Below are positions 1 through 45,420 of a DNA stretch of 45,420 nt, one piece after another. The stretch's first letter is position 1, and the number at the start of each line of letters is the position of its first letter. The position numbers and the translations under genes are program-made. The notes under the pieces were generated by a model. That model made no database searches, was not told the DNA's origin, and was given only the letters and a program-made list of their open reading frames with translations. This DNA is from a virus: positions 1 to 45,420 of the IMG/VR virus record IMGVR_UViG_3300012582_000002; one strand, given 5' to 3'.

Positions 1-123
1 AGTTCGACAACAACGGTGACGTGGTCTACGGACCACTCCTCTTCTCGCCCACCGGTGGATGTACCGGCATCTCCGGGTTCGACAGGTTCATGTGGGTAGG
101 GTCTGACACGGCCCACGATGGCA
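1..123. repeat. Exact 123-bp copy of the window end (45298..45420); circular-closure overlap of a 45,297-bp unit genome
   Basis: Read directly: 1-123 identical to 45298-45420. The repeat lies inside an uninterrupted ORF, so it is assembly overlap or circular permutation rather than a functional terminal repeat. Confidence 0.9.
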
Positions 124-929
124 CCTCCGGGACTTTCAGGGTGGACCTGGGTGCAGCTATCCAGGAGCAGTCCACGCAGGCTGTACGGTACGCCTACGCC
201 CGTGACGTGTACTCCTCTGTAGGTACCGGTCCTGTGCAGTCGGTGAGTATCTTCGGCTCTACCAACCGGCCTATCTTCACCATCAAGAACTTCGGTGCGA
301 TGCTTGTCAACGCCGCGACGCTTGTAGCGTCGGGCTATCTGAAGACAGGTCGCATCCGATACAACACGGAAGAGCCTAAACTCTACCGGTTTGTTTCTCT
401 CCGTACACCGACCCCGCTTCAAGGTAACGTCAGCTTCTCTATGCTGACCCAAGATGGGCAGGAGATCCCGTACATCACGTACGGTCCTACCTATCAGTCC
501 AACCAGGGTGACGTATCGACACCGCAGCCAGCTACTAGGCAGAACTGGATAGCCTTGAAGTTCACTCTTACCCGCAATTCAGGGGACGCCACGGTGGGTG
601 GCGTTCTAAACGGGTGGCAAGTGAAGGCTCTACCAGGAGCTACACGCCAGAGGATCATCACCCAGACCTTCCTCCTGTTCGATGAGGAGATGGACAAGGG
701 TGGTCAGCGTCTGGGTGGGGACGGGTACGCACGTCAGCGCTTCGAGAGCTTCAAGAACAAAGCGAAGACTGGCGACGTCATCATATTCCAAGAGCTGATA
801 GAAGACATCTCGACTCTGGTTATGGTTGACGACTGGAAGTATACGCAGCTAGGACCGCCTGGTTCTAACGCGTCTACGCTTGGAGGTTACCTTACGGTCG
901 TCCTTAGGACGGTCGCTGAATCTACATAG
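1..929 (+). CDS. C-terminal part of a ~650-aa virion (tail/nozzle-like) protein that starts at 44274 and wraps through the closure point
   Basis: Frame of 44274 ATG is continuous through 45297/1 into the tracked ORF 21..929 (44274 to 45318 is a multiple of 3). Last large gene of the structural block. Confidence 0.75.
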   Translation, partial: FDNNGDVVYGPLLFSPTGGCTGISGFDRFMWVGSDTAHDGTSGTFRVDLGAAIQEQSTQAVRYAYARDVYSSVGTGPVQSVSIFGSTNRPIFTIKNFGAMLVNAATLVASGYLKTGRIRYNTEEPKLYRFVSLRTPTPLQGNVSFSMLTQDGQEIPYITYGPTYQSNQGDVSTPQPATRQNWIALKFTLTRNSGDATVGGVLNGWQVKALPGATRQRIITQTFLLFDEEMDKGGQRLGGDGYARQRFESFKNKAKTGDVIIFQELIEDISTLVMVDDWKYTQLGPPGSNASTLGGYLTVVLRTVAEST

Positions 930-941
930 GGGTGGGGATCC

Positions 942-1253
942 ATGGACATACAGTCCATCATAGCTACCACGGCAGCCATTGGAGCGGGAGCGGGTGGCTA
1001 CCTTGGTGGTAGACTGACAGGAAAGAGTGCAGCCAGCCAGATCGCATCTGACACTGTCGACATGCTTCAGACTCAAGTGGAGTTGCTGAAGACCGACAAA
1101 GACAGCAAGGACAGCGAGCTGAACCATCTCCGTTCGAGGGTCGAGGTTCTGGAGAACCTCGTCACACAGCGGGCGGAGGTAGCAGAGCTGAGCGTGAACG
1201 TCAGTCTCGTCAAGGAGACTGTAGAGCGTATCGCCAACAAGGTGGGGGCCTGA
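942..1253 (+). CDS. Membrane-anchored coiled-coil protein (lysis-associated or virion, unknown)
   Basis: 103-aa ORF. N-terminal Gly/Ala-rich hydrophobic segment IIATTAAIGAGAGGYLGG, then a heptad-like charged helix. Sits in the terminal lysis-like cluster. Confidence 0.6.
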   Translation: MDIQSIIATTAAIGAGAGGYLGGRLTGKSAASQIASDTVDMLQTQVELLKTDKDSKDSELNHLRSRVEVLENLVTQRAEVAELSVNVSLVKETVERIANKVGA

Positions 1254-1256
1254 GGT

Positions 1257-1520
1257 ATGACGGAGCATGACGAGGAAGAGCTGACTCCGACTTGGTACAA
1301 GTCGCAGCCTAACAGTCCGTTCCAGGTATACAACCGCGAGACCATCGTCGACATCCAGCGCACGCTCAGCGTGCCAGAAACTGGAGAGATGGACCAGCGT
1401 ACCGTCTCTCATATCCGGGGGCTACAGCACCTCTTCGGGATTGACGCGACGGGCGTCATCAGCCTGGAGACTGCCATCCAGATCGAAAGATTGAGGAACC
1501 GATATGTCGGAGGTAACTGA
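1257..1520 (+). CDS. Small protein with peptidoglycan-binding-like (PG_binding_1-type) repeat
   Basis: 87 aa. IVDIQRTLSVPETGEMDQRTVSHIRGLQHLFGIDATGVI resembles the PG-binding helix bundle also seen at the C-terminus of the amidase 22521..23318. Confidence 0.55.
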   Translation: MTEHDEEELTPTWYKSQPNSPFQVYNRETIVDIQRTLSVPETGEMDQRTVSHIRGLQHLFGIDATGVISLETAIQIERLRNRYVGGN

Positions 1521-1762
1521 TGAACAAGTGGATCAAACCGGCGAGGACAGCGATCCAATTGGTGATCGCCCTCATCCCTGCGGTACCGTTTCTAGTCCCT
1601 GCTCTTGGCCTGTCTGCGACAGCGGGACTGGGTGCCAGTTTGGTGACGGTAGCTTCACTGGCGTCGCGGGTTATGCAGACTCCAGCAGTGGAGAAGCTCC
1701 TGTCGACTCTCGGGCTGGATTCGAATGGCCCCACCCCTTCGGATGGAGCGGCGAGTAACTGA
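1520..1762 (+). CDS. Holin-like membrane protein
   Basis: 80 aa. ATGA overlap with the upstream stop, two predicted hydrophobic helices (IQLVIALIPAVPFLVPALGL, GLGASLVTVASLA) and a polar tail. Last gene before the terminator. Confidence 0.5.
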   Translation: MNKWIKPARTAIQLVIALIPAVPFLVPALGLSATAGLGASLVTVASLASRVMQTPAVEKLLSTLGLDSNGPTPSDGAASN

Positions 1763-1776
1763 CAGGTAGATAGAGA

Positions 1777-1808
1777 AGAGGGGCCCCTTCGGGGGCCCCT
1801 CTTTTTTT
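1777..1808 (+). terminator. Rho-independent terminator between the convergent late and early arms
   Basis: 11-bp GC stem AGAGGGGCCCC/GGGGCCCCTCT, TTCG loop, then TTTTTT. Lies between stop 1762 (+) and stop 1820 (-). Confidence 0.85.
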
Positions 1809-1819
1809 GTGCCCTGACT

Positions 1820-2035
1820 CTAGCAGTAATCCTTGATCGTCAGTTCACCACTCACCCGATAGGCGGAGTCAGCGTCCAGGCCCTTACCGAGCGCCATGAA
1901 GAGTGGGACTAGGTTCCCGTCTCGCCCTTCGGTCTGATCGGATACCATAGCTATGATCTTGTGAAGGATCTCGGCCTCTTCGTGCGTCTCGACCACGATG
2001 GTAAGCGGCTGCCACGAATCACGTACAAGCTTCAT
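1820..2035 (-). CDS. Hypothetical protein (71 aa)
   Basis: Internal ATG of tracked ORF 1820..2110, chosen for its ATGA overlap with the stop of the upstream gene. Confidence 0.55.
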   Translation of the reverse strand: MKLVRDSWQPLTIVVETHEEAEILHKIIAMVSDQTEGRDGNLVPLFMALGKGLDADSAYRVSGELTIKDYC

Positions 2036-2193
2036 CAGTGCTCCTCGAAGTACTCCAGGAAGGTGTTGGTCACTTCGTCGTAGGTGTCCTCGCCCGTCTG
2101 CTCGTCGCACTCAAGCGACTTGTGCAGGTCATAGTCGAGGGTGGCTATCGTGTGTCGTAGCGCAGTCTCTACTCGCTCAGGGAACATGCTCAT
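2035..2193 (-). CDS. Hypothetical acidic protein (52 aa)
   Basis: ATG at 2193 overlaps the TGA of 2190..2375 (ATGA). Tracked ORF 2035..2223. Confidence 0.5.
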   Translation of the reverse strand: MSMFPERVETALRHTIATLDYDLHKSLECDEQTGEDTYDEVTNTFLEYFEEH

Positions 2194-2375
2194 CCCTGCG
2201 GGTCCTCCTTGAACTCGTCCCACAACTCACGGGCGATCAGATTGTTCTGCTTGTAGTCGTCACTGGCCTGCTGCACCGCTGCCTGATCCCCGCCGATCGA
2301 CTCTGCTTCGAGGCGAGCCCTCGACACGTTCTCCGCTTCTGCTGCGTTCGCGTAGTCGTCGTACTTCTTCCCCAT
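2190..2375 (-). CDS. Hypothetical protein (61 aa)
   Basis: Tracked ORF preceded by AGAGGTG RBS-like sequence after the hairpin at 2398-2417. Confidence 0.55.
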   Translation of the reverse strand: MGKKYDDYANAAEAENVSRARLEAESIGGDQAAVQQASDDYKQNNLIARELWDEFKEDPQG

Positions 2376-2397
2376 CGTGCACCTCTATCCGAAAGGA

Positions 2398-2417
2398 GAG
2401 GGCCCCCGAAGGGGCCC
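2398..2417 (-). terminator. GC hairpin (terminator or processing/stability element) inside the early arm
   Basis: AGGGCCCC-(4)-GGGGCCCT, 8 bp. On the minus strand it is followed by CTCCTTTCGG. Confidence 0.45.
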
Positions 2418-2442
2418 TGCTCACTCTGACATGCCTCATATC

Positions 2443-2661
2443 TTACTTGAAGATGTTGAGGACTCCTGCGAAGATCTCGCCTGCTGTGGCCCCACGAGCC
2501 TCATCCTCAGTCTCATCCATGTCGTCATAGATGTTGGACCAGTCGCCCTCGAAGTGCAGGGTGATAGTCACGCTAGCAGGGATGCCGTCCTTCTCTGCGT
2601 TGATGACGACGTACGGGTCATCCCCGACAGGGATTTCCTTCGTCTTGACTTCGAAGCTCAC
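2443..2661 (-). CDS. Hypothetical acidic protein (72 aa)
   Basis: Tracked ORF with GTG start. Confidence 0.55.
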   Translation of the reverse strand: MSFEVKTKEIPVGDDPYVVINAEKDGIPASVTITLHFEGDWSNIYDDMDETEDEARGATAGEIFAGVLNIFK

Positions 2662-2710
2662 TCGTCTTCATCTCCAGGCTGACGCGGCGGGGGTTCGAGA
2701 ACGGGTGTAG

Positions 2711-2908
2711 TCATGCTCGACCAGTCCCACCGCAAGCCCCACAGGGCTTGGTCTCGATGTGCATCTGGTCTGCGATCCAGACAACCTCGTCCACCCAACC
2801 AGAACCGTTGCACCCGTTGCACAGCTCCATCTTGACGGGCTCGATGACAGCGGTGTTGCTCAGGAATCCGGGGCGCTGCCCGTCTCGCATGTGCGGCCAG
2901 CTAGTCAC
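2711..2908 (-). CDS. Small DnaJ-type zinc-finger protein (CxxCxGxG x2), paralog family member 3
   Basis: GTGA-coupled start. Motifs CNGCNGSG and CGACGGTG. Confidence 0.6.
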   Translation of the reverse strand: MTSWPHMRDGQRPGFLSNTAVIEPVKMELCNGCNGSGWVDEVVWIADQMHIETKPCGACGGTGRA

Positions 2909-3183
2909 GGCGTCACGTCCTCTGTGATGATAGTGATGTTGGTCTTGATGACACGAATCTGAGCGTACAGCTCCTTGGCTTCCACGTAGGCGCCGATCAC
3001 CCCTTCGAGCGTGGTTGCACCACGCCCCGAGTTGCGCCACGCAGGCCCACCTCCGAAGAGGCCAGCATACGGGCTGGTATCCCGGAAGAACACCTGCACC
3101 TGGTACCAGTCGCCCTCTTCGGGCTGAACGACAGGCTCGTACTTCTTGATCTCCACAGTGTCAGCCTTCTTGTCCTTGGACAA
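2905..3183 (-). CDS. Hypothetical protein (92 aa)
   Basis: Tracked ORF, TTG start with GGAAGAG upstream. Overlaps the 3' end of the deaminase gene. Confidence 0.5.
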   Translation of the reverse strand: MSKDKKADTVEIKKYEPVVQPEEGDWYQVQVFFRDTSPYAGLFGGGPAWRNSGRGATTLEGVIGAYVEAKELYAQIRVIKTNITIITEDVTP

Positions 3184-3556
3184 CGACTCTTCCGATCTTT
3201 GCGTGTTCGATGAGGTTCAGGCACTGTCGACAGGGTTGCTCGGTACAGAAGAGAGTTGCACCTTCACATGCCCCGAGTCCAGCATCAAGAATAGCGTTGT
3301 GCTCGGCGTGAATAGCGAAGCAGGGAAACTGATTGTAGTCAGCTCCTGCTGGAACTCGATCGTAGCTGAGTAGCCCTCTAGGACACCCGCCCTCATCGCA
3401 GTGAGTCTTACCTGACGCGACTCCATTGTATCCCTGCCCGATCACCTTGTTGTCTTTGACGACCACGGCCCCCACCTGGCGGCGGGAGCACGTAGAGCGT
3501 TGGGACCAGATCTTCGCTATCTCCATGAAAGTCTGGTCCCATTCGGGCCGAGTCAA
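3161..3556 (-). CDS. dCMP/cytidine deaminase-family zinc enzyme
   Basis: HAEHNAI (H-A-E zinc/catalytic motif) and PCRQC (PCxxC) motifs. 131 aa, TTG start overlapping the upstream stop. Confidence 0.85.
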   Translation of the reverse strand: MTRPEWDQTFMEIAKIWSQRSTCSRRQVGAVVVKDNKVIGQGYNGVASGKTHCDEGGCPRGLLSYDRVPAGADYNQFPCFAIHAEHNAILDAGLGACEGATLFCTEQPCRQCLNLIEHAKIGRVVVQGQEG

Positions 3557-3726
3557 TGCTGGCGGTACGGGTTGCTGTTGTCCTCCGGAGCGTTGTCTAC
3601 GAGATACTTGTCGTAGGCGTCGAAGTTGTCAGCCTTGTCCTGCGCCGGGGCGCTGTCGTCCCAGTAGACGTCCTTGCCGTGACCGGCGTTCTCGCTCGGG
3701 TCAGGCTCTCCGCGATGCTTGCTCAC
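3553..3726 (-). CDS. Hypothetical acidic protein (57 aa)
   Basis: Hand-translated ORF below the track cutoff. GTGA coupling at both ends. Confidence 0.45.
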   Translation of the reverse strand: MSKHRGEPDPSENAGHGKDVYWDDSAPAQDKADNFDAYDKYLVDNAPEDNSNPYRQH

Positions 3727-4091
3727 TTAGTCAGCTCCTGGATGTAGTAGGTGTCATGGACCAGGCCGACAGCCAGGCCCTTAGGTACGTCGAACGAAGT
3801 CTCTTCAGGATCCAGATCGAAGCCGAAAGAGTCGGCGATCTCCTTGAGCGCATTCCACGCTTCGCTCTCAAGGGCGAACCACTTACCGTCCACCACTTCG
3901 GACATGTCCTCGCGAGAATCCTCGGAAGCCCACTCGTTGGTGATGATGTAGACCGAGTACAGCTCGTCCTTGTCGGGCACTTCCAGCTCCCTTAGAGCGT
4001 CGTTCTTCCAGTTGGTGAAGTCCTTCGTGAGTTCCCGCTGCTTGCGGTACTCACCCCACTCGCGATAGCTGTCGTGATTCGACTTGCTCAC
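3723..4091 (-). CDS. Hypothetical protein (122 aa)
   Basis: GTG at 4091 overlaps the TGA of the upstream gene. Tracked ORF 3723..4139. Confidence 0.55.
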   Translation of the reverse strand: MSKSNHDSYREWGEYRKQRELTKDFTNWKNDALRELEVPDKDELYSVYIITNEWASEDSREDMSEVVDGKWFALESEAWNALKEIADSFGFDLDPEETSFDVPKGLAVGLVHDTYYIQELTK

Positions 4092-4279
4092 AGGATCGGC
4101 TCCGCCGCAAGCAACAGGCGCCCACGAGAGTGATACCATTCCGTGATCGCATCCTGGATCACATCCGACAACTCCTCGACCACGTCATCGGCATACATGT
4201 AGGTGCCGGTGCTTCCCAGGATGCGATCGTGGTCGTTTACTATGAACGCCACTGAGATGTTCCTGAACTCTTTGCTCAC
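4088..4279 (-). CDS. Hypothetical protein (63 aa)
   Basis: Tracked ORF. GTGA overlap with the primase stop. Confidence 0.55.
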   Translation of the reverse strand: MSKEFRNISVAFIVNDHDRILGSTGTYMYADDVVEELSDVIQDAITEWYHSRGRLLLAAEPIL

Positions 4280-4914
4280 TTCTTGATCCTGCCTAGGAGG
4301 TACTGTTCACCAGACTTGAGGAACATAGAACCGCTGTCCTCTCCATCCGGCATCCGCATGCGGATGACGTTGGTCAGGTTCTCCGACATTCTGATCCAGA
4401 GATCCTTGCCTGCATCGTCTCCGTCCTCAGCCAAGTGTACACGACTGAAGTCCTCGAAGACGTTCACCCAGTGGTCTTTCCACATCTCAGCACCAGGGAT
4501 GCCGACCGCAGGTACTCCGATCTGCTGCCACACGAGAGCGTCAAGCTCTCCCTCACAGGCTACACACCATTCCTCAGCCCAGTCAAGGGCTTGGACTCCG
4601 TAGATGCGAGTCTCTGTACCCTTGCGCTTCCAGTACTTGGTGTGGTACGGAACCTCTTTGCAGTTGTGGTCCTGCATGCACCTGAAGGACATAGCCACCG
4701 GGCCTCGGTCCGTCATGTACGGGATAGCGAGGTACCCAGCAGCAGGCTCATGGCCAGGGATCGGGTTATGAACTACGCCAAGTCCGCTTGAACGAGCGAA
4801 CTCCAGATCCAGTCCTCGTCCCTCCAGCCATCCTGCCGCGTCGTCCAGATTCTGTGCGTACTGGAGCGTTGCCCGCTCCAGATATTTCCGCTGCTCTTTC
4901 GAGAGCGCTGGCAT
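4276..4914 (-). CDS. DNA primase, Toprim-domain polypeptide
   Basis: CEGELDAL, GIPGA and DGDDAG Toprim motifs. Own RBS GGGAGAGGA 6 nt before ATG 4914. Confidence 0.8.
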   Translation of the reverse strand: MPALSKEQRKYLERATLQYAQNLDDAAGWLEGRGLDLEFARSSGLGVVHNPIPGHEPAAGYLAIPYMTDRGPVAMSFRCMQDHNCKEVPYHTKYWKRKGTETRIYGVQALDWAEEWCVACEGELDALVWQQIGVPAVGIPGAEMWKDHWVNVFEDFSRVHLAEDGDDAGKDLWIRMSENLTNVIRMRMPDGEDSGSMFLKSGEQYLLGRIKK

Positions 4915-5176
4915 ACCCGATCCTCTCCCACTGCATGATCACTTGGACTGCGTTTCCGTTGGGGCAGTCTTGTGCGTGACAGTTGAACCAGCCTTCGTTG
5001 GTGTTGATAGTGGCTGAAGCATTTCTGTCACCATGAAACGGACATCTGTACGATCGGTTCCCGTAGCCCTCTGGCGCATCCTCTCCGCCATAGTAGACCA
5101 AGACAGGCGAGATAGGGAAGAACGGAAAGTCCCCTTCAGAAGGTCCACCAGAACCTGCGTTGCTTCGCCTCACCAC
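4766..5176 (-). CDS. DNA primase, CHC2 zinc-finger polypeptide (3' end overlaps the Toprim ORF in another frame)
   Basis: YRCPFHGDRNASATINTNEGWFNCHAQDC is a DnaG-type CHC2 zinc finger. The last ~45 codons are Arg/Gly-rich out-of-frame reading of the Toprim gene. Confidence 0.75.
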   Translation of the reverse strand: MVRRSNAGSGGPSEGDFPFFPISPVLVYYGGEDAPEGYGNRSYRCPFHGDRNASATINTNEGWFNCHAQDCPNGNAVQVIMQWERIGYASALERAAEISGAGNAPVRTESGRRGRMAGGTRTGSGVRSFKRTWRSS

Positions 5177-5312
5177 GCACCCTCTCTCGCAGGGAGTTGA
5201 AGGCCACTACCTCATCTTCGGCGTGCTCGCTGGGATAGTGGTGTATCTTGTCGCCCAGATCATCAAGCATCCGAGACAGCAGGGTCACCTCTTCGTCGGT
5301 CCACTCAGTCAC
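5136..5312 (-). CDS. Hypothetical protein (58 aa)
   Basis: Hand-translated, GTGA-coupled start. Overlaps the start region of the zinc-finger primase ORF, so the boundaries are uncertain. Confidence 0.35.
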   Translation of the reverse strand: MTEWTDEEVTLLSRMLDDLGDKIHHYPSEHAEDEVVAFNSLRERVRGEAKQRRFWWTF

Positions 5313-5485
5313 AGGTCACTCTCTTCCAGTACCGCCCGAAGGCGATGGATCAACTCAACGGTGAAGCTGCGCTCGCACACCCGCTCGTCCAGGTCCATGA
5401 TGAACTTCAGCAGGGTGGAGTGCTGGCACTGATCCGCCATCTCGATCGGCAGATCCTCTAGGTCCATCTCGATCTCAAACTTCAT
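5309..5485 (-). CDS. Hypothetical acidic protein (58 aa)
   Basis: Hand-translated. ATG overlaps the end of the endonuclease VII gene. Confidence 0.45.
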   Translation of the reverse strand: MKFEIEMDLEDLPIEMADQCQHSTLLKFIMDLDERVCERSFTVELIHRLRAVLEESDL

Positions 5486-5903
5486 CGGGCTTCACCTTTC
5501 CTATCTCTCGGAACGCTGGAGGGTACATCAGATACGACACGATCCTAGCTGCCGCATAGCTGTCGTCCCTGATGTGAGCAAGGATAGAGTTGCACGGCTT
5601 GCAAAGCAAGCCTCGAACGTAGCCAGTATCGTGATCGTGGTCTACGGCGAGCCTGCGAGTCTTGCCGGTGGCTCGTTGGCAGATGTAGCACACGCCTCCC
5701 TGCGCCTCGTAGAGAGCCCAGTATTGCTCGGGGGTAATCCCGTACCGGGCCATGATTCCACGAGCCCAGGAGGCCTCGCTGAGCGCCTTACGGCGGTCTC
5801 TTTGGCAGGTGGCACACCGTGGACCGGGCGCGGTCACCTTGCGGGTGACCGAACCACAGCCTTTGCACGGTTTAGCCAAGCTCACGAGCCACCACAAGCC
5901 CAC
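5475..5903 (-). CDS. Endonuclease VII-family (HNH-like) nuclease
   Basis: CYICQ...LAVDHDHDTGYVRGLLCKPCNSILAHIRD matches the recombination endonuclease VII signature. N-terminal CxxC...CxxC. Start uncertain. Confidence 0.8.
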   Translation of the reverse strand: MGLWWLVSLAKPCKGCGSVTRKVTAPGPRCATCQRDRRKALSEASWARGIMARYGITPEQYWALYEAQGGVCYICQRATGKTRRLAVDHDHDTGYVRGLLCKPCNSILAHIRDDSYAAARIVSYLMYPPAFREIGKVKPDEV

Positions 5904-5964
5904 GTTCGACGCAGTTCATCCAGCCATACATGCGGGGGATGAGGCTCTCCGTTACCGCAGTGCA

Positions 5965-6102
5965 TCAGTCCACCTCTCCAGTCCCACCGCAGCCCGAGCA
6001 AGGGTCTGCCTGCTGGTGCTGGTGCTCGTTGCCGTCAGCATCGTACACCACGTAGATGTTCACCCGCTGGCCACAGCCAGCGCAGCTAGGACAGGTGGCC
6101 AT
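5965..6102 (-). CDS. Small DnaJ-type zinc-finger protein, paralog family member 2 (45 aa)
   Basis: Hand-translated MATCPSCAGCGQRVNIYVVYDADGNEH...CSGCGGTGEVD. TGATG coupling. Confidence 0.55.
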   Translation of the reverse strand: MATCPSCAGCGQRVNIYVVYDADGNEHQHQQADPCSGCGGTGEVD

Positions 6103-6266
6103 CAGTAGCTCACCGTTCCGCTTCCACCGCAAGTGTTGCAAACTTCGGCAACCTGCTGGTTGACCATGTTGTCGTCCTCGTCGTAGGTTACGTAGACGCT
6201 GATCTTCTGGCCGCAGCCGTTGCAGCTAGGACACGGCCGCTCGACAGGCTCGTGGGTGTCAGCCAT
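6102..6266 (-). CDS. Small DnaJ-type zinc-finger protein, paralog family member 1 (54 aa)
   Basis: MADTHEPVERPCPSCNGCGQKISVYVTYDEDDN...CNTCGGSGTVSY. TGATG coupling to both neighbours. Confidence 0.6.
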   Translation of the reverse strand: MADTHEPVERPCPSCNGCGQKISVYVTYDEDDNMVNQQVAEVCNTCGGSGTVSY

Positions 6267-6406
6267 CAGTCCTCCACCTCGGAGAGCGGACCCCAAACGA
6301 TCTCCAGCTTATCGATGTCGGGGAGGTAGTTGCCCTCGAAGCTCCAGCCGCCATCCTCGTCCTGCTCCCAGACATCACCGTCTTGGTCGCGCACCTTGTC
6401 ACTCAT
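6266..6406 (-). CDS. Hypothetical acidic protein (46 aa)
   Basis: Internal ATG of tracked ORF 6266..6544, chosen by ATGA overlap with the upstream stop. Confidence 0.45.
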   Translation of the reverse strand: MSDKVRDQDGDVWEQDEDGGWSFEGNYLPDIDKLEIVWGPLSEVED

Positions 6407-6560
6407 CGTCGCCGAACCCCGTCCATCCGTAGTGGTAGCCTTCCCAGTTGTCCACGCCTGCATCCTGGAGGTTCCGGAGGAACTCACTGTCCTTCTGAAG
6501 CTGCTCATACTCTGCCTCGTCGATAGTGACGTGACCCTCACCATCGTAAACCTCAGTCAT
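6399..6560 (-). CDS. Hypothetical acidic protein (53 aa)
   Basis: ATG preceded by AAGGAGAG. Tracked ORF 6399..6638. Confidence 0.5.
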   Translation of the reverse strand: MTEVYDGEGHVTIDEAEYEQLQKDSEFLRNLQDAGVDNWEGYHYGWTGFGDDE

Positions 6561-6720
6561 CGCTGCTCTCCTTCTGGGGTCCAGCCCCACGAACATACTT
6601 CTCGGCAGGCTTGTCAGGGTGGACGATGCACTTGCCATCGTCGATCACATGCTTGGTCAGTCCAGCAGGCTTGCGGTGTACGCCGCACCGGCAGGTGGGG
6701 CCAAGCCCTTTAATCTCCAT
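6553..6720 (-). CDS. Small Cys/His-containing protein (55 aa), possible zinc ribbon
   Basis: Hand-translated MEIKGLGPTCRCGVHRKP...GKCIVHPDKP. Start overlaps the helicase stop. Confidence 0.4.
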   Translation of the reverse strand: MEIKGLGPTCRCGVHRKPAGLTKHVIDDGKCIVHPDKPAEKYVRGAGPQKESSDD

Positions 6721-7495
6721 CACTCTCTCCCCAGACGTTGACCTTGTCTTCGTCGTCTACCCACTTACCATCGTTGAACAGAAGGGGAACAGCCTCAGGC
6801 TGGTCCATCTCCTCGATCAGACAGATAGCAGGCTGAGCGCTCATCTTGAAGTACTTCTTGCCCATCGCGTCCTGAGGACCAAATCGATTCTTGACGGTCG
6901 CGACGTCAAGCGTACCCGCGTGAGAGTCACCCCAAAGAGTGAGAATGAGAGTGGGAAGCTGATTAGCCTTGCCCATGATGGCAGACCGAGGAGGTGGAGC
7001 ACCACCCTTGGCACTCTCAGACGTATGGTGTACGATCGTGATAGCTGTCTCTTGCTCACGGGCTAGGTCCTTCAGCTCTGCCATGAGAGCCCAGTAGTTC
7101 TGCTCACCAGCCCCCTCATAGTCGATGTCCATCATGATGTCGATCACCGTATGGTGAGGGTACTCGCCCTTCAACTCACGGAAGGCTTCCGCCTCCCGCC
7201 ACATGTGCTCCAGCGTGGGGCTCGACTTGAAGGACCACCTGATGTGGTCCATATCCTTGAGCGTGTCGTAGGCGAGCTGCTTCTGTGCCATAACCCAGAG
7301 CTCTGTCTCATCTGAAGGCGTGCCTGTCAGCATAGAGAGAGACCGCGAGGCCATGGTGAAATCGTCCGAGTCCGAACTGTGGTACATCGTAGGCACCGAG
7401 ATACCCATGCGTCGCACGACGTTCAGAGCCAGCACGGTCTTCATAGAACCAGGCGGGCCAGCGATCATAGAGATCGAACCTCTACGGAACGACAT
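6710..7495 (-). CDS. DnaB-C-terminal/RecA-like P-loop ATPase (putative replicative helicase or loader)
   Basis: Walker A GPPGSMKT near the N-terminus, hydrophobic strand plus acidic (Walker B-like) VIDIMMDID. 261 aa. Confidence 0.65.
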   Translation of the reverse strand: MSFRRGSISMIAGPPGSMKTVLALNVVRRMGISVPTMYHSSDSDDFTMASRSLSMLTGTPSDETELWVMAQKQLAYDTLKDMDHIRWSFKSSPTLEHMWREAEAFRELKGEYPHHTVIDIMMDIDYEGAGEQNYWALMAELKDLAREQETAITIVHHTSESAKGGAPPPRSAIMGKANQLPTLILTLWGDSHAGTLDVATVKNRFGPQDAMGKKYFKMSAQPAICLIEEMDQPEAVPLLFNDGKWVDDEDKVNVWGESDGD

Positions 7496-7527
7496 CTTCT
7501 TCTCATCAAAGATCGGCCAGGGTGAGG

Positions 7528-7545
7528 GCAGCGGTTCCCCGCTGC
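7528..7545 (-). terminator. Hairpin upstream of the ATPase gene
   Basis: GCAGCGG-GGAA-CCGCTGC (RNA sense), 7 bp with tetraloop. Confidence 0.35.
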
Positions 7546-7577
7546 TTACTCCCCGCTTTACTGTGCGTGCGAGTGTC

Positions 7578-7748
7578 TTAATCTACCTCAACTCCAACCG
7601 AGGCAAGGTGGTCGAGCAGGTCGCCAGCGATAGCAGCGAAGTCGTACGTGCCATCCAGCACGGCAGCGATGATCTTCCACTCTTCAGGAGTGGCGCACAC
7701 CGCGATCGAATCTGTCTGGTCCGCCTCTGTCCGATGATATGCGTGCAT
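7578..7748 (-). CDS. Hypothetical protein (56 aa), paralog of 7748..7912
   Basis: Hand-translated. Shares the A(V/C)TATxEEW(Q/K)xxI core with its neighbour. Confidence 0.45.
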   Translation of the reverse strand: MHAYHRTEADQTDSIAVCATPEEWKIIAAVLDGTYDFAAIAGDLLDHLASVGVEVD

Positions 7749-7912
7749 CACTCATACACCCCCTGATTGATGAGCCAGTAGACGAGACTGGAGGATGGCT
7801 CGTTCGGCTCCCAACCACCCCTGAGCAGTTCGTCAATGACCGACTGCCACTCTTCCTTCGTGGCCGTGACGCTGATCTGTCCAGCCTGCTCGGGCGGATA
7901 CCCGAGGATCAT
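7748..7912 (-). CDS. Hypothetical protein (54 aa)
   Basis: Hand-translated. GGAGGCT RBS, TGATG coupling to the next ORF. Confidence 0.5.
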   Translation of the reverse strand: MILGYPPEQAGQISVTATKEEWQSVIDELLRGGWEPNEPSSSLVYWLINQGVYE

Positions 7913-7921
7913 AGCCTCCAC

Positions 7922-8119
7922 CTAGTCCTCCAGCTTCTCGATGCGAACGATCAGGTGGAGAGGGATGGCCACCTTGGATCCGAGCAGATAGCCGAGGCCT
8001 CCACTGTTGACGGCAGTATCGGCGACCATCCTTGCCCACTCCATGAAGGTGTTGTCCACATCCTCCCAGTCGATGCTGGTCGTGGTGTGGGTGGTCTCGT
8101 AGTGAACCCGAGCCTTCAC
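7922..8119 (-). CDS. Hypothetical protein (65 aa)
   Basis: Tracked ORF, GTG start overlapping the upstream TGA. Confidence 0.55.
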   Translation of the reverse strand: MKARVHYETTHTTTSIDWEDVDNTFMEWARMVADTAVNSGGLGYLLGSKVAIPLHLIVRIEKLED

Positions 8120-8193
8120 TTGCTCCCCTTCGTCTCTTCGAACCGCTTGGCCATCTCGTCAAGCTCTCGTTGCTGCTCTTCTGTGAGTGTCAC
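8116..8193 (-). CDS. Possible 25-aa charged helical peptide
   Basis: Hand-translated VTLTEEQQRELDEMAKRFEETKGSK. Starts right after tRNA-like element 1. Very short. Confidence 0.3.
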   Translation of the reverse strand: MTLTEEQQRELDEMAKRFEETKGSK

Positions 8194-8194
8194 G

Positions 8195-8236
8195 CGGGTG
8201 GGGCTGGAGTCGAACCAGCCCTTCGACCATCCACCC
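8195..8236 (-). ncRNA. tRNA-like minihelix element TLE1 (acceptor-like stem + T-arm, no D/anticodon arms)
   Basis: RNA sense: GGGTGG-ATGGTCGAAG-GGCTGG-TTCGACT-CCAGCC-CCACCC-G. Starts 6 nt after stop 8243-8245. Confidence 0.6.
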
Positions 8237-8242
8237 TGTCGA

Positions 8243-8689
8243 TCAGCTAGCCGCAACCATCTTGACTGCAACCGTCTTGTTGTTGCCCTGACGAGCGGTG
8301 ATCTGCTTGCCGATAGTCACGCCAGCCTCAAGATTGAGGCCGGTAGCCTGCATCTCCGCCTTCAACGCATCCTTCTCCTGCTTGGTGTTGAAGTCGATAC
8401 GCCAGTCCTTGCCGTCCTTGTCGCGGAGCTTCACCACGATCTTGAAGACCGGACGGTGGGTCAGGTTGTCGGCGTCGAACGTGCCTTCAGCCAGCACCTT
8501 CCAGCCCTGAGGGGTCTGGACGTAGTACTTCTGCGGGCCTCGGCCCTTGTCGCTGAACTGGTAGACCGGAACCTGGGTGTCAGGCTCCTCCAGGATGACG
8601 CCGACGATCTTATCGCCAGGCTGCTGAAGCTTTGCGAACGGCGCGCTGTCTCCGCCACCGTTACCGAAGATGTCTCCGAGTGTAGCCAT
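8243..8689 (-). CDS. Hypothetical protein (148 aa)
   Basis: Internal ATG (MATLGDIF...) of tracked ORF 8243..8869, with GGAG upstream. The longer version would overlap the preceding gene. Confidence 0.55.
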   Translation of the reverse strand: MATLGDIFGNGGGDSAPFAKLQQPGDKIVGVILEEPDTQVPVYQFSDKGRGPQKYYVQTPQGWKVLAEGTFDADNLTHRPVFKIVVKLRDKDGKDWRIDFNTKQEKDALKAEMQATGLNLEAGVTIGKQITARQGNNKTVAVKMVAAS

Positions 8690-8708
8690 GTGTCTTGTTT
8701 CTCCTCTA

Positions 8709-9137
8709 TTACCAGTCGATTTCTGCAACCTTGGTGGGCTTGTTCCCACCATTCTCCCACGGCTTGGGTGAGGCGTCAACCTCACCCTCCCAGGGGACAT
8801 CCGTCTCCTCGACCACCGTAGCACCAAGCTCACGCTTGATGACCTCGGCAGCCATAGCGTTGGCTTCATCTACGGTGCGAGGCTTGAGGTCGTCGTCAAG
8901 TCGCCGTGCGGCAGCCTCTGGGCTGCCGACCTCGGACTCGACTACACCCTTGCCGATCTCGACATCGAGTGCAGCACCGACCTTAAACCCCTGAGTGAAG
9001 AGGTTGACGTAGACCGCAGCAGCCACACCCAGATCGGAGGCGCTGGCCACGTTGGTGAGACCCAGCTCCTCGGGAGTGGCTCGCACCTTCACGTTACCGT
9101 ACTGCACGGTAGGCAGGGTGAGTTCGATCTCAGCCAT
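8709..9137 (-). CDS. Hypothetical protein (142 aa)
   Basis: ATG at 9137 overlaps the TAA of the upstream gene (TAATG). Tracked ORF 8709..9197. Confidence 0.55.
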   Translation of the reverse strand: MAEIELTLPTVQYGNVKVRATPEELGLTNVASASDLGVAAAVYVNLFTQGFKVGAALDVEIGKGVVESEVGSPEAAARRLDDDLKPRTVDEANAMAAEVIKRELGATVVEETDVPWEGEVDASPKPWENGGNKPTKVAEIDW

Positions 9138-9358
9138 TACTTCTTGACCTCTCCGTAGTACCCGTAGCCGGAGTTCCAGAAGTTCTCTTCGGCCCACTCT
9201 TCGAGATGAGTCTCTCGCTCACCAGCGGTGAGCGCGTCCCAGTCCTGGTCGGAGTAGCCATACCCTTCGAGGGTAACCTCATCCCCGTCCGAGACGCCAA
9301 CATGCGGCGTCTCGATGCCGAGGAAAACGCGATACGTATAGGTCTCTTCGTTGGACAT
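9137..9358 (-). CDS. Hypothetical acidic protein (73 aa)
   Basis: ATG 9358 in TGATG overlap with the upstream small ORF. Confidence 0.5.
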   Translation of the reverse strand: MSNEETYTYRVFLGIETPHVGVSDGDEVTLEGYGYSDQDWDALTAGERETHLEEWAEENFWNSGYGYYGEVKK

Positions 9359-9489
9359 CAGCACTCTTCCCTTAGGCTCTCGTCGTCCAGCTCTTCGTCC
9401 AGCACGATACTCTCATCGTGATCGTCCCACTCGTCCTGAACGATCCACTCCTTGTCGTTCCAGTACAGGTCGTCTTCTCGACTGCCCAT
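9358..9489 (-). CDS. Extremely acidic 43-aa protein
   Basis: Hand-translated MGSREDDLYWNDKEWIVQDEWDDHDESIVLDEELDDESLREEC (19 of 43 residues D/E). Confidence 0.45.
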   Translation of the reverse strand: MGSREDDLYWNDKEWIVQDEWDDHDESIVLDEELDDESLREEC

Positions 9490-9493
9490 GATC

Positions 9494-10309
9494 CTATCCT
9501 GTGTACTTGTAGCAGGATACCCAGGTCGTGTCGATCGTAACCGAGCTACCTGCTGCTGCCTGCTGGTTGTTGAGTGCCGACTCCGACTGAAGGATCCAGT
9601 CGGTAGCTACCGGGTAGTCCGAACCTACAGTCTTGACCAGCCTCCCGTCAAGGTAGAACCTGAGCTGTCCCGGCACTCGCTCCTGTGTGTACGTGTGCCA
9701 CGATGTCCAGCTACCGTTGGGCGCCACATCGGTGGCGCTCTCCTTGAAGCCGTGCGTGAAGACAGAGATGGGATCCTGGGAGAAGTCTCCTCCGGCCTCA
9801 GGGTAGTCCACCTCCTCACCGTTCGGCCCGTAGTGCAGCGGCACAGTCTTGAAGCCAGCCGTCCGAGTGCGGACGACGAACCTCTCGGAGAACTTACCGT
9901 ACCGCATGTTCATGCACTTGCGGGGAACGACTGCTGCGACCTTGTTCACAGTACCATCTGAAGTCATCTTGACTCGGAGCTGGCCGTCGCCGTTGGACTG
10001 CCTGATCACAGAGATCGTGGACTGAGGGCGGTAGTACCCACCCTGAGCATACCCTCGCTGGGTTGCGGTGTCCGGCCAGCCGTTGGGGTACGCCCCAAGC
10101 GTGCTGTAGTAGTGAGGATGCGCGGCCTTGAGGCCCGCACACTTGAAGTCACCGTCACCAGCGCAGCCACTGAAGGCTCCCTGAGGGGCTGTCTCGTTGA
10201 AGCTGTCACTGTATACCAGGGTGAACGTGCCAGCCCCGTAGGCAGGCGTACAGAGGCCCGCAAGGGCTAACGTAGCGGCAGCTACTGCTGCCTTAGAACG
10301 GATATCCAT
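9494..10309 (-). CDS. Secreted GH16-like (concanavalin-type beta-glucanase fold) glycoside hydrolase
   Basis: Signal peptide MDIRSKAAVAAATLALAGLCTPAYGAG. EVDYPE fits the GH16 ExDxxE catalytic motif. Start uncertain (10309 or 10318). Confidence 0.55.
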   Translation of the reverse strand: MDIRSKAAVAAATLALAGLCTPAYGAGTFTLVYSDSFNETAPQGAFSGCAGDGDFKCAGLKAAHPHYYSTLGAYPNGWPDTATQRGYAQGGYYRPQSTISVIRQSNGDGQLRVKMTSDGTVNKVAAVVPRKCMNMRYGKFSERFVVRTRTAGFKTVPLHYGPNGEEVDYPEAGGDFSQDPISVFTHGFKESATDVAPNGSWTSWHTYTQERVPGQLRFYLDGRLVKTVGSDYPVATDWILQSESALNNQQAAAGSSVTIDTTWVSCYKYTG

Positions 10310-11135
10310 CCTCTTCACTCCGATCGTAGTGGACGGCACGCTTGGTCATGCCCGCGTTCACCAGACAGTTGTCCTGGTTGAAGCAGAACCCGCAGTCGAA
10401 GCCAGCGTAGGCCTGGTACTGCTTGGCCTGCATCAACTCGTACACCTTCTGGTACCTCTCGCCCACCTTGACAGGCTCGACAGAGGTGAGGTCCACGTAC
10501 CGAGTAACAGGCTTGCCGGGCGCCAGCATGATGTACCGACCCTTCTCGACGAGCGAGGCAGCAGCCGCACCGGCCTTCTTAGAGAAGGCCTGAGTCTCAA
10601 GCAGCACCTTGTACGTCTCAAGCTGGAAGTTGCCCGGCTTGGTTGAACCTGTCTTCCAGTCCCAGATGACGGGGATCTTCTTCTTCTTGTCTTCACCGAT
10701 GATGTCGATGTACGCCTTGAGTGGAACCTCAAGCCCTGGAAGGCTGCCTGAGGCGTCGTACTCCACCTCCCACACATCTATCTCATCCAGGTACTCAAGG
10801 GCCCTCTCGAAGCAGTCCTTGACCAACTGGAGTGCCTTCTCCTCCACCGTAGGGGAGGCCTTCGGGCCTCCCGCTAGCCACTTGGAAGTATCAGGTTCGA
10901 TCAACCGCTGCCTAGCTATCAGCGGGTAGAAGTAGTGCTCAGCGGAGGCGATGTCCAAGTCCGTACGATGCTGCCTGATCGAGAGATGATCCTCGATCAT
11001 AGCGTGAACCGCTGAGCCTACCGGGATGTACCAGGTCTGCTTGGCCTCAGCGTTACGCAGCTTGCCGAGATACCACGAGCGGGGACAGGATGTGTAGCTG
11101 TTGTACTGGGAGTATGAGATGTAGTCCATGCTCAC
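10293..11135 (-). CDS. Cas4/RecB-family PD-(D/E)XK exonuclease with Fe-S cysteines
   Basis: N-terminal SCPRSWY cysteine plus C-terminal CGFCFNQDNC. DIIGED...IWDWKTGS core (D...D/E-x-K). Confidence 0.75.
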   Translation of the reverse strand: MSMDYISYSQYNSYTSCPRSWYLGKLRNAEAKQTWYIPVGSAVHAMIEDHLSIRQHRTDLDIASAEHYFYPLIARQRLIEPDTSKWLAGGPKASPTVEEKALQLVKDCFERALEYLDEIDVWEVEYDASGSLPGLEVPLKAYIDIIGEDKKKKIPVIWDWKTGSTKPGNFQLETYKVLLETQAFSKKAGAAAASLVEKGRYIMLAPGKPVTRYVDLTSVEPVKVGERYQKVYELMQAKQYQAYAGFDCGFCFNQDNCLVNAGMTKRAVHYDRSEEDGYPF

Positions 11136-11671
11136 ACGGTATCACTCTTCCTTCGCTTCTTGTCACCGAGGATCCGGCAGTCTACACACCGACGCTTACC
11201 GTTGTCACGGACCACCCAGTTCTGGTGACCCCACTTGCACTTCTCCTTAAGCTTGCGATTCCTGGCTACCTGAGACTTGAGTCCACCAGCCTGAACAAGG
11301 GAAGGCTCATCGGGAGCCTTCGAGTCCTCGAACATACCCTCAGGAGGACGACCCCCACGGGTCGTCCAATACTTGTTAGCGGGAGAAGCGTCAGCGTAGC
11401 ACAGATCTCTAACCGGGCAACCTGCACACACCTGCATACCCTGATGAATCTTGGGCCACTGCGTTTCAGATGACTCGCTGTCATCGTACTCGAACAGAGA
11501 GGGATCTTCAGTGTTGCAAGTACCTTCATCCCGCCAGTCGTCGGCCCTCCGGGTCGACGGACCATGGTAACCGTTGCGGATCAGCTTACCTGTGTACTGG
11601 TAGTCCAAGTCTCGGACCACATCGAACCCGTTGGTGGTCGTATCCTTGACCGACCGGTTCCACTTGCTCAT
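11132..11671 (-). CDS. whiB: WhiB-like Fe-S transcription factor with C-terminal basic zinc-ribbon-like extension
   Basis: C-x(n)-CAGCPVRDLC (CxxCx5C) WhiB signature. C-terminal KCKWGH...CVDC and KKRRK. Confidence 0.7.
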   Translation of the reverse strand: MSKWNRSVKDTTTNGFDVVRDLDYQYTGKLIRNGYHGPSTRRADDWRDEGTCNTEDPSLFEYDDSESSETQWPKIHQGMQVCAGCPVRDLCYADASPANKYWTTRGGRPPEGMFEDSKAPDEPSLVQAGGLKSQVARNRKLKEKCKWGHQNWVVRDNGKRRCVDCRILGDKKRRKSDTV

Positions 11672-11695
11672 GGTTACTCTTCTCTACCCGTTGAA

Positions 11696-11721
11696 GCCAG
11701 ACCCCCTTAAGGGGGTCTGGC
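11696..11721. terminator. Perfect 11-bp GC hairpin in the leader of the WhiB-like gene
   Basis: GCCAGACCCCC-TTAA-GGGGGTCTGGC. No U-tract on either strand. Confidence 0.45.
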
Positions 11722-11724
11722 ATA

Positions 11725-11740
11725 CCATGGTTAACCATGG
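11725..11740. promoter_or_regulatory. 16-bp perfect palindrome CCATGGTTAACCATGG (candidate operator)
   Basis: Read directly. Intergenic, 54 nt upstream of the WhiB-like start. Overlaps the CCATGGGCGCCTA motif. Confidence 0.35.
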
Positions 11741-11848
11741 GCGCCTATTCTGCACTTATCAAGCGGCGCTTGGCGCCCCTTGGGGTGCAGCAAGGTGCGC
11801 AACCTGTTACTCATTTAATACCCCGGACCAGGCTGTCTCAAACCTGTT

Positions 11849-12025
11849 TCACTGTGTGATGCGCATCACGGTGCTGACCATGAAGCGCTCGAACAGTGCG
11901 TTGATCTCGCTGTCACTCATGGCCAGGATGAGGTCGGAGATGCTTACGATCCGATCGGACTCGTTGTCGAGTCCGCCCTCCTGGTTGCTGACTTCACGTC
12001 CGCGAGGTTCACGAATCTGTGCCAC
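11849..12025 (-). CDS. Hypothetical protein (58 aa)
   Basis: GTG with GAGAGG upstream. Internal start of tracked ORF 11849..12166, whose 5' part would cross the divergent intergenic region. Confidence 0.45.
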   Translation of the reverse strand: MAQIREPRGREVSNQEGGLDNESDRIVSISDLILAMSDSEINALFERFMVSTVMRITQ

Positions 12026-12121
12026 GTCGATTCCTCTCTGAAAATTCTGATAGTACTTGTGACCTGCGCCACACTTACACTGATGACCTTTACAGACCCG
12101 CACCATGTTAAACTGGTACAC

Positions 12122-12883
12122 ATGAAGACAACACTGGTACTTCCCGACATCCAGTATCCCTACCATGACGCGGTGGTGCTGAAGAAGATCGTACAGGTTG
12201 CTGCCGACATCCAGCCGGACGCGATCCTCCAGATCGGGGATGGCGTCGACTTCCCGACCGTGTCTCAGTGGTCCAAGGGTAACGCAGGCGAGTTCGAGGC
12301 GACCCTACAGGAGCACATAGACGGATTCAGGAAAGACGTCCTCGTACCCCTCAGGGAGGCTGCTCCCGTAGCTGACATCACGTGGCTTGAGGGGAACCAT
12401 GACCTTCGAGTCCGGGACTTCGTCCGGAAGTACGCTGCGCCACTCGGACCTCTCCGAGCGCTGGAGATCCCATCCTTGTTCGCCCTTGAGGAGCTTGACG
12501 TCAAGTACGAACAGGGTCCTCTGCGGGTAGCCACCAACGTGCTTGCGGTACACGGCCACGAGAGCGGTGGGTACTGCGCATCCTCCTCCGCTTGGGACGC
12601 AAAGTTCGTCAAGCGATACGGGTCCCACAAGAGTTTCATATTCGGTCATACCCACCAGCCCTTCCTCTCCTCCCGCTCGTATGGGTACAACGGGAAGGTC
12701 ACCCCGCGTTTCACTATGAACGTGGGAAGCATCATGGATCCGGTCGCCGCTACCTACGTCAAAGACGGAGCGGTCAACTGGACGATGTCATTCGCGCTCT
12801 TGCGCGACGACGGCAAGCGTGTCTGGCCCGAGCTGGTCACCATGGTGGACCGACTCTTCTACGTCGGAGGCAAGAGGTACTAG
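12122..12883 (+). CDS. Calcineurin-like metallophosphoesterase
   Basis: Motifs PDIQYPYHD, GDGVDF, GNHD, HGHE, GHTH in canonical order. Start could be anywhere from 12059 to 12122. Confidence 0.8.
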   Translation: MKTTLVLPDIQYPYHDAVVLKKIVQVAADIQPDAILQIGDGVDFPTVSQWSKGNAGEFEATLQEHIDGFRKDVLVPLREAAPVADITWLEGNHDLRVRDFVRKYAAPLGPLRALEIPSLFALEELDVKYEQGPLRVATNVLAVHGHESGGYCASSSAWDAKFVKRYGSHKSFIFGHTHQPFLSSRSYGYNGKVTPRFTMNVGSIMDPVAATYVKDGAVNWTMSFALLRDDGKRVWPELVTMVDRLFYVGGKRY

Positions 12884-13063
12884 ATGTGGCCCTTCAGGAG
12901 GGGCCTCAAGGCCCCTTCAAGGCCTGACTACAACTACATCAGGCAGATGGAGCTAGAGCTAGGTATCGGCCCTCCAGCGCCGATAGTGGAGTCTGGTCAG
13001 ATGACCGAAGAAGAGTGGTTCGAGTTCTGTCGGACCATCCCGAGCGTGAAGAGGAATCGATGA
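12884..13063 (+). CDS. Hypothetical protein (59 aa)
   Basis: Hand-translated. ATG directly after the TAG of the phosphoesterase, and ATGA overlap with the sigma-like gene. Confidence 0.4.
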   Translation: MWPFRRGLKAPSRPDYNYIRQMELELGIGPPAPIVESGQMTEEEWFEFCRTIPSVKRNR

Positions 13064-13737
13064 TCGACTACACGAGATTGACTCCGGCAGTCGAGCGTGC
13101 TGCCGGAATCGCTAAGTCCAACTTCCCTGCCCACCACAACGTCTCCGATGTCAAGCAGGAGATCTGGGTGTGGATCATGGAGAACAAGAACACGGTCACC
13201 AGAGTCCTCAGCGAAAGCAACGGGGAGAACGTGCTGATCGGGTACCTTGTGCGTGCAGCACAGACCCATCTCAAGACAGAGGACGCACAGTTCTACGGCT
13301 ACGCCGAAGAGGACAAGTTCTTCTACTCGCTCGACCTGATCAAGAGCATCCTGGAAGTGGTGTTCAGCCACGAAGACTGGCAAAGCTTTGCTACAGCCCT
13401 TGACGCCATGCCGAGAGGCAAGCAGGACCCTAGTCACTCGGGCAACAACCTTGCATCCTACTCGGATGTCAAGTCTGCCATCGAACACCTTCCAGAAGAC
13501 CACTACAACATCATGGTATGGCGCTACAAGTACCGTGAGACGTTCGCCGTTATCGGCGAACACCTGAACATCACCAGGCAGGCTGCTCAGCAGCGCCACG
13601 AGGTAGCTCTAGGGGGCTTGCAGGCCTTCCTGGGGCAGAGGGACCTGGGGTCGCTTCGCAATGGCTTCAGCGGCCGTACAGAGCCTTCTACCAACGCCTC
13701 CGCAGACGCCCGAACCATCCGGGACTACGAGGGCTGA
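13060..13737 (+). CDS. Sigma-70-family (ECF-like) RNA polymerase sigma factor
   Basis: Region-2-like DVKQEIWVWIMEN. Region-4 HTH LPEDHYNIMVWRYKYRETFAVIGEHLNITRQAAQQRHEVAL. Confidence 0.6.
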   Translation: MIDYTRLTPAVERAAGIAKSNFPAHHNVSDVKQEIWVWIMENKNTVTRVLSESNGENVLIGYLVRAAQTHLKTEDAQFYGYAEEDKFFYSLDLIKSILEVVFSHEDWQSFATALDAMPRGKQDPSHSGNNLASYSDVKSAIEHLPEDHYNIMVWRYKYRETFAVIGEHLNITRQAAQQRHEVALGGLQAFLGQRDLGSLRNGFSGRTEPSTNASADARTIRDYEG

Positions 13738-13740
13738 GCG

Positions 13741-13801
13741 GGTAGTGAGGGACTCGAACCCCCGAGCCGATCAGACTCTCCCCAACTTAAGAACTACCCG
13801 A
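13741..13801 (-). pseudogene. Degenerate tRNA-like element TLE2 (acceptor, D-like arm and T-arm present; anticodon arm missing)
   Basis: RNA sense GGGTAGT/ACTACCC acceptor (7 bp), TCTT-AAGTTGGG-GAGA D-like arm, GGGGG-TTCGAGT-CCCTC T-arm. Only 13 nt where about 23 nt of anticodon arm plus variable loop should be. Confidence 0.55.
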
Positions 13802-13805
13802 TGGG

Positions 13806-13833
13806 AGCCCCGCCTTTTCGGCGGGGCTTTCTT
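13806..13833. terminator. Bidirectional terminator between the sigma cassette (+) and the small membrane-peptide genes (-)
   Basis: 9-bp stem AGCCCCGCC/GGCGGGGCT, T-rich tail TTTCTT on the plus strand. Confidence 0.7.
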
Positions 13834-13834
13834 G

Positions 13835-13930
13835 CTAGCGGGTCACGAAGTAGTGCACCACGCCGTAGATTGCACTTCCCAGCACGATGTCAAGGAAGCT
13901 GTACAGCGGCATCGTCAGAAACTTCTTCAT
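13835..13930 (-). CDS. 31-aa hydrophobic peptide
   Basis: Hand-translated MKKFLTMPLYSFLDIVLGSAIYGVVHYFVTR. GAGGAG RBS. Confidence 0.45.
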   Translation of the reverse strand: MKKFLTMPLYSFLDIVLGSAIYGVVHYFVTR

Positions 13931-13932
13931 CT

Positions 13933-14106
13933 CTACTCCTCTGCGGACCAGGACCTAAGCGCTTCGTCCGCGTCGTCAAGTTCGTCTTGCACCATGTACT
14001 CGATAGCATCCTGCAAGCGATGCGCTCGGTCGTACCAGTGGACTGCGACGCTAGCAGCACCTGCTAGCAAGAGTCCGCTCACGAATGTGAGCGTGTTGGT
14101 TCTCAA
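13933..14106 (-). CDS. 57-aa single-pass membrane protein
   Basis: Hand-translated, TTG start in TTGA overlap. TFVSGLLLAGAASVAV hydrophobic segment. Confidence 0.4.
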   Translation of the reverse strand: MRTNTLTFVSGLLLAGAASVAVHWYDRAHRLQDAIEYMVQDELDDADEALRSWSAEE

Positions 14107-14213
14107 CGCTTACCGCCTCCGCTACCTAGACCGACCAGCCAGAAGATGATGACGCCAACCACTAGGGCGCCACCAACTCCGTGACCGATCATCTGCTGCG
14201 CGACCGTCACCAT
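14103..14213 (-). CDS. 36-aa hydrophobic peptide
   Basis: Hand-translated MVTVAQQMIGHGVGGALVVGVIIFWLVGLGSGGGKR. Start overlaps the stop of 14207..14779. Confidence 0.4.
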   Translation of the reverse strand: MVTVAQQMIGHGVGGALVVGVIIFWLVGLGSGGGKR

Positions 14214-14779
14214 GCTACTTCACCTACTTCCAGCTCTCGTCGGTAGTACTTCTCCAACGCTTTGTTGCTGTCCGCGACCAGAGCGTTAGTCTTGACGTTG
14301 CGCATCAACACGCATACAGGACCAACAGCTATGATCTCGAACGTGTTCGCTCGCTGGTTCTGTGAGAACTTCTCGCCGACTTTGTAGTCAGCGTTGTCCC
14401 ACGCTTGAGCGATCTCATCGTCTGTCATCTCAGCCATCTTACCGTCCGCCCCTTTCTTGCGGGGACGGAACTCTTCGCAGCGCGACCACCAGTCGTCATG
14501 GAAGAGCCCTAGCCAGCCGTACAGCGAGCCGTCTGTGACGTACCAGACCCGCTCACCCTCTATCCATACGACACGCTTCACCTTCGCGTCTGTGGGGCTC
14601 TTGAAGAGCATGCCCACCCTGACAGGCTGAGCAGGTAGCTTGATCTTGCTGGTGAGTGCGTCGAGGTATCCCTCGACGATGTCCTTAGCTATGTCCTCAA
14701 GCTCTCGACCCTCAGTCTTGTCTGAGTCGAGAAACTTCATGACGGCCTTGATCTGGTCAGACTTAGAAGGGAGAGGCAA
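14207..14779 (-). CDS. Hypothetical protein (190 aa)
   Basis: Tracked ORF. TTG start with GAAGAGG upstream (alternative ATG at 14740). Confidence 0.6.
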   Translation of the reverse strand: MPLPSKSDQIKAVMKFLDSDKTEGRELEDIAKDIVEGYLDALTSKIKLPAQPVRVGMLFKSPTDAKVKRVVWIEGERVWYVTDGSLYGWLGLFHDDWWSRCEEFRPRKKGADGKMAEMTDDEIAQAWDNADYKVGEKFSQNQRANTFEIIAVGPVCVLMRNVKTNALVADSNKALEKYYRRELEVGEVAW

Positions 14780-15011
14780 GGTTCGCCTCTTCGCCGAAGG
14801 GTATGACCTGCTTCATGACCTTGTAGCCAGCGACTCGCTTCAGGTCGACTTCGTAGACGTAGGTGTTCCCGTCGGTCGCCTTGGTCTCATCGTAGGCGTA
14901 GCTCCGCGCGTCACCCAAGGGGTTGAGTCCGCCGCAGCACACTGCGATGACGTTGTCGGGCTCTAGTGCAAAATGTATGTTGCTGGACTTGGACGCTACG
15001 TATGCCTTCAT
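14763..15011 (-). CDS. Hypothetical protein (82 aa)
   Basis: Tracked ORF with GGAGGG RBS. Confidence 0.6.
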   Translation of the reverse strand: MKAYVASKSSNIHFALEPDNVIAVCCGGLNPLGDARSYAYDETKATDGNTYVYEVDLKRVAGYKVMKQVIPFGEEANLASPF

Positions 15012-15035
15012 TGCTTCCCTCCTGTCGGACAGAGA

Positions 15036-15111
15036 TGCACAAGGCCGAAGAACCCCATCATCGGGGACCAGCCTAGGGGGCGCCTACTTATATTTCGGCA
15101 GACCTTGTGCA
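15036..15111 (-). ncRNA. Structured 5' leader (long closing helix enclosing two hairpins)
   Basis: TGCACAAGG/CCTTGTGCA (9 bp) plus CCGAA/TTCGG closing helices. Inner hairpins CCCC-6-GGGG and TAGG-5-CCTA. Lies between a terminator hairpin and the RBS of 14763..15011. Confidence 0.4.
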
Positions 15112-15122
15112 CCTTTGACCGA

Positions 15123-15146
15123 GCACAGCCCCCGAAGGGGCTGTGC
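15123..15146 (-). terminator. GC hairpin after 15155..15577
   Basis: GCACAGCCCC-(4)-GGGGCTGTGC, 10 bp. Confidence 0.55.
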
Positions 15147-15154
15147 GCAGAGGT

Positions 15155-15577
15155 TTACTTCTCCAGCGGATAGGCAGACCGAGACACATCGATCATGTTT
15201 TCCTTGATGCTCTCGACAACGACGTCATGAGCGTCTCGGAACGCCTCCCAGGAGGAGTGTGTCTGGATGAACCTGACCGCATCTCGCTGGCCCTGTAGGG
15301 CCAACTTGCGGGCCCCTGAGAGTGCATCCCGACCGACATGGATGACGCACGTCTCGTACGCCGGAGGGATGTCGCTGCTCAGCAGCTTGCCCGACCAGAT
15401 CTTGAAAAGCAGGGCCGGGTTTTCAAGCTCAGGGTTGGTGGTGGTGACCACAGCGTAGTCTCCCACGTATGTGATCATACGGCCGTACTCGGTCTCCTCG
15501 TCGAACACCGCCTCATCGATCCGGTGATGGACTGCACAGTCTTCGCCCATCGGGCAGTCTTCGAACTCGTCTGTCAC
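15155..15577 (-). CDS. Hypothetical protein (140 aa)
   Basis: Tracked ORF, GTGA-coupled start. Confidence 0.6.
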   Translation of the reverse strand: MTDEFEDCPMGEDCAVHHRIDEAVFDEETEYGRMITYVGDYAVVTTTNPELENPALLFKIWSGKLLSSDIPPAYETCVIHVGRDALSGARKLALQGQRDAVRFIQTHSSWEAFRDAHDVVVESIKENMIDVSRSAYPLEK

Positions 15578-15981
15578 TTTATTCCCCTTACTCTCTTTGC
15601 GTTCAGAACAGCGAAGACGACTTGGCCGTTGAGACCAACCCTGACTTCACTCTCTGGCACTTCGTACTGCTGCTCCTCGAAGCCTACAGCCTGAAGAGTC
15701 CTCAGGCATCCCTTGAACCACCGCCTGAGCGAGACCGGGTCTGCGAAACCGCAGACCTCCCACTCTTGGATGTTGTTGAGCAGGCGGTCGGCGTAGGGCG
15801 TGAGGTGAATGCGGGTGCAGGACTTACTGACCAGCTTCTCACGCGCCTCCATGAACTGTTCAAGCTTCTTGGGGTCGCTATCGGACCACTCCATAACGTA
15901 CCAGGAGCCTGCGTAGGGGCCGCAAGGCATGTTGACGCGCTTGTCGATGACCTCTTTGTGTGCGAGGCGGTAAACGATCAT
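15574..15981 (-). CDS. Hypothetical protein (135 aa)
   Basis: Tracked ORF, AGGAG RBS. Confidence 0.6.
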   Translation of the reverse strand: MIVYRLAHKEVIDKRVNMPCGPYAGSWYVMEWSDSDPKKLEQFMEAREKLVSKSCTRIHLTPYADRLLNNIQEWEVCGFADPVSLRRWFKGCLRTLQAVGFEEQQYEVPESEVRVGLNGQVVFAVLNAKRVRGIK

Positions 15982-16000
15982 AACGGTCTCCTGTTGCGTG

Positions 16001-16135
16001 CTAAGCGTCCACGTCTTCAGGCTCGTAGTCGAACCGAGGTTCGGTACCAGCGCTACGCAGCTCTTCGCAGAGAGCGGAGCAGAAGCCCCACTGATCAGCG
16101 GAGAGAGAGACGTGACAGATTACGCACTTGTCCAT
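16001..16135 (-). CDS. 44-aa Cys-rich (CxxC...C...C) protein
   Basis: Hand-translated MDKCVICHVSLSADQWGFCSALCEELRSAG.... AAGGGA RBS. Confidence 0.45.
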   Translation of the reverse strand: MDKCVICHVSLSADQWGFCSALCEELRSAGTEPRFDYEPEDVDA

Positions 16136-16152
16136 GATTTCCCTTTCTGAAC

Positions 16153-16173
16153 GAGCACCCCGCAAGGGTGCTC
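16153..16173 (-). terminator. GC hairpin immediately 3' of TLE3
   Basis: GAGCACCC-(5)-GGGTGCTC, 8 bp. Confidence 0.45.
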
Positions 16174-16176
16174 TAG

Positions 16177-16217
16177 TGCCTGCCTAGGACTCGCACCTAG
16201 GTGTGTGCTGCTCAGGC
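16177..16217 (-). ncRNA. tRNA-like minihelix element TLE3
   Basis: RNA sense GCCTG-AGCAGCACACA-CCTAGG-TGCGAGT-CCTAGG-CAGGC-A. Starts 6 nt after stop 16224-16226. Confidence 0.55.
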
Positions 16218-16223
16218 TACCTG

Positions 16224-16751
16224 TTACCAGCCGAGATCAACAGGTACCAGCTCCTCTGTCTTCTCGTCAACCATGATGTTGGCGCCATGCAAGTCCTGGA
16301 TGCCCATACGGTCCATCAGGACACGCCTAAGGCTCCAGTAGCCCATTCCGGGGCCGTCGTTGTGGGAGTAGTTGTCCAGCTCTCTGCCTGTCACCAGCTC
16401 CATAGCGATGACCGCTTCGTCATCCAGGTCGTAGAGCTCATGCCGAGGAAGGCGAGAGCCTGGAGGCATCTCGCACTCAAGGCGGAGGCGCTCCAGGTTC
16501 TCATGCTCACTCCAGTTGGACTGGCAACCTTCATAGTCGTCATCGTCAGGGTCCCGAGGGGACTGCTCCACCTTGTAGGCGACCCCATCAGGGGACGCGA
16601 ACACAGTGCGGTAACAGCCCTCCCCAAGCAGCCTCCAGCCCTCAGGGGCTGCCTTGGAGAAGTAGTCGTACCCCCACTTGTGCTTGGAGGCCTCCTCGCG
16701 GTACCAGTCACGGATGAACAGAGCATCTTCCGCGTTGCCGATCATGCCCAT
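16224..16751 (-). CDS. Minimal protein-kinase-like protein, paralog B (175 aa)
   Basis: LGEGCYRTV (G-loop), VAYKV (VAIK Lys), DLHGANIMV (DxxxxN), PVDLG (DFG-like). The protein ends 2 aa after the DFG position. Confidence 0.6.
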   Translation of the reverse strand: MGMIGNAEDALFIRDWYREEASKHKWGYDYFSKAAPEGWRLLGEGCYRTVFASPDGVAYKVEQSPRDPDDDDYEGCQSNWSEHENLERLRLECEMPPGSRLPRHELYDLDDEAVIAMELVTGRELDNYSHNDGPGMGYWSLRRVLMDRMGIQDLHGANIMVDEKTEELVPVDLGW

Positions 16752-16796
16752 GATCTCTCCAGATCATAGTGGAGAACGCCCTGTGCGCTCTCTTTG

Positions 16797-16838
16797 TCCC
16801 TCGGATGAGGCTCGCACTCATCTGCCGCTAGTCGAGGG
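16797..16838 (-). ncRNA. tRNA-like minihelix element TLE4
   Basis: RNA sense CCCTCG-ACTAGCGGCA-GATGAG-TGCGAGC-CTCATC-CGAGGG-A. Starts 8 nt after stop 16847-16849. Confidence 0.55.
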
Positions 16839-16846
16839 TGACCGAG

Positions 16847-17353
16847 TCAGCGACCAAAGTCCACCGGAATCAGGACTTTGGTCGACTCTTCGATCATAAC
16901 GTTCTCGCTGTGCATGTCGCACAGGTTGTAGGCACACTCGATCTGCCACATAAGGTCGGTGATCTCTTTGGGCTGATCCCAGGAGTAAAGGGCGTAGACC
17001 GTCTTGCCAACGATGCGCTCCATAGCGAGCACACCGTTACCGCTGAAGCCAAGCGGGTAGAAAGAGCAGGCGGGGAGACGAGAGCCTACAGGGGCTTCTC
17101 TGTCCCGCGCCCTCTCCAGGGCCTGATACTCGCCCTCGTTCGACTGGACACTGTCGGGGCGGTGCTGCACTTTGTACGCAACACCGTCGGGTGACAGCCA
17201 CACCGAACGGAACGAGCCCTCACCCAGGTAGGTCCAACCCTCAGGGGGGTCGCTCCTCATGTGCTGAGTGGTGCGAGGGTACTTCTCCTCGCCATACCAG
17301 GCACGTACCCAGTCGCGGATAAGCCTGGCATCTGCTTCGTTACCGATCTCCAC
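16847..17353 (-). CDS. Minimal protein-kinase-like protein, paralog A (168 aa)
   Basis: LGEGSFRSV, VAYKV, DMHSENVMI, PVDFG in kinase order and spacing. Ends right after DFG. GTG start with AGGAG RBS. Confidence 0.6.
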   Translation of the reverse strand: MEIGNEADARLIRDWVRAWYGEEKYPRTTQHMRSDPPEGWTYLGEGSFRSVWLSPDGVAYKVQHRPDSVQSNEGEYQALERARDREAPVGSRLPACSFYPLGFSGNGVLAMERIVGKTVYALYSWDQPKEITDLMWQIECAYNLCDMHSENVMIEESTKVLIPVDFGR

Positions 17354-17362
17354 GGCCTACTC

Positions 17363-17446
17363 CTACTTGTAGAGAGACTTGAGGAGGGCTCCGACAGCCC
17401 TGAAGGCTATGTACGCCACCAGGACAAACAGGATGATGTCCATCAT
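17363..17446 (-). CDS. 27-aa hydrophobic peptide
   Basis: Hand-translated MMDIILFVLVAYIAFRAVGALLKSLYK. AAGGGA RBS. Confidence 0.45.
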   Translation of the reverse strand: MMDIILFVLVAYIAFRAVGALLKSLYK

Positions 17447-17486
17447 GTTCCCTTTCGCGAAGAACGTCACTGTGTGTGATGTCCAG

Positions 17487-17528
17487 CGCCCCGGGCTGGA
17501 GTCGAACCAGCCTATGGCCGTTCGGGGC
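17487..17528 (-). ncRNA. tRNA-like minihelix element TLE5
   Basis: RNA sense GCCCCG-AACGGCCATA-GGCTGG-TTCGACT-CCAGCC-CGGGGC-G. T-arm identical to TLE1. Preceded by three hairpins. Confidence 0.6.
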
Positions 17529-17605
17529 TGCCCACACGCCTTTGTGTGAGCCTACGAGCACCTAGTAGGGCATCGGCCTGCCACTAGGTGTCCGGGTGTC
17601 TGTAG

Positions 17606-17625
17606 GAGGCCCCTGAGGGGGCCTC
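17606..17625 (-). terminator. GC hairpin after 17635..17931
   Basis: GAGGCCCC-(4)-GGGGCCTC, 8 bp. Confidence 0.5.
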
Positions 17626-17634
17626 TTGGGGGTC

Positions 17635-17931
17635 TTAACGATCCTGATCTGCTTCATACTCACTCGCCCACTTGAGAGCCTCGGCCTTGGTGTTGAAGCC
17701 CAAGAATGTACCCACCGTGTTCACCTCGCCAGTGAGGCGGGCGAAACGGACTGTGTACCGCCTCGGGGAGTTGAAGTCCTCACGCTCGGAAGACACGAAG
17801 AACGCGCCCTCGGGGTGCTGGACCAGCTCCGGATACAGGATGGAGTCGAAGAACGCCATAGAAGACTCATCGAACCAGTGATGGCCGATAGCCTTGTTGG
17901 CCCACTTGATCTCTTGGAGGCTGTTGAACAT
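17635..17931 (-). CDS. Hypothetical protein (98 aa)
   Basis: Tracked ORF, AAGGGAG RBS 6 nt upstream. Confidence 0.6.
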   Translation of the reverse strand: MFNSLQEIKWANKAIGHHWFDESSMAFFDSILYPELVQHPEGAFFVSSEREDFNSPRRYTVRFARLTGEVNTVGTFLGFNTKAEALKWASEYEADQDR

Positions 17932-17959
17932 GTCCCACTCCCTTGGTCATCGAACTGCG

Positions 17960-18000
17960 TGCCCGCTCTGGACTCGAACCAGAGAGTATGCCATTCGGGC
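17960..18000 (-). ncRNA. tRNA-like minihelix element TLE6
   Basis: RNA sense GCCCG-AATGGCATACT-CTCTGG-TTCGAGT-CCAGAG-CGGGC-A. Starts 7 nt after stop 18008-18010. Confidence 0.6.
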
Positions 18001-18007
18001 TAGGTGC

Positions 18008-18277
18008 CTAGCGACGCTTGTACGACGGTCCGCCGAACTTGCGGACTGCCGGGGCGTTGCCCTTGCGGGGTGCAGGCTGCACCTTCACGTGACCACTACC
18101 ATACTTAGGGTAGTAGTGGTAATGGTGGTGCGTGTCGTAGTAGCCGTGGCTGGTGTCGTGCGGGTAGTACCCGCCGCTATTGCCACCAGGGTCGTTGCAT
18201 GCCACTACAGCTACAAGCACGATCACAGCAAGGAAGAGCCCCGCAACAAACGTGAGGATCTTGCTTTCGCTGTCCAT
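18008..18277 (-). CDS. Single-pass membrane protein with His/Tyr-rich tail (89 aa)
   Basis: TM segment ILTFVAGLFLAVIVLVAVVA, then GGYYPHDTSHGYYDTHHHYHYYPKYGSGH and a basic C-terminus. GGGAGG RBS. Confidence 0.6.
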   Translation of the reverse strand: MDSESKILTFVAGLFLAVIVLVAVVACNDPGGNSGGYYPHDTSHGYYDTHHHYHYYPKYGSGHVKVQPAPRKGNAPAVRKFGGPSYKRR

Positions 18278-18294
18278 ATTGTCCTCCCTAGACA

Positions 18295-18314
18295 GGCAAG
18301 GCCTTCGCCTTGCC
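18295..18314 (-). terminator. GC hairpin immediately 3' of TLE7
   Basis: GGCAAGGC-(4)-GCCTTGCC, 8 bp. Confidence 0.45.
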
Positions 18315-18318
18315 CTAG

Positions 18319-18359
18319 CGCCTCTCTACGGCTCGAACGTAGATGCCTGCCTGCGAGGC
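18319..18359 (-). ncRNA. tRNA-like minihelix element TLE7
   Basis: RNA sense GCCTC-GCAGGCAGGCA-TCTACG-TTCGAGC-CGTAGA-GAGGC-G. Starts 7 nt after stop 18367-18369. Confidence 0.6.
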
Positions 18360-18366
18360 TTACTGC

Positions 18367-18738
18367 CTAGCGATACGACCGTACAGCCTGCCCTACGGAG
18401 TGGCTCCAGGTATATCCACTGTCTTGCGTGCCTTGAGCGATCTGGAGCATGCGGGCAACGTTGCTGTCGGTGTAGTTGATGACGCCTTCGCTCCTCAAGT
18501 CTACGAGCAGGTCTTCGGCGGGGACGCCGAGGCTGTCGCTAACCCCCCCGTCGGCCCGCACGAGGCGCTCCAGAGGCACTCCAGCGTTGTGGAGGAAGTG
18601 TCCGACGATGCACGAAGGCTGACCGCCCTCTACGTAGAGACACACACCCCCAGCATGCGGGTAGCGATACTCCTCACCCTTGAGGTCCACGAGGGAATGC
18701 AGACCCTCGACGACGTCTTTGATGGTGATCTCGATCAT
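18367..18738 (-). CDS. Hypothetical protein (123 aa)
   Basis: Tracked ORF 18367..18744. ATG 18738 preferred because AAGGGA lies 6 nt upstream. Confidence 0.6.
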   Translation of the reverse strand: MIEITIKDVVEGLHSLVDLKGEEYRYPHAGGVCLYVEGGQPSCIVGHFLHNAGVPLERLVRADGGVSDSLGVPAEDLLVDLRSEGVINYTDSNVARMLQIAQGTQDSGYTWSHSVGQAVRSYR

Positions 18739-18759
18739 GTCCACTCCCTTGACGTGCCA

Positions 18760-18778
18760 GGCGCCCCTTACGGGCGCC
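18760..18778 (-). terminator. GC hairpin immediately 3' of TLE8
   Basis: GGCGCCC-(5)-GGGCGCC, 7 bp. Confidence 0.45.
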
Positions 18779-18781
18779 CGA

Positions 18782-18824
18782 GTAGGTGCTCAGGACTCGA
18801 ACCTGAGTGTCTGCCTGTCACCCA
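18782..18824 (-). ncRNA. tRNA-like minihelix element TLE8
   Basis: RNA sense TGGGTG-ACAGGCAGACA-CTCAGG-TTCGAGT-CCTGAG-CACCTA-C (one G-U pair). Starts 5 nt after stop 18830-18832. Confidence 0.6.
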
Positions 18825-18829
18825 TCCTG

Positions 18830-19051
18830 CTAGTAGCCCTGAGTCTCTACGTACTCGAAGGCCATCCATGCCACCTGGTTGTGCGTTTTACGCACCCCTG
18901 TGGTGATAATGTCGTCGAAGATGATGTTGGCGGAGTGGGAGACAGAGACTCTCCAATCGCCCTCGTAGGCCTGGCCTACAGTGCCACCACCAACCTTGTC
19001 GGTCCTGATGACGTGCTCACCATACATGTGCGTGGTCTCACTCATCGTCAC
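18830..19051 (-). CDS. Hypothetical protein (73 aa)
   Basis: Tracked ORF. Start 19051 or 19045. Confidence 0.55.
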   Translation of the reverse strand: MTMSETTHMYGEHVIRTDKVGGGTVGQAYEGDWRVSVSHSANIIFDDIITTGVRKTHNQVAWMAFEYVETQGY

Positions 19052-19118
19052 TCCAGTTGCTACCGATGAAGAACAGCAGGACTACCAAGAAGCCTATGAT
19101 GGCTGAGTTGGTACTCAC
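19038..19118 (-). CDS. Possible 26-aa hydrophobic peptide
   Basis: Hand-translated VSTNSAIIGFLVVLLFFIGSNWSDDDE. GTGA-coupled to 19115..19357. Confidence 0.3.
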   Translation of the reverse strand: MSTNSAIIGFLVVLLFFIGSNWSDDE

Positions 19119-19357
19119 GGGTTCTTCACGGCAACGAGGACGCTGAGAGTGTTCTCGGCGTCCGTGCTGTATACCTTGTAGCGGTCGGCCGTAACGGCCG
19201 AGCCTACCAGGCGGAGAGAGAGCAGGAGCTTGTCCAGCTTCTCGTCAAACGGGTCGCCCTCGTCAGACACCAGATCGGTCACCTCTCGCAAGGTGGCTTT
19301 GGTGTTCCTGCCGATCAGCTCACCGTCGATGATTACATAGACCGTGTACGTTTCCAT
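19115..19357 (-). CDS. First early-arm protein (80 aa), hypothetical
   Basis: ATG (METYTVYVIIDG...) with GGAAGGA RBS. The tracked ORF extends to 19420 without support. Confidence 0.55.
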   Translation of the reverse strand: METYTVYVIIDGELIGRNTKATLREVTDLVSDEGDPFDEKLDKLLLSLRLVGSAVTADRYKVYSTDAENTLSVLVAVKNP

Positions 19358-20571
19358 GTTGATCCTTCCTGCGGAGCCAGTTGGGTGCACCTGCCTGTGG
19401 CAGCACACGTGCACCCTCAAGCTCTTACAGGGAATTTGGACTACCTAGCTCGCGTTGACCGTCAAGGACAAGTCTACGAGCAGCCCCGCAAGGGCTGCGC
19501 TCACACTGTCGGCATCAACCGCGACAGCTAGGTGACTCTCTATTCAGTTCTCAAGGATCTTGCTTCCAGGTGCTACCTCAGCCTCTTCGAGACTCTGCGC
19601 TCACCTGCTCCTCCACCTATCCAACCGTGTGGCTGGCCTTCCGGCTGAGGAGGACTATCCAGGACTCTTGCGAGTCTGTCAAGCCCCTCTTTTCTTGCTG
19701 TCTGCGCCTCCCCCTTCGTGGCGGGTTGTGCTGACAGGTAGAACAATCCTCTTCCGGTGCCCACCTGTCAACACCCAACCTAAAGAATCTTGGGGTGTGC
19801 AGGTGAGGGGCTGTGTGCTGTGGTGCTGGCGGGGAGAGAGCAGGGCTACTGCTGCCCACCATGAGGGTGCATGCGTGCACGTGCACGCGCGTGTATGACC
19901 TGCGATGTGGAGGCAGGGTGCATAGTCCACCCCCACAATCCAAGGCGATTGAGCAATATGTCCAACTAATCGCAGCTAGCAGGACCATATGTCCTACATA
20001 TTGCAGCCTAGCCATACCATGTGTACACATGTGCAGCACGCCGCTCAGATGAGCAGCCCAGCGCAGCCCACATCACCATGATCTACCCACAGCTACCCAA
20101 GTCGGACACAGTGTGACATCTCATGAGGCGGCAGGACATGTCGGACCCGGGGGTTTTAACTGGGAGCGGACACTGTGTGTGTGAGACCCCATATAAATTT
20201 GCCATAGAATTGCCAGGTACAAGTTCTACCCAGAGTGACCATGACACACCACTTCCATCACTCTCCGTAGATAGTTGGTAAAGAGTAGGTAACGTTGCTT
20301 GCGCGCAAGGACGAGATAGACCCCGTACTGTATATGAGTAGAAAAACTTACCATGGGCGCCTACAACCACACAGGCTCACAGCCAACTGCACCCGTCAGA
20401 CCAGACCCCCTCCGGGGGCTGGTCGTGCACACGGTCTGCTATATCAACCCACTGCAAGTTTCCTTAACTGTCCTCTTACGCGGAATCTCTCCCCGCTGAG
20501 TACCAGGGCCTAGCGGCCCTGGAGCTTATAGGCACCCATGGCAAACAGGAGAGTCAACGGAGGTACAGCAA
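19358..20571. other. 1.2-kb ORF-poor divergent control region (candidate promoters, packaging/replication signals, possible ncRNA)
   Basis: Only short ORFs with non-protein-like composition. Dense hairpins, palindromes, an alternating Pu-Py tract, locally AT-richer sequence. Lies between the first early gene and the terminase. Confidence 0.7.
19654..19682 (-). promoter_or_regulatory. Candidate sigma-70-type early promoter
   Basis: Minus strand TTGACA-17 nt-GATAGT. Points into the early arm, about 290 nt upstream of the first early ATG. Confidence 0.3.
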
Positions 20572-22521
20572 GTGGCCACTGTCTACCTGGACGACGACGG
20601 GAACGTTGTCGAAGCCAAGAAGATCCAGCGTAAGCGGGGTCGGAAGGCCAACCGAACGGTGCAGGAGAAGAAGGACACCATCCTGAGGTACATGAAGGAT
20701 GGTATCTCGGTGGCTGAGGCTTGCAGGGATCTGGACATCACCAAGCAGACCGTTCAGTACTACAAGACGTCGGACAAGAGCTTCCGCGTCGTGTATGAGC
20801 GGTACCGTCTGATGAGGACCGCCGGTGCTCTGGCTGCTACCACAGAGGTTCCCGACTTCCCCGAGTTCTGCATGGAGTACTTGGACACCCAGTTGTTCAA
20901 CCATCAGCTTCAGTGGTATGACGTCCTGGAGGGACGTCCTCCTCGCAACCTCCACGAGGTACAGGTGTTCCACCAGGGTGACCCTGGCATGATCATAGTG
21001 AACACCCCTCCGGAGCATGCGAAGTCCACCACTATCACGGTGAACTACACCACGTGGAGGATCTGTCAGGATCCGAACGTGCGTATCATCATCGTCTCTC
21101 AGACTCAGGAGATGGCCAAGCGGTTCCTCAGGGCGATCAAAGACAGGTTGGCTGGAGCCAACCCTTCCTACAAGAAGCTGCAAGCAGACTTCGCCCCCGA
21201 CGGTGGCTTCGATGCGAACTCCGCGTCGTGGACTGCTGACTCTATCTATGTGAACGCGGAAGCCCGAGACTCCGGCGAGGCGACGCCTACCGTGCAGGCT
21301 CTGGGTATGAACGGTCAGATCTACGGTAACCGTGCTGACCTCATCATCCTCGACGATACCGTGACAGGAAAGAACGCTCATGAGTTCGAGAAGCAGATCG
21401 ACTGGATCCAGCGAGAGGTCATCAACCGACTCACCTATCCAGGAGGAACTCTCCTACTGGTCGGTACGCGGCTTGCTCCGGTTGAGCTATATTCTGAGAT
21501 TCAGAAGCCCGAATGGTACGGGCAGGATGAGCAGTCACCTTGGACCTACCTCACGCAGCCTGCTGTACTTGAGTTTGCCGAGTCTCCAGACGACTGGACT
21601 GTTCTCGCACCCGTCACCAACCGGCCACCAGTTTCGCTTGGAACAAGAAAGCTGGTGGAAGCAAGGCCGGACGGACTCTACCCCTGGCACTCAGGCAAGG
21701 CGCTCGCCCGAAGGCGAGCGACCTCCAGTCCGCAGAACTGGAAGATGGTCTACCAGCAGGAGCAGGTCGTAGAGGATGCTATATTTCCCTCAAACAAAGT
21801 GGCCGCAAGTATCGACGGCATGCGAGCAGCCGGGCTCATGTCCTCAGGGGCACCCGGTCACCGTCCACACGGAATGGACGGCCTCTATGTCGTGGGTGGG
21901 TTCGACCCTGCCATCACTGGCCATGCAGCCGCCCTCGTCCTTGGCGTGGATCGTATGTCCGGAATGCGATATGTTCTGGACGTCTGGACCGCTCCAAATC
22001 AGAAGCCAGACGACCTCTTCAACAAGCTGAAAGACTGGACCGTCAAGTACCACATGCACGAGTGGGTCATCGAGAAGAACGCGATGAACCTGATGGTCAC
22101 CCAGAACCGCGACCTCCGCAACTTCCTTGGCTCTAGAGGTACCGTGCTCAAAGAGCACTTCACCGGAGCCAACAAGAACGACATCGACTTCGGCGTTGCC
22201 TCTATGGCGATGCTCTTCGATGGTGCGCTGGAGGACCGGGGCCTCATCAGGCTTCCCTCTCGTGCGCAGAACGAGGGCATCAAAGCCCTCGTCGAACAGC
22301 TCGTCACATGGTTTCCCCAGTCCAAGGCCAAGCAGGACACGGTCATGGCGCTGTGGTTTGCAGAGACTAGAGCACGTGAACTCGTGAACGACATCGAGTC
22401 CGTGTTCCACCTTAGCAACGAGTACCAGTCCCCTCGGGACAAAGAGAAGCAGACGACGATCGACCTCGACTATCTGAGCCAGACCTCGATGTATGGCGGC
22501 TCAGGAGAATGGTGGAACTAA
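20572..22521 (+). CDS. Terminase large subunit with N-terminal HTH domain
   Basis: GTG with GGAGG RBS. HTH-like ILRYMKDGISVAEACRDLDITKQTVQYYK, ATPase PEHAKST (Walker A-like) and ADLIILDD (Walker B), nuclease-domain VVGGFDPA. Confidence 0.8.
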   Translation: MATVYLDDDGNVVEAKKIQRKRGRKANRTVQEKKDTILRYMKDGISVAEACRDLDITKQTVQYYKTSDKSFRVVYERYRLMRTAGALAATTEVPDFPEFCMEYLDTQLFNHQLQWYDVLEGRPPRNLHEVQVFHQGDPGMIIVNTPPEHAKSTTITVNYTTWRICQDPNVRIIIVSQTQEMAKRFLRAIKDRLAGANPSYKKLQADFAPDGGFDANSASWTADSIYVNAEARDSGEATPTVQALGMNGQIYGNRADLIILDDTVTGKNAHEFEKQIDWIQREVINRLTYPGGTLLLVGTRLAPVELYSEIQKPEWYGQDEQSPWTYLTQPAVLEFAESPDDWTVLAPVTNRPPVSLGTRKLVEARPDGLYPWHSGKALARRRATSSPQNWKMVYQQEQVVEDAIFPSNKVAASIDGMRAAGLMSSGAPGHRPHGMDGLYVVGGFDPAITGHAAALVLGVDRMSGMRYVLDVWTAPNQKPDDLFNKLKDWTVKYHMHEWVIEKNAMNLMVTQNRDLRNFLGSRGTVLKEHFTGANKNDIDFGVASMAMLFDGALEDRGLIRLPSRAQNEGIKALVEQLVTWFPQSKAKQDTVMALWFAETRARELVNDIESVFHLSNEYQSPRDKEKQTTIDLDYLSQTSMYGGSGEWWN

Positions 22522-23318
22522 TGGCTAAATTCTCGGGTGCCGTATGGCACTCCGTCCGTAACTACACCAAGGGAGGTCAGGATCAGGTTCTCGGCGTTGT
22601 TGTGCACATCATGGACGGGACCCTAGAGGGGTCCCAGTCGTGGTTCAACAACCCGGCAGCCAACGCGTCTTCTCACTTTGGTACAGGAAAGGATGGTCAG
22701 CTTCGACAGTGGGTTGATACCGCAGACCGCGCTTGGGCGCAGGCTGCTGGTAACCGCACCTATCTCTCGGTCGAGAACGAAGGCCGAGGCGGAGACTCGC
22801 TGACCAAGGCGCAGATCACTGCGAACGCTAAGGTCCTCGCGTGGGCGCACACCAAGTACGGTGTGCCGCTTGTGCTCGCTAACAAGGTTGGCGATAAGGG
22901 TCTTGCTTACCATGCTCTTGGTGGTGCGGCGTGGGGCGGGCATACCTCCTGTCCTGGTTCGCACGTGGTGGCTCAGCTCCCGCTGATCGTGGCGGAGGCG
23001 AAGGCTATCCTTCAGATCAAGGACACTCCAGCTAAGCCTACCGTCCCCGCCCCGAAGCCTATCCCGCATTACGCGCCCTTCCCGGGCGACAAGTACTTCT
23101 TCTACGGCCGCACCTCGAAGCTGGTAACCGAGGTCGGCAAGGCTCTTGTCCGGGCTGGCTACAAGGGTTACAAGGTTGGGCCTGGCCCGATCTTCGGTCC
23201 CGGCGACCGCAAGGGCGTCGCCTGGTTCCAGCGTCAGCATGCTGAACTTGCTGGTGCAGCCGACGGGCATTTCGGTCCCAAGACGTGGGCGCTACTCAAG
23301 GTAGCGCCTCCGAAGTGA
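22521..23318 (+). CDS. N-acetylmuramoyl-L-alanine amidase (PGRP/Amidase_2-like) with C-terminal PG-binding domain; endolysin
   Basis: VVVHIMDGTLEGSQSWFNN...SSHF...YLSVENEG amidase core. C-terminal GVAWFQRQHAELAGAADGHFGPKTWALL. TAATG overlap with the terminase stop. Confidence 0.75.
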   Translation: MAKFSGAVWHSVRNYTKGGQDQVLGVVVHIMDGTLEGSQSWFNNPAANASSHFGTGKDGQLRQWVDTADRAWAQAAGNRTYLSVENEGRGGDSLTKAQITANAKVLAWAHTKYGVPLVLANKVGDKGLAYHALGGAAWGGHTSCPGSHVVAQLPLIVAEAKAILQIKDTPAKPTVPAPKPIPHYAPFPGDKYFFYGRTSKLVTEVGKALVRAGYKGYKVGPGPIFGPGDRKGVAWFQRQHAELAGAADGHFGPKTWALLKVAPPK

Positions 23319-23332
23319 TCTAAGGAGGTAAC

Positions 23333-25153
23333 ATGGCGTCGCTCGAAAGCATCTATAGCCGCGTCGAAGCACTACGCCGTGCAGCCTCGGATCGTGACCA
23401 GAGGCACCGAGACGTCCACGACGTCCGGTCAGGTGACATCGATACCGTCATCCCGGGCTCTATGCCCGAAGCCTGGCCGAAGCCGATCGTTGCAAACCTG
23501 ATCGACACAAGCGCTCGTGACCTTGCTGAGGTTATGGGCACCATGCCTTCTGTGAACAGTACCACCGGAATCCTGACGACCGACAAGGCTCGGAAGTTCG
23601 GTGGCAAGAAGACCAAGATTGCGAACTACTACCTTCAGTCGTCCGGCCTTACGGCCGGACAGCAGGTGGAACTCGCAGACCACTACACCACCTACGGTAT
23701 GGCGATCTACGTCATCGAGCCGGACTTCGAGGAGAAGCGTCCTCACATCCGGGTTGAGAATCCTATGGGCGTGTATCCGGAGACCGATATGTTCGGCCGC
23801 CTCAAGAGCTACTCCAAGGTGTGGCGCGAAGAGGCTATCCACCTGGTCTCCAAGTTCCCCTTCCTCCTCCGCGTTCTACAGCACAACGCTGTAGGCCAGG
23901 AGGACATGGGTTGGGCTGAGCGTGAGATCGAAGTCGTCAAGTATGTAGATGCCGACACGATCGTGCTCTACCTTCCGAACCACGGCAACCGCCTGGTCGA
24001 CCAGATGCCTAACCCTATGGGTAAGGTGTTCGTGGCGATAGGCAACCGGCCCGGCTTCGATAACGAGACTCGCGGCGCCTACGATGACGCTATCTGGGTC
24101 CAGCTCGCTAAGGCTCGCATGGCCCTCCTGGGTCTTGAGGCTACAGAGAAGACGGTGCGTGCTCCTCTCGCGGTTCCCCGCGATGTGCAGAAGATGACGT
24201 TCGGCGACGACGCCGTTATCCGCACAGACAGCCCCGACAAGATCCGTCGCGTTGGCATCGACGTACCGCAAGCCGCATTCCAAGAGGGGCAGGTTCTAGA
24301 GCAGGAGCTGCGTACAGGCACGAGAAGCCCTGAGGTACGCTCCGGCAACCTGGATGCCTCTATCATCACCGGCAAGGGCGTACAGGCCCTTATGGGTGGC
24401 TTCAACACGGTCGTGACCACAGGCCAGACCGTGATCGGTGAGACTCTCAGGCACGCTATCATGCTGGCCTACGAGATGGACGAGAAGCTCTGGCCTACAG
24501 AAAAGAAGACGATCCGTGGAACTGCCCAGGGAACACCATTCGAAGAGTCCTATATACCGGGTAAGGACATCGCCGGTAACTACACGGTGGATGTCACCTA
24601 CGGGTTCGCTGCTGGTCAAGATCCCGCCAGAGCAATCGTGGGTCTGCTCCAACTGCGGGGCGACCAGCTCATCTCTAGAGACTTTTTCCAGCGTCAGTTG
24701 CCCATGGGAATCGACGTAGTCCAGATGCAGACGCAGATCGACAACGAACAGTTCACCGACGCACTCAAGCAAGGGATGATGGCTTACGCTCAGGCCATCC
24801 CCCAGATGGCCCTACAGGGCCAGACTGATCCCGTAGACGCTCTCTCCAAGATAGCCAAGCTGATCGAACTCAGGGAGAAGGGAGAGCCTGTACACGATGC
24901 GGTTCTCAAGATCTTCACCCCGAAGGAAGCGCCTGCGGGTGCGGAACAGAATCCGCTTGCTGCTGCTATGGGTCAGGGTGGCCCGGGACCTCAGGGTGCT
25001 GGACCAGGCGGACCACCCGGCGGCCCTCCTGGAGGCGGTGGACCGAATGCGCAAGTAGGCGGTATGGACATGCAGCGCCTGCTTGCTGGACTTACGTCCA
25101 GCGGACAGGCTACAGCCTCGGTCCAGACCAGACGACAAAGCCCGATAGCTTAA
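23333..25153 (+). CDS. Portal protein
   Basis: 606 aa, next to the terminase/lysin genes, AAGGAGG RBS, Gly/Pro-rich C-terminal tail. Assignment by size and position. Confidence 0.6.
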   Translation: MASLESIYSRVEALRRAASDRDQRHRDVHDVRSGDIDTVIPGSMPEAWPKPIVANLIDTSARDLAEVMGTMPSVNSTTGILTTDKARKFGGKKTKIANYYLQSSGLTAGQQVELADHYTTYGMAIYVIEPDFEEKRPHIRVENPMGVYPETDMFGRLKSYSKVWREEAIHLVSKFPFLLRVLQHNAVGQEDMGWAEREIEVVKYVDADTIVLYLPNHGNRLVDQMPNPMGKVFVAIGNRPGFDNETRGAYDDAIWVQLAKARMALLGLEATEKTVRAPLAVPRDVQKMTFGDDAVIRTDSPDKIRRVGIDVPQAAFQEGQVLEQELRTGTRSPEVRSGNLDASIITGKGVQALMGGFNTVVTTGQTVIGETLRHAIMLAYEMDEKLWPTEKKTIRGTAQGTPFEESYIPGKDIAGNYTVDVTYGFAAGQDPARAIVGLLQLRGDQLISRDFFQRQLPMGIDVVQMQTQIDNEQFTDALKQGMMAYAQAIPQMALQGQTDPVDALSKIAKLIELREKGEPVHDAVLKIFTPKEAPAGAEQNPLAAAMGQGGPGPQGAGPGGPPGGPPGGGGPNAQVGGMDMQRLLAGLTSSGQATASVQTRRQSPIA

Positions 25154-25161
25154 GAGGTGAC

Positions 25162-25368
25162 ATGGACGCTAACGTAGGGTGGGGCGTTGTGTTCGCGGCT
25201 GGTGCCGCATACGAGACGTACGGGATCTTCAACAAGAAGTCCGGAGACACGTTGTCTGAAAGATTCCGTGCTTGGTTCCACACCAACACAAAGACAGGCA
25301 AGGCGGTCTTCACCGTATCTTGGCTCGCCTTCTCCGCCTGGTTTCTCATTCACATCATAGGAGGATAG
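25162..25368 (+). CDS. Two-helix membrane protein (68 aa)
   Basis: Tracked ORF. WGVVFAAGAAY and VFTVSWLAFSAWFLIHIIGG hydrophobic segments. Confidence 0.6.
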   Translation: MDANVGWGVVFAAGAAYETYGIFNKKSGDTLSERFRAWFHTNTKTGKAVFTVSWLAFSAWFLIHIIGG

Positions 25369-25680
25369 ATGACCGTCTCTGGTAGCACTTCATACCACCA
25401 GGTCAACTCGTCCAGCGGGCATGAAGGCGACCTCAATGGCGCACTCTTCGCTGGAGACCACAGCCCCGAGGGAGTCTTCAATTCCCTCAAGGGCAGCGCG
25501 CTCACTCCCCCGGAGCTGAGCTTCACCGTTCAGGATGTCAACTACAACGATGGCCGTGTTGATTCTCAGCACGAGGTCGTCGGTTCTGGTGAGGCCTGGA
25601 TCGGTCACGGTCCGGTTGAGTCTGGCACGTTCGACCCGCAGCAGGTTGTTCGGGGCACCGACAAGCACATGCCGAAGTAA
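25369..25680 (+). CDS. Hypothetical virion-region protein (103 aa)
   Basis: Tracked ORF, abuts the upstream stop. Confidence 0.55.
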   Translation: MTVSGSTSYHQVNSSSGHEGDLNGALFAGDHSPEGVFNSLKGSALTPPELSFTVQDVNYNDGRVDSQHEVVGSGEAWIGHGPVESGTFDPQQVVRGTDKHMPK

Positions 25681-25695
25681 GGTTGAGGAGGCTCC

Positions 25696-26112
25696 ATGAC
25701 GACTCCAAGCGGTCCGGGTAAGTTCTCTGCGAGGACCGACAAGGCTGTAGGAGAGGCGAACCGGAGCCTCCCCAATGCTGACTACGGTGAGCAGGCTACG
25801 TACCAGGCAGACCAGCAGGGCATGCAGTCGCAGGCGCCTAGCTCGCCTGCTCCCGACTTCAGCTCTATGTTCGGTGCGCCCGGCAACAACGTAACCGGTC
25901 TTGGTGCAGACACCACGATGCCGGATACTCCGGTAACCGATGGTGCTGCTAGCGGTGCTGGAGCAGGGCCTGAGGCCCTGTCCTCTACGCAGCCCAATGA
26001 CCAGATCAGCAAGATGAAGGCTTACCTCCCCGCCCTTGAGTACATGGCGGACAACGGTAACTCTGACGCTGCCCGCAACCTTGTGAGGCAGATTCAAGCT
26101 ATGACTATGTGA
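25696..26112 (+). CDS. Hypothetical virion-region protein (138 aa), low-complexity centre
   Basis: Tracked ORF, GAGGAGG RBS. Confidence 0.55.
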   Translation: MTTPSGPGKFSARTDKAVGEANRSLPNADYGEQATYQADQQGMQSQAPSSPAPDFSSMFGAPGNNVTGLGADTTMPDTPVTDGAASGAGAGPEALSSTQPNDQISKMKAYLPALEYMADNGNSDAARNLVRQIQAMTM

Positions 26113-26120
26113 GGTGACTG

Positions 26121-29100
26121 ATGAGCAAGTGGTGGGACACCAACATGGCGGATGCGGGACAGGCTCTCTACTCTGACCCCAACCTCGCAGTGACCGCTGC
26201 TACGGTTCCTCAGAACCTCACCTCATCGCAGACTCAGTACAAGACTGACGCAGACTACGCCCGTTCCGACAAGGGTGGCTTCATGGGAGCCGTTGCGGGC
26301 GTCTTGGGTACCGCCGACTCCTGGCTGTCGAACATCCCTGGTTGGGGCATCGCCAAGCAGTCGGTCTCGTACCCTATCGACAAGGCCGCTACCGGCATGC
26401 GGTGGGCATACTCCAACGTGATCTCGCAGCCTATCTCTACCCTGCTCCTCCAGTCTGCCCGGTATGACATCAACGGCGACCTGTCGGGGTGGGGAGAGTC
26501 GTGGCACCAGGCTGAGCACATCTCGCCTGGCCAGGCGTTCATGAACTACGAGAACACCGCAGAGGCGAGCGGTCAAGGGACCGCTCTCTCAAGCGTGTGG
26601 GGTGATGCGGGCCAGAACCTTTCTCCTCACGAGAAGGCCATGGTCAAGCAGAACGTCAACCGCTTCATCTACGACAAGAACTATTGGCAGGACAAGAGTA
26701 GCTGGAAGTACAACGTCGGCTCTGGTTCGCTGGACTTCATGTTCAACGTGATCGACCCGGCTACCGGGGCTATCGTCGGTGGTACCGCCAAGACGGTTAA
26801 GGCCGCTCGTTCTGTCCAGCTTGTTGCTCAGGATGCCAAGTACGCTGCCGCCGTTCCTGGTGCAGCAGGTGTGGCCCGCACACGCGGGCCTATCATCGAC
26901 CTGGTGGCTAAGCAGCAGACGCCTGAGCAGGTTGCCAACACGCCTTCTATGCAGAAGGCTTTCGACTGGATGAAGCAGGATGGGCGGACGACCGAGGAGA
27001 TTGCCAACCACCCCATGTGGGGTCGAGGTCGTCGTATCAACCCGGCTCGCTATGACATCGCCAAGCTGGCCAAGGATACTCCTCGTGACAACATGGAGCA
27101 GCTCTGGAGGTTCACCGCCGGTGACTCCAATGCAGCCTCAGACCTGGCTAAGACCGCGCCTGACGTCCTGAAGAAGGTCGGACAGGCTATGGACAACCGA
27201 GTGCTCCTTGAGGGCACACGGATGAACCTGTCCATGATCTCTCACTTCAAGGCCAACTACGAGGCTGACGCTGCCGCTGGAGAGCTTGCTGGCAAGACGC
27301 CCGGTACTACTGCGGCTCCTACGCATGATGCCAACCTGCTTCTCGAACCTCCGTATCCGAGGCCTGCGACTCCGGGCCCTCGGCAGGATGGGTGGGACAA
27401 GACGTGGGGCAAGCTGGCTCAGCAGTCTGCTATCAACCGCACTGCTGCTGCCGACATCCATGCCGCTACCCCGCTACACATGACCAACCCTGCTGAGCAG
27501 ACCACTCTCGCTGACGGCCTGAAGGCCGAGCAGTGGAAGGTTGGGAAGCTTCAGACGCTGGACTCCGACTACGATGAGCTGATCAACAACGAGAAGTACC
27601 TCGGCTCGGTGCTGGGTCAGATGGACAACTGGACTCCCGCTGCATCACCTCTGTTCGGTGCGGTCAACAAGGCGTACCGGATGGGTGCTCTTGGTCTGCG
27701 CAACACGGAGAGCGCCGCAGAGCGCGCTACCATCCTGAGCGCTGGCAAGAAGGCCAAGCCTCAGGGCAGCAACTTCCTGATGACCACGGTCAAGCGTGGC
27801 ATGGGTGCACCGATGACTATCGTCCACAACTTCGGAGACCGAACCCCGCAAGGGTTCGTCGACCACAACGCCGATGACGCCCGTGATCGGGTGTTCGACA
27901 TGCTCAAGCAGGTTAAGGGGATGAACCCTGAAGACCGTCTTGGGCTGATCGAGATCTACAACTCGGGCAGCAACAAGGTCGAACGCTCTCAGGCTCTGGA
28001 CAGGATCCATGATGCGGTGATGAACCACATCCTGGTGAACGAGAACAAGCTGCACCCCGACATCGCTGACGTCTTGAAGGGCGCCATCAAGGATGGCATC
28101 TCCTCTAAGATTCAGGAGCTGACGGGTAAGGCTCCCCTTGGGGGAGCCCAGCGCTTCGGCCCTGCCGCTACATCACCTGACGACATCGCCAAGCTGACGG
28201 GTCAGTCGGTGGACAATCTGGCAGAGAACGCGACACCCGTCCGATCCGACAGGGTGATCAGTCAAGAGGATGGTCACGGCCTGGTGATCTCACCTATGGC
28301 TCAGACGCAGCTCTCTTCGAACGATATCCTCTTCCCCGTTCAGGAGATCAACCGTCTGGTCAAGCGCTCCTCGGGATCCTTCCAGGGATTCCGTGGTGGC
28401 ACCGGTGAGGCGAAGGACTGGGTCGTCAAGCGCATGGATGGGTTCGACAACCTGTGGAAGGCTGCTACGCTCCTGCGTCCCGGCTTCATTCCCCGCATGG
28501 TGTCTGACGAAGTCCTGGCCCGGATGTTCAAGTTCGGTGGCATGGCTACCCTGCTGGACACCGGCAAGGGCATGGGTCACTTTCTGTCCAACAGATCTCG
28601 CCAGGTTGGTGCGATCGTCGGTAAGGGATCCTACGTCCCATCCACCGGCAAGGGCATCGCTTCCAACCGAGCCATCGTCTCTCTGGACGACCCTGGTTTG
28701 ATCGCCAAGGCTGAAGCCCGAGGGCTGAAGACATCTCGCATCCAGGTACCTCCGACTCTTCGCATGGCCTACGGTCGTATCACCGACGAGAAGGCTGCGC
28801 AGGCTGAGACTCAGGCCGAGCTTGCCTCTGCACTCAAGAAGGAAGATGCTGACCCTGGCTACATAGCCGCCCTTAGGGGGCGGCTGGATGACCATCAGAA
28901 CGTGGTAGACGAATACCACGACTACGTTGGTGAGATCCTCCGCAAGGCGGAGGTCTCCAAGGGTGTGCGTCTCGGCGATGGTGACTTCAAGTACAAGATC
29001 GGAGCTACCACCTACAGGGTTCCTCAGGCGTTCAGCGCCGAGTGGGAGAACCCGGTGCCTCGCGATCAGATCAGCTCTGAGAACGCCTGGAAGAATCTCT

Positions 29101-31394
29101 TCACCCGTGGAGAGATGATCGACAGGCAGAGGTTCTGGTCTCACGCCGAGAAGACTGGTGCTTACAAGCTCATCACCCCCGACGATCCTGGCCACATGAA
29201 CTCGTGGCTGGATGCGGTGAACAAGCAGATCCGACAGGATCCCTTCCACCGTATGATCGCAGGCGGGATGGACGACAAGGCTGCGCTCAACTGGATGAAC
29301 AAGACTTCCGACGGCCGCAAGTACATGCAGCAGATGGGAACCTGGAACCAGAACAAGCCGCAGTTCGCTCGCAACGTACGCTTTATGATCGACAAGTATC
29401 TCGGGGACGATGTTCTCAAGTCGAAGATCTCCAACAACGAGATGGTCACCGAAGCAGACCTGCGTGCAGCGTTCACCAAGGATGAGTTCCCCACCGTTCA
29501 CGGTGAGGAGATCAAGCAGCACAGCTCGCTGAAGGTTCACGAGACCGCGAACCGCTGGCTGGACAACCAGACCGAGAAGGCTTGGAAGCAGATGGCGGAC
29601 GTCCCTGCGGACGTCCTCTCCAGGCACCCTGTCTTCTTGCAGCTTCACCAGACGGAGATGGAAAACCTGATCCGTCAGCAGTACCACTACAAGATGCAGA
29701 ACTTCGGCACCGACTCCATCACTCCTCGCGAGTGGGAGCAGATGAACCAGAAGGCTGCTGGTCGAGCCAAGAAGCAGATGAGTCAGATCGTTTACGATCC
29801 GACCAACACTGTAGGCTCGCAAGGGCTGCGGTTTGTCTACCCGTTCTTCAAGCCGTTCATCGACGGCGTGGACAGGTGGGCTGGCCTGGTGGCCGAACGT
29901 CCGGAGCAGCTCAGCAAGCTGAGCAAGATCTACAATGCTCCGGTTGCGGCTAACCTGGTTACCGACGCAGAGGGCAACCACATCGGAACTGACGGGTACG
30001 CTACTGTCACCCGTATGGATCCGACTACCGGCAAGCCTGTCACCGAGAAGAAGTTCGTTCCTCTCAAGGACAGGGTGCTGCACCTCAAGGCCCCCTGGGC
30101 TAAGCCTGGCGGTAAGGAGTACGGCGCTATTCGCATGGCGTCGCTCAACACCATCCTTCCTGGTGACCCTTGGTTCGATCCGGGCTCTGGCCCGATCGTT
30201 CAGGTTGCTGGTAACCAGCTAGCCAAGACGTCGCCCGCTATGGGCGACTTCCTTCAGTGGTCCAAGATTCTGCCTTACGGTCCGTCTGACAGTACGATCG
30301 ATCTGTTCACCCCGAAGTACATGGCGGACGCGTACAACGCGTTCGTCGGCAAGGACGTGAACAACGAGAAGTACCAGCAGGCGGTTCTCGACATCTACAA
30401 CATGAAGACTGCTCAGTACTACGACCAGCTCAAGGCGGGCGGGCATGCCAAGCCTCCGACCATGGACGGCATCCAGAAGGAAGCTAAGAACTTCCTCTGG
30501 TTGCAGACCCTGACGGACTGGCTGTCCCCTGTGAGCGTTAAGAACACGCCGATGACCGGAACCAAGTACCAGTTCTTCGTGGACCAGTACAAGGCCCTAC
30601 AGGCCGCCGACCCGCTCAATGCCAAGGATCAGTTCCTCTCTATGTTCGGTGAGGACTATGCTGGCTTCACCGCCTCGCTCACTAAGAGTATGGGTATAGC
30701 AGCTTCGATCCCCGCCGATAAGCAGATGGAGAAGTACCGGGACCTCATAGCTGAGGATCCCGACATGGCTCCCCTGGTTGTTGGTGATGTGTACAACGGT
30801 GGCGCCTTCTCCAACTCTGTCTATCTCAAGCAGATGAACGATGAGATCGGCGGACAGCGTGTACGTCGCAGGCTTACTGCCGAGGAGGCTATCGCCGACT
30901 CGCGTACACAAGAAGGCTGGAGTCAGTACATGAAGACGACGACAGCTCTTGATGCTGAACTGATCAGGGCTGGCTTCACTTCGTACACGCAGAACGGTGC
31001 TCAGGTATTCCAGCAGGCCAAGCAGAACCTGGTGAACAACCTTGCGGCACAGAACCCCGGGTGGGCTAAGGCGTTCGGGACTACGGACCGAAACGCTATC
31101 CCTAACAGGATTCAGTTCATGGAGAAGATGGTGACCGACCCTCGGGTCATGAACGATCCGCTCCGCAAGGATGCTCAGGTCCTCAAGGACTACTTGGTCA
31201 TCCGCAACCAGTTCAAGCAGATGCTCGGCCAACGAGGACTCCAGCAACTCTCTTACGACCAGGCTGGCAACCCCTCTGGCCAAGCTGCCGACATGGGTTA
31301 CGCGTGGCGTCAGTACCAGATGTACTTCAAGAACAACTCTGTACAGTTCGCTAAGGTGTTCAACCGATACCTCAGCAACGACGATCTCCAGTAG
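26121..31394 (+). CDS. Giant 1757-aa virion protein (candidate internal/ejection protein)
   Basis: Single uninterrupted ORF with RBS. Lies between the portal-proximal genes and the two virion PG hydrolases. No catalytic motif recognised by eye. Confidence 0.7.
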   Translation: MSKWWDTNMADAGQALYSDPNLAVTAATVPQNLTSSQTQYKTDADYARSDKGGFMGAVAGVLGTADSWLSNIPGWGIAKQSVSYPIDKAATGMRWAYSNVISQPISTLLLQSARYDINGDLSGWGESWHQAEHISPGQAFMNYENTAEASGQGTALSSVWGDAGQNLSPHEKAMVKQNVNRFIYDKNYWQDKSSWKYNVGSGSLDFMFNVIDPATGAIVGGTAKTVKAARSVQLVAQDAKYAAAVPGAAGVARTRGPIIDLVAKQQTPEQVANTPSMQKAFDWMKQDGRTTEEIANHPMWGRGRRINPARYDIAKLAKDTPRDNMEQLWRFTAGDSNAASDLAKTAPDVLKKVGQAMDNRVLLEGTRMNLSMISHFKANYEADAAAGELAGKTPGTTAAPTHDANLLLEPPYPRPATPGPRQDGWDKTWGKLAQQSAINRTAAADIHAATPLHMTNPAEQTTLADGLKAEQWKVGKLQTLDSDYDELINNEKYLGSVLGQMDNWTPAASPLFGAVNKAYRMGALGLRNTESAAERATILSAGKKAKPQGSNFLMTTVKRGMGAPMTIVHNFGDRTPQGFVDHNADDARDRVFDMLKQVKGMNPEDRLGLIEIYNSGSNKVERSQALDRIHDAVMNHILVNENKLHPDIADVLKGAIKDGISSKIQELTGKAPLGGAQRFGPAATSPDDIAKLTGQSVDNLAENATPVRSDRVISQEDGHGLVISPMAQTQLSSNDILFPVQEINRLVKRSSGSFQGFRGGTGEAKDWVVKRMDGFDNLWKAATLLRPGFIPRMVSDEVLARMFKFGGMATLLDTGKGMGHFLSNRSRQVGAIVGKGSYVPSTGKGIASNRAIVSLDDPGLIAKAEARGLKTSRIQVPPTLRMAYGRITDEKAAQAETQAELASALKKEDADPGYIAALRGRLDDHQNVVDEYHDYVGEILRKAEVSKGVRLGDGDFKYKIGATTYRVPQAFSAEWENPVPRDQISSENAWKNLFTRGEMIDRQRFWSHAEKTGAYKLITPDDPGHMNSWLDAVNKQIRQDPFHRMIAGGMDDKAALNWMNKTSDGRKYMQQMGTWNQNKPQFARNVRFMIDKYLGDDVLKSKISNNEMVTEADLRAAFTKDEFPTVHGEEIKQHSSLKVHETANRWLDNQTEKAWKQMADVPADVLSRHPVFLQLHQTEMENLIRQQYHYKMQNFGTDSITPREWEQMNQKAAGRAKKQMSQIVYDPTNTVGSQGLRFVYPFFKPFIDGVDRWAGLVAERPEQLSKLSKIYNAPVAANLVTDAEGNHIGTDGYATVTRMDPTTGKPVTEKKFVPLKDRVLHLKAPWAKPGGKEYGAIRMASLNTILPGDPWFDPGSGPIVQVAGNQLAKTSPAMGDFLQWSKILPYGPSDSTIDLFTPKYMADAYNAFVGKDVNNEKYQQAVLDIYNMKTAQYYDQLKAGGHAKPPTMDGIQKEAKNFLWLQTLTDWLSPVSVKNTPMTGTKYQFFVDQYKALQAADPLNAKDQFLSMFGEDYAGFTASLTKSMGIAASIPADKQMEKYRDLIAEDPDMAPLVVGDVYNGGAFSNSVYLKQMNDEIGGQRVRRRLTAEEAIADSRTQEGWSQYMKTTTALDAELIRAGFTSYTQNGAQVFQQAKQNLVNNLAAQNPGWAKAFGTTDRNAIPNRIQFMEKMVTDPRVMNDPLRKDAQVLKDYLVIRNQFKQMLGQRGLQQLSYDQAGNPSGQAADMGYAWRQYQMYFKNNSVQFAKVFNRYLSNDDLQ

Positions 31395-31403
31395 GGAGGC
31401 AGG

Positions 31404-32366
31404 ATGGCACTCCGCATGGACACAGGCGGAGGCGGTGGAGCTGGGGGCACTTACGGTGCCCCTACTACCAGCGGCTCTGGTTCCTCCAGCTCGGGCAGTT
31501 CAAACAACCCGCTCGCCCTCACTGGAATGACTCCTCAGCAGTTGGCTGCTGGCACGATGTCGAGCGGGCTCTCGAATACAGGGCCCACTCCGACTGACTC
31601 TGTGTGGGTTGGGGCAGGAGCGCTAGGGCGCTCCACTCCCACTCGTGGACATGACACCGGCAGAGTCTCGGGGTTCACCACGTACCAGGATGCTCAGAGT
31701 CTGCCCGGTACGTGGTACGCCAACGACCCTCAGCGCTACAAGCAGTTCGTAGCCAAGCTGATCATGTATAAGTATCCCGGAGCTTCGGCCGACATGGGAC
31801 TCCCTGAGGCTATGAGCGCTTGGGATGACCTGCTCAAGATGTCTATCACTCTGAACAAGTCTCAGGGTAAGGATCAGAAGACCAACTGGACTCCGTTCAA
31901 CATCCTGGATTCCTACAACCGGCCTGCCGGTTCTATGGGAACCTACAAGTCTGGTGACTGGCTGATCGACTCGGCCACAGGCGAGAAGGTTAAGTACGTC
32001 GGACCGAAGAGCAAGACGAGTACGCAGACAGCTATCGACCTCTCGAACCCCGAGCAGGTTCAGGCTATCGCCACCCAGACTCTCACCCAGATGATCGGTC
32101 GCGCACCGACCGATAAGGAGCTGGCCACCTTCAAGGCTACGCTCAACGGGTATGAGAAGGAGCATCCCGAGACTACGACGACCACCGACACCTACAACGA
32201 CATGGGCGAGGTGAGCGCGTCCAACGTGGTCCACTCTGGTGGCGTCACAGACGCCGCTCGTCAGACGGTGCTCGGCAAGGGTGTTGAGAAGACGAAGGAA
32301 TACGGGAAGTACCAAGGCGGTACGACTTACTTCAACGCTTTGATGCAGATGGTAGGCGGTGGCTGA
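31404..32366 (+). CDS. Hypothetical virion protein with Gly/Ser-rich N-terminus (320 aa)
   Basis: Tracked ORF, GGGAGG RBS. Confidence 0.6.
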   Translation: MALRMDTGGGGGAGGTYGAPTTSGSGSSSSGSSNNPLALTGMTPQQLAAGTMSSGLSNTGPTPTDSVWVGAGALGRSTPTRGHDTGRVSGFTTYQDAQSLPGTWYANDPQRYKQFVAKLIMYKYPGASADMGLPEAMSAWDDLLKMSITLNKSQGKDQKTNWTPFNILDSYNRPAGSMGTYKSGDWLIDSATGEKVKYVGPKSKTSTQTAIDLSNPEQVQAIATQTLTQMIGRAPTDKELATFKATLNGYEKEHPETTTTTDTYNDMGEVSASNVVHSGGVTDAARQTVLGKGVEKTKEYGKYQGGTTYFNALMQMVGGG

Positions 32367-33658
32367 TGGCTGTGATGGGGTCCGACATTGTCAACTACCT
32401 GAAGGGGTTCATAGGAACCCCTTACAGGTGGGGTGGCAACGATCTTAAGACCGGTGTCGACTGCTCGGGTCTCATCCAGCAGGGCTTTGCCAAGTTCGGC
32501 ATCAACCTTCCCCGCACCAGCTACTCGATGTGGTCGCAAGGTCAGGCTGTGGACATGAGCGGTCTCCGAGTGGGAGACCTGGTCTTCTTCGACACAAACC
32601 ACACTCAGCCTGGTCCCGACCACGTGGGTATATATATGGGTGGCGGGAAGATGATAGAGTCCCCACGCCCCGGCAAGGGCGTGCAGGTCACCGATATCAC
32701 CCAGGGCTACTACGCGGACCGCTTCATGGGTGGTCGTCGCATCGACTCCGTGTGGGCTGAGAACCAGAATCCTGGGGATCATTCGGACCCTACGAAGACG
32801 ATGACGCCAGAAGAGCTGGCGTCCTCTTACGGGTTCACCTACGCCTTCCTCGAAGGCAACAAAGAGCTGAAGGGCATCTTCACCAAGGCTATCGACGAGA
32901 CATGGACCACCGACAAGTTCCAAGCCGCTATCCGCGACACCGGCTGGTGGAAGAAGAACTCGGAGACCATGCGCAAAGCGCAGCTCACGCAGAAGACAGA
33001 CCCTGCTACATGGGATGCCATGGTAGACGCCGAGACTGTCAAGGTCCAGCAGCTAGCAGGTCAGGTCGGTGCTGCTATCCCCGCCAAGAAGATGAAGTCT
33101 CTGGTGGAGACGGCACTCAAGACCGGACTCGACGAGGACGGGCTACGCAACCTGCTTGGGCAGTACGTGAACTTCACCAAGAACGGCACCCTCCAGGGTG
33201 AGGCTGGTATGCACGAGTTCACCATGAAGGAGTATGCGGCCAACATGGGTGTGACTCTGGACGACCAGACAATCAAGAACCAGGCGCAGCGAGTGATTCG
33301 CAAGGTGTCCACCACTCAGGACTACGAGTCGCTCATCCGAGATCACGCGAAGTCTATGTACCCGGCCTACTCTCAGCAGATCGATGGCGGCCAGACAGTC
33401 AAGGACATCGCGTCACCCTACACCCAGATGATGGCTCAGACTCTTGAGATTCCAGACACCGACATCACGCTCTCTGATCCGAACATCAAGGCTGCTCTCA
33501 ACGGCCTGTCTTCTGATGGTAAGCCTACAGGTCTCACCCTCACAGACTTCGAACAGAAGCTACGTTCCGACCCTCGCTGGACTGGAACTACCCAAGCACA
33601 GAACAGCGCTCTCAGTGTGGGCCACACGGTCCTCAAGGATATGGGACTCACCAGCTAA
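32366..33658 (+). CDS. Virion-associated NlpC/P60 endopeptidase with conserved C-terminal module
   Basis: GTPYRWGGNDLKTGVDCSGL (catalytic Cys) and DHVGIYMGGGKMIESP (His). About 290-aa C-terminal region paralogous to 33669..34964. Confidence 0.8.
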   Translation: MAVMGSDIVNYLKGFIGTPYRWGGNDLKTGVDCSGLIQQGFAKFGINLPRTSYSMWSQGQAVDMSGLRVGDLVFFDTNHTQPGPDHVGIYMGGGKMIESPRPGKGVQVTDITQGYYADRFMGGRRIDSVWAENQNPGDHSDPTKTMTPEELASSYGFTYAFLEGNKELKGIFTKAIDETWTTDKFQAAIRDTGWWKKNSETMRKAQLTQKTDPATWDAMVDAETVKVQQLAGQVGAAIPAKKMKSLVETALKTGLDEDGLRNLLGQYVNFTKNGTLQGEAGMHEFTMKEYAANMGVTLDDQTIKNQAQRVIRKVSTTQDYESLIRDHAKSMYPAYSQQIDGGQTVKDIASPYTQMMAQTLEIPDTDITLSDPNIKAALNGLSSDGKPTGLTLTDFEQKLRSDPRWTGTTQAQNSALSVGHTVLKDMGLTS

Positions 33659-33668
33659 GGAGAAGCCG

Positions 33669-34964
33669 ATGACAACTCTCAATCAGCTCCTCTATGGCAT
33701 CCGTAAGGAAGAGTCCGGTGGCAACTATCATGTGGTCAACTCGATCGGCGCTGTAGGCGCCTATCAGGTGATGAAGGCTAACATCCCTTCGTGGACCAAG
33801 GCCGCTCTCGGCTACTCGATGACGTGGCAGCAGTTCAGGGATTCCCCCTCTGCCCAGGATGCTGTTGCTCGCCATATCCTTGGAGGGTACTACAAGAAGT
33901 ACGGCGCAGCAGGCGCCGCCTCTATGTGGTTCTCCGGTCAACCCAACCCGAACAAGCAGGGATCTGACGGAAGCACCACGATCAGGCATTACGTGGACAA
34001 CGTGATCAGCCTGTCTGGTGGTGGCTCTATCGGTGGTAGCTCCAGCAGCGGCGGGAGCGACGGGAGCTCGGGATCGACCGGAGGAAATCAGGTACCGATG
34101 AGCAAGGGCGAGACAGCTGAAAGCTACGGCTATGTGCAGTCCCTCTTCGATGCGGTACCCGAGCTGAAGAAGCTGTTCGACAAGGCGGTCAAGGGTCAGT
34201 GGTCTTCCAGTAAGTTCCAGGCTTCCATTCGCGACACCAAATGGTGGAAGGGTCACTCCCAGCAGGAGCGAGACTATCTCACCAAGACCTACGGCGATCC
34301 CGCTACAGCTAAGCAGCAGTTCAGTTCGGCTTACATCCACGTGCAACAGCTAGCAGGAACGCTGGGCATCCAGGCCAGCGATCAGACCAAGAAGCTGCTG
34401 AACGCTTGGGCTTACAACGTGGCCGCCAAGGGCTGGTCTGATGACCAGCTCCGCTACGAGATGGGTAAGCACGTCTACTTCGACCACGGGACCTGGAACG
34501 GTCAGGGTGGAGAAGAACAGGCTAAGCTGCATGACTACGCATACACCATGGGCGTCACGATGTCAAACACCTGGTATTCGGGGGCTTCTCGCAACATCGT
34601 GCGAGGAGTTCGAGCCGAACAGGACTTCATGTCAGACATCAGAAAGCAGTCCAAGTCGCTGTTCCCGAACTGGTCCAAGCAGATCGATGCTGGACAGACG
34701 GTAGCAGACCTGGCCAACCCATACCTCACTTCTATGCAGCAGATTCTAGAGCTGCCTGGAGGCAGCATCAACCTGTTCGACCCGACGGTCAAGAAGGCTC
34801 TCCAGTACAAGGACCCGACAACCGGCCAGGGAACGGCTAAGCCGTTGTGGCAGTTCGAGAACGAACTGCGAGGAGATCCTCGCTGGAAGAAAACCAAGAA
34901 CGCGCAAGACAGCTTGATGCAGGTTGCTCACCAGGTGCTGTCCGACTTCGGCATGAAGTACTAA
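33669..34964 (+). CDS. Virion-associated lytic transglycosylase (SLT-like) with the same C-terminal module
   Basis: IRKEESGGNY...GAYQVM SLT signature. AAGGAG RBS at ATG 33669 (the tracked ORF starts too early). Gly/Ser linker. Confidence 0.75.
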   Translation: MTTLNQLLYGIRKEESGGNYHVVNSIGAVGAYQVMKANIPSWTKAALGYSMTWQQFRDSPSAQDAVARHILGGYYKKYGAAGAASMWFSGQPNPNKQGSDGSTTIRHYVDNVISLSGGGSIGGSSSSGGSDGSSGSTGGNQVPMSKGETAESYGYVQSLFDAVPELKKLFDKAVKGQWSSSKFQASIRDTKWWKGHSQQERDYLTKTYGDPATAKQQFSSAYIHVQQLAGTLGIQASDQTKKLLNAWAYNVAAKGWSDDQLRYEMGKHVYFDHGTWNGQGGEEQAKLHDYAYTMGVTMSNTWYSGASRNIVRGVRAEQDFMSDIRKQSKSLFPNWSKQIDAGQTVADLANPYLTSMQQILELPGGSINLFDPTVKKALQYKDPTTGQGTAKPLWQFENELRGDPRWKKTKNAQDSLMQVAHQVLSDFGMKY

Positions 34965-34976
34965 GGAGGTTCTCTT

Positions 34977-36125
34977 ATGGCAGCGCTGCCCACGTTTCGT
35001 GAGTCTGTGGCTCTAGCTCACAGCGCCTCCCCGCCCAACTCGCAGCAACTGCTTGATGCGGCTAAGGCTCAGCAGGCTGGCAACTCCCGGAAGATCACTC
35101 TTCTCAAGTATCAGGAGTCCAAGCTCAAGAAGCCAAACCCCAAGGACCATCAGGCTGTAGCCAGATACAAAGCCCAGAAGGCTAAGTACGATGTGCAGAT
35201 CAAGACTCTCAACACCACGAACGCTGGCATCGCCAAGAAGATTCCCGGCATGCAGAACAAGGTGTACGAGGATACCGGGCAGTACGAGAAGCTGCTGACA
35301 GGGACGAACAGAGATGCCTATATGGCGCTCAAGTCCTTGTTCGGTTCGTATGGTCTCAGCTCCCTGGCTGACAAGATCTACGGCTACGTGAAGAACGGTG
35401 AGTCGGCAGACACGATCTCGATCGAGCTGCAAGACACTCCGGAATACAAGACTCGGTTTGCTGGCAATGAGGCACGGAAGGCAGCAGGCCTTCCGGTCCT
35501 GTCTCCCGGCGACTACCTCAACACCGAAGCCAGCTACAAGCAGATCATGCAGACAGCCGGAATGCCTTCCGGCTTCTACGACCAGCCCGCCGACTTCAAC
35601 AACTGGATCGGGAAGAACATCTCCCCGACCGAGATTCAGAATCGTGTGGACCTGGCATCGCAGGCGACCATCCTGGCTAACCCGCAATACCGTGCGGCTC
35701 TCAACCAGATGGGCATAGACGACGCCCATATGACCGCCTACTTCCTTGATACCACCAAGGCTATGCCTTACCTCCAGAAGGCTGCGGCAACCGCTCAGAT
35801 CGGCGCTGAGGCCCTTCGTCAGAACCTTCAGTTCGATCAGGGTTATGCGGAGCAGCTCGCAACCGAGGGCATCTCGGCAGACACCGCACGCCAGGGTTAC
35901 CAGCAGATAGCTGGTGAGCTTGACACCATGAAGGCCCTGGGTGGCTACTACGGGGATGAGTGGAATCAGAAGCAAGGTGAGGCTGCAACGTTCGGTACGC
36001 CGGGCGGTACGGCAGCTCAGGCTAAGCAGAGGCGCCTCCTCTCTCAAGAGAGAGGCGCATTCGCAGGCTCAACAGGATCGGCCAAGGGACTTGGTGGACT
36101 CACCCAGTCTCGTGGAGCACAGTAA
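34977..36125 (+). CDS. Hypothetical virion protein (382 aa)
   Basis: Tracked ORF, AAGGAGG RBS. Confidence 0.6.
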   Translation: MAALPTFRESVALAHSASPPNSQQLLDAAKAQQAGNSRKITLLKYQESKLKKPNPKDHQAVARYKAQKAKYDVQIKTLNTTNAGIAKKIPGMQNKVYEDTGQYEKLLTGTNRDAYMALKSLFGSYGLSSLADKIYGYVKNGESADTISIELQDTPEYKTRFAGNEARKAAGLPVLSPGDYLNTEASYKQIMQTAGMPSGFYDQPADFNNWIGKNISPTEIQNRVDLASQATILANPQYRAALNQMGIDDAHMTAYFLDTTKAMPYLQKAAATAQIGAEALRQNLQFDQGYAEQLATEGISADTARQGYQQIAGELDTMKALGGYYGDEWNQKQGEAATFGTPGGTAAQAKQRRLLSQERGAFAGSTGSAKGLGGLTQSRGAQ

Positions 36126-36129
36126 GCAA

Positions 36130-36145
36130 CGGCCCTTCGGGGCCG
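36130..36145 (+). terminator. Short GC hairpin upstream of the tRNA
   Basis: CGGCCC-TTCG-GGGCCG. Confidence 0.4.
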
Positions 36146-36149
36146 TCTA

Positions 36150-36222
36150 TGACTCATAGCTCAGTCGGCAGAGCGGTGCACTGTTAATGCACAGGTCGCA
36201 GGTTCGAATCCTGCTGAGTCAG
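36150..36222 (+). tRNA. tRNA-Asn: tRNA-Asn (anticodon GTT)
   Basis: Full cloverleaf folded by hand. 7-bp acceptor TGACTCA/TGAGTCA, D-arm GCTC/GAGC, anticodon stem GTGCA/TGCAC with loop CTGTTAA, T-arm GCAGG-TTCGAAT-CCTGC, discriminator G. CCA not encoded. Confidence 0.9.
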
Positions 36223-36347
36223 CCGTTGCGAGGATCAACCGGCCCCTCGTGATGTACCTAAGACCGGACGAAGAACACAACCGACGAGCGTGCACACATC
36301 ACCCCATGGTGTGTGCTATGGCGTCACTACCTTTATGGGAGGGTCTC

Positions 36348-36845
36348 ATGACCGACTGGGGTTTCGATGGAAACGACGACGCTGGCAACCTGGGCAACGA
36401 CAGCGAACTGAACGGCCCTAAGGCGCTGCGTGAAGCGTACGCTGCACAGAAGAAGCAGATCGACGACCTTACCTCGAAGCTGACGGGCTTCCTGGAGAGG
36501 GAAGAGAAGCAGAAGGTGCATACCGTTTTCGAGGACCTGGGCGTTCCTGGTGCAGCTTCGCTGTACACCGGGGAGGCCGATCCGGAGAAGGCCAAGGCAT
36601 GGGTTGAGTCCATGCGGGGCGTCTTCGGAGGTGACAACCAGGGCGGAACCCCGCCCGTTGTCGATGGAGCTGCCGCTGTTGAACCGACGCTTCCCGCGTC
36701 GATGCAGGCGCAGTATCAGCGTATGACTGAAGCGGGGCAGGAAGGTACTCCGACGGGTAACTTCGAGGCTGCTCAGGCTTCTGTCGGCAACGCTTCTGAC
36801 ATCAACGACATCATTGCGGCATTCGATCGAATGAACCGCATGTAA
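36348..36845 (+). CDS. Scaffolding-like protein (165 aa)
   Basis: ATG with GGGAGGG RBS. Acidic, helix-rich, immediately upstream of the capsid gene. Function inferred from position. Confidence 0.45.
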   Translation: MTDWGFDGNDDAGNLGNDSELNGPKALREAYAAQKKQIDDLTSKLTGFLEREEKQKVHTVFEDLGVPGAASLYTGEADPEKAKAWVESMRGVFGGDNQGGTPPVVDGAAAVEPTLPASMQAQYQRMTEAGQEGTPTGNFEAAQASVGNASDINDIIAAFDRMNRM

Positions 36846-36862
36846 TAACAAGGGAGTGACAA

Positions 36863-37867
36863 ATGGCTAACGCCTTTACGGGTACCGCTGCACTCGCGAA
36901 CCTCGTCCAGACCGCGTATGACCGCGCTCTTGAGTTCGCGCTGCGTGCCCAGCCTACGTTCCGCATGGTTGCGGACAAGCGACCGGTCCAGCAGGCTATG
37001 CCTGGTAGCTCGGTTGTGTTCTCTCTGTACCAGGATCTCGCTCAGGCTATCACCCCGCTCAACGAGCTTGTCGACCCGGACGCTGTCGCGGCCGGTAACC
37101 CGACCACGGTCTCTGTGACGCTCAACGAGTATGGTAACGCTATCCTCGTCTCCAACAAGCTGGACCTGTTCAGCTTCACCGACGTGACCGCTAGTCTCGT
37201 CAACCAGGTGGCGTGGAACCTGATCGACTCTATCGATCTTCTGGTTCAGAACGTCCTTGCTGGTGGTACTCAGACCGTCCGTCGTGACGGTACGACCGGT
37301 GCTCTCGGCTACGGCTTCGGCTCTACGCCGACCAACCCGGTTGCTCTGACCTCTATCGGTACGTCTGGCTCGGCTGGTAACTCGACGCTGTCCTCGGACA
37401 TCGCCCGGTTCTCTGTCACCCAGCTCCGCACCAACAAGGTCCACCCGAACAAGGGCTCGTACTACACCGCCTACGTGCACCCGCAGGCGTCCTTCGACCT
37501 CAAGCGTGAAACCGGCGCTGGGTCGTGGCGTCAGCCGCACGAGTACTCTGCTCCCGGTAACATCTGGGCCGCCGAGCTTGGCGAGTACGAGGGTGCCTGC
37601 TACATCGAGACCCCGCGTGCGCAGAACGTGCAGTCGGGTGCCGGTGCTGGTGCCAACCAGGTCCGCGTGTACAACACCTACTACACGGGCCAGCAGGCCC
37701 TTGCTGAGGCGGTTGCGGAAGAGTTCCACACGGTCCGCGGTCCGGTCGTCGACAAGCTCACCCGCTTCCAGCCGCTCGGCTGGTACGGTGTCGCTGGTTG
37801 GAGCCTGTACCGTCCCGAGTCCCTTATCGTCGCGCAGACGTCCTCGACGGCCCGCCCGACTGTCTGA
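36863..37867 (+). CDS. Major capsid protein
   Basis: 334 aa, strong RBS, followed by a strong terminator. Size and position typical of an HK97-fold capsid protein. Confidence 0.65.
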   Translation: MANAFTGTAALANLVQTAYDRALEFALRAQPTFRMVADKRPVQQAMPGSSVVFSLYQDLAQAITPLNELVDPDAVAAGNPTTVSVTLNEYGNAILVSNKLDLFSFTDVTASLVNQVAWNLIDSIDLLVQNVLAGGTQTVRRDGTTGALGYGFGSTPTNPVALTSIGTSGSAGNSTLSSDIARFSVTQLRTNKVHPNKGSYYTAYVHPQASFDLKRETGAGSWRQPHEYSAPGNIWAAELGEYEGACYIETPRAQNVQSGAGAGANQVRVYNTYYTGQQALAEAVAEEFHTVRGPVVDKLTRFQPLGWYGVAGWSLYRPESLIVAQTSSTARPTV

Positions 37868-37873
37868 TCGAGA

Positions 37874-37900
37874 AGGGGCCCTTCGGGGCCCCTCTTCCTT
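37874..37900 (+). terminator. Terminator after the capsid gene
   Basis: AGGGGCCC-TTCG-GGGCCCCT stem, then a CTTCCTT tail. Confidence 0.65.
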
Positions 37901-37911
37901 AAGGAGGATAG

Positions 37912-38235
37912 ATGTCTGGGTTTGACAATGCTTCATATACTGTTCGCACGTCTGCGGCTACGACCGACACGCTCACAGCGAACGACTTCGTGGTTATCTA
38001 CACGAACTCTGCAACCAAGACGGTCAACCTGCCTGCCGTTGCTACGACTCAGCCGGGTCGTACGTACCGCATCATCTGTCAGAACACAGGTGTGCTGACG
38101 GTGGACGGTAACGCTTCGGAGACCATCAACGGTTCCACCACGTTCGCGATGACCGCCGGTACCGTCGGTGGCGTCACCGGCCGAGCGGGGTTCATCTCCG
38201 ACGGCACGCAGTGGTTCACGCTGTACTCGCAGTGA
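37912..38235 (+). CDS. Hypothetical structural protein (107 aa)
   Basis: Tracked ORF, AAGGAGG RBS. Confidence 0.6.
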   Translation: MSGFDNASYTVRTSAATTDTLTANDFVVIYTNSATKTVNLPAVATTQPGRTYRIICQNTGVLTVDGNASETINGSTTFAMTAGTVGGVTGRAGFISDGTQWFTLYSQ

Positions 38236-38251
38236 TCTGAAAGGAGCCTCC

Positions 38252-38635
38252 GTGGCTACATGGATCTTCACGACTCCAACCGTTGCGGAGGCTCCCTTCG
38301 CATGGAACCCGCTTATGGAGCGGTTCCGCATGAATCGAGCACTCTCGGTTCAAGAAGTTTCCCCTGGCGTTTATGTGACTACCAGGTACGGCGCATACAC
38401 AGATGAGATAGGCGCAACTAACCTGCCGGTCAACCCGAACGCACAGGATACTACCTTCTGGCCAGCCTCTTCGGCTGGCCTCCACTACTTCCGTGGTGGA
38501 TACGAGTGGCCTGTGAGCGATCAGGTCAAAGCAGATCTGATCGCCTCAGGCGTAGCAGACAGCAGCAACTTCGTACTAGCTCCCGGCCAGGGCTTCGGCC
38601 AAGGCGGATTCGGAGAAGGAGGCTTCGGCTCGTGA
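38252..38635 (+). CDS. Hypothetical structural protein (127 aa)
   Basis: GTG with AAAGGAG RBS. The tracked ORF 38168 start overlaps the upstream gene. Confidence 0.5.
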   Translation: MATWIFTTPTVAEAPFAWNPLMERFRMNRALSVQEVSPGVYVTTRYGAYTDEIGATNLPVNPNAQDTTFWPASSAGLHYFRGGYEWPVSDQVKADLIASGVADSSNFVLAPGQGFGQGGFGEGGFGS

Positions 38636-39582
38636 CCTACACCCCGATCACGCCAGGCATACCCAACTGGGATGTGCCGCTGAACGCGGCACTCGTAGAC
38701 CAGGATGGCAGGATCACCACCAACGCAAGCGGACTGGGCACCAAGGTGTCCAAGTCTGGCGACACGATGACAGGCGACCTTACCGCCCAGTCGTTCAACA
38801 CCAACTCGACCGTCCGGTCTGCGTTTCTCAAGACGACCAGCACCACAGAGCACGCAGCTACGATCTATCAGGCTGGAACGTCGGGCTCCCCTGGAGGGGT
38901 AGCCCTGAACCTGATCTCGGACAACCCGAACAACTCTACTGTGTTCGTCACCGGTCACGAGCTGAACCGAGGCAGCGTCAAGATAGCCCACCTGAACCCT
39001 GGAGCTGGAGCTACCGCTGATACCGGCTCTGCTGCCGTGAGCATCGACCTACAGCGAAACGGGCAGGGAGGCACGGCAGCTCAGGGAATCTTCCTCACGG
39101 CCACCGAAGGGCCTACGACCGGCTCTCTCATGGTGCTCCGCAACTCGGACCCTGTGAACACAGACGACTTCGCGGTTCGGTCTGACGGCAAGACTGGCAT
39201 CCGAATCCCTGTGGGCAACACTCCTCAGGGCTCGCTTGAAGTACGCCAGCTCAACACTGGCGACATCGCCCTAGTCGTTCAGGGGGTCGCAGCAGCGACC
39301 CAACCGATAGCTCAGTTCAAGAACTCTGGTGGTACTGCTACCTTCGAGATCGGTTCCTCTGGAGCTATCGTTACCCGAGCGGTTATGTTCGTGACGAACA
39401 GCGTTCAGTTCGGGTCTACGTCTACCGACTTCGGTGGGGCTTCGGGCCCTGTCCTCTCGATGAAGAACTCTGCTACACCGCCTTCTACCAACCCTACGGG
39501 TGGTGGCATTATCTACACCGAAGCTGGTGCACTCAAGTACAGAGGTTCCTCGGGAACCGTCACCGTAATCGCCCCTGCATAG
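38632..39582 (+). CDS. Tail-fibre-like protein (316 aa)
   Basis: GTGA-coupled start. N-terminal VSKSGDTMTGDL motif is common in phage fibre proteins. Gly/Thr/Ser-rich beta-type composition. Confidence 0.55.
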   Translation: MTYTPITPGIPNWDVPLNAALVDQDGRITTNASGLGTKVSKSGDTMTGDLTAQSFNTNSTVRSAFLKTTSTTEHAATIYQAGTSGSPGGVALNLISDNPNNSTVFVTGHELNRGSVKIAHLNPGAGATADTGSAAVSIDLQRNGQGGTAAQGIFLTATEGPTTGSLMVLRNSDPVNTDDFAVRSDGKTGIRIPVGNTPQGSLEVRQLNTGDIALVVQGVAAATQPIAQFKNSGGTATFEIGSSGAIVTRAVMFVTNSVQFGSTSTDFGGASGPVLSMKNSATPPSTNPTGGGIIYTEAGALKYRGSSGTVTVIAPA

Positions 39583-39590
39583 GAGATCTC

Positions 39591-39764
39591 ATGGCTAAGC
39601 CGAACAAGAAGGCGCCCCTCGGTCAGGGTGGGCGATTCGCTGCTGTCGCTAAGGCTGCTGGCGGAGGTAAGAAGGGCGCAGCGATAGCCGCTGCTGCTGG
39701 ACGTAAGAAGTACGGCGCCAAGAAGATGGCGAAGATGTCTGCTGCGGGAAGGAAGAAGGGCTGA
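39591..39764 (+). CDS. Highly basic Lys/Ala/Gly-rich 57-aa protein
   Basis: Hand-translated MAKPNKKAPLGQGGRFAAVAKAAGGGKKGAAIAAAAGRKKYGAKKMAKMSAAGRKKG. AGGAG RBS. Confidence 0.45.
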   Translation: MAKPNKKAPLGQGGRFAAVAKAAGGGKKGAAIAAAAGRKKYGAKKMAKMSAAGRKKG

Positions 39765-40018
39765 TGGATCTCTACAAGAACCCCGAGACCGAAGAGCAGG
39801 ATGACGAGTTCCCCAACCGGGACACCGACACCTCCGACTTCCCGACTACGATCGCTGGCCCTGGTGGGGTCAGCACGTTCACAGAGAACAACGAGCGAGG
39901 CATCCTGGATGAGGTTGTGTTCCAGGCTATGGCTACGTTCAAGCAGGCTGAGCTTGGCTCTCAGCACAACAGCCACCGTCAGGACATCTACAGGCAGGGT
40001 GGAGCCCATGCTGAATGA
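39764..40018 (+). CDS. Hypothetical acidic protein (84 aa)
   Basis: Tracked ORF, TGATG coupling. Confidence 0.5.
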   Translation: MDLYKNPETEEQDDEFPNRDTDTSDFPTTIAGPGGVSTFTENNERGILDEVVFQAMATFKQAELGSQHNSHRQDIYRQGGAHAE

Positions 40019-40214
40019 GATACCCGCATGGATGCAGTCCACCTCTAAGCGGGCTGTAGGCCAGGGGATACGCAAGCCCAAGCCGATCCAATCCACCATG
40101 CCTGCTCAGGCTTCTGCCGTGCAGGCTCAGGCGCTGCGGGCACAGACCGCTGCTCAGTCCCACAACGTCTTCCGTCCCGACATCTTCCGAGTCTCCGAAG
40201 GATACCTGAACTAA
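40008..40214 (+). CDS. Hypothetical protein (68 aa)
   Basis: Internal ATG of tracked ORF 39801..40214 that overlaps the upstream stop. Confidence 0.45.
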   Translation: MLNEIPAWMQSTSKRAVGQGIRKPKPIQSTMPAQASAVQAQALRAQTAAQSHNVFRPDIFRVSEGYLN

Positions 40215-40438
40215 TGCCACCCGTACAGAAGAAAGCGGAGGCCCCCATGGGCCTCCTCAAGAAGGGCGCCCTGATCAACCTGGAGAAGGGTGGACGGACG
40301 CTCACCAACCTTGAGGTACTCGACTGGGATGAGACCTTCGTCAAGTTCCGGTGGGACATCCACACCTCCCCGCAGACCGAGATCGTTCTGATCCCGTGGC
40401 AGAAGATCGATGCGATCGGATTGGTCGGTGAGCGGTGA
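40214..40438 (+). CDS. Hypothetical protein (74 aa)
   Basis: Tracked ORF, TAATG coupling. Confidence 0.5.
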   Translation: MPPVQKKAEAPMGLLKKGALINLEKGGRTLTNLEVLDWDETFVKFRWDIHTSPQTEIVLIPWQKIDAIGLVGER

Positions 40439-40722
40439 AGCGCGTTGCCCGAAGTGCGGCAGGTCGTTCGAAGACTGCATCTGTACTGGGTGCAAACTGT
40501 TCAGGAACCTGCGCCACCCGAGATCACACGTCCTACGGTGAGTGCCTGAGGGCCAAGGGCATCCAGCTCTCCCCTCACGTGAATGGTGACTACGGCTCAC
40601 GTCAGAAGACTTGGGACAAAGACCTCGACCACTATGAATCTGCAACCCGTCAGGGGTTGCAGCCTGTCGGCACACAGCGTTGGCAGGTCGACAAGGCTAT
40701 GAAGGAGGCGGAGAATGGCTGA
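40435..40722 (+). CDS. Hypothetical protein (95 aa)
   Basis: Tracked ORF, GTGA coupling. Confidence 0.5.
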   Translation: MKRVARSAAGRSKTASVLGANCSGTCATRDHTSYGECLRAKGIQLSPHVNGDYGSRQKTWDKDLDHYESATRQGLQPVGTQRWQVDKAMKEAENG

Positions 40723-41176
40723 GCTAGCAGTAAGAATCGACGGAGGCGCACTTACCCCTATCGGGACGGTGTCCACCTCACTTCCCATCACGGTTACCCA
40801 GGGCGGTAACACCGCCAATGTCGCAGTGCCCGACCCCAACCTTGGTGCTGCACTTCTGGTCTCTACCGGCCAGCTCGTTGCCACGACCACGCTGAACGCG
40901 GTGACCACCAACGCTACCGGTTCAACTATGGACGGTGGCTCGGCTCACGCTAACTGCACGCTGGTTGCTGTGGGTACGTCCACACTTACCGGCACGCTCA
41001 CCCTTGAGGGCTCGCTGGACAACACTACCTGGGTGTCCACCGGAACCACGCTCGCTCTGACGGCAGCCCTTACGGGGACTGCCACCTCTAGCGGCAAGGC
41101 GTTCAGGTACTACCGAGTCTCTCTCACCGGCGCTGGTGGCGCCGGTACTGTCACCGTTAAGATCATGGCTAGCTAG
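40715..41176 (+). CDS. Thr/Ala/Gly-rich beta-sandwich-like structural protein (153 aa)
   Basis: Tracked ORF. The C-terminal FRYYRV-type strand resembles carbohydrate-binding jelly-roll modules (weak). Confidence 0.5.
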   Translation: MAELAVRIDGGALTPIGTVSTSLPITVTQGGNTANVAVPDPNLGAALLVSTGQLVATTTLNAVTTNATGSTMDGGSAHANCTLVAVGTSTLTGTLTLEGSLDNTTWVSTGTTLALTAALTGTATSSGKAFRYYRVSLTGAGGAGTVTVKIMAS

Positions 41177-41209
41177 AAGGAGTTTCCCCCCACATCCTTA
41201 GGAGCACCG

Positions 41210-41770
41210 ATGGGCCAGCAGTCGATCAGCATAGACAACACATCCCTAGCACCGCTCTACACCTCTGTGGCATCCAACCCCTCCATCAAGGGTGCGTATG
41301 TCTACTCGATCGGCGCTGTTCCCGGCGTCGTTGCGGCCAACAACTTTGTCAGCCTCTTCAATCCCGTCGGGTCCGGCAAGACCGTTTCGGTGGGAGCTGC
41401 ATACATCAGCAGCTTCGCCATTACGGCATCTCTCACGCCTGCGCCTATGAACGGATTCAGAACTACCGCCGCTTCAGGCGGTACGCTCCAGACCAACTCG
41501 ACTGCTATAGCCGAGTTCCAGAGCACTATGCCTACCTCTATCTGCGAGCTGCGAACGGGCAACCCTACGGTTACTCTCGGCCCGCAGATCTTCAACGCTG
41601 CACCGGTGGAAGCTACCAACTCTGGTGCGTCGACACTTCAGAACATAGCTGCGGCCCCTGCTGTCTTCCCTCCGTTCACCCTGGTGCCTGGAGAGGGGAT
41701 CGTTATCCGATCCCTGAGCGGTCTGGTTGCCACGCTGTGGAACATCAGTCTCGTCTGGGCTGAACTCTAA
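41210..41770 (+). CDS. Hypothetical structural protein (186 aa)
   Basis: Tracked ORF, AGGAG RBS. Confidence 0.55.
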   Translation: MGQQSISIDNTSLAPLYTSVASNPSIKGAYVYSIGAVPGVVAANNFVSLFNPVGSGKTVSVGAAYISSFAITASLTPAPMNGFRTTAASGGTLQTNSTAIAEFQSTMPTSICELRTGNPTVTLGPQIFNAAPVEATNSGASTLQNIAAAPAVFPPFTLVPGEGIVIRSLSGLVATLWNISLVWAEL

Positions 41771-41781
41771 GAAGGAGAATC

Positions 41782-42726
41782 ATGGCTACGAGTTTCGATC
41801 AGCTTGTCTCGCGAGTCAAGCAGCAGCTTCTCGGTTACACCAGGGATCAGGCTTCGATCTCGTACCTTGTGGCTGATATGAGCGCCACGGATGCCACCTT
41901 CCAGGTGGACACCGACACGGTGACCAACGTCTCTAGGGGCCTGGTCGAGATTGACGATGAACTGATCCTCGTCAAGAAGTTCGACCGCCCTTCAGGGACG
42001 GTCACCGTTATGGGTTCGTTCGGTGGTGGCCATGCTGGTCGCGGTGCTGAAGGCACTGCCGCTTCTGCTCACACCACGAACACTATGGTTACCGATGACC
42101 CTATGTACCCTCGGTCTCGCATCAAAGAGGCTATCAACGACACGATCAACGGTACATACCCGGACCTGTGGGTGTTCTCGGAGTACGAGTTCCCCAAGAT
42201 TGCAGCACGCTACGAGTATCCTCTCCCCGCCGACGTCGAAGACGTGTACAAAGTCTATGTGAACACCATCGGCCCTTCGGCCGTATGGTTCCCGCTCTCC
42301 TCGTGGCGCTTCAACCCTCAGGCTTCCACTACTGCTGGCCAAGTTAAGCCTACGCCTGCGCCCACCGGCAAGTCTCTTCAGATCATGAGGGACTTCATCG
42401 TCCCTGGCCGTAACATCCGGGTGACCTACTCAAAGAAGCCCAACATCCTGGTCAACAACTCTGACGACTTCGAGACGGTGACCGGTTACCCAGACAGGTA
42501 TCTGGATCTGATCGTGTACGGCGCCTGTTGGCGCCTTCTCCCTGCCTACGAAGCGGCTCGTCTTCAGCAGTCCCAGATCGAAGCGACCGAGCGTGCGCCT
42601 CTGGTCCCGACTGGTGCTGGTTCTCAGGCTGCTCAGTACTACCTGTCGCTGTATCAGCGGAGGCTGCAAGAGGAGCGAGACCGTCTGTTCCGTCTGTTCG
42701 AGAACAACCAAGCCTACAACGGCTGA
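41782..42726 (+). CDS. Hypothetical structural protein (314 aa)
   Basis: Tracked ORF, AAGGAG RBS. Confidence 0.6.
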   Translation: MATSFDQLVSRVKQQLLGYTRDQASISYLVADMSATDATFQVDTDTVTNVSRGLVEIDDELILVKKFDRPSGTVTVMGSFGGGHAGRGAEGTAASAHTTNTMVTDDPMYPRSRIKEAINDTINGTYPDLWVFSEYEFPKIAARYEYPLPADVEDVYKVYVNTIGPSAVWFPLSSWRFNPQASTTAGQVKPTPAPTGKSLQIMRDFIVPGRNIRVTYSKKPNILVNNSDDFETVTGYPDRYLDLIVYGACWRLLPAYEAARLQQSQIEATERAPLVPTGAGSQAAQYYLSLYQRRLQEERDRLFRLFENNQAYNG

Positions 42727-42737
42727 TTGGAGGAGAC

Positions 42738-44270
42738 ATGGCCAACTCTCGTTACTACTCTTCTATCGCGCTGCCGACCACGCTTACCGGCGCTGTAACC
42801 AGCTCTGGCACCACGATCACAGTGGCTGCCACCACCGGCTTCCCCGGCTCGCTGCCGTACACCCTGGCCCTCGACTACGGCTCGGCTACCGAGGAGCTGG
42901 TCGAGGTTACCAACGTAGCCTCGCTCACCCTCACCATCGTCCGGGGTATCGATAGCACGGCCAACGCGAGCCACAACCCCGGAGCCGTGGTTCGCCATGT
43001 AAGCTCCGCTCGGGACTTCACCGATAGTAGGACCCACGAAGCCTCTGCGAGTGGCGTACACGGCGTCTCAGGGGCTGTGGTGGGCACGTCTGACTCACAG
43101 TCTCTCAGCAACAAGACGCTAGTCCGGGCTCTGGGGTCTATGCAGAACGCAACGTTCTACAACGTGGGCGGTTCTGGCATCACCCAGATCATCGGAGACT
43201 CCACCAACCCGAACGCTTCTCGCCTTGAGATCAAGGACAACGAGGTTGCGCTGAACACTATGGTGTTCATCCAGAACGCGGGCAACATCAAGTCTGTCCG
43301 CAACGCTGGTGATGCCGACAGCGCATACAAGTTCCGAGTGACAGACAACGACGGCACCACCGACAGGGCTGCGATCCTGGCTGGCGGTACGGTCACGCTT
43401 ACACCTACCTCCGCCACCACGTTCGTAGCAGCAGACATCGTGGCACCTGATACCTCAACGAGCAAGAGGGCTATCAGGGTAGCTGCCGCTGGAGGCGGCA
43501 CCGAAAGGCTAGCGGTGTTCAACGATGGCCATGTGGCCATCTCTGGTACCGCCTCCGGTCAGACGTTGCTCAAGGTGACCGCTGCCGGTTCACCGTCTGT
43601 GGACATCTTCAACGTCTCGGACAACACGGCCAGCACGCTGTTCGCTGTGCAGTCCACAGGTCGGTTCCTCGGCAACAAGGGCGGCACTATCGCTCAGCCT
43701 GGTGTCACCTCTGGTGCCGTCTTCCAGGTTGGCGGGTCGAACGTAGGCTATACCGGCAACCTTCAGCAGTGGGTCAGTCCGGCCAACGCTATCGTTGCGG
43801 CGATGACCGAGGCTGGCAACCTGAGCACCAACGCCATCTCTGCTGCTACCACCGCGTGGTCCACGTACGTTCCGAACTGGGCTAACGAGGGTTCGGCTAC
43901 GTTCTCTACGAACACCGGCTACTACCACAAGCTGGGCAAGATTGTGTTCGTCGACATCTACTCTACTGTCAACGTCGCTGGTTCTGGTGGATCTGGTGGT
44001 ACGCCGCTCACGGTGACGCTGCCCTCCAACCCTGACCGGTCTCAGAGGCAGTCGCTCACCCTGCACGGAGAAACCATCAAGGTCAACGGTGGTACCGGAG
44101 CCTCCACCATCCGTGGAGGCGAAGCTGTGACATTCACCGGTGGAACGGGTGCGATCATAGACCGCCTGCGGGTGGACGACTCGGATGGTGACGGAGAGAA
44201 CAACCTCTACGGCGCCGACCTTATCGCTGGCGGCATCATCAACATCCATGGATGGTACAGGGAGGCGTGA
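42738..44270 (+). CDS. Fibre/receptor-binding-like structural protein (510 aa)
   Basis: ATG with GGAGGAG RBS (the tracked ORF starts too early). Long Gly/Thr/Ser/Ala/Val-rich beta-type sequence. Confidence 0.55.
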   Translation: MANSRYYSSIALPTTLTGAVTSSGTTITVAATTGFPGSLPYTLALDYGSATEELVEVTNVASLTLTIVRGIDSTANASHNPGAVVRHVSSARDFTDSRTHEASASGVHGVSGAVVGTSDSQSLSNKTLVRALGSMQNATFYNVGGSGITQIIGDSTNPNASRLEIKDNEVALNTMVFIQNAGNIKSVRNAGDADSAYKFRVTDNDGTTDRAAILAGGTVTLTPTSATTFVAADIVAPDTSTSKRAIRVAAAGGGTERLAVFNDGHVAISGTASGQTLLKVTAAGSPSVDIFNVSDNTASTLFAVQSTGRFLGNKGGTIAQPGVTSGAVFQVGGSNVGYTGNLQQWVSPANAIVAAMTEAGNLSTNAISAATTAWSTYVPNWANEGSATFSTNTGYYHKLGKIVFVDIYSTVNVAGSGGSGGTPLTVTLPSNPDRSQRQSLTLHGETIKVNGGTGASTIRGGEAVTFTGGTGAIIDRLRVDDSDGDGENNLYGADLIAGGIINIHGWYREA

Positions 44271-44273
44271 CCT

Positions 44274-45420
44274 ATGGCTGACATCGTCAACCGGATACCT
44301 TACGAACTCAGCAACTTCGGCACGGGTGGTGGAAGTAACTACAACCTCACCGACTACCGTTACGACTATGCTCTCGATGGTATCCCGTTCATGTCGGCCA
44401 CCCGGGATCAGTGGCCGTACACCGAGGGTATGGCTGAGATCCGCAAGCAGCAGTACGACGCCTCTGCTGAGCCGGGTGAGCAGTCTCTCTACGGCTGGTG
44501 GCTCAGGTCTCAGCAGAACTTCTCTGGTGGTGCAGGTCTGATCTACCAGGACCCCGACATCCAGAACCCTTACACCAGGGCGTTCGATCTCCGCTACGCC
44601 GACTCTCTAGGAGTCGACCCGTGGACCGGTGGTCAGCTCTCTCTCCTCCGTGACGTGACCCGTAAGGTCACGCTCTCGTCCACCATAGCCAAGGTTCAGG
44701 GCTACGTCAGCTCGGGCGGTGTGGACTCAGCCTGGCTGGTGGACGGTGGCAACTACTACACTATGAACGATGCTGGCTCTGCTGGCATCGCGTTTGCCTC
44801 GGTCGGCTCGCTACTCGACCTTACCGGTGTGGGTAACCGCAGCCTCATCCTGATGACAGATGGCGTGTGGAGCGGGGTAGATGGAGCTGCGCCTACCAAG
44901 ATGTTCAGCTTCACAGTCACCCCCACAGGGGGTGCCATAGGGTTCGTGAAGAACCGCGTGGTGGTGGCGATAGACAACAAGGTGTACTTCGCTCCGCTGA
45001 ACACCGGTGCCACTCTTGCTATCGATACCGCTCCGAACTTCAGCTTCAGCTACACCCACACCGACCCGAACTGGAAGTGGACTTCGGTCTCCGAAGGCCC
45101 TACCGCTATCTACATCTCGGGCAAGAACTCCACCCAGTCGAACATCTTCAAGTTCTCTATCGACTTCACCGGCACCACGGAGATCGTGCTGCCTACCACG
45201 ACGGCAGTCATGCCGACAGGCGAGAAGATCAATACCATCTACGGCTACATCAGCTCGTTCATAGGTATCGCCACAGACAAGGGCTTCCGGGTTGGCGAGT
45301 TCGACAACAACGGTGACGTGGTCTACGGACCACTCCTCTTCTCGCCCACCGGTGGATGTACCGGCATCTCCGGGTTCGACAGGTTCATGTGGGTAGGGTC
45401 TGACACGGCCCACGATGGCA
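44274..45420 (+). CDS. N-terminal part of the ~650-aa wrap-around virion protein (continues at 124..929)
   Basis: ATG 3 nt after the upstream stop. No stop in frame to the window end. Hand translation joins the protein of ORF 21..929. Confidence 0.75.
   Translation, partial: MADIVNRIPYELSNFGTGGGSNYNLTDYRYDYALDGIPFMSATRDQWPYTEGMAEIRKQQYDASAEPGEQSLYGWWLRSQQNFSGGAGLIYQDPDIQNPYTRAFDLRYADSLGVDPWTGGQLSLLRDVTRKVTLSSTIAKVQGYVSSGGVDSAWLVDGGNYYTMNDAGSAGIAFASVGSLLDLTGVGNRSLILMTDGVWSGVDGAAPTKMFSFTVTPTGGAIGFVKNRVVVAIDNKVYFAPLNTGATLAIDTAPNFSFSYTHTDPNWKWTSVSEGPTAIYISGKNSTQSNIFKFSIDFTGTTEIVLPTTTAVMPTGEKINTIYGYISSFIGIATDKGFRVGEFDNNGDVVYGPLLFSPTGGCTGISGFDRFMWVGSDTAHDG
45298..45420. repeat. Second copy of the 123-bp closure overlap
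   Basis: Identical to 1-123. Confidence 0.9.

Follow-up and report, generated by a model that had tools for sequence, protein, structure and literature searches.

Seven elements of 40 to 43 nt lie on the minus (gene) strand of the window, the whole 45,420-nt stretch analyzed here, which is a ~45-kb relative of the Streptomyces BI-cluster phages. Six fall at 16177-18824 and one at 8195-8236. Each consists of a 5- to 6-bp outer stem, a 10- to 11-nt linker, and a 6-bp inner stem with a G-C closing pair; the loop of the window copies reads T(T/G)CGA(G/C)(T/C), and the outer stem continues the 3′ strand without a break. The six array copies proposed in the original prediction are all present with the architecture it described, by reading as well as by scanning, and the seventh, which it placed at 8195, is recovered by the strict scan. 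The elements and their accompanying features are as follows.

19654..19682, minus strand: promoter-like site, TTGACA-17-GATAGT, upstream of the array; a consensus match only
18782..18824, minus strand: copy 1, class I; outer stem (T)GGGTG/CACCT(A), linker ACAGGCAGACA, inner stem CTCAGG/CCTGAG, loop TTCGAGT; 57.6 bits; starts 5 nt past the TAG stop codon at 18830-18832
18757..18781, minus strand: GC hairpin immediately 3′ of copy 1, ahead of the next gene's RBS and start codon; the 55 nt downstream of copy 1 fold at -23.2 kcal/mol
18319..18359, minus strand: copy 2, class I; outer stem GCCTC/GAGGC, linker GCAGGCAGGCA, inner stem TCTACG/CGTAGA, loop TTCGAGC; 52 bits; G at linker position 9 pairs with C at loop position 7; starts 7 nt past a stop codon
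18294..18315, minus strand: GC hairpin 3′ of copy 2
17960..18000, minus strand: copy 3, class I; outer stem GCCCG/CGGGC, linker AATGGCATACT, inner stem CTCTGG/CCAGAG, loop TTCGAGT; 62.9 bits; starts 7 nt past a stop codon, with no strong hairpin downstream
17487..17528, minus strand: copy 4, variant class; outer stem GCCCCG/CGGGGC, linker AACGGCCATA, inner stem GGCTGG/CCAGCC, loop TTCGACT; 33 bits; lies 106 nt past a stop codon, with three other hairpins between
16797..16838, minus strand: copy 5; outer stem CCCTCG/CGAGGG, 10-nt linker ACTAGCGGCA, inner stem GATGAG/CTCATC, loop TGCGAGC; A/G variant of the G18-U55-like contact; starts 8 nt past a stop codon
16772..16792, minus strand: GC hairpin 3′ of copy 5
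16177..16217, minus strand: copy 6, class I, A/G variant; outer stem GCCTG/CAGGC, linker AGCAGCACACA, inner stem CCTAGG/CCTAGG, loop TGCGAGT; 60.2 bits; starts 6 nt past a stop codon
16153..16173, minus strand: GC hairpin 3′ of copy 6
8195..8236, minus strand: copy 7, variant class; outer stem GGGTGG/CCACCC, linker ATGGTCGAAG, inner stem GGCTGG/CCAGCC, loop TTCGACT; 27 bits; starts 6 nt past the stop codon of a 208-aa ORF (8243-8869)

The strict architecture scan returned these seven on the minus strand and none on the plus strand, against a mean of 0.04 and a maximum of 1 for both strands of 100 dinucleotide-preserving shuffles of the whole window; shuffled sequence does not reproduce the architecture at a similar frequency. 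Copies 4 and 7 (17528 and 8236) fall into a variant class, which differs in its linker, and they score weakly with the model. The copy at 16838 passes the strict scan yet is absent from the covariance-model search output at E<=1. Folding energies of single copies are unremarkable (z -1.2 to -2.4 for the seven), and the proposed fold is the minimum-energy structure in five of them; the support for the element is comparative, not thermodynamic. As originally noted, five of the six array copies start 5-8 nt past a stop codon, and a strong GC hairpin stands behind four of the six rather than the three then counted. The site at 19654-19682 is a candidate early promoter for a polycistronic transcript.

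Covariation and resemblance to the top half of a tRNA

Compensatory stem changes had been taken as a sign of selection on RNA structure, and the wider family bears this out. More than 145 distinct copies show covariation in both stems, 98-99% of their cells being paired, and none of 500 shuffles reaches the observed values; the L050 counterpart of copy 5, for instance, carries the compensatory change GGTGAG/CTCACC. Outside Watson-Crick pairing, the stems contain 25 G-U pairs and a single A-C, which points to an element that acts as RNA of the gene strand.

The linker is constrained as well. Its position 9 pairs with loop position 7 in 75 of 75 and in 145 of 145 distinct copies (AU 98, GC 35, UA 6, GU 4, CG 2), although neither the scan nor the covariance model selects for this pair, and the pairing as a whole, read from covariation, joins linker positions 9-10 to loop positions 7-6. 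Linker G4 and G5 stand opposite loop positions 2 and 3 (U55 and C56), as do G18-U55 and G19-C56 in tRNA. G5 and loop C3 are invariant, and linker 4/loop 2 is G-U in 66 copies and A-G in nine, the G4-to-A change accompanying loop U2-to-G in nine of nine. In silico, the linker is thus shown to be a D-loop mimic and no passive spacer, within an element that mimics the acceptor stem, the T arm, and the elbow; the elbow contact, of the kind a D loop makes with a T loop, is read from covariation only. The original statement that there is no D arm stands for the arm itself, but the linker is more than a spacer.

The other part of that comparison, an acceptor-like stem on a T arm with a loop of the T54-A58 type, is strengthened. 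As in the T arm of tRNA, the loop follows T(T/G)C(G/A)A.., with the closing G-C in 145 of 145 copies. The 5- to 6-bp acceptor-like stem, shorter than the 7-bp acceptor stem of tRNA, stacks on the 6-bp T stem to give a helix of 11-12 bp, 11 bp in most copies versus 12 bp in tRNA. The first pair is G-C, with G at +1 in 140 of 145; the base after the helix, in the place of the discriminator, is a purine (A 114, G 31) and the next is C in 145 of 145, in columns that are part of the model and rows that are its top 150 matches, so that these counts lean to the consensus. The element accordingly ends in a near-invariant R-C, its tails reading R-C-T/G-N, and CCA is not encoded. Position -1 is mostly A. 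As in t-element and mascRNA-type signals, an acceptor-like helix is stacked on a T arm and set within a longer transcript, here between ORFs on the gene strand.

Distribution, placement, and excluded identities

We searched the covariance model of the element against viral contigs, cultured phages, and prophages. Metagenomic relatives, identified through terminase, gave 113 matches, all on the gene strand, and other viral contigs gave 206 gene-strand matches. Among cultured phages, the element is carried on the gene strand by the Streptomyces R4-like phages Endor1 and Joe and by mycobacteriophage Oaker, and it recurs, again on that strand, in actinobacterial prophages and in transposable prophages of Bacteroidota and of an Oscillospiraceae genome. 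Rather than being peculiar to the phage of the window, it forms a conserved, co-varying family in hundreds of phages and prophages of several bacterial phyla, Streptomyces and Mycobacterium phages included. The BI-cluster phages lack it, and their equivalent gaps hold plain GC hairpins only, which places the element with transcript-end or processing signals.

The typical distance from a stop codon to the start of the element is 6-10 nt (67 of 107 cases), and the next start codon follows at a median of 42 nt downstream; the GenBank gene calls of Oaker and Endor1 give the same layout. A GC hairpin usually lies 0-4 nt behind, and where the downstream fold is stable it begins 0-4 nt past the base after the discriminator in 81 of 85 cases (mode 2). 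We found no U tracts in the gaps between genes; three terminator-like sites turned up in 15500-20600, all of them away from the elements and their follow-on hairpins. Mycobacterial RNA polymerase requires a U tract for termination (PMC3993855), and together these points make read-through transcripts that need cutting plausible. The original idea of gene punctuation would suit the arrangement between early genes here; some phages, however, carry tandem arrays of 4-7 copies with no ORFs between (L146, L087, L132, L252), so punctuation cannot be the whole story. In the Bacteroidota transposable prophages, the element immediately precedes the transposase gene, apparently near the transcript start, a position for which a leader or regulatory role is at least as good an account as processing. 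Its distance to the transposase start codon in transposable prophages is 15-30 nt.

No family in Rfam 15 matches the element. At gathering scores, the window gave no match to a self-cleaving ribozyme or phage motif, and 15900-19100 gave nothing relevant at E<=10. None of the 40 cultured-phage records listed, out of 137 with a match, is annotated at the element, and our literature search found no description of it, in keeping with the original remark that no such phage system had been described. A cloverleaf tRNA (RF00005) is rejected because only 10-11 nt separate the acceptor strand from the T stem and the D and anticodon arms are absent; the sole tRNA that ARAGORN and Rfam find in the window is a tRNA-Asn at 36150-36224, with none at the elements even at E<=10. 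ARAGORN finds no tmRNA, and among the outer stems tabulated across copies the third pair shows no conserved G-U. An intrinsic terminator would combine a hairpin with a U tract, which the elements do not. Stoperators of cluster A and R4-like phages are asymmetric, conserved, repressor-bound DNA sites of 13-16 bp, whereas the stems here vary freely, and the R4 motif TGTGCAAGTGTNGC (PMC10276819) is unrelated. The intergenic gaps of Endor1 hold a different recurring motif, TGTGACAGTG, beside the elements, which is taken to be the Endor1 stoperator. Against an integron attC site, whose imperfect palindrome is a substrate for the integron integrase in folded single-stranded form, no integrase appears among the window proteins scanned, and the excess of G-U over A-C and the conserved T loop point to RNA.

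Possible roles and related systems

Our leading proposal, which we hold tentatively and at somewhat less than even confidence, is that the elements are host RNase P/RNase Z processing sites in long early transcripts. A fold that resembles a pre-tRNA and lacks CCA could be recognized by host tRNA-end enzymes, and host factors are implied because the window encodes no recognizable RNA-processing enzyme. Minihelices made of acceptor stem and T arm serve bacterial RNase P, RNase Z, and the CCA-adding enzyme as substrates, and the spread over phages of several phyla suits a partner as universal as these. The predicted cuts fall ahead of G+1, by RNase P, and/or behind the purine at the 3′ border, by RNase Z. 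After a 3′ cut, the upstream mRNA would end in a compact tRNA-like structure open to repair with CCA, and the downstream mRNA would begin ~2 nt before a strong hairpin that would shield its new 5′ end; cuts by both enzymes would release a ~41-45-nt mini-tRNA. Several features count against such processing. Escherichia coli RNase P favors U at position -1, where the elements mostly have A; the helix is 1 bp short of that of tRNA in most copies; and an RNase P cut would strip the upstream mRNA of its protection a few nucleotides past the stop codon. The ORF-free arrays, and a linker conserved across phyla beyond the needs of a generic elbow mimic, also seem to speak against it.

The main rival of processing is a decoy or sponge, acting in cis or as released mini-tRNAs, for a host factor that recognizes tRNA at its acceptor end or elbow. 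We consider it unlikely, though not negligible. Its targets could be tRNA-directed defense toxins such as MenT/AbiEii-type nucleotidyltransferases or CapRel-type enzymes, or a tRNA enzyme could be captured for the benefit of the phage. The many copies in the earliest host-takeover region, the tandem arrays, the occurrence in phages of unrelated hosts, and a conservation of elbow and R-C tail that exceeds what a simple cleavage signal needs all favor a decoy, and a phage anti-defense protein that works with tRNA fragments offers a precedent (PMC11662646). A decoy, however, would have no need of so narrow a distance to stop codons and to the next hairpin, and we found no partner defense system; anticodon nucleases are excluded as targets by the missing anticodon arm, and a decoy for a CCA-end toxin would have to be processed and given CCA beforehand. 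The two readings might be joined, improbably in our estimation, if RNase P/Z excision and CCA addition produced a pool of ~41-45-nt mini-tRNAs that decoyed or inhibited, in trans, host factors gripping the acceptor end or elbow, such as tRNA-directed abortive-infection toxins. The elements would then constitute a pan-phage, RNA-based counter-defense, with the ORF-free tandem arrays as dedicated production loci.

Comparably improbable is a passive barrier, in which the fold blocks 3′-to-5′ exonucleases, or works like a terminator lacking a tail or like a pause site, tRNA enzymes playing no part. BI-cluster relatives indeed have their plain GC hairpins in the same position, right after stop codons, and another hairpin often adjoins the element, but a plain hairpin would then suffice, as it does in those relatives; the T loop, the D-loop-like linker with its two tertiary contacts, G+1, and the R-C tail would go unexplained, U tracts are absent, and single copies fold unremarkably. 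The narrow distance to the stop codon, which would let a terminating ribosome open the outer stem, and the placement ahead of the transposase start codon could instead suggest that a tRNA-shaped fold meets the terminating or initiating ribosome and couples or tunes expression of the next gene. We regard this as very unlikely: the RBS lies outside the fold, some copies stand far from stop codons or in ORF-free arrays, and, to our knowledge, no such signal has a precedent in bacteria. Least probable of all, and only barely credible, is a DNA-level element such as an attC-like recombination site or cassette boundary, a protein-binding site (stoperator), or a remnant of a tRNA gene or att site. 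The elements are the best-conserved DNA of an otherwise mosaic early region, and the type of element next to orthologous genes changes from phage to phage, as such a site might predict. Against this, stem sequence is free to vary while pairing is kept, G-U predominates over A-C, the strand is always that of the genes, the R4 stoperator motif is unrelated and the presumed one of Endor1 lies beside the elements, the scanned proteins include no integrase, and att cores have neither the 5′ acceptor strand nor the linker.

Among known RNAs, the tRNA-like domain of tmRNA shares an acceptor stem on a T arm, a true T loop, a stemless GG D-loop analogue that touches this loop, and the lack of an anticodon arm. 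Unlike the phage elements, which are ~41 nt long, multi-copy, and embedded between ORFs, tmRNA is one long, free-standing RNA gene that carries an mRNA-like reading frame and ends in CCA, with G3-U70 as its alanine identity pair. The YrlA domain of bacterial Y RNA and the tRNA-like structures of plant viruses are likewise non-tRNAs that mimic tRNA. Both, however, are larger and built differently: YrlA has a Ro-binding stem, and the plant viruses use pseudoknotted acceptor arms at genome 3′ ends; the phage element matches no Rfam entry. The tail-less GC hairpins of the BI cluster share its position directly past early-gene stop codons but are plain stem-loops without a T loop, nested stem, or tertiary covariation. 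Synthetic acceptor/T-arm minihelices have the same two helices and are minimal substrates for RNase P, RNase Z, and CCA addition; these laboratory constructs lack a linker, whereas the natural element adds an elbow mimic. The mascRNA of MALAT1, the tRNA-like 3′ module of MEN-beta, and the viral tRNA-like units of MHV68 are processed by the host's RNase P and RNase Z, and the small tRNA-like RNAs set free in this way receive CCA. They too are tRNA mimics inside longer transcripts, although they are eukaryotic mimics of the full cloverleaf, and the phage element is a top half with many copies per operon. In plant mitochondrial t-elements and mitochondrial tRNA punctuation, cuts by RNase P and RNase Z define mRNA ends at tRNA-shaped folds, including acceptor/T-arm-only ones, between or beside mRNAs, as we propose for the phage element. 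These organellar signals are not related to it in sequence, and their cleavage is established where that of the phage element is proposed; the phage element, for its part, has its own conserved D-loop-mimic linker and R-C tail.

Element copies in the window and their tRNA-like anatomy

On re-reading, the sequence matches exactly the original description of six tRNA-like copies in minus-strand RNA between 16000 and 19000. A script scan for the architecture (loop T[TG]CGA[GC][TC]; inner stem of at least 5 bp; linker; outer stem of at least 5 bp, with its 3′ strand abutting the inner stem) returns seven matches in the window, all on the minus strand, at the following starts:

18824, minus strand, element copy 1
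18359, minus strand, element copy 2
18000, minus strand, element copy 3
17528, minus strand, element copy 4
16838, minus strand, element copy 5
16217, minus strand, element copy 6
8236, minus strand, element copy 7

Shuffled sequence, which the original prediction had named as the comparison, is far from equally rich: 100 dinucleotide-preserving shuffles give a mean of 0.04 matches over both strands and a maximum of 1. When any 7-nt loop is allowed, the architecture shows no excess over shuffles (58 observed, ≈41 expected), and the element thus stands out through its T-loop sequence combined with the architecture. The proposed shape is the minimum-energy structure in five of the seven copies, with z-scores of only −1.2 to −2.4; single-copy folding energy does not discriminate these seven copies, and thermodynamics alone would not flag them.

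The consensus of class I, the main element type, comprises an A at −1, a 5-bp stem starting with G-C, the linker A-N-N-G-G-C-A-K-N-C-W, a 6-bp stem closed by G-C, the loop U-U-C-G-A-G-N, and unbroken 3′ strands followed by R-C. A sixth outer pair occurs in ≈18% of copies, with the same R-C tail after it. The 145 best distinct hits have G at position +1 in 140 cases, a purine directly after the helix (114 A, 31 G), and then C without exception; these columns belonged to the search model, and the ranking of hits leans towards the consensus. The window copies at 17528 and 8236 fall into a less tightly defined variant class, whose loops read UUCGA(C/U)U and whose linkers include AACGGCCATA and AUGGUCGAAG. 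Separate extraction of this class yielded too few clean copies, and the anatomy counts refer to class I.

The stems co-vary. Two alignments of element copies, A1 and A2 (75 and 145 distinct copies), have 98.4% and 99.4% paired cells, respectively, figures that lean towards structure because the A1 stems were selected for pairing by the scan and A2 was fitted to the model. Both-sided changes are found in 11 of 15 pairs, none of 500 shuffles reaches the observed pairing, and sliding the partners lowers pairing to 24–55%. Non-Watson–Crick stem pairs are G-U in 25 cases versus A-C in one, as expected for RNA of the gene strand.

Three features lie outside this selection. A standard pair joins linker position 9 to loop position 7 in 75 of 75 and 145 of 145 distinct copies (AU 98, GC 35, UA 6, GU 4, and CG 2), and the adjoining pair between linker C10 and loop G6 is present in all 145; this pairing of linker positions 9 and 10 engages the two loop bases immediately 3′ of the five-base T-loop motif. 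Linker G4 occurs with loop U2 in 66 copies and linker A4 with loop G2 in nine, with zero exceptions, and linker G5 and loop C3 are nearly invariant. The latter two features recreate the tRNA elbow contacts G18-U55 and G19-C56. From this linker/T-loop covariation and the near invariance of G5 and C3, the sequences argue that the element is a mimic of the acceptor stem, T arm, and elbow together. The originally proposed acceptor/T-arm minihelix therefore holds for both stems and the T loop, but the element goes beyond a bare minihelix, since its linker co-varies with the T loop.

Placement within the early operon

The window phage has a genome of ≈45 kb, with its terminase gene at 20572–22521 on the plus strand; the product is 61–62% identical to the terminases of the Streptomyces BI-cluster phages (Beephvirinae), its cultured relatives. 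Early and replication genes run on the minus strand from ≈20.4 kb down to ≈1.4 kb, and the replication region encodes a PD-(D/E)XK nuclease, a WhiB-like protein, a DnaB-like helicase, a Toprim primase, endonuclease VII, a metallophosphoesterase, and a sigma-like protein. The array genes are small and poorly characterized, encoding two kinase-like paralogues, a DUF7447 protein, and a phrog_572 protein. No phage-encoded RNA-processing enzyme was recognized among 20 window proteins scanned. One further feature lies upstream of the array:

19682–19654, minus strand, promoter-like site

The adjacent kinase-like genes (16847–17353 and 16224–16751, minus strand; 168 and 175 aa) are each followed by an element; both products match phrog_28435, and weak matches extend to phage protein-kinase families, among them the T7 gp0.7-type host shut-off kinase. 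The unusually long and highly structured gap at 17529–17634 (minus strand), which separates copy 4 from the stop of the DUF7447 gene, holds three more hairpins, GAGGCCCCCTCAGGGGCCTC, CACCTAGTGG...CCCTACTAGGTG, and CTCACACAAAGGCGTGTGGG. Directly after copy 4 lies a 27-aa hydrophobic ORF (MMDIILFVLVAYIAFRAVGALLKSLYK; 17363–17446, minus strand) with its own RBS, too short to pass the size thresholds of the ORF lists. Copy 5 and its hairpin are followed by a second hairpin at 16748–16769 (minus strand; ATGATCT GGAG AGATCAT), which presents a Shine-Dalgarno-like GGAG in its loop, includes the next gene's start codon in its 3′ arm, and may modulate translation.

A stretch of ≈1.15 kb (19421–20571) that separates the terminase gene from the first early gene lacks a convincing ORF and contains several promoter-like TTGACA boxes and inverted repeats. 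The physical genome ends probably lie here, as the ends of BI-cluster relatives fall between the terminase and early-gene blocks. On the plus strand, a single tRNA-Asn(GTT) gene (36150–36224) lies between a 382-aa ORF (34977–36125) and the next structural-region genes. BI-cluster relatives have arrays of ≈20 tRNA genes at the equivalent position, which follows a 370–390-aa gene (itself downstream of two ≈430-aa tail-gene products) and precedes the capsid genes.

The untranslated leader, downstream of promoter-like sites, carries the motif AGATCCTTGAGAACTGAA(T/C)AGAG (19536–19560, minus strand). The same motif is found in the early leader of Endor1 (L202, 10696–10709), a Streptomyces phage unrelated to the window phage, and in the phage loci L031, L057, L063, L069, L157, and L186. 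We take it to resemble the boxA-type antitermination sequence found in the leaders of actinobacterial rRNA operons. If it is of that type, early transcription would resist termination, consistent with long transcripts that need processing.

Distribution in relatives and beyond

The relatives set comprised 80 IMG/VR contigs whose terminases are 61–94% identical to that of the window. The strict scan finds 115 copies on the gene strand and one on the other. A search of these relatives with a covariance model, as the original prediction had proposed (R1, made from the 75 distinct class-I copies), gives 113 hits, exclusively on the gene strand, and they lie ≈2–9 kb upstream of the terminase in loci with a full 10-kb flank. 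Some relatives with 75–86% terminase identity have no element; none was found in the BI-cluster phages WRightOn, Stella, Manuel, FlowerPower, and Immanuel3, whose equivalent gaps after early genes hold plain GC hairpins, and megablast of the array gives no match to cultured phages. The early region is mosaic, and its best-conserved pieces in DNA comparisons with relatives are the elements themselves. The compensatory stem changes claimed from the window are borne out between syntenic copies. The copy after the 89-aa gene reads GCCCG...CTCTGG/CCAGAG...CGGGC in the window versus GCCTG...CCCTGG/CCAGGG...CAGGC in the relative L043, and the counterpart of window GATGAG/CTCATC in a second relative, L050, is GGTGAG/CTCACC.

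Among the terminase relatives, 67 of 107 elements begin 6–10 nt past the stop codon of a long ORF and 12 more abut or overlap the stop, and the next RBS-preceded start codon follows at a median of 42 nt downstream. A stable fold occurs within the next 45 nt in 85 of 95 copies, beginning 0–4 nt past the base after the discriminator in 81 of the 85 (mode 2). The extra GC hairpin noted originally is likewise present in the window, after four of the six array copies rather than three.

At least 118 further IMG/VR stretches match a degenerate class I pattern, and the covariance model gives 206 hits in 79 loci among the matches listed. These loci include Endor1 (Camvirus, R4-related), whose early right arm has the same stop-element-hairpin-RBS order as the window, at unannotated element sites. 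BLAST with a consensus copy reaches 785 places in 137 cultured-phage records (113 Streptomyces, 23 Mycobacterium, and 1 Gordonia), with no annotated feature under the match in the 40 records listed. Mycobacteriophage Oaker has a copy in each of at least seven consecutive intergenic gaps, several beginning 5–6 nt after an annotated stop codon.

Bacterial genomes, scanned at one per species and then with the covariance model, contain full-length copies of 45–65 bits; among the loci scanned, ARAGORN calls none of them a tRNA. The hosts include Kribbella, Nonomuraea, Gordonia, Jiangella, and a Gemmatimonadota genome, as well as Hymenobacter, flavobacteria, Parabacteroides, Tenacibaculum, and an Oscillospiraceae genome. 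The linker-9/loop-7 pairing is kept in these copies (e.g. GGCAUUCU with UUCGAGA and GGCAGCCA with UUCGAGG). In the Bacteroidota and in the Oscillospiraceae genome, the copy precedes a phage Mu-like transposase gene by 15–30 nt (phrog_310, E 1e-38 to 1e-53) or adjoins a GemA-like gene, neighbors that identify these loci as transposable prophages.

Some actinobacterial (pro)phages (L146, L087, L132, and L252) carry tandem arrays with a period of ≈115 nt, in which the copies are spaced by GGCNN pentamer repeats with no ORFs in between. Arrays with pentamer spacers are located as follows:

L146, 1600–3050, gene strand, element array with pentamer spacers
L087, 6600–7100, gene strand, element array with pentamer spacers
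L252, 2440–3260, gene strand, element array with pentamer spacers
L254, ≈6990, gene strand, element array with pentamer spacers

The spacers are runs of 10–14 GGCNN repeats (GGCAT GGCAC GGCTC ...); the class-I linker itself includes GGCAGGCA. Our guesses for the spacers are a protein-binding array, two-layer G-quadruplexes, or Rho avoidance.

Candidate roles and comparison with known systems

Several known identities are excluded. ARAGORN and Rfam are negative for real or degenerate tRNA genes and for a tmRNA gene, and no Rfam 15 family matches the elements. The scan of 15500–20600 finds three terminator-like sites, none coinciding with an element or follow-on hairpin, which rules out intrinsic terminators. 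Remnants of att sites would lack the 5′ strand and the linker. The stoperator motif of R4, TGTGCAAGTGTNGC (PMC10276819), differs from the element. Beside the elements and separate from them, TGTGACAGTG recurs in Endor1 intergenic gaps (e.g. 5770–5831 and 3627–3685) and is probably the stoperator of that phage (compare R4). The early region of phiC31 has reportedly been the subject of work on tail-less terminators, which is not transferable here because phiC31 has no element copy.

Comparative sequence evidence shows a conserved predicted RNA fold that copies the part of tRNA bound by RNase P, RNase Z, and the CCA-adding enzyme. It sits between early-operon cistrons, with a close follow-on hairpin and pre-tRNA-like ends (G+1, purine discriminator, and no CCA). 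Our leading reading, to which we give somewhat less than an even chance, is that host RNase Z and/or RNase P cut the early transcript at the element borders. After a 3′ cut, the upstream mRNA would finish in a tRNA-like 3′ end, and a hairpin would stand ≈2 nt from the new 5′ end of the downstream mRNA. Such 3′ ends and 5′-proximal hairpins both slow exonucleolytic or 5′-end-dependent decay. Long read-through transcripts are likely, because the gaps lack U tracts and mycobacterial RNA polymerase is reported to require one for termination (PMC3993855).

The ORF-free arrays and the site before transposase genes indicate that gene punctuation is not the sole use of the element. These same two observations leave room for a decoy or small-RNA role, which we consider unlikely. 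Elements that merely stabilize transcripts passively fit the conserved details less well, and we regard this as quite unlikely; a translation-linked signal shares that poorer fit and seems improbable. A site acting at the DNA level fits poorly too and is highly improbable, given the strand bias, the G-U excess, and the free variation of stem sequence.

Cleavage at the element borders, if it occurs, would explain how long early transcripts are converted into separate stable mRNAs and would offer an easy rule for annotating gene ends, whereas a decoy would represent a new kind of RNA counter-defense. The linker/T-loop contacts also provide a minimal natural model of the tRNA elbow. These readings are directly testable with Endor1, Joe, and Oaker in S. 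coelicolor and M. smegmatis, all of them standard laboratory systems, and the covariation suggests mutate-and-rescue pairs.

Missed by tRNA finders, the element is absent from Rfam 15 and from the annotation of the inspected GenBank phage records; the 10,006 unnamed candidates of PMC10690425 might include it. In agreement with the original prediction, the searchable literature yielded no description of such a phage system, nor of tRNA mimics guiding RNA processing in phage operons.

Processing signals shaped like tRNA are known from mitochondrial punctuation, plant t-elements, mascRNA, and MHV68, that is, from organelles, eukaryotic long non-coding RNAs, and a herpesvirus. What is new here is one compact, sharply defined mimic of the tRNA top half and elbow that recurs in arrays within early or leader regions, spread over more than 130 cultured Streptomyces and Mycobacterium phage records, many metagenomic phages, and transposable prophages of other phyla. 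Its closest structural analogue is the tRNA-like domain of tmRNA.
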